From a virus, in UHGV virus genome UHGV-0315034: a DNA stretch of 14,940 nt; one strand, written 5' to 3'. The notes beneath the pieces were generated by a model that did not search any database, was not told where the DNA came from, and saw nothing but the letters and a program-made list of their open reading frames with translations. Position 1 is the first letter of the stretch. Every line of letters begins with the position of its first letter. This document shows positions 1 through 14,940 of this stretch, one piece after another. A program made the translations under genes and the position numbers.

Positions 1-408
1 CGGGTATTCTTCAGCAGAAAAAGCCGCACCATTGCATTTTAGCCAGCCTGTTGGCGGAGTGGCGGAAGGCCACGGGACAGGCACACCAACGGGTAATGCC
101 GAACCTTCTCCCAAACCAAGGTTTTCGAGAGCTGTTTTCACCGTGCCATCCGATTTGATATCGCCAAACGGATTCTTGCGGCTTAACAGCAGCGCACGAA
201 GCGCGGTAAGCAGCTGGTCATGCCGCCCCTTCTCCAGGCTGGCACCGGATGCCTCCACAACGCTGCAAAGCTCCTCCTGCAACATGTCAAAGTAGTCATC
301 ATCCAGATCGGTGGCAGGCGTGCCAGTCTGGGGGTTACCACGGGTAAAACCGTTCTTACCCGTGCCGAACTTATCCTTCTGCGCGGTTTTCGTGTCTATA
401 CGATGCAT
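1..408 (-). CDS. Phage tail fibre protein, N-terminal part (5' partial; continues beyond window start)
   Basis: Own translation of minus strand: ATG at 408..406, GGAG 6 nt upstream, in-frame stop just upstream at 412..414; open to position 1. Product [20 protein letters not shown]...[44 protein letters not shown] contains the tail-fibre collar-type motif (compare lambda Stf ...AGAPIPWPSD...). Not in ORF track because it runs off the edge. Confidence 0.6.
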
Positions 409-953
409 GGATTACTCCGGATACCGCCAATCACCAGCCTGCCGTGCGGGTCGTCGTAAGCCAGTGCCTGCTGCTGACCGAGTATTTTGTTGATTACCTC
501 AATCACCGTTTCACCGTGATCAGGCTGAACATCAGGAATAACACCCGACGGCGCACCGCTGTTCACCACCTCAATGCCGAAAGGCGCAGCAAGCGCCTGC
601 GCAATCTGCACCAGCGAGCGTCCGTTAAACTGTGTCGGTTCGGCTGCACAGTCAATCAGGTCAGCCGTCAGACTACGTCCGGCAATACCGGTGCTGACCG
701 AACGGGAATCGTAACGAACGGGCGTCGCCTCCACCCAGCCGGTGATCACCAGCTCATCACCAATCAGCACTTCCACTTTTGAACCGTTTTTAATGCGCGG
801 CTGAAGCGTGGTGATACCCTCATCTCCCGGCCACTGGCGGGTGATCTCCACACTGAAATCCCGCGCCAGCCGTTCAATACCGGCACCGATGCGCACCGAT
901 GTCCAGCCATTCCACTCCCGGCCATTTACCCGTAGCGTGACATTGTCGTTCAT
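396..953 (-). CDS. Truncated baseplate protein fragment (Mu gpP / P2 gpD-like N-terminal region)
   Basis: 185-aa ORF; N-terminus [22 protein letters not shown] resembles the start of gpD/Mu-P baseplate hub proteins, which are about twice as long. Overlaps the tail fibre start by 13 nt. Likely a remnant. Confidence 0.35.
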
Positions 954-2473
954 TGCACTGGCACCTTCAGAGGGATCACCGGCACAAAGCCGGGATGCGT
1001 AATGGCATTACGCCGGATAATGTCCGCGTCACGCGCCGCGTTATCAAACCAGGTCGCCGCCAGCACCAGCGCGGGTAAAACCTCATCCGGTGTGCGCTGA
1101 ATGATCCGTGCAGACTGTTCAAGGCGCGTGTTGATATCCGCATTCAGATCTGCTTTCACCCGGCGCAGCGCCAGAAACAGCGCATCGCTGGTTGTACGGG
1201 ACAACTCCTTATCAATTGCCGTATTCAGTGTGTCGCGAATGTCAGTCAGTTCTTCCCACGTCGGCAGGTCAACCGTGTTTTTCACCGCCGGTGCATTGTT
1301 CAGTGCCGGATGCGTGACGGAAGGCCAGCCAGTGCTCTGCGCGGGTGTTGTTGCCTGCCCCACTGCGGAATTCTGCATCACCGCGGAAGTTGTTGGCGCA
1401 GGCAATCGGGTGACGGCATACGCCGCTTCGCTGATTGCGGTCGTACGAAGGGTGCTGGCAACCACGTTACGCTGCTGCGTCGCCGTGGCGGTGGTTTTAC
1501 TGTCCGTTTTCCAGACGCCGCGCGGTTGCAGATCGCTGCCGAGGCTGACACCGGAAAGCGTTTTGATCATGGTGACCAGGTCGCTGGCGTTACCATAAAG
1601 GCGTTTCCCGGTACGCCACATTTTCTGCACCTGCTCAACGAAATTTTTGCCTGACGATGGCGGCGGCAGAAGTACCGAGATATCCCCCTGCAACAGCCTG
1701 GCGGCATCCGATACGGCAGAATCCACCACTTTCATCGCATCAGAAACATACCCAAGCATTGTGCTGGCATTACCGATAACGTCGTTCTGCACGAAATCCG
1801 CCACACCATCGATACTGAAACCGCTGAAGCTGTCACTGATGCGGTCATCCAGTGCAGAACAGGATGACATCAGCGTCTGCGCCGTCGCCGCACCTGATGT
1901 GGGGTAAGAGAGTTCTCCTGCTTCGACAAACTTCAGGTCAAAGCGGACAATACGCCCTTCACTTTTCGATGTGCTGACCCGAACTTCCCCGTCAACACAG
2001 ACTTTCAGCTCACCATATGTCGGGTGGACAAGCGTGCCGGGACCGGGTTTATTCAGCGCTTCAATCAGGCGATCGCGCTGGTCAAAGCAGTCATCTCCCA
2101 CCACATAAGCTGTGATGGACGGGCGGAAAGTGACTTTTCCCAGATCTTCGGTATGGCGTAACGACTGGATAGTGGTGATATCACCGGTTACGACATCAAC
2201 CAGGTCTTTGGTTTCATAACCGAGATATGTGTGTTTGAGAGCATCTTTTACCCAAGCTGGAGTGGCGAACGTTTTACCCCTGCTGATGAGGTATTCACTG
2301 ATTTCGCTGTACCACATGTGGCTGAGTGCATTCTGGGAAAGACTGCGTCTCTCGCGCCACGGTTTAAGCACCATGCGAAAGCATTTGCCGTCCTCCAGAT
2401 AAGGCTGGATCTGCCGACCGATAGCGGTGAAGTTACCGCGATGCAATTTGATACCATCTTGTGGGAGGTTCAC
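950..2473 (-). CDS. Chimeric ORF: NinB-like N-terminus (about 100 aa) fused in frame to Mu gpN-like DNA-circulation/baseplate protein
   Basis: N-terminal segment [23 protein letters not shown]...AWVKDALK matches the lambda NinB/Orf pattern (ERNRSLDQN...ESWKCVFTAALK) as recalled. Remainder ([32 protein letters not shown]...) resembles Mu N-type proteins. RBS GGAGGTG 7 nt upstream of ATG 2473. Confidence 0.5.
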
Positions 2474-2713
2474 GCTTCACCTCCGCAGAGGTCAAACGTT
2501 GGATGCAAGATATCGCAGGTGCATTTCTGCATCTGTGACTGGTTGAAAGGTGTTCTGATTGTCGTTTGCACTTTGAGTCCCCTCAAAGCGCAGAAGTCAC
2601 CGGAGTTGTTCAGGCTCCGATGACATGATTATGGCGAGTTGATTATGATGAATCAATAGGTTCTTATGTCAAATGGACACTAGATCCAAAGGAGGGTAAC
2701 AATTATCATAGCC

Positions 2714-2731
2714 AATGAGATTAATCTCATT
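2714..2731. promoter_or_regulatory. 18-bp perfect palindrome AATGAGATTAATCTCATT directly upstream of the 472-aa gene RBS
   Basis: Read directly; reverse complement identical. Followed by a T-run, the RBS AAGGA, then ATG 2749. Candidate operator or leader hairpin. Confidence 0.4.
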
Positions 2732-2748
2732 TTTAATAAGGAAATTTC

Positions 2749-4167
2749 ATGAAATATTTCTCAACTGGTTTTTATGTTTCAAACTCCACATCTCTAGCTG
2801 AGATCTTTAATGAATGTTTTTCTTGGGTAAACGACTCACCACATACAACTTTTATTCCAGCACAATTAGTATGTGATTATAAAAGCGAGGAGTACTTCAT
2901 AGAGTCTAAAAATGAAAGAATTGATATAATAACTTATAAAAACAAAGATACTAGTTTAGGCTGTTTTAGGTATTCGAAAATATCTGAGCCACACAAATGG
3001 GTAACAGATATTTCAATTAATAAAAATCTCAAAACTGATACCATGTGGATTCAGGTGGAATCTAGCGTTGTAAGCCAAGATGCAGCTTATCTAGCCCCGC
3101 AACCTAAGAAACCATTAGTTGTTATGAGATTGATTGATAAATTTCCTGGTGGTCTTGATGATATTTTCAAGGTGTCAGTCGAACCTCATTCCTTAGATGA
3201 TACTGATGAACATTTAAATATAGCAGCTAAAGTTATAAATGGTGAAACTGACAACAGACTACCAATAATATACGTTAGCTCCAAGTATTTTTTTAATGAA
3301 CATGCTCACAATATCATCCCAGAACGCCTTGCAAGAAAGGTATGCGGATTAGCACATGTATTAATTGAGCCTAGCAATAGACTATTTTCTATTAAGCTAA
3401 AAAATGAGACAAATGCTAAAAATGCCTATGCTGGTGCTGTTGGTATCTATTGGCCACGGGGTCAAAATATCAGTTTTTATCGCCGTGGTGAGAAAACCGC
3501 AAAAGAATTTGAAGATGAGTTATTTGATGATGTTGTAAGAGCTACGACTACAATGGCTCCTGTCTCAGATAGTGGATGGAGTGAGATACAAACCAGAAAA
3601 ACGAAAGACTCTATTAACTCACTCAAAGAAAGAGGAGAATACACACGCGAACTGATGGCGCTTTACGAAGCCGATAATGTTGCGAAAGATGACCAAATAG
3701 AAGATCTTAAGCATAAGATCTCCTCTTTAGAGCACAGAGTACGCACTCTTCAATCACAAGCTTCAGCCCAAGGAAGCATTGCGCTTAATGCTGGTGAAGA
3801 GACTGACTTTTTTGATGGAGAAATCAAAAATATAATTATTGACGCACTAAAAACTGCCATAAAAAATAAAAATGAATTTGGTAGAAGCTACCATATCTTA
3901 TCATCCCTAATTGCCAATAATGAATACAATAAAGAAACCGAGAGTCGCCGCCAATTACTTAAAAGGACTTTAACAGGTTACAGAAGCATGGATAGCGCAA
4001 CACAAAGAAATTTAAAGGACTTAGGTTTCAGTGCGTCAAGCGATGGAAAACACTGGAAGTTAACATATAATGAAGACCCTCGATATTCCTATATTTTACC
4101 TAAAACAGGAAGTGACCACAGAGGTTCTTTAAATGCTATCTCGGATATAGCAAATATTATTTTCTAA
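2749..4167 (+). CDS. Hypothetical 472-aa protein of unknown function in an AT-rich island (candidate exclusion/defence moron)
   Basis: Long ORF on the strand opposite to the pR operon; AAGGA 8-9 nt upstream of ATG; tandem stops TAATAA. Lys/Asn-rich, reflecting low GC. Central coiled-coil-like segment DQIEDLKHKISSLEHRVRTLQSQ. No Walker A or other motif I can recognise. Confidence 0.6.
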   Translation: MKYFSTGFYVSNSTSLAEIFNECFSWVNDSPHTTFIPAQLVCDYKSEEYFIESKNERIDIITYKNKDTSLGCFRYSKISEPHKWVTDISINKNLKTDTMWIQVESSVVSQDAAYLAPQPKKPLVVMRLIDKFPGGLDDIFKVSVEPHSLDDTDEHLNIAAKVINGETDNRLPIIYVSSKYFFNEHAHNIIPERLARKVCGLAHVLIEPSNRLFSIKLKNETNAKNAYAGAVGIYWPRGQNISFYRRGEKTAKEFEDELFDDVVRATTTMAPVSDSGWSEIQTRKTKDSINSLKERGEYTRELMALYEADNVAKDDQIEDLKHKISSLEHRVRTLQSQASAQGSIALNAGEETDFFDGEIKNIIIDALKTAIKNKNEFGRSYHILSSLIANNEYNKETESRRQLLKRTLTGYRSMDSATQRNLKDLGFSASSDGKHWKLTYNEDPRYSYILPKTGSDHRGSLNAISDIANIIF

Positions 4168-4175
4168 TAAATTTC

Positions 4176-4201
4176 AATAGCACTCACAAATGAGTGCTAT
4201 T
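4176..4201. terminator. Perfect hairpin (11-bp stem AATAGCACTCA / TGAGTGCTATT, loop CAAA) between convergent genes
   Basis: Read directly; lies 9 nt after the 472-aa stop and 17 nt downstream of the 84-aa ORF stop. Flanking U-tracts are weak, so terminator function is uncertain. Confidence 0.45.
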
Positions 4202-4218
4202 GTTGCCACTGAATTATT

Positions 4219-4473
4219 CTATTTAAATTCAACTTTTATCCCTTTGTTTAGCAGGGCATCAGAAACTGCCTTTTTTGTAACATTTATCCCTGCAAGCAAT
4301 GCTTTATGCATTGGTCCCTTAAAAATCTCTACTTCTTCTTCAGTGAGTTTAGGCAATGTAATATAAATAACATCTTTCATCTGCTTGTTTTTATAGCATG
4401 AGCTTCTTGTGTGCTTACAATCGATATTTTCTTTATTTCCCAAAACATCATCCCCTTTATAATTCAGTTCCAC
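4219..4473 (-). CDS. Hypothetical small protein (84 aa), convergent with the 472-aa gene
   Basis: ORF-track ORF with a GTG start and no convincing Shine-Dalgarno; internal ATG at 4380. AT-rich context makes chance ORFs likely. Sits 64 bp downstream of ren on the same strand. Confidence 0.3.
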   Translation of the reverse strand: MELNYKGDDVLGNKENIDCKHTRSSCYKNKQMKDVIYITLPKLTEEEVEIFKGPMHKALLAGINVTKKAVSDALLNKGIKVEFK

Positions 4474-4537
4474 ACATCAATTATTTAGTTATCACGAATG
4501 TCGTAAAACTAAAATTAGTAACAATAATTGCTCATAC

Positions 4538-4825
4538 CTACCCTCTTCCATATAAAGCCAACACCCGCTTCATCGCGGCACTTTGACGACACTCCTTAAA
4601 AATCAGATTCGTGCTCACCTTTCCTTCCCGTTCTTCTCTGGTAGCGAACCGGTAATACACCGTTCGCCAGACCTTACCATCAACGACCAGGATTCCTGCC
4701 CGCGCCATTTTAGCCGCAGCCTGATTTATGCTGGTTACGGTTGCGCCTGTTACCGCGGCAACGTCCTGCGCACAGAAGTTCTTATGAGTCCCCAGGTAAT
4801 GAATAATTGCCTCTTTGCCCGTCAT
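4538..4825 (-). CDS. ren: Ren protein (lambda-type)
   Basis: Product MTGKEAIIHYLGTH...VWRTVYYRFATREEREGK closely matches lambda Ren as recalled. ATGA overlap with the P stop. Confidence 0.9.
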   Translation of the reverse strand: MTGKEAIIHYLGTHKNFCAQDVAAVTGATVTSINQAAAKMARAGILVVDGKVWRTVYYRFATREEREGKVSTNLIFKECRQSAAMKRVLALYGRG

Positions 4826-5523
4826 ACACTTGCTCCTTTCAGCCCAAACTTCGCTTTGATTTCTGCGATCTTCGCCAGAGACTGAACACGATTAAGCGGT
4901 CTCCCGCCCATAACAGGAAGTTGTTTTACTGGTTCCGGTATCGCCTCACCACGGTTAATTCGCGCTGTCATACAGGCCAGTTCATCGGCAGCCTTGCGCC
5001 GTAATTCCGCATCAGTCAGCGCATTGGCCCGCATGTTCTGATACAGGTTGGTAACCAGCCAGTAGTGCGCGTTTGATTTCCACGGATAAGACTCTGCATC
5101 CGGATACAGGCCACGTTTCCGGCAATACTCGTAAACCATATCAACCAGCTCGCTGGCGTTTGGCAGCCCGGCGGTAACGGATGCTTCTTCCCGGCACCAG
5201 GCAACAAACTGCCCGGGTGATGGCAGGAATGGTCGATTCTGCCGACGGGCTACGCGCATTCCTGCGTTAACCTGTTCCATCGTGGTGATCCCGTTTTCCC
5301 GGAAAGCCAGAACCCACTGGCGGCGGATTTCGTTCAGTTCGTTCTGGTCCCGGTTAGCCAGGCTCGCCGGGAAAGTTGCCAGTAACTGGCTGAACACACC
5401 ATTGATGATCTGCGCTACCTGTTGTACCTGCGGCTTTTCGTCGTACTGTTCCGGCATGTTGTTGGCGATCCGGCGCATCTGCTCACGGTCAAAGTTAACC
5501 ATCTGTGCGGCGATGTTTTTCAT
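4822..5523 (-). CDS. P: Replication protein P (DnaB helicase loader), lambda-type
   Basis: 233 aa; MKNIAAQMVNFDREQMRRIANNMPEQYDEK... near-identical to lambda P as recalled. ATGA overlap with the O stop. Confidence 0.95.
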   Translation of the reverse strand: MKNIAAQMVNFDREQMRRIANNMPEQYDEKPQVQQVAQIINGVFSQLLATFPASLANRDQNELNEIRRQWVLAFRENGITTMEQVNAGMRVARRQNRPFLPSPGQFVAWCREEASVTAGLPNASELVDMVYEYCRKRGLYPDAESYPWKSNAHYWLVTNLYQNMRANALTDAELRRKAADELACMTARINRGEAIPEPVKQLPVMGGRPLNRVQSLAKIAEIKAKFGLKGASV

Positions 5524-6539
5524 AAATCCACCCCGTAAATCCAGTCAGTGTTTGTCAGGTCGAGTTTTGATTTTCCGGCTGTCACGCCAGCCTGTTGCTT
5601 GTTACGGTTGATTTCGAGTTGGGTCCACTTGTCGCGGAGTTTGGCCGGACTTAGCACGTTACCGGACCAGAAGTTGTCCTGGCATGCCCAGCGGAACAGC
5701 ACGCACATGTCGCGGTGGTTACGGCCGTCACGTTCACGCATCAGGCGGATATCGTTAGCCCACCCTGCAAAATTCGGTTTTCTGGCTGATGGCGCGATGG
5801 TCTTCACCATGTCAAACATCCACTCTGCGGCGGTCAGGTCTTCTGCTGTCCCCCACTTGCTGCCACTCTGAATTGCAGCATCCGGTTTAACCACAGGAAG
5901 ATCGTCTTCTGGTTGGTCAGAGGATTCGCCAGAATTCTCGGACGAAAAAGGTTTTATATTGTCTTTTGTTAGTTTGTCTTTTGTGTTTACCTGATTCGGG
6001 TAAACGCCTTTACCTGATTTGGGTAAACTTTTCTTACCTGATTCAGGTAAATTTACCTCTTTCAGGTAAACTTTATTTTTCTTACCTGATTCGGGTAATG
6101 TTGACCATTCACTGACCACATTATTAATGCCTATATTCCGCCCGCTCTGAATAAAAATCCCACGCTTTACCAGAGCACTTTTTGCAGCAGAACACTTGTG
6201 CGGCAATATCCCGGTCAACTCGGAAAGTTGCTCGTTGCTCACCCAATCCAGTTTTTTATTAAAGCCATATGTTTTGCGCATGACAGCCAGGAAGACCAGA
6301 AGCTGGTGCTGTGTTAATCCGGCCAGCATTACAGCTTCCAGCAACTCATTTGCAATGCGCGTATAACCATCATCGAGATCTGCCACGCGCGGCTCCTTTT
6401 GTGCCGCATCCGGCACAGGAAAATTGAATATCTCAGCAGTGTTTGCCATAATTCCTCCCGCAATGAGTGTGTTACGATTTGCACCTGAAAGTCGGTTCTG
6501 TTCCCGCAGACCGACTTTCGCCATTTTTGAACCTGTCAT
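5520..6539 (-). CDS. O: Replication initiator O-like protein (diverged iteron-binding N-domain, lambda-like C-terminus)
   Basis: N-terminal ADLDDGYTRIANELLEA...LRKTYG matches the lambda O N-domain family. Iteron array lies inside the gene (encoded as repeated PESGKK). C-terminus ...TDWIYGVDL is lambda-O-like. ATGA overlap with the upstream gene. Confidence 0.85.
   Translation of the reverse strand: MTGSKMAKVGLREQNRLSGANRNTLIAGGIMANTAEIFNFPVPDAAQKEPRVADLDDGYTRIANELLEAVMLAGLTQHQLLVFLAVMRKTYGFNKKLDWVSNEQLSELTGILPHKCSAAKSALVKRGIFIQSGRNIGINNVVSEWSTLPESGKKNKVYLKEVNLPESGKKSLPKSGKGVYPNQVNTKDKLTKDNIKPFSSENSGESSDQPEDDLPVVKPDAAIQSGSKWGTAEDLTAAEWMFDMVKTIAPSARKPNFAGWANDIRLMRERDGRNHRDMCVLFRWACQDNFWSGNVLSPAKLRDKWTQLEINRNKQQAGVTAGKSKLDLTNTDWIYGVDL
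5988..6100. repeat. Origin of replication: five ~18-bp iterons (consensus TACCTGATTCGGGTAAAC) with adjacent AT-rich tract (5941..5987)
   Basis: Read directly: iterons at 5988..6005, 6011..6028, 6035..6052, 6054..6071, 6083..6100; the third contains the perfect palindrome TACCTGA-T-TCAGGTA. Same architecture as lambda ori inside O, but a different sequence from the lambda iterons. Confidence 0.8.
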
Positions 6540-7075
6540 ATTGCCCCCAACATGGTGGTAACCATCGCCATCAATGGACCAGCCAGATCCGGGTCCACAC
6601 GAAACATCGACACAATACCTTCACTCATCTCCTTCAGTTTCTGGTGGCGTGGTGCGTTGAGAATGACAGCCTGTTTTGCCTCACTGAGTTCCTTTTCCAT
6701 TTCAGCCAACCGAGTCATGAAGCTATCCTGCTCAACCAGGTAACCGCGATATTCCAGCGGTAGTACCGCCAGAATTGCCGGGGTCAGTTCACGCACGTTA
6801 TTTCGGTATTTTTCAGAATCGAATTTGTTATCGAGGAAGCGGAACAGCTTCTGGCGTGCACGGCTGACATCATCAGGGAAATCGATGGTGCCGCCGCCCT
6901 GCTCCCGATACTCATTCACAATGAGTGCGGCAACAACATCCTGATTATCTGCAGCCGACCAGGCGCGGACGGCATCACGGATTTTTTCGTGGCCTGGCAC
7001 CTGTTTTGTTTGAGAACGATTTATCACCGCAGTCGGGCTAAATCCGCTAGTCTGTTGGTATGTAAGTGGTTGCAT
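6536..7075 (-). CDS. Regulatory protein in the cII position (YdaT / CII-like family suspected)
   Basis: 179-aa ORF directly downstream of the cro-like gene and upstream of O, with RBS AAGGAG 6 nt before ATG. Much longer than lambda CII (97 aa); position mirrors ydaS-ydaT in Rac-type immunity regions. Family assignment is from recall only. Confidence 0.45.
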   Translation of the reverse strand: MQPLTYQQTSGFSPTAVINRSQTKQVPGHEKIRDAVRAWSAADNQDVVAALIVNEYREQGGGTIDFPDDVSRARQKLFRFLDNKFDSEKYRNNVRELTPAILAVLPLEYRGYLVEQDSFMTRLAEMEKELSEAKQAVILNAPRHQKLKEMSEGIVSMFRVDPDLAGPLMAMVTTMLGAI

Positions 7076-7120
7076 AATTGACTCCTTTAGTTTGAATTGA
7101 CTGTTAAGTTGATTGCTTAT

Positions 7121-7132
7121 TGTTAAAGAGCG
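7121..7132 (-). promoter_or_regulatory. boxA-like element (CGCTCTTTAACA on the minus strand), candidate nutR
   Basis: Read directly between the cro stop and the next gene start; lambda boxA is CGCTCTTACACA. No convincing boxB hairpin seen downstream. Confidence 0.4.
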
Positions 7133-7144
7133 TGAAATGGAAAT

Positions 7145-7375
7145 TTAAGCTGCGTTCTTTTCGGTGTGTGGAAACAACTTCGGAAGATCCGGGCGAATCT
7201 GGTATGCCTTCACTACTCCACCAGTAGCCGTAACAATGCTGCCGACATGTTCAGGGGATACCTTTGCTTTGTTGTGAAGCCACTTATAGACGGCCTGCTG
7301 TGAAACTTCGCAGGCAGCGCCCAGTTTCTTTTGTGAACCAACGATATTGATCGCTGTTTTGATAGCTGGGTTCAT
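7145..7375 (-). CDS. cro: Cro-like HTH repressor (YdaS-like)
   Basis: 76 aa with HTH segment KKLGAACEVSQQAVYKW; divergent from the cI-like gene; strong RBS GGAGG 5 nt before ATG. Confidence 0.8.
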   Translation of the reverse strand: MNPAIKTAINIVGSQKKLGAACEVSQQAVYKWLHNKAKVSPEHVGSIVTATGGVVKAYQIRPDLPKLFPHTEKNAA

Positions 7376-7479
7376 AACAACCTCCGTGGTTAATTCGAAT
7401 CAAGATTAAAACTATGGTTGTTTTTAGTCAACAACCATTTTCGTTTGATAGAATAAAACCTTGGTTGTACATTTGGACT
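7376..7479. promoter_or_regulatory. Divergent promoter/operator region (pR/pRM equivalent) with operator palindrome ATGGTTGTT-N7-AACAACCAT at 7414..7438
   Basis: Intergenic between divergent cro-like and cI-like genes; 9-bp perfect inverted arms read directly; extra GTTGT half-site at 7462..7468. Confidence 0.6.
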
Positions 7480-8169
7480 ATGAAAACAACACTCTCAGAA
7501 AGACTTAAAGAAGCCAGATTAGCGCGAGGCCTTACACAAAAGGCGCTTGGGGATTTGGTCGGGGTTAGCCAAGCTGCTATTCAGAAAATCGAAACAGGGA
7601 AAGCTAACCAAACAACTAAAATCGTGGAGATCGCGAACGCTTTGGGTGTGCGCGCAGAATGGTTATCTTCTGGCGTTGGAAATATGTCAGACAGTACAGT
7701 GCAACCAATACCATCAACTGTCAGCCATTCCAAATACTTTAAGATTGACGTTCTTGATATAGAAGTGAGTGCCGGGCCGGGAGTCATCAACCGTGAGTTT
7801 GTAGAAGTTCTACGCTCGGTTGAGTACTCGTTTGACGATGCTCGTCACATGTTCGATGGTAGGAAGGCAGAAAATATCCGCATCATTAACGTACGCGGTG
7901 ACAGCATGTCAGGAACGATCGAACCAGGTGATCTGCTGTTCGTTGATATCACGGTTAAATCTTTCGACGGTGATGGCATCTATGCGTTTCTGTACGACGA
8001 CACCGCCCATGTAAAGCGCCTGCAAATGATGAAGGATAAGCTGCTGGTTATCTCTGATAACAAGAGCTACTCACCGTGGGACCCGATCGAGAAAGACGAG
8101 ATGAACCGGGTGTTTATCTTCGGGAAAGTTATTGGGAGCATGCCGCAAACATATAGGAAGCATGGTTAG
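7480..8169 (+). CDS. cI: CI-type prophage repressor (N-terminal HTH plus C-terminal LexA/S24-like autocleavage domain)
   Basis: HTH LSERLKEARLARGLTQKALGDLVGVSQAAIQKIETGK; C-terminal RGDSMSGTIEPGDLLFVD...VKR matches the S24 peptidase Ser/Lys motif region. Start chosen at ATG 7480; the ORF-track start at 7414 lies inside the operator palindrome. Confidence 0.85.
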   Translation: MKTTLSERLKEARLARGLTQKALGDLVGVSQAAIQKIETGKANQTTKIVEIANALGVRAEWLSSGVGNMSDSTVQPIPSTVSHSKYFKIDVLDIEVSAGPGVINREFVEVLRSVEYSFDDARHMFDGRKAENIRIINVRGDSMSGTIEPGDLLFVDITVKSFDGDGIYAFLYDDTAHVKRLQMMKDKLLVISDNKSYSPWDPIEKDEMNRVFIFGKVIGSMPQTYRKHG

Positions 8170-8240
8170 CTAAAACACAAGATAGACTTACCTACAAACA
8201 ACCACCAGTTAAAATAAATAAAAATCAAAGAGATAATGTC

Positions 8241-9152
8241 ATGAGCCATCAGTCCGCCCACCAACAAGAAATGTCTTTATTTCCTGTAAAAGAAGTTGAA
8301 GTAAACGGTGTACAAATGGGTGTTCTCAATGATGGAACTCCATTTTTGAGTCTCCGTGGATTATCTAGGTTATGTGGGGTCGATCACACCACACTTTTAC
8401 CTCTCACCACCAACTGGTCAATAGAAAAGAATAAACCCAGAGGAAGGAGAATTGCGGAGCTTCTTTCAGAGAATGGTTTTAAAGGTGATCAATTATATTC
8501 CGTTGTCGGCGGAGGCGCATTTGGTGATACACATGCCTATCCAGATGCCGTATGCATGGCAATTCTTGAATATTATGCTTTCGATGCCACACAGGTTGAT
8601 AGCACTATAGCCAGGAAAAATTACCGCCTATTAGCACGTCAAACACTTCGAGACTATATATACAAAAGTGTAGGTATTGACCCGAGAAATCCAATTAGTG
8701 GCGCCTGGAAATGTTTTCAAGAGCGAATATTGCTTAATGACAAAATTCCTGCAGGTTTCTTCAGTGTTTTTAGAGAGATGGTCGATATCACAGTTCCACT
8801 TATCAATGCAGGATTTGAGCTTGGCCCAAAAACAGTACCTGATATTAGTGTGGGTGGACGATGGGCAATCCACTGGAAGAAAAACAATCTTAGTGAAAAA
8901 TATGGCGATGTGAAAAAATATCCACATGAATATCCAGATTGGTTTCCTCAAAGTAAAGCAGGAAAAGTTCCTGCCAATATTTATCCGGAAGAGGCTTTAG
9001 GTGAATTTCGCAGATGGCTAAGAGAAGAATACATTCCAAAGGGTTTCAAAGATTATCTTGCTGATAAAGTTCAGCAGAAAGTAATTGAAAATACTAAGGC
9101 TATTGAAGTTTTAGAAAATTTGCAGCGCCCAAATCTCCCTAAGGCTCGTTAA
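8241..9152 (+). CDS. 303-aa protein in the rex slot downstream of cI; KilA-N/Bro-N-like N-terminus; possible BstA-family abortive-infection protein
   Basis: Co-oriented 72 bp downstream of cI and followed by a clean terminator. N-terminal VNGVQMGVLNDGTPFLSLRGLSRLCGVDHTTL resembles KilA-N-type DNA-binding domains. Size and position match what I recall of BstA; not lambda RexA by recall. AT-richer than flanking phage genes. Confidence 0.45.
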   Translation: MSHQSAHQQEMSLFPVKEVEVNGVQMGVLNDGTPFLSLRGLSRLCGVDHTTLLPLTTNWSIEKNKPRGRRIAELLSENGFKGDQLYSVVGGGAFGDTHAYPDAVCMAILEYYAFDATQVDSTIARKNYRLLARQTLRDYIYKSVGIDPRNPISGAWKCFQERILLNDKIPAGFFSVFREMVDITVPLINAGFELGPKTVPDISVGGRWAIHWKKNNLSEKYGDVKKYPHEYPDWFPQSKAGKVPANIYPEEALGEFRRWLREEYIPKGFKDYLADKVQQKVIENTKAIEVLENLQRPNLPKAR

Positions 9153-9159
9153 TTCTCAT

Positions 9160-9186
9160 CCCGGCTGCCATGCCGGGTTTCTTTTG
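9160..9186 (+). terminator. Rho-independent terminator (stem CCCGGC/GCCGGG, loop TGCCAT, then TTTCTTTTG)
   Basis: Read directly, 8 nt after the stop of the 303-aa gene. Confidence 0.7.
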
Positions 9187-9289
9187 CCTTCTCCTCATCA
9201 CACACCGTTCAAAAAACCACCACGACCTCGCTTCAGTTATCGCTATGCGATGCAAGTCACAAAATAAATCCATCTTAAATACAACCAGT

Positions 9290-9350
9290 TATATCTAAAA
9301 CAACCAACAAAACAACTTTTGTTGTTGACGATAAAACAACTATAGTTTTA
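9290..9350 (+). promoter_or_regulatory. pL/oL-equivalent region: palindrome AACAAC-TTTT-GTTGTT (9311..9326), extra AACAAC half-sites, TTGACG -35-like hexamer
   Basis: Read directly; shares the GTTGTT/AACAAC half-site with the 7414..7438 operator; located upstream of the gam-bet-exo operon on the same strand. Exact -10 not confidently assigned. Confidence 0.4.
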
Positions 9351-9426
9351 AATGAATTCATCGCAACAACACAACGATACGGCAATCACCTGATTCACCG
9401 TTGCGATGACCGCTTAGATCCGCAGC

Positions 9427-9837
9427 TTGAATTTCAGCAGGCTCCGGGGAGTGCGAGGGGTGAAGCGGACGCGTGAACGTCGGTGTGACCAGCTGAAATC
9501 AACTCAACACTTCATACCTCAGTCGCTTCAACGAGGCGGCTTAGTTATGACAACCGGCGGCCATCCACCGCCTGAATACGCGCAGAAGTCTCTATATGTT
9601 CAGCAGCCCAGCTTACGGGCAGGAGTTTTTATGGTTCATCAACATTACGGAACGCAGACCGTTAATCGAGGTGCGGTCATGCCAGGAATGCTGGTCAAAC
9701 ACAAAGATGGTACCTGGACTGCATCAGCTAATTTACGCGGACGGCTATATCTGCATCGCGGCATCGAGCGCACTTATACCCGTGATTTGCTCGTGGAAGT
9801 TTTTCTCGACGGACGCGGTAACGGCCTGAATCACTAA
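9427..9837 (+). CDS. Hypothetical early protein downstream of pL; Arg-rich N-terminus (possible N-like antiterminator); start codon uncertain
   Basis: Open frame of 136 codons from a TTG start; N-terminal [15 protein letters not shown] resembles an arginine-rich RNA-binding motif (lambda N has QTRRRERRAEK). Alternative ATG starts at 9547 and at 9631, the latter with AGGAG 6 nt upstream. No similarity to lambda N, kil or cIII by recall. Confidence 0.3.
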
Positions 9838-9912
9838 TCCCCTTTCCTGTTTTCCTAATCAGCCTGGCATTTCGCGGGCGATATTTTCACAGCCATTTTC
9901 AGGAGTTCAGCC

Positions 9913-10209
9913 ATGAACGCTTATTACATTCAGGATCGTCTTGAGGCTCAGAGCTGGGCACGTCACTACCAGCTGATCGCCCGTGAAGAGAAAGAGGCAG
10001 AACTGGCAGACGACATGGAAAAAGGTCTTCCACAGCACCTGTTTGAATCACTCTGCATCGATCATTTGCAACGCCACGGGGCCAGCAAAAAAGCCATTAC
10101 TCGTGCATTTGATGACGATGTTGAGTTTCAGGAGCGTATGGCAGAACACATCCGGTACATGGTTGAAACCATTGCTCACCACCAGGTTGATATTGATTCA
10201 GAGGTATAA
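9913..10209 (+). CDS. gam: Gam (RecBCD inhibitor), short-form length
   Basis: [20 protein letters not shown]...[10 protein letters not shown] matches the lambda Gam short form as recalled; AGGAG RBS; in-frame TAA at 9856..9858 excludes a lambda-style long form from an ATG. Confidence 0.9.
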
Positions 10210-10214
10210 AGCGG

Positions 10215-11000
10215 ATGAGTACAGCACTCGCAACGCTGGCAGGGAAGCTGGCTGAACGTGTCGGCATGGATTCTGTCGACCCACAGGAACTGATCACCAC
10301 TCTTCGCCAGACGGCATTTAAAGGTGATGCCAGCGATGCGCAGTTCATCGCATTGTTGATCGTCGCCAACCAGTACGGCCTTAATCCGTGGACGAAAGAA
10401 ATTTACGCCTTCCCTGATAAGCAGAACGGCATCGTTCCGGTGGTGGGCGTTGATGGCTGGTCCCGCATCATCAATGAAAACCAGCAGTTTGATGGCATGG
10501 ACTTTGAGCAGGACAATGAATCCTGTACATGCCGGATTTACCGCAAGGACCGTAATCATCCGATCTGCGTTACCGAATGGATGGATGAATGCCGCCGCGA
10601 ACCATTCAAAACTCGCGAAGGCAGAGAAATCACGGGGCCGTGGCAGTCGCATCCCAAACGGATGTTACGGCATAAAGCCATGATTCAGTGTGCCCGTCTG
10701 GCCTTCGGATTTGCTGGTATCTATGACAAGGATGAAGCCGAGCGCATTGTCGAAAATACTGCATACACTGCAGAACGTCAGCCAGAACGCGACATCACTC
10801 CGGTTAACGATGAAACCATGCAGGAGATTAACACTCTGCTGATCGCCCTGGATAAAACATGGGATGACGACTTATTGCCGCTCTGTTCCCAGATATTTCG
10901 CCGCGACATTCGTGCATCGTCAGAACTGACACAGGCCGAAGCAGTGAAAGCTCTTGGATTCCTGAAACAAAAAGCCACTGAGCAGAAGGTGGCAGCATGA
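10215..11000 (+). CDS. bet: Bet (Red-beta single-strand annealing recombinase)
   Basis: 261 aa; [59 protein letters not shown]... matches lambda Bet as recalled. Confidence 0.95.
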
Positions 11001-11677
11001 CACCGGACATTATCCTGCAGCGTACCGGGATCGACGTGAGAGCTGTCGAGCAGGGGGATGATGCGTGGCACAAATTACGGCTCGGCGTCATCACCGCTTC
11101 AGAAGTTCACAATGTGATAGCAAAACCCCGCTCCGGAAAAAAGTGGCCTGACATGAAAATGTCCTACTTCCACACCCTGCTGGCTGAGGTTTGCACCGGT
11201 GTGGCTCCGGAAGTTAATGCTAAGGCGCTGGCATGGGGAAAACAGTACGAGAACGACGCCAGAACTCTGTTTGAATTCACTTCCGGCGTGAATGTTACTG
11301 AATCCCCGATCATCTATCGCGACGAAAGTATGCGTACCGCCTGCTCTCCCGATGGTTTATGCAGTGACGGCAATGGCCTTGAGCTGAAATGCCCGTTTAC
11401 CTCCCGGGATTTCATGAAATTCCGGCTCGGTGGTTTCGAGGCCATAAAGTCGGCTTACATGGCCCAGGTGCAGTACAGCATGTGGGTGACGCGAAAAGAT
11501 GCCTGGTACTTTGCCAACTATGACCCACGAATGAAGCGTGAAGGCCTGCATTATGTCGTGGTTGAGCGGGATGAAAAGTACATGGCGAATTTTGACGAGA
11601 TGGTGCCGGAGTTCATCGAAAAAATGGACGAGGCACTGGCTGAAATTGGTTTTGTATTTGGGGAGCAATGGCGATGA
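10997..11677 (+). CDS. exo: Exo (lambda exonuclease, Red-alpha)
   Basis: 226 aa; [65 protein letters not shown]... matches lambda Exo as recalled; ATGA overlap with bet. Confidence 0.95.
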
Positions 11678-11832
11678 AGCATCCTCGCGATAATATCCGG
11701 GTAGGCGCGATCACTTTCATCTACTCCGTTACAAAGCGAGGCTGGGTATTTCCCGGCCTTTCTGTTATCAGAAATCCACTGAAAGCACAGCGGCTGGCTG
11801 AGGAGATAAATAATAAACGGGAGAGTGTATGA
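11674..11832 (+). CDS. Small ORF (52 aa) translationally coupled to exo and to the downstream gene
   Basis: Own translation: [52 protein letters not shown]; ATGA overlaps at both ends. Below the ORF-track size cut-off. Occupies the position of lambda orf60a. Confidence 0.45.
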
Positions 11833-12581
11833 TTCATTTTCACGGTGGTCCAATAACTCCCGATACCTGTGCGTTGAAAGCCTGGAAAGGCAGACACGCA
11901 TTCATCAGTTTTGCTAATCCAGCTCAGATTGATCTGGCTTCCGAAGTCACCCAATCATTTGCTCTTGATAATGGTGCATTCACATTCTGGACAAAAAACA
12001 AGGCCGTAGACTGGAATGAATATTACAGATTTGTTGAACGCTGGGGTAATCACCCTCGTTTCTCATTCGCGGTTATCCCGGATGTTATCGGCGGAACCAG
12101 TGAAGAGAATGACGCCCTGATTGCGGCATGGCCTCACGGTAAATTTATTGGTGCTCCGGTGTGGCACATGAACGAACCAGATGAGCGATTTATTCGTCTG
12201 TGCCATGAGTTTCCCCGCGTCTGCATCGGCTCGATGGGGGAATACGATGCAAAACGACCGAGAGCGTGTCGGGCTAAACTACGCGATCTTATACGTCATG
12301 TTGTAGATCAGTACGGCTACCCAATCACCAAGATTCATGGGTTACGGATGTTAAATAAAGACATTTTTACTCATGTACCGCTTTCGTCTGCAGACAGCAC
12401 GAACGTCGCAAGAAATATAGGCATCGACAAATCCTGGGTAGGTTCGCCATATGCTCCCGCAAGTAAAGAAACCCGTACGCAAGTTCTTGTGGAACGCATT
12501 GAATCATTCAACAGTGCCAGTTCACTTAATTACAACGCTGAACGGGACGTCTTTACCCCTCAACTGGCATTCGAAGTGTGA
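11829..12581 (+). CDS. 250-aa protein with TGT-fold (tRNA-guanine transglycosylase-like) motifs; candidate DpdA-type DNA guanine transglycosylase
   Basis: By eye against recalled E. coli Tgt: ALDNGAF (residues ~45-51) vs TDSGGFQ catalytic-Asp motif; CIGSMGEY (~132-139) vs GGLAVGE; SSADSTNVARN (~186-196) vs FDCVMPTRNARN, with similar spacing. No CxCxxC zinc subdomain. Not computed. Confidence 0.5.
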   Translation: MIHFHGGPITPDTCALKAWKGRHAFISFANPAQIDLASEVTQSFALDNGAFTFWTKNKAVDWNEYYRFVERWGNHPRFSFAVIPDVIGGTSEENDALIAAWPHGKFIGAPVWHMNEPDERFIRLCHEFPRVCIGSMGEYDAKRPRACRAKLRDLIRHVVDQYGYPITKIHGLRMLNKDIFTHVPLSSADSTNVARNIGIDKSWVGSPYAPASKETRTQVLVERIESFNSASSLNYNAERDVFTPQLAFEV

Positions 12582-12588
12582 GGCCAAT

Positions 12589-12804
12589 ATGACAATAGAA
12601 CATAATAACGCCCTTCGCAGCATAGCCCGTCAGGCTAATTCTGAAATCAAAAAAGCCAGACAGCAGTTTCCGGATAAAAACGTCGATGACATTTGCCGTA
12701 GCGTACTGAAGAAGCACCGCGAAACGGTAACGCTGATGGGATTCACACCGACTCATTTAAGCCTGGCGATCGGCATGTTAAACGGCGTCTTTAAGGAGCG
12801 ATGA
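12589..12804 (+). CDS. Hypothetical small protein (71 aa)
   Basis: ATG 12589 with GAGG 5 nt upstream; lies in the longer ORF-track frame 12451..12804, whose upstream part overlaps the preceding gene. Confidence 0.5.
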   Translation: MTIEHNNALRSIARQANSEIKKARQQFPDKNVDDICRSVLKKHRETVTLMGFTPTHLSLAIGMLNGVFKER

Positions 12805-12826
12805 ACATGAAAAGCAAAATCATCAG

Positions 12827-12850
12827 GGAGCTACAGGCTCCTTTTTTATT
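12827..12850 (+). terminator. Putative rho-independent terminator (stem GGAGC/GCTCC, loop TACAG, then TTTTTTATT)
   Basis: Read directly between the 71-aa gene and the TraR-like gene. Confidence 0.45.
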
Positions 12851-12902
12851 ATTCGCATTCACCCTCAAGCGTATTAACCAACAATTCAGGGATTAATGGA
12901 AG

Positions 12903-13121
12903 ATGGCAGACATCATTGATTCAGCATCAGAAATCGAAGAATTACAGCGCAATACAGCAATAAAAATGCGTCGTCTGAACCACCAGGTTATATCTGCCAC
13001 TCATTGTTGTGAGTGTGGCGATCCCATAGATGAACGAAGACGCCTGGCCGTTCAGGGTTGTCGGACTTGTGCAAGTTGCCAGGAGGAGATCGAACTTAAG
13101 AACAAACAATGGGGATTGTGA
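12903..13121 (+). CDS. DksA/TraR-family C4 zinc-finger protein
   Basis: 72 aa with CxxC...CxxC spacing (CCECGDPIDERRRLAVQGCRTCASC) typical of TraR/DksA C4 zinc fingers common in lambdoid exo-xis regions. Confidence 0.65.
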   Translation: MADIIDSASEIEELQRNTAIKMRRLNHQVISATHCCECGDPIDERRRLAVQGCRTCASCQEEIELKNKQWGL

Positions 13122-13168
13122 TGGCCTCAAAGCAGCAAATTTCAACATCGTCCAACTGAGGTGTAAAA

Positions 13169-13447
13169 ATGTTCAGAATCATTTTTCCTAACACCTGGTA
13201 CATCGACCACCACGGCACTCCCTGCAAAATCCTGCGTTCTACCCACAACAAAGTTCACTACATCCGAAAAGGCAGAACATGTATCGCCAGCATGTTCCGC
13301 TTTAATCATGACTTTGAACCTGTGAATAAAGCTGATGCAGATCGGATAGCAGAAGAGATCGAAACGGCAGAACACATTAAGAAGTTACGTGACATGCGTT
13401 CAAAAAGCAGAGGTAACCATGGAATCATACAGCCTCACACTCGATGA
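13169..13447 (+). CDS. Hypothetical protein (92 aa)
   Basis: ORF with GAGGTG RBS 7 nt upstream of ATG; no family recognised. Confidence 0.5.
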   Translation: MFRIIFPNTWYIDHHGTPCKILRSTHNKVHYIRKGRTCIASMFRFNHDFEPVNKADADRIAEEIETAEHIKKLRDMRSKSRGNHGIIQPHTR

Positions 13448-13769
13448 GGCCTGTCAGTTTCTCAAGATATCCAGACCTACCGCTACCAACTGGATACGAA
13501 CAGGCCGCCTACAGGCAACACGCAAAGACCCCACTAAACTAAAATCTCCTTACCTCACAACACGACAAGCCTGCATTGCGGCGCTTCAGTCTCCGCTGCA
13601 TACTGTCCAGGTGAGCGCGGGTGATGGCATAACAGAGGAAAGAAAATGTCACTCTTCCGCAGAGGTGAAATATGGTACGCCAGTTTCACATTGCCGAACG
13701 GTAAAAGATTTAAACAGTCTCTTGGAACAAAGGACAAAAGGCAGGCGACAGAGCTCCATGACAAGCTAA
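13419..13769 (+). CDS. xis: Excisionase Xis (P22-type)
   Basis: [38 protein letters not shown]... matches P22 Xis as recalled; GAGG RBS; 124-nt overlap with the int start in a different frame. Confidence 0.85.
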
Positions 13770-14809
13770 AGGCTGAAGCATGGCGGGTCAGCAAACTTGG
13801 TGAAATACCTGATATGACGTTCGAGGAGGCGTGTATCAGGTGGCTCGAAGAGAAAGCACATAAAAAATCACTGGACGATGACAAAAGCCGGATCGGATTC
13901 TGGCTTCAACATTTCGCAGGAATGCAACTAAGAGACATTACTGAATCAAAAATTTATTCAGCAATGCAGAAAATGACGAACCGGCGTCATGAGGAAAACT
14001 GGAAACTCAGGGCAGAAGCATGCAGAAAAAAAGGGAAACCTGTTCCAGAATACACGCCAAAACCAGCGTCCGTTGCAACGAAGGCTACGCATCTTTCATT
14101 TATAAAGGCCCTACTAAGAGCCGCAGAGCGTGAATGGAAAATGCTGGATAAGGCACCAATTATTAAAGTGCCTCAACCAAAGAATAAACGGATCCGCTGG
14201 CTGGAGCCCCATGAAGCACAAAGGCTGATTGATGAATGTCCGGAGCCATTAAAGTCTGTTGTTGAATTTGCACTGGCAACAGGCTTAAGACGCTCGAACA
14301 TCATCAACCTTGAATGGCAACAAATAGATATGCAGCGCCGGGTGGCATGGATAAACCCGGAAGAGAGTAAATCAAACCGCGCAATCGGCGTTGCGCTGAA
14401 TGATACTGCATGTCGCGTTTTGAAAAAACAAATCGGGAATCATCACCGTTGGGTATTTGTGTACAAGGAAAGCTGTACCAAACCAGACGGAACGAAAGCG
14501 CCAACAGTAAGGAAGATGCGGTATGACGCAAACACAGCCTGGAAAGCGGCGCTGAGACGGGCTGGTATTGATGATTTCAGATTTCACGACTTGAGACACA
14601 CCTGGGCAAGTTGGCTGGTTCAAGCCGGAGTCCCGTTGTCAGTGTTACAGGAAATGGGAGGCTGGGAGTCTATCGAAATGGTTCGTCGATATGCTCACCT
14701 TGCACCTAATCACCTTACCGAACACGCACGGCAAATAGACTCGATCCTGAACCCATCGGTCCCAAATTTGTCCCAGTCAAAAAATAAGGAAGGTACTAAT
14801 GATGTGTAA
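13646..14809 (+). CDS. int: Tyrosine integrase (P22 Int-type)
   Basis: 387 aa; [47 protein letters not shown]... matches P22 Int as recalled; C-terminal [10 protein letters not shown]...YAHL catalytic region; ends 14 bp before the tRNA 3' end. Confidence 0.95.
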
Positions 14810-14823
14810 CTTATTGATTTAAA

Positions 14824-14899
14824 TGGTGCCGATAATAGGAGTCGAACCTACGACCTTCGCATTACGAATGCGCTGCTCTACCAACTGAGCTATATCGGC
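14824..14899 (-). tRNA. thrW: tRNA-Thr (anticodon CGU), thrW-type; prophage attachment junction overlaps its 3' end
   Basis: Reverse complement of 14824..14899 folds as a 76-nt cloverleaf: acceptor GCCGATA/TATCGGC, D-stem GCTC/GAGC, anticodon loop TTCGTAA, T-loop GGTTCGACTCC, encoded CCA. Confidence 0.9.
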
Positions 14900-14940
14900 C
14901 CTGAAAGGACATGTTCACGAACGTGAATCACGGTGGACAA

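Follow-up and report, generated by a model that had tools for sequence, protein, structure and literature searches.

A ninB::N reading frame as the probable scar of a 15.9-kb deletion in a thrW-integrated SfV-like prophage, ending at a recurrent tail-gene break point

The locus described here raises the question of how a single open reading frame can begin as ninB and end as a phage tail gene. It lies in a window of 14,940 nucleotides (the whole stretch of DNA that was analysed; Table 1), which comes from a MEGAHIT-style metagenome contig of 15,029 bp (ENA ERZ19693231, k119_594). A preliminary description had interpreted the frame as an in-frame chimera that marks a deletion scar in a cryptic prophage. 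Our comparisons point the same way: very probably, the fusion ORF is a real in-frame scar of a 15.9-kb deletion in an SfV-like prophage integrated at thrW. To that reading, from which both were absent, our comparisons add two things, namely a second scar and a recurrent, polar, nucleotide-precise tail-gene break point, at which the N side of the fusion ends.

Table 1. Features of the window and their coordinates
Feature	Position	Strand	Remarks
Tail-fibre gene, 5' part	1..408	-	ATG at 408; runs off the window, then the contig
Truncated baseplate gene gpP	396..953	-	Codons 1-177, then 8 codons from the end of ymfQ
Junction 2	421..423		3-bp microhomology ATA; 3,128-bp deletion, YZ22MPE54 record L006 11028..14155
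Chimeric ORF, 507 aa	950..2473	-	YbcN/NinB codons 1-106, two overlap codons, SfV-type gpN (Mu N-like) codons 59-457
gpN-derived part (DNA-circularization/baseplate protein)	950..2149	-	Without the first 56-58 codons and DNA_circ_N positions 1-35
Junction 1	2150..2154		5-bp microhomology GGTAT (ATACC on gene strand); 15,866-bp deletion; N-side end is site A
ninB/ybcN-derived part	2155..2473	-	Native GTG start; without the last 43-45 codons of a 151-codon gene
Native ribosome-binding site of ybcN	2474..2491	-	GGAGG; position as in phage 82 and YZ22MPE54
Accessory gene, 472 aa, between ren and ninB	2749..4167	+	Also in intact relative; weak PADLOC HEC-07 candidate match
Replication module	4538..6539	-	ren-like 4538-4825, P 4822-5523, O 5520-6539
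Immunity region	6536..8169		YdaT-like 6536-7075 (-), Cro/YdaS-like 7145-7375 (-), S24 repressor 7480-8169 (+)
BstA-family defence gene beside repressor	8241..9152	+	PADLOC BstA E 7e-122; PF26567
kil, gam, bet, exo	9631..11677	+	9631-9837, 9913-10209, 10215-11000, 10997-11677
Excisionase-like HTH gene and tyrosine integrase	13389..14809	+	13389-13769 (HTH_17); 13646-14809 (Phage_integrase E 1e-47)
tRNA-Thr(CGT), thrW attachment site	14824..14899	-	ARAGORN; arrangement as in YZ22MPE54

Two parental genes in one reading frame

The chimeric ORF comprises 507 codons and begins with GTG, preceded six bases upstream by GGAGG; this native-looking ninB start with its strong ribosome-binding site, to which the preliminary description had drawn attention, is the one found in phage 82 and in Escherichia coli YZ22MPE54. 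The NinB-like segment, originally put at about 100 residues, was recovered by two family models. In a profile search, PHROG 72 (NinB/Orf) matched residues 1 to 116 (E 1e-31), and the YbcN subfamily model NCBIfam NF007281 matched residues 1 to 113 at profile positions 1 to 113 of 151, with a score of 187 bits that lies above the family cut-off of 164. The match ends at that position, the complete YbcN domain of about 146 to 151 residues being absent, and the chimera had no match to Pfam NinB at E 0.01 or better. The chimera thus resembles lambda Orf (NinB) and the YbcN protein of DLP12 in its fit to the YbcN model and in its native start codon and ribosome-binding site, but differs from them in that foreign sequence replaces the last 43 to 45 of 151 residues.

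The remainder is of the Mu N type and lacks its own N terminus, as had been proposed: the first 56 to 58 residues are missing. PHROG 184 (baseplate hub) matched residues 107 to 505 at positions 44 to 408 of 411 (E 7e-118), and the PDB chain 9ki1 (495 residues), deposited under the title 'DNA circularization protein N', aligned through its residues 61 to 485 with chimera residues 109 to 498. Pfam DNA_circ_N (PF07157) was found through profile positions 36 to 88 of 88 only; therefore, the full-length domain is absent. Like phage Mu N (gp43), the chimera carries the body of the protein and is followed by a gpP homologue, which overlaps its stop codon; unlike Mu N, it has lost the N terminus, and the sheath, tube, tape measure and most of the baseplate partners are deleted. 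When the two segments were aligned with the NinB and Mu N families, the matches split at residue about 108.

The same division is seen in the DNA. By megablast, window positions 2150 to 2473 are 98.5% identical to orf151 of phage 82 and 99.6% identical to ybcN of YZ22MPE54, and the identity with ybcN stops at 2150. For positions 950 to 2154, the identity is 99.7 to 99.8% with the DNA-circularization (N-like) gene that SfV-like prophages carry, for instance the prophage in enterotoxigenic E. coli (ETEC) H10407, and 98.5% with phage SfV itself. Taken separately, the gpN-derived part has 99.65% identity with the gene of the H10407 prophage and 97.75% with that of YZ22MPE54, our comparator at thrW, which is therefore probably not the true parent. 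Only 3 substitutions, 2 of them non-synonymous, separate this part from the H10407 gene, too few to show relaxed constraint or to test constraint. The upstream surroundings of ninB are native (ren, the accessory gene and a truncated orf33), and the downstream nin genes are deleted.

The junction can be placed to the base. Positions 1 to 319 are unique to ninB, ninB positions 320 to 324 coincide with N positions 170 to 174, and N continues from 175 to 1374; codons 107 and 108 of the chimera fall inside this 5-bp overlap. Each break point falls at the end of a codon (gene positions 324 and 174), and for this reason the frame is open across the junction. A join of this kind is in frame by chance about once in three, so the frame alone means nothing, and the fusion is in frame by chance. 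What goes beyond chance is the abrupt change between two near-identical copies of parental genes.

Since the window is a metagenome contig, an assembly artefact had to be excluded. Such an artefact would combine reads from two different prophages, and several features are compatible with it: the contig is a MEGAHIT-style k119 product, both parental genes are common in E. coli, and the junction was found in none of 5,426 complete E. coli genomes. It was likewise found in no phage record, the exact junction 40-mer was absent from the GTDB species representatives, and a scan of metagenomes with negative IUPAC patterns returned only the window's own junction. However, a false join in a de Bruijn graph at k=119 would require the parents to have 118 bases in common, whereas they share 5 bp at the join, an overlap that cannot cause such a misassembly. 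Moreover, the junction was found in four contigs from three samples, the chimeric protein is also encoded on a 33-kb Logan contig, and window positions 369 to 14876 (14,508 bp), both scars included, recur with 100% identity in a separate public record, OOBI01001242.1. Many fusions of other genes to N with the same type of junction occur in E. coli isolates, one of them in the complete chromosome of LR-46. We consider an assembly chimera to be highly improbable.

No protein with the full chimeric architecture was present among the 120 best-scoring matches of a search of 5.8 billion proteins, where query coverage never exceeded 87%, or in 50,697 phage records.

Intervals missing from the prophage

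The deleted interval was mapped against an intact SfV-like prophage integrated at thrW. E. coli YZ22MPE54 carries an apparently complete prophage that adjoins tRNA-Thr and has the integrase, Red genes, replication genes and 472-residue accessory gene as in the window. After the accessory gene, its order is ybcN, ninE, DUF1364, rusA, ylcG and Q, then holin, lysozyme, Rz/Rz1, HNH, terS, terL, portal, protease, capsid and connectors, and then sheath, tube, chaperone, tape measure, N, P, V, gp46, J, ymfQ, fibre and gtrABC. The segment missing at junction 1 corresponds to positions 15890 to 31755 of the YZ22MPE54 record L006 (15,866 bp). It contains the other nin genes, Q, the lysis cassette, the HNH and terminase genes, portal, protease, capsid, connectors, sheath, tube, chaperone and tape measure. 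This agrees with the earlier proposal that the scar had removed the nin, Q, lysis, head and tail-sheath modules, and the statement that ninB and the tail genes lie more than 15 kb apart in an intact genome holds for YZ22MPE54, where the distance is 15.9 kb.

We propose that a lambdoid prophage, integrated at thrW and equipped with a contractile tail of the SfV/Mu type, lost this segment in one illegitimate recombination, which would have joined codon 108 of ninB (ybcN) to codon 59 of gpN across the ATACC overlap. Overlaps of this size are those of microhomology-mediated illegitimate recombination, or alternative end joining, in E. coli: the two scars have overlaps of 3 to 5 bp and the related fusions described below 1 to 5 bp. 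A mobile element is present at neither of the two joins.

Alternatively, the join might have formed between two prophages in one chromosome, a lambdoid prophage at thrW and a different SfV-like prophage. The higher identity of the N part to the H10407-type allele (99.65%) than to that of the thrW comparator (97.75%) would fit such an origin, as would the existence of strains such as EC02, in which the early region and a 99.8% N allele lie at different loci; tandem or adjacent prophages are also known, as in ET201. Nevertheless, the window and YZ22MPE54 have equal gene order, orientation, accessory gene and thrW site, the whole arrangement follows the map of one SfV-like prophage, with which the second scar is likewise collinear. 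The T16R prophage, at the matching chromosomal locus (pao/LysR side), carries a 99.8% N allele, and mosaic exchange of alleles is the rule among these phages. In addition, a deletion between distant prophages would take essential chromosomal DNA with it. Given the single-prophage arrangement and the T16R allele, an internal deletion is sufficient and recombination between two prophages, which we regard as unlikely, need not be invoked; we infer a single event within one prophage.

The second scar lies inside gpP. Window positions 105 to 423 align with L006 10709 to 11027, and positions 421 to 2154 align with L006 14156 to 15889, so that the final 12 nt of ymfQ directly follow codon 177 of gpP. 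Lost between them are the remainder of gpP, gp45/V, gp46, gp47/J and the greater part of ymfQ. As a result, the gpP ORF retains only its first two domains (Pfam GpP-like_1st and Gp44-like_2nd). This second deletion, of 3.1 kb across a 3-bp overlap, would have taken most of the baseplate, and the remaining tail genes are therefore also wrecked.

Compared with L006, then, 15,866 bp and 3,128 bp are missing, and the complete late region that a viable phage needs is absent. It follows from the two deletions that the element should be unable to lyse the cell or to build particles, and it appears to be a locked-in prophage remnant. What has been retained is intact: the ORFs of the integrase, the excisionase-like gene, the Red genes and kil, the repressor, the Cro-like and YdaT-like genes, BstA, O, P and ren are open and matched to families (for the replication genes, Pfam Phage_lambda_P E 1e-61 and Phage_rep_O E 6e-34), and the tRNA-Thr gene is whole. 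The original view of a cryptic prophage that has kept its immunity, recombination, replication and accessory genes is thus upheld, as is integration at thrW: the integrase adjoins tRNA-Thr(CGT), and the window is collinear with SfV-like prophages. Immunity, BstA and a further candidate defence gene remain in the element, and the loss of the killing functions may have been a selective advantage.

The closest likeness is to SfV, SfI, SfII, SfIV and the YZ22MPE54 prophage, in genome plan, thrW attachment, integrase and Mu-like tail module, and the N gene is 97 to 99% identical between the window and these SfV-type elements. They are complete (37 to 41 kb), whereas 19 kb of late genes are missing from the window, whose early region is a different mosaic from the SfV type (lambda-type Red, O/P and BstA).

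The deletion scar itself is ordinary prophage decay. The e14 and DLP12 elements are integrated lambdoid elements that have lost lysis and morphogenesis genes by internal deletion and have retained integrase, immunity and accessory genes, and their scars are truncated or fused ORFs. In this respect, the window resembles e14, DLP12, Rac and Qin, the defective E. coli lambdoid prophages with internal deletions. Of these, e14 is a relative of SfV with fused or truncated morphogenesis pseudogenes, and SfI and SfV have been reported to be related to e14 (PMC3636060). Unlike these four elements, the window lies at thrW, its pair of break points was unseen in 5,426 complete genomes, and its deletions are very recent (more than 99.6% identity to intact relatives), the replication and Red genes still being open.

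Recurrent end points in N and gpP

The N-side end of junction 1 is a recurrent hot spot and not a random site. Fusions were collected from the protein-search matches and from the 90% cluster that holds the chimera, and this end (site A, CCCTA|TACCGAAG) is common to at least 14 fusions that arose independently, each with its own upstream partner. In each, the N-derived part starts at one residue (...|TEDLGKV/ITFRPS). The partners are NinB in the window, DUF1364/YbcO, RusA, Rz, HNH, TerL, the capsid gene (two positions), the sheath gene (two positions), the tape measure, an early-left region near SfV orf32 and one out-of-frame partner. DNA was obtained for ten site A fusions, and the fixed N end fits every junction; wherever the native partner sequence is known, the crossover lies at TA (9 of 9 fusions, the window included).

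Two further end points behave similarly. Site B, at N codon 145 (CAGG|TGCGGCGAC), accounts for five events with overlaps of 1 to 2 bp, in which the partners are portal, capsid, sheath, TerL and a lysozyme-TMP fusion. A search with gpP identified site C at gpP codon 90 (ACCGG|TATTGCCGG), with two events, TMP::P and sheath::P; in the latter, the sole site C junction for which there is DNA, the crossover is again at TA. Across sites A to C, the joins have terminal overlaps of 1 to 5 bp. A further candidate, L143, which might have been taken for a templated insertion, was discarded because the scaffold contains a run of N.

In the unbiased list of protein-search matches alone, 12 of 16 N-terminal truncations of N fall at site A or site B. 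Other break points in N, at codons of about 49, 102, 129 and 137, were seen once each, as was codon 51 among the cluster members. The upstream partner positions number about 20 and do not recur, and all of them are upstream on the prophage map. Where the N gene itself serves as the upstream partner of deletions that extend downstream, its break points are scattered. Herein lies the difference from textbook microhomology end joining, in which end points are not fixed: in these fusions, the downstream end is constant to the nucleotide and the upstream end varies.

Individual fusions are rare and mostly confined to one genome each. Among complete-genome records with a match to a 230-nt site A query, 9 of 1,099 lacked coverage of at least 80%. 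A survey of IMG/VR with negative IUPAC patterns found site A to be native in 119 of 120 copies, the exception being the out-of-frame join (L062), and the corresponding frame-independent survey found no non-native junctions at site B in IMG/VR. The rarity of the fusions and the predominance of native copies indicate recurrent recent events rather than one spreading allele.

These partners bear on whether the chimera might be a new protein with a function of its own, such as a recombination-mediator domain joined to a DNA-end-binding tail protein and maintained by selection. Its frame is open over 507 codons behind a native ribosome-binding site, and its sequence is nearly unchanged from that of the parents, all of which favours this reading. 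In a recent event, however, an open frame is uninformative about selection and is obtained by chance in one join of three. Furthermore, both domains are cut within their family profiles, the architecture is seen in this one sequence only, and at least a dozen other unrelated partners, together with one out-of-frame join, meet N at the same position. So many unrelated partners argue for mutation bias rather than for selection of the NinB::N pairing, and a selected function is very improbable. Most likely, the fusion is a functionless by-product of the deletion, since the C-terminal third of YbcN and the start of DNA_circ_N are missing, the partners are gone and the pR operon is repressed. The fusion lies in the pR operon, under the intact repressor, which should keep the operon, the fusion included, silent. 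It would be better annotated as a fusion pseudogene of a defective prophage than as a 'DNA circularization protein'.

Candidate causes of the fixed ends

The recurrent polar pattern of end points is well supported in itself. Downstream ends that are fixed and upstream ends that do not recur suggest that a DNA end, or an antisense 3' end, is formed repeatedly at defined positions. We give even weight to the proposal that sites A, B and C are nucleotide-precise polar deletion hot spots at which such ends are repeatedly formed and the downstream side is protected. For the window, the deletion probably started from a DNA end at the fixed gpN position of site A, which was joined through its terminal TA to a variable upstream position.

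The fixed 3' end belongs to the antisense strand of the late genes (...CGGTA-3' at site A and ...CCGCA-3' at site B), and its terminal one to five bases would pair with an upstream position that varies between events. Two models can be envisaged. A site-specific break might be followed by protection of the downstream end and degradation of the upstream end, or a polar stall of synthesis might be followed by template switching. Candidate causes include a phage or host nuclease, of which a terminase-HNH enzyme is one, and a polar block to replication or transcription. If the proposal is correct, it would describe a previously undescribed, directed route of inactivation for these very common prophages; and if deletions do start from defined breaks in the tail genes, the domestication of E. 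coli prophages would be partly directed, by an enzyme or barrier that should be identifiable.

Several specific causes were tried and, finding no support, rejected. An AAG PAM lies 6 nt upstream of site A, but a type I-E repeat-spacer-repeat query of the 5,426 genomes recovered only arrays without spacers matching sites A and B, and CRISPR self-targeting was set aside. Helper-embedded satellites with late genes as their target use late genes of the lambda type, and the satellite itself stays behind (PMC10111431); on both counts, they are not applicable here. Cleavage of a pseudo-cos site by the phage's own terminase was also rejected. The cohesive end of SfI and SfV is TGCCCGCCCC (PMC3636060), and sites A and B compared with cos in register agree at 18 to 19 of 90 positions, a random level of identity. 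For the cos region itself, 5 of the 1,123 records with a match lacked at least 80% coverage of a 310-nt cos-spanning query. By eye, nothing convincing was found among Chi sites, insertion sequence ends, gix-like invertase sites, the thrW att core or type II and type III restriction sites. No motif common to sites A, B and C and junction 2 was found apart from T-purine at the first two retained positions.

The remaining observations concern mainly site B. Within it lies GCGGCGAC, the core sequence of lambda's cohesive end, to which sites A and C do not fit. Lambda exonuclease pauses at GGCGA, and this pause motif is present at site B and not at sites A and C. A hairpin was considered for site A and rejected, as the fold there is not unusual (z -0.2 and +0.8), and a moderately stable hairpin (z -3.3) begins 17 nt downstream of site B.

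Downstream deletion ends in gpN and gpP fusions

The N-side end of the YbcN/NinB::gpN junction in the window, CCCTA/TACCGAAG at 2150-2154, is common to at least 14 independent fusions whose upstream partners differ; we refer to it as site A. In all of these site-A fusions the crossover is at TA, and no recurrence was found among their upstream ends. Besides the window itself, loci with this end include L008, L010, L012, L062, L134 to L136, L142, and L143. The last of these, a metagenome scaffold, contains a run of N (7941-7950) between a TMP-moron part and the HNH'::N site-A junction; a templated insertion was considered for this locus and rejected, since the run of N in the scaffold means that the apparent linkage is not real.

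Two further fixed downstream deletion ends were identified. Site B, at N codon 145, reads CAGG/TGCGGCGAC (L137 to L139) and accounts for five events with overlaps of 1 to 2 bp; the lambda cohesive end core, GCGGCGAC, is present within it. Site C, at gpP codon 90, reads ACCGG/TATTGCCGG (L144) and was found in two events, with the crossover at TA in the one event for which DNA was available.

The gpP scar and the retained accessory genes

The window carries a second deletion scar, at which gpP codon 177 is fused to the final 12 nucleotides of ymfQ and 3,128 bp of baseplate genes have been lost. The first bases of the retained downstream end are, again, TAT.

Among the accessory genes kept in the remnant is a BstA-family gene directly downstream of the repressor. 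A 472-residue gene, which belongs to no Pfam family, lies between ren and ninB on the opposite strand; it is also carried by the intact thrW prophage of E. coli YZ22MPE54, and its insertion there has left the homologue of orf33, which precedes ybcN, in truncated form. A 250-residue ORF without a match in Pfam or PADLOC is likewise conserved in YZ22MPE54.

Positions of the second scar and of the accessory genes in the window
Feature	Position	Strand	Remarks
Second deletion scar	421-423 (in gene 396-953)	-	3-bp overlap
472-residue gene	2749-4167	+	PADLOC candidate HEC-07 matched weakly, E 1e-9
BstA-family abortive-infection gene	8241-9152	+	PADLOC E 7e-122
250-residue ORF	11829-12581	+	Early-left operon, between DUF1317 gene and TraR/DksA-like gene

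Related prophages and alleles in other E. coli strains

The complete genome of E. coli LR-46 (NZ_AP027537.1) contains a heavily decayed SfV-like argW prophage (L134), in which a TMP::N fusion at site A is accompanied by a gpP'-J' junction and by a tail-assembly/Rz1' junction adjoining iss; this single element therefore bears several scars. In E. coli T16R (NZ_CP046716.1; L007, 4400-15800), the tail-fibre/pin end of the prophage holds an IS26-bounded resistance island carrying fosA3, rmtB, blaTEM-1, and blaCTX-M-55; this prophage occupies the pao/LysR-side locus, as does the thrW prophage of YZ22MPE54. In E. coli ET201 (L001, 14479-29328), a second SfV-like tail module, with its genes ordered as on the vegetative map, comes after the lambdoid early region and past int, and many genes there are annotated as frameshifted; this arrangement probably represents tandem prophages at one site.

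Three NCBI proteins from E. coli isolates annotated as "YbcN, partial" (P0122, P0125, and P0126) are 107 to 108 residues long and represent different alleles, and their termini (...SLRH/T) coincide exactly with the ninB-side break point. The same scar, falling where contigs end, could account for these termini, as could a mosaic boundary within ybcN. Inside the N gene lies a tandem repeat of a 14-residue unit, present in one to four or more copies depending on the allele; alleles range from 442 to 499 residues (P0011, P0012, P0015, P0016, P0021, and P0022), and the N part in the window has one copy.

Follow-up and report, generated by a model that had tools for sequence, protein, structure and literature searches.

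Closest described systems

DS-10 (working id ZAPB), system 10 of DefensePredictor, was described by DeWeirdt et al. (Science 2026, PMC13092281). It was cloned alone, native promoter included, into a low-copy plasmid, tested in MG1655 with 24 phages and scored TRUE both as defensive and as replicated (PMC13092281). DS-10 reduced the plating of Bas1 10^5-fold, from 3e6 to 30 PFU (-log(EOP)=5), and the plaques of Bas3 and lambda were smaller on DS-10 cells; strong protection was seen only against Bas1, a phage also restricted by many of the other screened systems (PMC13092281). The DS-10 transcription unit consists of one protein, classed as lacking homology to known systems, in which HHpred found HicA (6HPB_C) at residues 416-471 with a probability of 0.91 (PMC13092281). 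Genomic context, mechanism and a domain model beyond HicA are absent from that paper and its strain table holds no mutants; we found no report of RNase activity, toxicity, trigger or active-site mutant for DS-10, and our literature search returned no later papers on it.

HEC-07 of P. aeruginosa (WP_033943166.1, ~549 aa) is likewise a validated single-protein defence (Payne et al. 2024, bioRxiv 10.1101/2024.01.29.577857), represented in PADLOC by models PDLC04158-04161. Classes 13 and 14 of Gerdes (2024, mBio, PMC10865869) are monocistronic, carry a C-terminal HicA domain and have a proposed role in defence. CapRel(SJ46), according to the summary in PMC10865869, is a toxin-antitoxin fusion that acts in defence: its sensor domain restrains the toxin until a phage protein binds.

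The ren-ninB slot and its insert

The window, which is the whole stretch of DNA analyzed here (14,940 nucleotides of virus genome UHGV-0315034), carries an insert in a DLP12-like lambdoid prophage whose Cro, O, P, ren and ninB genes all lie on the minus strand. GC content in 300-nt windows was 0.30-0.41 from ~2550 to ~4650, against 0.48-0.59 in the flanks. Because blastn homology to three lambdoid elements (K-12 DLP12, phage PhiR30_1 and strain 16F5M1D1) ended at 2644-2661 on the left and restarted at 4550-4559 on the right, the insert-specific DNA was placed at ~2657-4558; this limit, the GC profile and a genome survey define about 1.9 kb of AT-rich cargo. An earlier reading of the letters alone (the sequence-only reading) had placed an AT-rich island between ren and ninB at 2625-4537. 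Its low GC content was recovered but its limits were not; judged by composition, ORF list and homology limits, the features it described for that region were all present, with small corrections.

The right flank of the slot is ren (4538-4825, minus strand, from the RefSeq annotation of identical DNA), which is 93-95% identical in DNA to the ren of many lambdoid phages and has its last few codons within the insert-specific DNA. On the left the slot is bounded by the truncated 5' part (~105 codons) of ninB/ybcN (2142-2473, minus strand), as delimited by the ORF and by homology. The ninB gene is not intact in the window: in ORF 950-2473 the NinB N-terminus is joined to Pfam DNA_circ_N (residues 106-158), ninB homology begins at 2142 and tail-module homology stops at 2154, so that the gene breaks off at ~2142-2154 and continues in frame into a Mu-like DNA-circularisation (tail) gene. 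This fusion of ninB to a tail gene marks the window's prophage as defective.

In a survey of the 5,426 complete genomes of E. coli, 3,713 matched the slot flanks, but only 24 of the 5,426 carried the insert, always positioned between ren and ybcN/ninB. Between ren and ninB the cargo varies: the slot is occupied by emrE-ylcJ-ybcK-ybcL-ybcM-ylcH in K-12 DLP12 and by an acyltransferase and a lipoprotein in PhiR30_1. In another lambdoid phage, a homologue of the main insert gene (67% identical) was found in the same P-ninB slot and also on the opposite strand. The variable contents of the slot and this homologue agree with the 'moron slot' layout proposed earlier.

The 472-aa gene and DS-10

The insert contains, as the sequence-only reading described, an ORF for a 472-aa protein at 2749-4167 on the plus strand, opposite to the pR operon. 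The first residues of this protein led to a match with DS-10. The window protein and the DS-10 protein, WP_087897267.1, are both 472 aa long (CDS of 1,419 nt) and are identical at 395 of 399 residues (99%) in a gap-free comparison outside which the C-terminal 73 residues lie; the four substitutions over the compared residues are T62N, V124I, I215T and A345V. The gene thus already has a published name, DS-10. We consider it very probable that the window holds a DS-10 allele, a single-gene anti-phage system carried as prophage cargo, and both the identity and the defence function come close to being shown. Since a 99%-identical copy has been cloned and shown to block phage (2026), the defence reading was a correct call and not a new discovery: that allele was scored defensive and replicated (PMC13092281), the cloning and plaque/EOP assays suggested as a check had thereby been done with a defensive outcome, and the word 'undescribed' no longer applies. 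As a whole, the earlier interpretation holds for defence and for the slot layout and fails where it took the locus to be undescribed and its protein to be unmatchable; a two-gene locus is not supported either. That a real defence gene could be picked from raw sequence by composition, orientation and slot alone is a useful check of the method.

The gene has an intact ORF and, with a dN/dS of 0.12 against a 98%-identical copy, is under purifying selection. The exact protein sequence of the window belongs to a cluster with 270 members and keeps all the invariant residues of its family. This family is large: after clustering at 50% identity, more than 1,000 clusters scored E below 1e-30, the best 150 all being full length, and relatives are present on 17 IMG/VR viral contigs. 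Members are located in lambdoid P/ren-ninB slots, in integrative islands beside an integrase, in an ICE, at the ends of P2-like prophages and in satellite-like slots, and one adjoins the defence candidate PDC-M03. The neighbourhood survey that had been called for thus places homologues in phage accessory slots, among them P/ren-ninB and P2-like prophage ends. A 77%-identical gene in integrative islands shares DNA with the window only over the ORF (2738-4171). DS-10 is listed with one protein and no conserved partner accompanies the gene across the family, no conserved neighbour gene having been found in eight family contexts, which agrees with single-gene sufficiency.

Domain architecture of the 472-aa protein

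Searches of Pfam, NCBIfam and PHROGs with the full-length protein gave nothing beyond coiled-coil noise or a phrog without a name, and a sequence search of the PDB gave no match. Fold comparison assigned residues ~1-115 (2749-3093, plus strand) to a START/Bet v1-like domain, a candidate sensor, and residues ~120-270 (3106-3558, plus strand) to a thioredoxin-fold domain that is devoid of CxxC and bears the family motif G-x-A-H-V-x-x-E-P (G200, A202, H203, E207, P208). They are followed by long, coiled-coil-like helices at residues 277-294 and 300-337 (3577-3759, plus strand). AlphaFold2 predicts residues 300-337 as a single long helix, and residues 281-347 gave weak Pfam hits to Tropomyosin and Taxilin; the central coiled-coil-like heptad stretch seen by eye in the letters is real. 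Going by the predicted structure, these helices are likely to be an oligomerisation element.

Residues 416-470 (3994-4158, plus strand) form a HicA-like domain of alpha-beta-beta-beta-alpha order according to hhalign, Pfam, PADLOC and HHpred. This dsRBD-like fold is common to HicA toxins (PF07927; PDB 6HPB, 5YRZ, 6G26, 4P78, 1WHZ), as is the Gly/His position conserved in strand 2; HicA toxins are standalone proteins of ~60 aa, whereas here the fold is the C-terminal domain of a 472-aa protein. An hhalign comparison with E. coli HicA gave 72% probability and paired H435 (codon 4051-4053) with the histidine of the HicA GSNH motif (HicA sequence verified as 6hpb_A). H435 was invariant in 56 diverse family members, and G426, F427, K437, D443, R445, D456, R458 and N462 were invariant or at least 90% conserved. 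When 28 C-terminal fragments were searched in isolation, 6 hit Pfam HicA_toxin, the best at E 0.004, and the PADLOC 'HicA-like' model was hit by 22 of the 56 members (best 6e-7); the window protein itself fell below the gathering threshold of PF07927. The domain is accordingly described here as HicA-like and as a predicted RNase effector built around H435. However, D443, R445, Y446, D456 and R458 are near-invariant in it and lacking in canonical HicA, and its chemistry or partner may therefore differ from those of HicA. No HicB antitoxin gene adjoins the 472-aa gene in the window or its relatives in the other family contexts examined.

Classes 13 and 14 of Gerdes resemble the 472-aa protein in being single proteins that end in a HicA-type domain. 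They differ from it in that class 13 proteins are 340-440 aa long and mostly alpha-helical in their N-terminal part, class 14 is an SMC fusion, and a START-like plus thioredoxin-like architecture is described for neither.

Relation to HEC-07

By eye, the 472-aa protein had been said to match no family. This is corrected by its HicA-like C-terminus and by a hit to the PADLOC HEC-07 model (E=1e-9), in which residues 83-340 of 472 align to profile positions 107-372 of 553. HEC-07 models were hit by 49 of the 56 members, in no case beyond profile position 372 of 553, and hhalign of residues 82-317 with HEC-07 gave 97% probability (E 5e-11, 232 columns, 16% identity). The two are large single proteins that defend alone, which on the side of the 472-aa protein was shown for DS-10. 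They have in common the motifs W-x-T-E, G-x-A-H-V and L-Y-E-x-D-N and a thioredoxin-like domain that lacks CxxC and precedes a helical region. They differ at the C-terminus and may differ at the N-terminus: the N-terminal domain is described as AdoMetDC-like in HEC-07 and scores as START/Bet v1-like in the 472-aa protein, and the C-terminal domain is reported in HEC-07 as a RelE-like RNase domain that has a conserved histidine and is HicA-like here, none of the 56 members aligning to the last third of any HEC-07 model. In addition, HEC-07 is found embedded in Hma systems and not in prophage slots.

The remote homology of residues 82-317 to HEC-07, together with the different C-termini, suggests that the two share a scaffold on which the RNase effector has been exchanged. 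We lean slightly towards the view that DS-10 and HEC-07 are members of a single large, as yet unnamed superfamily of one-protein defences, with a START-like/thioredoxin-like scaffold, a coiled coil and interchangeable C-terminal RNase effectors. Neither the link between DS-10 and HEC-07 nor this domain model was found in the two source papers (PMC13092281; 10.1101/2024.01.29.577857). The HEC-07 link and the swapped RNase domain offer a route to annotating more than 1,000 'hypothetical' proteins on prophages, satellites and ICEs. If the superfamily is real, the scaffold would be a general infection sensor, and a trigger found for one member could apply to thousands of proteins.

The 84-aa ORF

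The convergent 84-aa ORF reported earlier is present in the ORF list at 4219-4473 on the minus strand, downstream of ren. Only 4 close relatives were found among 5.8 billion proteins, there was no match in Pfam, PADLOC, PHROG, NCBIfam or by phage tblastn, and the ORF was missing beside every other family member examined. Its dN/dS was ~1.1 (few sites), with no purifying selection, against 0.12 for the neighbouring 472-aa gene. In one RefSeq record it bears the label 'phospholipase D-like domain-containing', which was not reproduced; a PLD nuclease remnant was considered and rejected, the ORF being devoid of domains and homologues, missing elsewhere in the family and evolving neutrally. DS-10 was validated without this ORF, and defence does not require it. 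From these comparisons it appears to be a lineage-specific passenger or decaying remnant outside the defence unit. Its absence elsewhere in the family, its dN/dS near 1 and its place outside the DS-10 unit speak against a two-gene locus.

Proposed mode of action and alternatives

We propose that the 472-aa protein would act as a self-contained sensor-effector. The START-like and thioredoxin-like N-terminal domains, remotely common to HEC-07, would serve as sensor and in-cis inhibitor, and the central long helices would bring about oligomerisation. The C-terminal HicA-like domain would be an RNase around the invariant His435, kept silent until an infecting phage gives the trigger; once triggered, it would cut cellular or phage RNA, translation would stop and infection would be aborted. 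A separate antitoxin would be unnecessary. Since the gene would be transcribed from its own promoter, against the pR operon, the protein could be made in the lysogen. CapRel(SJ46), as described in PMC10865869, offers a working analogy only: there is no homology, and its toxin chemistry (tRNA pyrophosphorylation) and domain order differ from those of the 472-aa protein. We hold this mode of action, inferred as it is, with about even confidence; blended into one explanation with the DS-10 identity and defence, it forms an account that we regard as probable.

DS-10 might instead defend with a HicA-like domain that has no catalytic role and, as an RNA-binding dsRBD, serves for sensing or docking; the killing or blocking activity would then reside elsewhere, for example in the invariant H203/E207 motif of the thioredoxin fold or in titration of a phage factor. 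HicA has the dsRBD fold, which often only binds RNA, the similarity scores to HicA are modest, the motif most strongly common with HEC-07 is the G-x-A-H-V of the thioredoxin-like domain, and canonical HicA has no counterpart of the conserved D-x-R-Y and S-D-x-R clusters. Yet the histidine that aligns with that of HicA is invariant family-wide, and HEC-07 is reported with another RNase-type domain (RelE-like) at the same place, which fits an exchangeable C-terminal effector; we consider a non-catalytic role rather unlikely. That the 84-aa ORF completes a two-gene lambdoid unit, as antitoxin, regulator or self-immunity factor of the 472-aa protein, seems very doubtful. The two ORFs do occur together in every lambdoid-lineage copy, divergent metagenomic copies included, and a 4-codon in-frame indel leaves the small one open, but it is missing beside other family members, has neither domains nor homologues, shows a dN/dS of ~1.1, and DS-10 was validated as a one-protein unit.

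Single proteins with a fused HicA have also been discussed as toxin-antitoxin modules (PMC10865869) and the gene is always on mobile elements, as would suit a fused addiction module whose primary role is to keep the prophage or island stable, the Bas1 phenotype being a side effect. An unprocessed single polypeptide, however, cannot yield post-segregational killing through two-part differential stability, and the gene moved alone to a plasmid protects (DS-10) and sits in typical defence-cargo slots beside other defence candidates, so that we give this explanation very little weight. Finally, the prophage is defective through the ninB-tail gene fusion and the window allele departs from DS-10 at 4 of 399 compared residues, as might be seen in a non-defence moron or a functionless, decaying gene; with an intact ORF under purifying selection, every invariant family residue in place and the exact protein in a 270-sequence cluster, such a status is extremely improbable.

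Upstream elements and intergenic hairpin

A consensus scan identified a sigma-70-like promoter candidate, TGGACA-18-AACAAT (2674-2703, plus strand; 9/12 matches, a pattern only), in the insert-specific upstream DNA; a native promoter is inferred because DS-10 works from its own upstream region. The 472-aa ORF has its own RBS, as the sequence-only reading had it, with AAGGA at 2738-2742 (plus strand), 6 nt before the ATG. The 18-bp perfect palindrome that it placed upstream, AATGAGATTAATCTCATT, is also present, at 2714-2731 and 17 nt before the ATG, and is an operator candidate. It occurs once in the window, with 0.01 matches expected at up to 3 mismatches. A role as a conserved operator or RNA element found no support: the palindrome is identical in a divergent copy (L028) in which conservation is statistically uninformative, it is unremarkable as an RNA hairpin (z=0.03), and a different palindrome lies far upstream of the 77%-identical gene. 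No Rfam family was matched in the insert.

Between the convergent ORFs there is a perfect hairpin at 4175-4202, with a 4-nt loop and a stem of 12 bp where 11 bp had been counted before. A strong terminator was rejected here, as neither flank carries a strong T-run; from its sequence, the hairpin is a candidate weak bidirectional terminator.

The insert between ren and ninB

An AT-rich island lying between ren and ninB had been proposed by the sequence-only reading. Base composition confirmed it, with a GC content of 0.30-0.41 in the insert region against 0.48-0.59 in the flanks, but its limits had to be moved from 2625-4537. Homology to three lambdoid elements (K-12 DLP12, phage PhiR30_1 and strain 16F5M1D1) stops at 2644-2661 and restarts at 4550-4559, so the foreign DNA spans about 2657-4558. 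The described gene arrangement was all present: a 472-aa ORF (2749-4167, + strand) opposite the pR genes, with its own ribosome-binding site (AAGGA), a perfect 18-bp palindrome upstream (2714-2731) and a convergent 84-aa ORF (4219-4473, - strand). The perfect hairpin between both ORFs (4175-4202) measures 12 bp rather than 11. Of the 5,426 complete E. coli genomes searched, only 24 have the insert, and in each it separates ren from ybcN. This agrees with the proposed slot, except that the ninB of the window is itself truncated and fused to a tail gene. The contents of this slot vary, from emrE to ylcH in K-12 to an acyltransferase and a lipoprotein in PhiR30_1. In strain JS01 a 100%-identical insert resides in a prophage located at ybhC instead of a tRNA, so the module has moved by recombination between lambdoid prophages.

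The 84-aa ORF has four close relatives, showed no domain in profile scans, accompanies only the lambdoid copies and has a dN/dS of about 1.1 (few sites); it was treated as a passenger or remnant. The label "phospholipase D-like", given to it in one RefSeq record, was not reproducible.

The 472-aa protein is an allele of DS-10

A search of the DeWeirdt et al. supplement (Science 2026, PMC13092281) with the first residues of the window protein retrieved WP_087897267.1, a 472-aa protein with the working name ZAPB and the system name DS-10. The two proteins are identical at 395 of the 399 comparable residues, and the window gene is one already described and validated as DS-10. In Table S6 of that study DS-10 is a unit of a single gene, scored "defensive TRUE" and placed under "Predicted novel defense gene". 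Units were assayed with their native promoters on a low-copy plasmid in MG1655 against 24 phages. DS-10 lowered Bas1 from 3e6 to 30 PFU and lambda from 6e7 to 1.1e7 PFU, the latter also with smaller plaques; with Bas3 the plating efficiency was unchanged and the plaques were smaller (Table S7, PMC13092281). The defence result is flagged as replicated. The defensive role anticipated for this locus was thus borne out, and its description as undescribed no longer applies. DeWeirdt et al. list no DS-10 mutants, and a literature search found no later work on DS-10.

Nor does the protein, which could not be assigned to a family by eye, lack recognizable matches. Although searching it directly against Pfam, NCBIfam and PDB sequences gave nothing useful, PADLOC returned a single match (E=1e-9; residues 83-340, profile positions 107-372 of 553) to HEC-07, a validated P. 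aeruginosa defence protein (WP_033943166.1). The model secondary structure shows long helices at residues 277-337, a small helical bundle at 358-408 and an alpha-beta-beta-beta-alpha unit at 416-470, which was also modelled in isolation. A profile of this C-terminal domain matched a verified E. coli HicA sequence with 72% probability, and the alignment pairs His435 with the histidine of the G-S-N-H motif in HicA. Pfam HicA_toxin matched 6 of 28 isolated C-terminal fragments and the PADLOC "HicA-like" model 22 of 56 diverse family members. The C-terminal unit is thus HicA-like, in independent agreement with the published HHpred table for DS-10 (HicA, 6HPB_C, residues 416-471, probability 0.91; PMC13092281); the main text of that paper mentions just "a HicA mRNA interferase" domain. 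Residues W26, D137, P172, E358, R379 and H435 are invariant in all 56 members; two further elements, the motif G-x-A-H-V-x-x-E-P and a cluster of D443/R445/D456/R458, are almost invariant. The dN/dS of the gene (0.12) indicates purifying selection.

Payne et al. (2024, bioRxiv 10.1101/2024.01.29.577857) validated HEC-07 as a single-protein system and describe it as having an AdoMetDC-like N-terminal domain, a thioredoxin-like domain that lacks CxxC and, at the C-terminus, a RelE-like RNase. Compared with residues 1-399 of the protein that they tested (their Table S2), our family profile gave 97% probability (E 5e-11, 232 columns, 16% identity), aligning residues 82-317 of the window protein with 101-351 of HEC-07. 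Both share the motifs W-x-T-E, G-x-A-H-V and L-Y-E-x-D-N. HEC-07 models matched 49 of the 56 members, none past profile position 372. Since only the middle region aligns, HEC-07 and the window family appear to have this scaffold in common and to differ in their C-terminal effector. The two screens overlap on at least one protein, as WP_001313577.1 was named HEC-08 by Payne et al. and DS-38, with HEP2 as its working id, by DeWeirdt et al. (PMC13092281); the available text of both papers makes no mention of a relation between DS-10 and HEC-07. The HicA-like domain of DS-10 may be an RNase inhibited in cis, which a phage cue would release, and the released RNase could then lead to abortive infection. 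The domain model and the remote HEC-07 link, with its putatively swapped RNase module, are additions to the published description of DS-10.

Distribution of the family

Further additions are the size of the family and the finding that it has used the P/ren-ninB slot repeatedly. A word-indexed search gave 74 clusters from Enterobacterales, Pseudomonas and Caulobacter, all of about 470 aa and labelled "hypothetical". The family is far larger, as an exhaustive profile search found 3,467 representatives at E<=0.001 and 1,038 at E<=1e-30; the best 150 matches were nearly all full-length (460-480 aa).

The proposed survey of homologue neighbourhoods revealed prophage, ICE, integrative-island and lambdoid P-NinB positions. 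A 77%-identical homologue occurs at two chromosomal sites in E. coli and Salmonella, where it adjoins an integrase on the border of an integrative island that also has a DUF927 gene. The DNA that it has in common with the window spans just 2738-4171; the mobile unit is the ORF alone. About 230 nt upstream of this island gene (L003-L010) there is a different perfect 20-bp palindrome, ATTAATGATTAATCATTAAT, which has an ATTAAT core in common with the 18-bp palindrome of the window; this likeness could reflect either a common regulator or merely AT-rich sequence.

The Dickeya homologue is ICE cargo adjoining IS110 and an Mrr-like gene, and those of Lelliottia and Pseudomonas occupy P2-like prophage ends, following the tail-fibre genes. 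At this Pseudomonas locus, on a metagenome contig (L016, 6114-7839), the homologue is directly downstream of a HipA-like kinase pair matching the PADLOC candidate PDC-M03A/B (E=3e-223 and 5e-74), and a 25%-identical member is found amid weak viperin-like, Hsp70-like and Schlafen-like genes. Seventeen IMG/VR viral contigs carry relatives, often close to the contig end. In one of them (UViG 2786546178, 6001-7425), a different lambdoid phage with HNH genes nearby, a 67%-identical homologue lies between P and NinB on the opposite strand, which points to repeated use of the P-to-NinB slot by the family.

The prophage carrying the insert

The window is a lambdoid prophage in reverse orientation. A 387-aa integrase (13646-14809, + strand) directly adjoins a tRNA gene (14827-14899, - strand), the same arrangement as intD and argU in K-12 DLP12. 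A cI-like repressor (7414-8169, + strand) is accompanied on the - strand by Cro, O, P and ren (4538-4825), and then by ninB/ybcN from 2473. The ORF at 950-2473 (- strand) is an in-frame fusion of about 105 NinB codons with the coding sequence of a Mu-like DNA-circularisation (tail) protein (Pfam DNA_circ_N). As ninB homology starts at 2142 and tail-module homology stops at 2154, the junction lies at about 2142-2154; it was found in none of the complete E. coli genomes of the collection searched. Because ninB runs straight into the tail protein, the genes for Q, lysis and the head are missing between them, and the prophage, with its ninB cut short and fused, is therefore defective.

BstA is a known prophage abortive-infection protein. 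A full-length BstA gene (8241-9152, + strand, 303 aa; PADLOC E=7e-122) occupies the rexAB position, next downstream of the cI-like repressor. With BstA and the 472-aa gene, this defective prophage therefore holds at least two defence genes.

Follow-up and report, generated by a model that had tools for sequence, protein, structure and literature searches.

A BstA-family gene and an aba-like element between the repressor gene and PL of a lambdoid prophage

The stretch of DNA analyzed here (the window, 14.9 kb) is the early region of a lambdoid prophage. On its minus strand, the replication genes P and O (lambda O/P; 4822-6539) adjoin a YdaT-type cII analogue (6536-7075) and the gene of a cro-like regulator of the YdaS/P22_Cro family (7145-7375; Pfam YdaS_toxin, E=4e-17, and P22_Cro, E=8e-5), which is divergent from the repressor gene and is labelled 'transcriptional regulator' in E. 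coli JS01. The repressor, encoded on the plus strand, is of the cI type and contains the Pfam domains HTH_3 (E=6.5e-13) and Peptidase_S24 (E=1.5e-18). Its open reading frame (ORF) spans 7414-8169, of which 7480-8169 fits the cI start of the RefSeq strain JS01, where the gene is annotated as a 690-nt CDS, 'S24 family peptidase'. The cro/cI intergenic region also contains a 25-bp palindrome, ATGGTTGTT-N7-AACAACCAT (7414-7438), with both half-sites exact, which is likely to function as the OR operator.

The gene of interest, hereafter bstA, encodes a protein of 303 aa (8241-9152, plus strand). It begins 71 bp past the cI stop codon, on the same strand, and a terminator scan of the gap between both genes found no terminator-like site. 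The same type of scan located an intrinsic terminator behind the gene (9160-9187, plus strand), formed by a 6-bp, all-GC stem, CCCGGC-TGCCAT-GCCGGG (9160-9177), and then TTTCTTTTGC. Thus, the arrangement described in the initial annotation, a 303-aa gene after cI and then a strong terminator, is the one that is observed. Further to the right is a probable OL/PL region (9299-9353, plus strand), recognized by reading the sequence, where AACAAC/GTTGTT operator-like sites, with half-site matches at 9299 and 9335, accompany a TTGACG-17-TTAAAT candidate promoter; the promoter scan made no call at this place. The genes kil (9631-9837), gam, bet, and exo are also to the right of bstA, as is the integrase gene (13646-14809, plus strand), directly beyond which a tRNA-Thr(CGT) gene (14824-14899, minus strand) is likely to be the attachment site. 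In JS01, the matching immunity and bstA region is found in a prophage whose integrase adjoins ybhC instead of tRNA-Thr. Consequently, the module occurs in prophages with different integration modules.

No gene for an N-like antiterminator is present at 9188-9630, where a leader of ~280 nt extends from the probable PL (about 9325-9353) to kil; several active lambdoid phages of E. coli share this leader with 89-96% conservation. The presence of an RNA element, put-like or other, in the N-less leader was considered and discarded, as Rfam gave no match and the fold was not significant (z=-0.95). In the early-left operon, a 250-aa ORF (11829-12581, plus strand) matches PHROG 887, phage 'queuine tRNA-ribosyltransferase' (E=4e-99), and could be a DpdA-like DNA-modification gene. 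Elsewhere in the window, a 472-aa ORF (2749-4167, plus strand; GC 0.357) lies on the strand opposite to the flanking ren and ybcN-like genes. Pfam gave no match to it, and among the PADLOC models it weakly resembles HEC-07, a candidate defence family (E=1e-9). The gene, which is also present in JS01 and annotated there as hypothetical, might be further defence cargo alongside bstA.

From position, size, and a short motif, the 303-aa protein had initially been proposed to be of the BstA type, and this proposal is borne out by alignment and profile comparison, in which similarity to BstA is significant and full-length. The match to the PADLOC BstA model (E=7.1e-122) covers residues 5-297 of 303 and model positions 3-290 of 292, and the match to PHROG 6287, 'BstA abortive infection system, replication inhibitor' (E=7.5e-141), covers positions 2-302 of 304. 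Identity to BstA (st313-td) of the Salmonella phage BTP1, with which the family was founded, is 72% over 299 residues. Moreover, ~980 homologues were found; PF26567, a precomputed Pfam domain, is present in every one of those listed, and relatives are named 'BstA-like' or 'BstA C-terminal domain-containing protein' by some sources. In an alignment of 69 family members, all 31 invariant columns are kept in the window protein. Given the full-length PADLOC and PHROG matches, the identity to the BTP1 protein, and a matching gene order, membership in the BstA family is secure.

The initial annotation had also described the N terminus as KilA-N/Bro-N-like, which raises the possibility that the protein is an antirepressor or regulator of that kind (Ant/Bro-like) that acts on prophage induction and not in defence. 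At the level of structure, DNA-binding domains of the APSES/KilA-N/Bro-N type (Iyer, Koonin and Aravind 2002) bear a weak resemblance to the predicted N-terminal fold, which is limited to one domain and has a low TM-score. At the level of sequence, the Pfam models of KilA-N (PF04383) and Bro-N (PF02498) gave no match to the window protein at E<1, and those of KilA-N, Bro-N, and ANT matched none of the 69 family members at E<10. Scans of the protein with NCBIfam and with a Pfam set lacking the PF26567 model returned nothing except a spurious sub-threshold match to DHQ_synthase. By contrast, the whole protein matches BstA models at E<1e-120, and the 72%-identical BTP1 protein has an experimentally established function in abortive infection (PMC8585504). 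In addition, and unlike KilA-N/Bro-N antirepressors, it has a C-terminal partner domain that is BstA-specific. In consequence, a function as an antirepressor is extremely improbable, and the protein is regarded here as a member of the BstA family.

In an AlphaFold2 (AF2) model of the protein (pLDDT 85, pTM 0.58), the N-terminal part is beta/alpha and the C-terminal part is helical, with pLDDT dropping to 70 at residues 151-160; the pTM would be consistent with the presence of two domains. A sequence search of the PDB gave nothing under E=0.6, a Foldseek search against the PDB gave no significant match, and, for the C-terminal domain, no significant solved structural relative was found.

In lambda, the slot between cI and PL is occupied by RexAB, which the lysogen expresses and which protects it from other phages by abortive infection (discussed in PMC8585504). 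Rex is composed of two proteins, a sensor and a membrane channel, rather than a single DNA-associated protein, and it is not known to have a DNA element for self-immunity. The window bstA shares the genomic slot of RexAB, but there is no sequence relationship between them: in the window, the slot contains one gene and not two, and the PADLOC scan returned just BstA and one weak HTH model.

The closest characterized system is BstA-BTP1 (st313-td, STMMW_03531; Owen et al. 2021, PMC8585504), whose protein is similar in size (307 vs 303 aa) and whose genes follow the same order of cro, cI, bstA, terminator, and PL, with bstA after cI on the same strand and a Rho-independent terminator behind it. 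The background is different: BTP1 is a P22-like phage, while the window belongs to a lambda-like prophage of E. coli whose cro/cII are of the YdaS/YdaT type and whose O/P are those of lambda. Lambda, phi80, P1, T7, P22, and 9NA are sensitive to BstA-BTP1, and T4 and T5 are not. Two other members of the family, BstA-Ec from E. coli NCTC10963 and BstA-Kp from K. pneumoniae Kp52.145, are ~40-48% identical to the BTP1 protein, confer defence, and have their own cognate aba each (PMC8585504). The window protein belongs to the same family as these, but is far closer to BTP1.

The BTP1 orthologue was first named, and annotated, st313-td and has a phenotypic link to virulence, and Owen et al. cite both virulence and anti-virulence phenotypes from earlier work (PMC8585504). 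From this, the gene might be viewed mainly as a virulence-modulating factor. Nevertheless, those phenotypes were described without a proposed mechanism, while a direct anti-phage mechanism has been demonstrated (PMC8585504), and the window protein carries no sequence sign of secretion or host targeting. A primary role in virulence is therefore very unlikely, although virulence and defence roles are not mutually exclusive.

The aba of BTP1 is 63 bp long, begins 29 bp upstream of bstA, takes in the first 34 bp of the gene, and has a CCCGCC direct repeat at each end (PMC8585504). A single G-to-T change in either repeat abolishes self-immunity, and mutations at several sites of the element affect its function (PMC8585504). 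For the window, an aba element had been expected inside the gene. A positional homologue does exist, but it straddles the start codon, as in BTP1, rather than lying within the coding sequence: it spans 8200-8262 (plus strand), that is, 41 bp upstream and the first 22 bp of bstA, and aligns to BTP1 aba without gaps, with 33 of 63 positions identical. From this positional homology, it probably functions as an aba element. Its terminal direct repeats are CCACCA, where BTP1 has CCCGCC(A). Copy 1 is non-coding (8202-8207, plus strand) and takes the position of the first BTP1 repeat, while copy 2 (8258-8263, plus strand) corresponds to codons 6-8 (A-H-Q). The two copies are 56 bp apart, the same spacing as in BTP1, they are at the same aligned positions, and they share one G-to-A difference from the BTP1 repeat. 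Copy 1 of the window is not preceded by the TTG that is present at this place in most other loci; this, and the match of only 33 of 63 positions in an element that mutations at several sites affect, weighs against a functional aba.

A CCACC pair at a spacing of 50-62 bp occurs only once in the whole 14.9-kb window. The CCACCA pair was checked directly; it is missing from the output of a general repeat finder, probably because that program skips runs of 1-3-base units, CCACCA among them. Even so, a pair of 6-nt repeats is not significant in the window alone, as ~10% of background windows equal its length in the same search. Since a single 6-mer pair is weak by itself, the argument for aba rests on positional homology and on co-variation across the family. 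Two other roles for this region were considered and set aside. Copy 1 might have been a cI operator half-site, as AACAACCAC (8197-8205) resembles the OR half-site AACAACCAT, but there are 6 one-mismatch matches where 4.7 are expected by chance. A promoter might also have been present inside the element, where there is a promoter-like match at 8209-8237, but shuffled sequence gives as many such matches as the region does, and, with a -10 element just 4 nt upstream of the ATG, there would be no ribosome-binding site.

The start codon of this allele is itself unusual. The sequence at 8225-8240 (plus strand) is a vestige of the start region that is usual in the family, as revealed by the comparison of start regions across loci (ATCAAAGAGATAATGTC in the window vs ATCAAATGGATAATGTC in locus L047). 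The motif of the usual start codon, ATCAAATGGATAA, reads ATCAAAGAGATAA in the window. With the usual ATG lost, translation must begin at the ATG at 8241, which is the earliest possible start downstream of an in-frame stop and is 12 nt downstream of the BTP1 start in the alignment. The changed bases have produced an AAAGAG sequence (8227-8232), 8 nt before this ATG, that can serve as a ribosome-binding site. Across other bstA loci (start regions of L004-L081), ATCAAATGGATAA is conserved around the start codon in genes whose proteins are 44-56% identical, and the encoded N-terminal tail is otherwise variable. This suggests a constraint at the DNA level in the center of aba as well as at its ends.

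The repeats were compared across 80 bstA loci from viral contigs, with 44-100% protein identity, and BTP1. In an unbiased search for the longest direct repeat in 54 distinct start regions, the first copy was found, in most loci, at about -43 to -38 from the anchor and with a spacing of 56-57 bp. The sequence of the repeat depends on the lineage: CCCGCCA, CCACCA, GCACCA, ACAGCA, CCCCA, GGTCAGCA, TCACCA, GAGCACCAC, GTCCCCACC, and TAGTCACCACCC are all observed. The listed pairs amount to about ten types in which the copies match or nearly match, and every switch of type needs changes in both. The non-coding upstream copy varies in step with the coding copy between lineages. Among 39 representatives, an upstream site fits the coding site of its own locus better than the coding sites found elsewhere in the family (permutation p=5e-5); the lineages are related by descent, and hence such p-values overstate independence. 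In a table of 28 lineages whose register was set by eye, the copies agree at position 3 of the repeat in 23 lineages (about 8 expected), at position 5 in 28 (about 19 expected), and at position 6 in 21 (about 11 expected), these three positions being the variable ones. This co-variation is not reported in the original BstA paper or in the later papers that could be searched.

It could be argued that the protein is indeed a BstA homologue, but that the repeats at the start of its gene have nothing to do with self-immunity and are instead translation or transcription signals, a coding constraint of the N-terminal tail, or the product of chance. Some observations agree with this: the frequency of a 6-mer at such a spacing in background windows, the promoter-like match inside the element (though at chance level for the region), and the coincidence of the center of the element with the conserved ribosome-binding site and start codon of the family. 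Furthermore, copy 2 is coding, and protein constraint could explain part of its conservation. Against it, point mutations in BTP1 at the same two positions show that they are essential for aba (PMC8585504), and the non-coding copy tracks the coding copy across roughly ten types. In addition, the spacing of 56-57 bp survives even where the start codon has shifted by 12 nt, and loci L004-L008 retain copy 1 although, apart from it, their DNA has diverged beyond alignment upstream of 8257. On balance, it is unlikely that the repeats are unrelated to self-immunity, and a cognate aba remains the preferred interpretation.

A more distant variant also bears on the extent of the repeat rule. This BstA protein, of 309 aa and 41% identical, is encoded by 110 of the 5426 complete genomes of E. 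coli (for instance, at 2189-3118 of L084, strain E6). It is located in a DLP12-like remnant, adjoining ybcK and a gene with a P22AR C-terminal domain, and not after a repressor gene. No clear repeat pair flanks its start, which is a further point in favor of repeats that lack a role in immunity; alternatively, the aba rule may be absent or look different in distant lineages. This variant was also considered as a link between the repeat rule and BstA-Ec, which has been tested experimentally, but the attempt was abandoned, as the variant was not matched to the NCTC10963 allele and has no clear pair.

The differences between alleles are unevenly distributed along the protein. Relative to BTP1 (CCCGCC type), identity of the window protein is 91% in residues 13-34, 35% in residues 35-103, 74% in residues 104-150, and 88% in residues 151-303. 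Relative to the proteins of L004-L007 (CCACC type), the values for the same intervals are 100%, 80-86%, 83-87%, and 85-88%. The hypervariable N-terminal segment (residues 35-103; 8343-8549, plus strand), which in the AF2 model would comprise helices at 38-77 and a hairpin at 87-101, thus follows the repeat type. Identity in the conserved C-terminal domain (residues 151-303; 8691-9149, plus strand), presumed to be the effector part, stays at 85-90%. In other words, a change of the repeats has been accompanied by replacement or divergence of segment 35-103, which is what cognate BstA-aba pairs predict. As it varies with the repeat type, this segment is nominated as the part of the protein that might read aba. 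The terminal repeats might then be a specificity code of BstA self-immunity read by residues 35-103, a proposal that is plausible but held here with slightly more doubt than belief.

The boundaries of the region that carries these features can be defined by comparison with the phage IdasGreatGrand. Its immunity region is 97.8% identical to the window up to 8169, and homology resumes at 9158, with 96.2% identity. In this phage, the slot (L083, 2002-3500) contains two unrelated hypothetical genes, of 357 and 125 aa. With breaks at 8169 and 9158, the cargo module is the 988-bp interval between the cI stop codon and the shared terminator (8170-9157, plus strand), in which the aba-like element and bstA travel together. 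As the terminator is inside the block of homology that resumes at 9158, it belongs to the shared backbone. The GC content of the module is 0.40, vs 0.47-0.55 in backbone genes. Between IdasGreatGrand and the window, the cargo has been exchanged with breakpoints exactly at the cI stop codon and 2 nt before the terminator stem; such cassette boundaries show how defence cargo is swapped in the cI-PL slot of lambdoid phages.

The prophage itself appears to be truncated. At its left, a chimeric ORF of 507 aa (950-2473, minus strand) has residues 1-108 identical to YbcN/NinB of E. coli JS01 and, from about residue 107, matches a Mu-like baseplate hub/DNA circulation protein (PHROG 184, E=7e-118), with the junction near nt 2150. 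This junction implies either that Q and the genes for lysis and the head have been lost from the lambdoid prophage, or that the tail module of another prophage has been fused to it. If so, selection for self-immunity may have ceased in this copy. It could also follow that bstA is an inactive relic of a decaying prophage, with an intact frame but unexpressed or non-functional. The fused ORF, the loss of the usual start codon in favor of a downstream ATG, and the rarity of the exact allele, found in 3 of 5426 complete E. coli genomes, are in line with this explanation. However, the ORF is full length and retains every invariant column of the family alignment, and the ATG now used is preceded by AAAGAG. 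Moreover, other genomes also carry the identical gene, as do two viral contigs in which its flanks differ, and cI, cro, O, and P are intact in the window. These observations make an inactive relic improbable.

Taken together, the gene at 8241-9152 very probably encodes a BstA-family abortive infection (Abi) protein, carried as cargo of a lambdoid prophage and expressed in lysogeny, with a cognate aba at 8200-8262. For this allele, expression, defence, self-immunity, and the part that binds each target are deduced from sequence. Most likely, bstA would be transcribed together with cI from the repressor promoter, with transcription being stopped by the terminator at 9160, and, by analogy with BTP1 and with the tested E. 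coli and Klebsiella homologues, BstA would be made constitutively in the lysogen. Upon superinfection, BstA would move to the replicating phage DNA and block its replication, such that the infected cell gives no progeny. The replicating DNA of the prophage itself would escape, as its cognate aba, with CCACCA ends, would neutralize BstA. The specificity of self-immunity of this allele is predicted to differ from that of BTP1, with its CCCGCC repeats, while the conserved C-terminal domain would carry the replication block that both proteins share.

BstA and aba are a kind of system that has already been described, and the gene is a further member of the family. Nevertheless, the allele, a 'hypothetical protein' in the annotation of RefSeq genomes, now has a confident assignment to a defence family that has been characterized. 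It is, in addition, a natural variant near the best-studied BstA, with effector domains that are 88% identical and with repeats and an N-terminal segment that differ. This combination makes it a convenient partner for domain- and repeat-swap studies of how aba switches BstA off. The nature of the BstA-aba interaction was left open by the original study (PMC8585504), and the added value of the present comparison is a specific, testable hypothesis for aba specificity. If this hypothesis is true, bstA loci would fall into discrete immunity types (CCCGCC, CCACCA, GCACCA, ACAGCA, GGTCAGCA, and others), among which the window would define a CCACCA type distinct from BTP1, and the two repeats and the protein segment would change in concert as these types evolve, in a manner similar to the immunity groups formed by operators and repressors.

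What the first reader, a model, noticed from the sequence alone, without database searches (positions are those of the whole stretch)
11829..12581. TGT-fold protein in the exo-xis region: candidate DpdA-like DNA guanine transglycosylase
The 250-aa product carries three motifs in the same order and roughly the same spacing as the catalytic core of bacterial tRNA-guanine transglycosylase: D-N-G-A-F (Tgt DSGGFQ, catalytic Asp), I-G-S-M-G-E (Tgt GGLAVGE), and A-D-S-T-N-V-A-R-N (Tgt FDCVMPTRNARN, second catalytic Asp). It lacks the C-terminal zinc subdomain. Short TGT paralogues in phages are DpdA enzymes that insert 7-deazaguanine bases into DNA. No queCDE or folE genes are in this window, so it would depend on host preQ0/preQ1. 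A solo dpdA in a lambdoid exo-xis region would imply anti-restriction DNA modification during lytic growth.
Basis: partly seen in the sequence, partly recalled or inferred. Interest (0 to 1): 0.65.

Follow-up and report, generated by a model that had tools for sequence, protein, structure and literature searches.

The report
Solo phage DpdA-like guanine transglycosylase gene
This prophage gene encodes a small barrel-shaped enzyme related to the phage enzymes that swap guanine in DNA for a 7-deazaguanine base; the identical protein was catalogued as a "DpdA-only" phage gene in 2019, so it is a correct call but not a discovery, and its activity is still untested.

Summary
It is 100% identical in protein to gp34 of Shigella phage SfI. 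RefSeq names that protein "queuine tRNA-ribosyltransferase", and Hutinet et al. 2019 list it among phages that encode only DpdA.

Pfam, NCBIfam and PDB sequence searches find nothing, but validated phage DpdAs fail those searches too. More sensitive tests agree:
- PHROG 887 matches at E 4e-99.
- A profile-profile comparison with the validated CAjan DpdA family gives 99% probability.
- A confident AlphaFold model (pLDDT 94.5) is an eight-stranded barrel.
- The catalytic Asp pair (D47, D189) and base-binding residues are conserved across the diverse relatives aligned here.

None of 80 related viral loci carries preQ0 genes, so a solo enzyme using host preQ0 is the best reading. No one has shown that this group modifies DNA. 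The prophage in this window appears deleted and defective.

Verdict: already known as a prediction. Interest is modest.

The parts
11829..12581 (+). dpdA-like ORF (250 aa plus stop): a singleton phage DpdA and TGT-fold TIM barrel
11819..11825 (+). Shine-Dalgarno-like GGGAGAG upstream of the ATG. The ATG at 11829 overlaps the TGA of the upstream DUF1317 gene, which suggests translational coupling.
   Evidence: Read directly from the sequence.
11964..11981 (+). Codons for L46-D47-N48-G49-A50-F51, at the end of strand beta-3. D47 is the predicted general acid/base (bDpdA D95, Tgt D89). F51 is the predicted gate residue (bDpdA F99).
   Evidence: D47 is invariant in A2 and in A3. Aligned with GDCGAF of 7ui4 and LDSGAF of CAjan DpdA. 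Roles are taken from PMC10164549.
12075..12095 (+). Codons for I83-P84-D85-V86-I87-G88-G89, after strand beta-4. D85 is the predicted base-recognition Asp (bDpdA D130, Tgt D143).
   Evidence: P84, D85, I87 and G89 are at least 90% conserved. Aligned with VLDGIG of CAjan and ALDVIG of Rinkes. The equivalence to D130 is inferred from position in the barrel.
12156..12176 (+). Codons for P110-V111-W112-H113-M114-N115-E116, at the end of strand beta-5. H113 is the predicted counterpart of bDpdA H181.
   Evidence: H113 is invariant in A3 and at least 90% conserved in A2. PVWH is identical in Rinkes DpdA.
12225..12242 (+). Codons for I133-G134-S135-M136-G137-E138, the loop after strand beta-6. This is the predicted pocket for the 7-substituent (bDpdA G206-G207-M208, Tgt GGLAVGE). 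The second Gly is Ser here.
   Evidence: G134 is invariant in A3. Aligned with MGGM of 7ui4. The role of the loop is taken from PMC10164549.
12330..12353 (+). Codons for K168-I169-H170-G171-L172-R173-M174-L175, strand beta-7. H170 is the predicted partner of the nucleophile (Cap10 H226). L172 is the predicted base-stacking residue (bDpdA L236).
   Evidence: H170 is invariant in A2 and A3. Aligned with VHLLG of 7ui4. The Cap10 D248/H226 pair is described in bioRxiv 2025.04.06.647259.
12390..12416 (+). Codons for A188-D189-S190-T191-N192-V193-A194-R195-N196, at the end of strand beta-8. D189 is the predicted covalent nucleophile (bDpdA D256, Tgt D264).
   Evidence: D189 and S190 are invariant in A3. 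Aligned with SIDST of 7ui4 and CDSS of CAjan.
9913..11832 (+). Upstream genes of the same early-left operon: gam (9913-10209), bet (10215-11000), exo (10997-11677) and DUF1317 (11668-11832).
   Evidence: Pfam Gam, RecT, YqaJ and DUF1317. No promoter-like site on the + strand between 9100 and 13700.
12589..12804 (+). Downstream 71-aa gene of unknown function (phrog_303). It is not a conserved partner of the dpdA-like gene.
   Evidence: PHROG hit. RefSeq annotation in E. coli. Different downstream genes in BTP1 and HK106.
12825..12853 (+). Terminator-like hairpin followed by a T run, closing this gene block
   Evidence: Consensus scan. This is a pattern match only.

Best explanation
The gene encodes a "singleton" phage DpdA. 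This is a minimal (beta/alpha)8 barrel of the tRNA-guanine transglycosylase superfamily, related to the DpdA1 enzymes of Queuovirinae and cluster-B mycobacteriophages.

It is transcribed with gam-bet-exo from the early-left (PL) operon, so it is made after induction or infection and not in the repressed lysogen.

By analogy with DpdA and TGT, the proposed mechanism is as follows. Asp189 attacks C1' of a target deoxyguanosine in duplex DNA, and guanine leaves with help from Asp47, giving a covalent enzyme-DNA intermediate. A free 7-deazaguanine base is held by Asp85, His113, the Gly134-Ser135 loop and Leu172/Phe51. It is deprotonated by Asp47 and attacks the intermediate to give modified DNA.

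Neither the phage nor its relatives carry folE or queCDE, so the base must come from the host queuosine pathway. The most likely base is preQ0. The expected result is sparse, motif-specific dPreQ0 (or a derivative) that blunts restriction.

Shown here: homology, fold, conserved catalytic residues, solo status, operon position and purifying selection. Inferred: the substrate, the DNA target, the level of modification and the benefit.
For: Identity and family:
- PHROG 887 "queuine tRNA-ribosyltransferase", E 4e-99.
- The protein is identical to SfI gp34. Hutinet 2019 lists it as a DpdA-only phage.
- BLASTP against Rinkes DpdA, which lies inside a queC-queD-queE-folE cluster, gives E 3e-11 with all motifs aligned.
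- BLASTP against the phage 7-11 protein gives 36% identity, E 1e-36. Phage 7-11 carried trace dADG in its DNA although it has no que genes.
- hhalign of the 85-sequence family profile against the CAjan DpdA1 profile gives Prob 99.0, E 8.6e-18. A CAjan delta-dpdA mutant loses dPreQ0.

Fold and active site:
- The AF2 model has pLDDT 94.5 and pTM 0.90, with eight alternating strands and helices.
- BFVD gives 29 hits at E<=1e-3. Nearly all the named ones are phage "queuine tRNA-ribosyltransferase".
- A combined profile aligns D47/F51, G134-S135, H170/L172 and D189 with D95/F99, G206-G207, H234/L236 and D256 of 7ui4. Mutation showed D95 and D256 to be essential.

Links to deazaguanine and DNA modification:
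- Relatives include fusions to QueD/PTPS and to Dam and N6/N4 DNA methyltransferases.
- Neighbours include a ParB-like gene in AH07 and a C5 DNA methylase in Epa33.

Feasibility and selection:
- Solo expression of 9g DpdA or nt-1 DpdA2 in E. coli puts host-derived preQ0 into DNA, and a queD deletion abolishes it.
- pN/pS is about 0.08-0.18.
Against: - No member of this gamma-proteobacterial singleton group has been shown to modify DNA. Hutinet 2019 explicitly leave open whether singletons have diverged in function.
- The singleton-carrying mycobacteriophage Orion has no modification, although its host makes no preQ0. Phage 7-11 has only 0.02% of its G modified.
- Two pocket residues differ from validated enzymes: Asn48 where TGT, DpdA1 and Cap10 have Ser (bDpdA has Cys), and Ser135 in place of the second Gly.
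- The 7ui4 sequence alignment is not significant on its own (E 0.099).
- Bacterial DpdA needs the ATPase DpdB, and no such partner is in the window.
- The prophage here has lost its late genes.
Confidence: 0.55

Rival explanations
1. The fold and chemistry are the same, but the specificity has diverged. The singleton group exchanges a different base (preQ1, CDG or another purine analogue), or acts on a different acceptor. The acceptor could be tRNA, host chromosomal DNA, or a base tethered to a protein as with CBASS Cap10. The biological role would then not be anti-restriction marking of phage DNA with preQ0.
For: - The singletons form their own clusters in the published similarity network, and the authors raise possible functional divergence.
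- Asn48 and Ser135 replace residues that contact the base or its 7-substituent.
- DpdA2 of VH7D prefers preQ1, so specificity does shift within the family.
- Phage 7-11 carries dADG rather than dPreQ0.
Against: - No Cap9/QueC-like gene or CD-NTase partner is in the window or in 80 related loci.
- Fusions and neighbours point to DNA: Dam, N6/N4 and C5 DNA methyltransferases and a ParB-like gene.
- The protein lacks the tRNA-binding C-terminal and zinc domains of TGT.
- Every DpdA tested so far inserts preQ0 at least to some extent.
Confidence: 0.27
2. The protein is conserved but does not detectably modify DNA in its natural hosts. It would be a DNA- or base-binding accessory protein of the exo-xis region, for example modulating recombination, replication or lysogeny.
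For: - Orion, a DpdA-only phage, has no modification.
- Genes of the exo-xis region are known to influence lysogenization and induction (titles and abstracts).
- No direct data exist for this group.
Against: - The full catalytic set (D47, D85, H113, H170, D189) is invariant or nearly invariant across the diverse relatives aligned here, under strong purifying selection. That pattern is hard to explain without catalysis.
- Orion's result is explained by its host lacking preQ0.
- E. coli makes preQ0, and other solo DpdAs use it.
Confidence: 0.13
3. The protein is an unrelated TIM-barrel enzyme, such as an aldolase or a PdxJ-like protein, and the TGT-like motifs are coincidental.
For: - Pfam TGT, NCBIfam and PDB sequence searches give no hit.
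- Foldseek on PDB returns generic TIM barrels with TM about 0.45.
Against: - hhalign to validated DpdA1 gives 99% probability.
- BLASTP to a DpdA embedded in a preQ0 cluster gives E 3e-11.
- BFVD hits are phage DpdA-type proteins.
- A relative is fused to QueD.
- Validated DpdAs also escape the Pfam and PDB sequence searches.
Confidence: 0.02

Closest known systems
Singleton phage DpdA of gamma-proteobacterial phages (Hutinet et al. 2019, group 3: SfI gp34 YP_009147480, HK106 gp29, BTP1 gp23, Salmonella phage 7-11, Vibrio phage Athena1)
   Same: The protein is identical to SfI gp34. It shares 67.6% identity with BTP1, about 37% with HK106 and 36% with 7-11. It holds the same position between the recombination genes and xis/int in SfI, BTP1 and HK106. 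No preQ0 genes are nearby.
   Different: There is no difference at the protein level. This copy sits in a prophage that has lost its late genes.
DpdA1 of Queuovirinae (CAjan gp35, 9g, Bas24) and of Rosebush-type mycobacteriophages (Rinkes gp3): validated or cluster-embedded preQ0 DNA transglycosylases
   Same: The barrel core is homologous (hhalign 99%; BLASTP E 3e-11 to Rinkes). The residues D, D, H, G, H and D-S are conserved. There is no zinc subdomain.
   Different: Identity is only 16-26%. The protein is 40-56 residues shorter. It has DNGAF rather than DSGAF/Y, and G-S rather than G-G after beta-6. It is not next to folE or queCDE (0 of 80 loci), whereas DpdA1 genes sit inside such clusters.
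Bacterial DpdA of the Dpd restriction-modification system (S. Montevideo, PDB 7UI4)
   Different: bDpdA is about 410 aa, with four insertions including a 128-residue Ins8 and a structural zinc site, and it needs the ParB-like ATPase DpdB. None of these features is present here.
tRNA-guanine transglycosylases (bacterial Tgt, archaeal ArcTGT, eukaryotic QTRT1; Pfam PF01702)
   Different: There is no Pfam TGT match, no N-terminal beta-sheet lid, no zinc subdomain and no tRNA-binding C-terminal domains. The likely substrate is DNA rather than tRNA.
Cap10 of type IV CBASS (PDB 9NTN)
   Different: Cap10 works with Cap9 (QueC-like) and a CD-NTase whose N-terminus carries the deazaguanine. No such partners occur here. 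Sequence identity is 9%.

Membership tests
TGT/DpdA superfamily | (beta/alpha)8 TIM-barrel catalytic domain, closest in structure to TGT/DpdA proteins | tested here: met
TGT/DpdA superfamily | General acid/base Asp at the end of beta-3, followed four residues later by an aromatic gate residue (bDpdA D95/F99; Tgt DSGGFQ) | tested here: met
   D47 is invariant and F51 is present. They align to GDCGAF of 7ui4 and LDSGAF of CAjan.
TGT/DpdA superfamily | Nucleophile Asp at the end of beta-8 (bDpdA D256; Tgt D264/D280) | tested here: met
   D189-S190 are invariant in A3 and align to IDST of 7ui4 and CDSS of CAjan. They lie at the end of strand 187-190.
TGT/DpdA superfamily | Base-recognition Asp after beta-4 and His/Gln after beta-5 (bDpdA D130, H181) | tested here: met
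   D85 is at least 90% conserved and H113 is invariant in A3. They align with the D and H of CAjan and Rinkes DpdA. Equivalence to the bDpdA residues is inferred from strand position.
TGT/DpdA superfamily | Gly-rich loop after beta-6 that binds the 7-substituent (bDpdA G206-G207-M208) | tested here: inconclusive
   G134 is invariant and aligns with G206, but the second position is Ser135 rather than Gly. The effect on specificity is unknown.
TGT/DpdA superfamily | Structural Zn2+ site in the C-terminal insertion (CxCxxC...H) | tested here: not met
   There is no Cys or His after D189. The site is also absent from validated CAjan DpdA1, whose Cys residues are at 82, 130, 176 and 205 only. The feature therefore defines TGT and bDpdA but not phage DpdA.
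Pfam TGT (PF01702) | Score above the Pfam gathering threshold | tested here: not met
   There is no hit at E<=10 for the protein and none at E<=1 for any of 85 relatives. The Rinkes and 7-11 DpdAs fail the same test, and CAjan-type DpdAs carry no precomputed Pfam domain.
Phage DpdA (DpdA1 and singleton clusters) | Significant sequence or profile similarity to experimentally validated phage DpdA | tested here: met
   hhalign gives Prob 99.0, E 8.6e-18 against the CAjan-type profile, and 98.4 against Rinkes. BLASTP gives E 3e-11 to Rinkes and 2e-4 to CAjan. PHROG 887 matches at E 4e-99.
Phage DpdA (DpdA1 and singleton clusters) | Genomic association with preQ0/G+ synthesis genes (folE, queD, queE, queC) | tested here: not met
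   None are in the window. None lie within 10 kb in any of 80 IMG/VR loci. This is what defines the published "singleton" subgroup. A distant relative is fused to QueD.
Phage DpdA (DpdA1 and singleton clusters) | Inserts a 7-deazaguanine base into DNA | not testable with these tools
   This needs LC-MS/MS or a guanine-exchange assay. The only data for a relative are trace dADG in phage 7-11 DNA.
Bacterial Dpd system DpdA | Partner ParB-like ATPase DpdB and the dpdC-K genes | tested here: not met
   No such genes are in the window. A ParB-like gene lies directly upstream in Pantoea phage AH07. A ParB-like gene occurs within 10 kb in 9 of 80 loci.
CBASS type IV Cap10 | Operon with Cap9 (QueC-like) and a CD-NTase | tested here: not met
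   No QueC-like or nucleotidyltransferase gene is in the window or the related loci.

The most novel reading that the evidence does not exclude
The enterobacterial singleton group, marked by Asn48 and Ser135 in the base pocket, may have a specificity that no tested DpdA shows. It could use a different host-derived base, or a different target such as host DNA or a tethered base as with Cap10. If so, many temperate lambdoid and P22-like phages (SfI, BTP1, HK106 and about 2% of complete E. coli genomes) would carry out an unrecognised modification during induction.
Probability: 0.15. Interest if true: 0.6.

Novelty: already known. Interest (0 to 1): 0.3.

Why it matters
If the enzyme is active, common temperate phages of E. 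coli, Shigella and Salmonella would place host-derived 7-deazaguanine in their DNA without carrying any synthesis genes. Examples are the serotype-converting phage SfI and BTP1 of invasive Salmonella ST313.

That would change how these phages meet restriction systems. It would also expose them to the recently described defences that target deazaguanine DNA, such as the Dag glycosylases and GrwAB.

The question of whether DpdA-only phages modify DNA has been open since 2019. It can be tested directly with this small gene. As a sequence finding it adds nothing new, because the same protein is already annotated and catalogued.

Tried and rejected
Searches that found nothing useful:
- Pfam, NCBIfam and PADLOC scans of the protein gave no hit.
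- phmmer and three profile searches against PDB sequences gave nothing significant. The combined profile reached only E 0.099 for 7ui4.
- Foldseek against PDB returned only generic TIM barrels at E about 0.01-0.1.
- hhalign against a single E. coli Tgt sequence found nothing. I did not build a TGT profile.
- Literature searches for tests of DpdA in temperate phages or prophages found none.

A model that had to be redone:
- The first AlphaFold run used a shallow alignment of 17 sequences and gave a poor model (pLDDT 57). It was replaced by the run on the 85-sequence alignment.

Ideas considered and rejected:
- An "eraser" or defence role, removing deazaguanines from competing phages. The gene lies in the repressed early-left operon with no promoter of its own. 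In addition, from my own knowledge of TGT chemistry, insertion of a 7-deazaguanine is effectively irreversible.
- A Cap10-like role. The partner genes are absent.
- The 117-aa ORF at 12451-12804, annotated in SfI as overlapping the 3' end. The phrog_303 match starts at residue 45, and RefSeq E. coli annotation starts the gene at the position equivalent to 12589.

Full report
**Observation.** The window holds an ATG ORF at 11829-12581 on the + strand, encoding 250 aa. Its start codon overlaps the stop codon of the upstream DUF1317 gene (gtATGA), and a GGGAGAG ribosome-binding sequence precedes it. The protein stops 61 residues after D189, and that tail has no Cys or His, so it cannot form the zinc subdomain of TGT.

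**Surroundings.** The gene lies in the early-left arm of a lambdoid prophage. The order is cI (7414-8169), a BstA defence gene (8241-9152), kil-like, gam, bet, exo, DUF1317, the target, a 71-aa gene of unknown function, a DksA/TraR-like gene, DUF4222, xis and int.
- No promoter-like site lies on the + strand between 9100 and 13700. A terminator-like hairpin follows at 12825. The gene should therefore be expressed with gam-bet-exo after induction or infection, and not in the repressed lysogen. This is an inference from lambda biology.
- No folE or queCDE gene is in the window.
- This prophage looks defective. Window 2150-7076 matches a relative in E. coli YZ22MPE54 at 99.2%, starting inside ybcN. 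Left of about 2150 the sequence runs straight into the DNA-circularisation and baseplate genes. The genes that lie between ybcN and the capsid gene in that relative (rusA, Q, lysis, terminase, portal, prohead protease) are absent from the window, and no head or tail-shaft gene is seen there either.

**Identity.** The DNA is 99.9% identical, and the protein 100% identical, to gp34 of Shigella phage SfI. RefSeq names that protein "queuine tRNA-ribosyltransferase". The same gene, at 99% identity or more, is in 100 of 5426 complete E. coli genomes, where PGAP calls it hypothetical. Hutinet et al. 2019 (PMC6884629) list SfI YP_009147480, HK106 and Vibrio phage Athena1 in Supplementary Data 1 among the 76 phages that "encode DpdA but no G+ or preQ0 biosynthesis protein". 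They say the modification status of these phages is hard to predict and that the singleton clusters may have diverged in function.

**Is it really a DpdA/TGT homologue?** Standard tests fail.
- There is no Pfam, NCBIfam or PADLOC hit.
- There is no PDB hit by phmmer or by family profiles.
- None of 85 diverse relatives hits Pfam TGT at E<=1.
- This failure is uninformative. The DpdA of mycobacteriophage Rinkes sits inside a queC-queD-queE-folE cluster, and it has no Pfam hit either. The experimentally validated CAjan DpdA and its relatives have no PDB hit and carry no precomputed Pfam domain.

More sensitive tests agree with one another.
- PHROG 887 matches at E 4e-99.
- BLASTP gives E 3e-11 to Rinkes DpdA, 1e-36 to the Salmonella phage 7-11 protein and 2e-4 to CAjan DpdA, with the motifs aligned.
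- An exhaustive HMMER search found 1609 representative clusters at E<=0.001.
- hhalign of an 85-sequence alignment of these clusters against a CAjan-type DpdA1 profile gives probability 99.0%, E 8.6e-18 over 156 columns. Against Rinkes DpdA alone it gives 98.4%.

**Structure.** A first model built from 17 close relatives was poor (pLDDT 57). With the 85-sequence alignment the model reached pLDDT 94.5 and pTM 0.90, with eight strands alternating with helices.
- Foldseek against PDB gave only generic TIM barrels.
- Among predicted viral structures, 29 matched at E<=0.001. Nearly all the named ones are phage "queuine tRNA-ribosyltransferase", and a Vibrio phage nt-1 protein follows at E 1.6e-3.

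**Active site.** The conserved residues all lie at or just after the C-terminal ends of the barrel strands: D47 (beta-3), D85 (beta-4), H113 (beta-5), G134 (beta-6), H170 and L172 (beta-7), and D189 (beta-8).
- In a combined alignment with CAjan-type, Rinkes and 7-11 DpdAs, the invariant columns are D47, A50, H113, G134, H170, D189 and S190.
- A profile of that alignment picks 7UI4 as its second hit. The E-value of 0.099 is not significant alone. It aligns DnGAF with GDCGAF (D95/F99), G-S with G206-G207, H-g-L with H234-L235-L236, and S-a-D-S with I-D256-S.
- Gedara et al. 2023 (PMC10164549) showed that D95 and D256 are essential. They assign D95 as general acid/base and D256 as nucleophile, with F99 and L236 sandwiching the base and the beta-6 Gly loop holding the 7-substituent.
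- In Cap10 the catalytic Asp pairs with a His (D248/H226), which matches D189/H170 here.
- There are two differences from validated enzymes. Asn48 stands where TGT, DpdA1 and Cap10 have Ser (bDpdA has Cys). Ser135 stands where they have the second Gly. Either could alter base specificity.
- The missing zinc site is not a mark against membership, because CAjan DpdA lacks it too.

**Context across the family.**
- In SfI, BTP1 and HK106 the gene holds the same place between the recombination genes and xis/int.
- None of 80 IMG/VR loci with relatives of at least 64% identity has a folE, queC, queD, queE or yhhQ homologue within 10 kb. Solo status is therefore a property of the group.
- Several links point to deazaguanine chemistry and to DNA. 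One distant relative is fused to a QueD/PTPS domain. Others are fused to Dam-type and N6/N4 DNA methyltransferases. Pantoea phage AH07 has a ParB-like gene directly upstream, recalling DpdB. Pseudomonas phage Epa33 has a C5 DNA methylase directly downstream.
- Synonymous sites between relatives are saturated (pS 0.80-0.89), while pN is 0.07-0.15, which indicates strong purifying selection.

**Mechanism proposed.** The protein is most likely a DNA guanine transglycosylase that uses the host's preQ0.
- This is feasible. 9g DpdA and nt-1 DpdA2 expressed alone in E. coli put host preQ0 into DNA at about 800-1600 per 10^6 nt, and a queD deletion abolishes it.
- The nearest experimental hint is phage 7-11. 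Its protein is 36% identical and has the same DNGAF motif. Its DNA carried 50 dADG per 10^6 nt although the phage has no que genes.
- Against this, no member of this group has been assayed, Orion (a mycobacterial singleton) has no modification, and the pocket differs at two positions.
- I give 0.55 to this mechanism, 0.27 to a diverged specificity or target, 0.13 to a role without detectable DNA modification, and 0.02 to an unrelated TIM barrel.

**Verdict.** The finding repeats an existing annotation and a published catalogue entry. It is ordinary as a sequence feature and leaves a modestly interesting, easily testable open question.

Noticed in passing
window 8241-9152 (+): A 303-aa gene directly downstream of the cI repressor encodes BstA, a prophage abortive-infection defence protein (PADLOC BstA E 7e-122; phrog_6287 E 7.5e-141). 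BstA was named in Salmonella phage BTP1, which also carries a homologue of the dpdA-like gene.
   Followed up: partly
window 2749-4167 (+), in the low-GC island at about 2500-4500: A 472-aa ORF lies in a stretch of 33-38% GC, against about 50% in the flanks. It has no Pfam hit and a weak match to the PADLOC candidate defence family HEC-07 (E 1e-9). It lies between the nin-region remnant and ren/P, and is probably a defence moron. The same gene is present in E. coli YZ22MPE54.
   Followed up: partly
window about 2150 (ORF 950-2473, - strand): This is a deletion junction. To the right of 2150 the sequence matches ybcN of a related prophage at 99%. To the left it runs into the DNA-circularisation and baseplate genes, giving a chimeric 507-aa ORF. 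The Q, lysis, terminase, portal and prohead-protease genes of the relative are missing, and no head or tail-shaft gene is seen in the window, so the prophage is probably defective.
   Followed up: partly
L010 2840-3847 (protein P0251); protein P0235: Distant relatives of the family occur as fusions. P0251 has an N-terminal QueD/6-pyruvoyl-tetrahydropterin synthase domain joined to the DpdA-like barrel. P0235 has a Dam-type N6-adenine DNA methyltransferase joined to the barrel. One member of alignment A2 carries an N6_N4 DNA methylase domain.
   Followed up: partly
L012 2682-4756 (Pantoea phage AH07); L013 6001-8830 (Pseudomonas phage Epa33): In AH07 a 440-aa ParB-like gene overlaps the start of the 67%-identical homologue, recalling the DpdA-DpdB pair of the bacterial Dpd system. 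In Epa33 a C5 cytosine DNA methylase directly follows the homologue. A ParB-like gene lies within 10 kb in 9 of 80 IMG/VR loci.
   Followed up: partly
window 12451-12804 versus 12589-12804 (+): The SfI record annotates a 117-aa ORF that overlaps the 3' end of the dpdA-like gene by 131 nt. The PHROG match begins at residue 45 of that ORF, and RefSeq E. coli annotation starts the gene at the position equivalent to 12589. The shorter, non-overlapping 71-aa gene is therefore more likely.
   Followed up: yes
window 6536-7375 (-): The immunity region uses YdaS-like (Cro position) and YdaT-like (cII position) proteins rather than lambda Cro and cII, as in Rac-type prophages. The attachment side (int, and tRNA-Thr next to proA in related genomes) matches the SfI/SfII/SfV integration site.
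   Followed up: no
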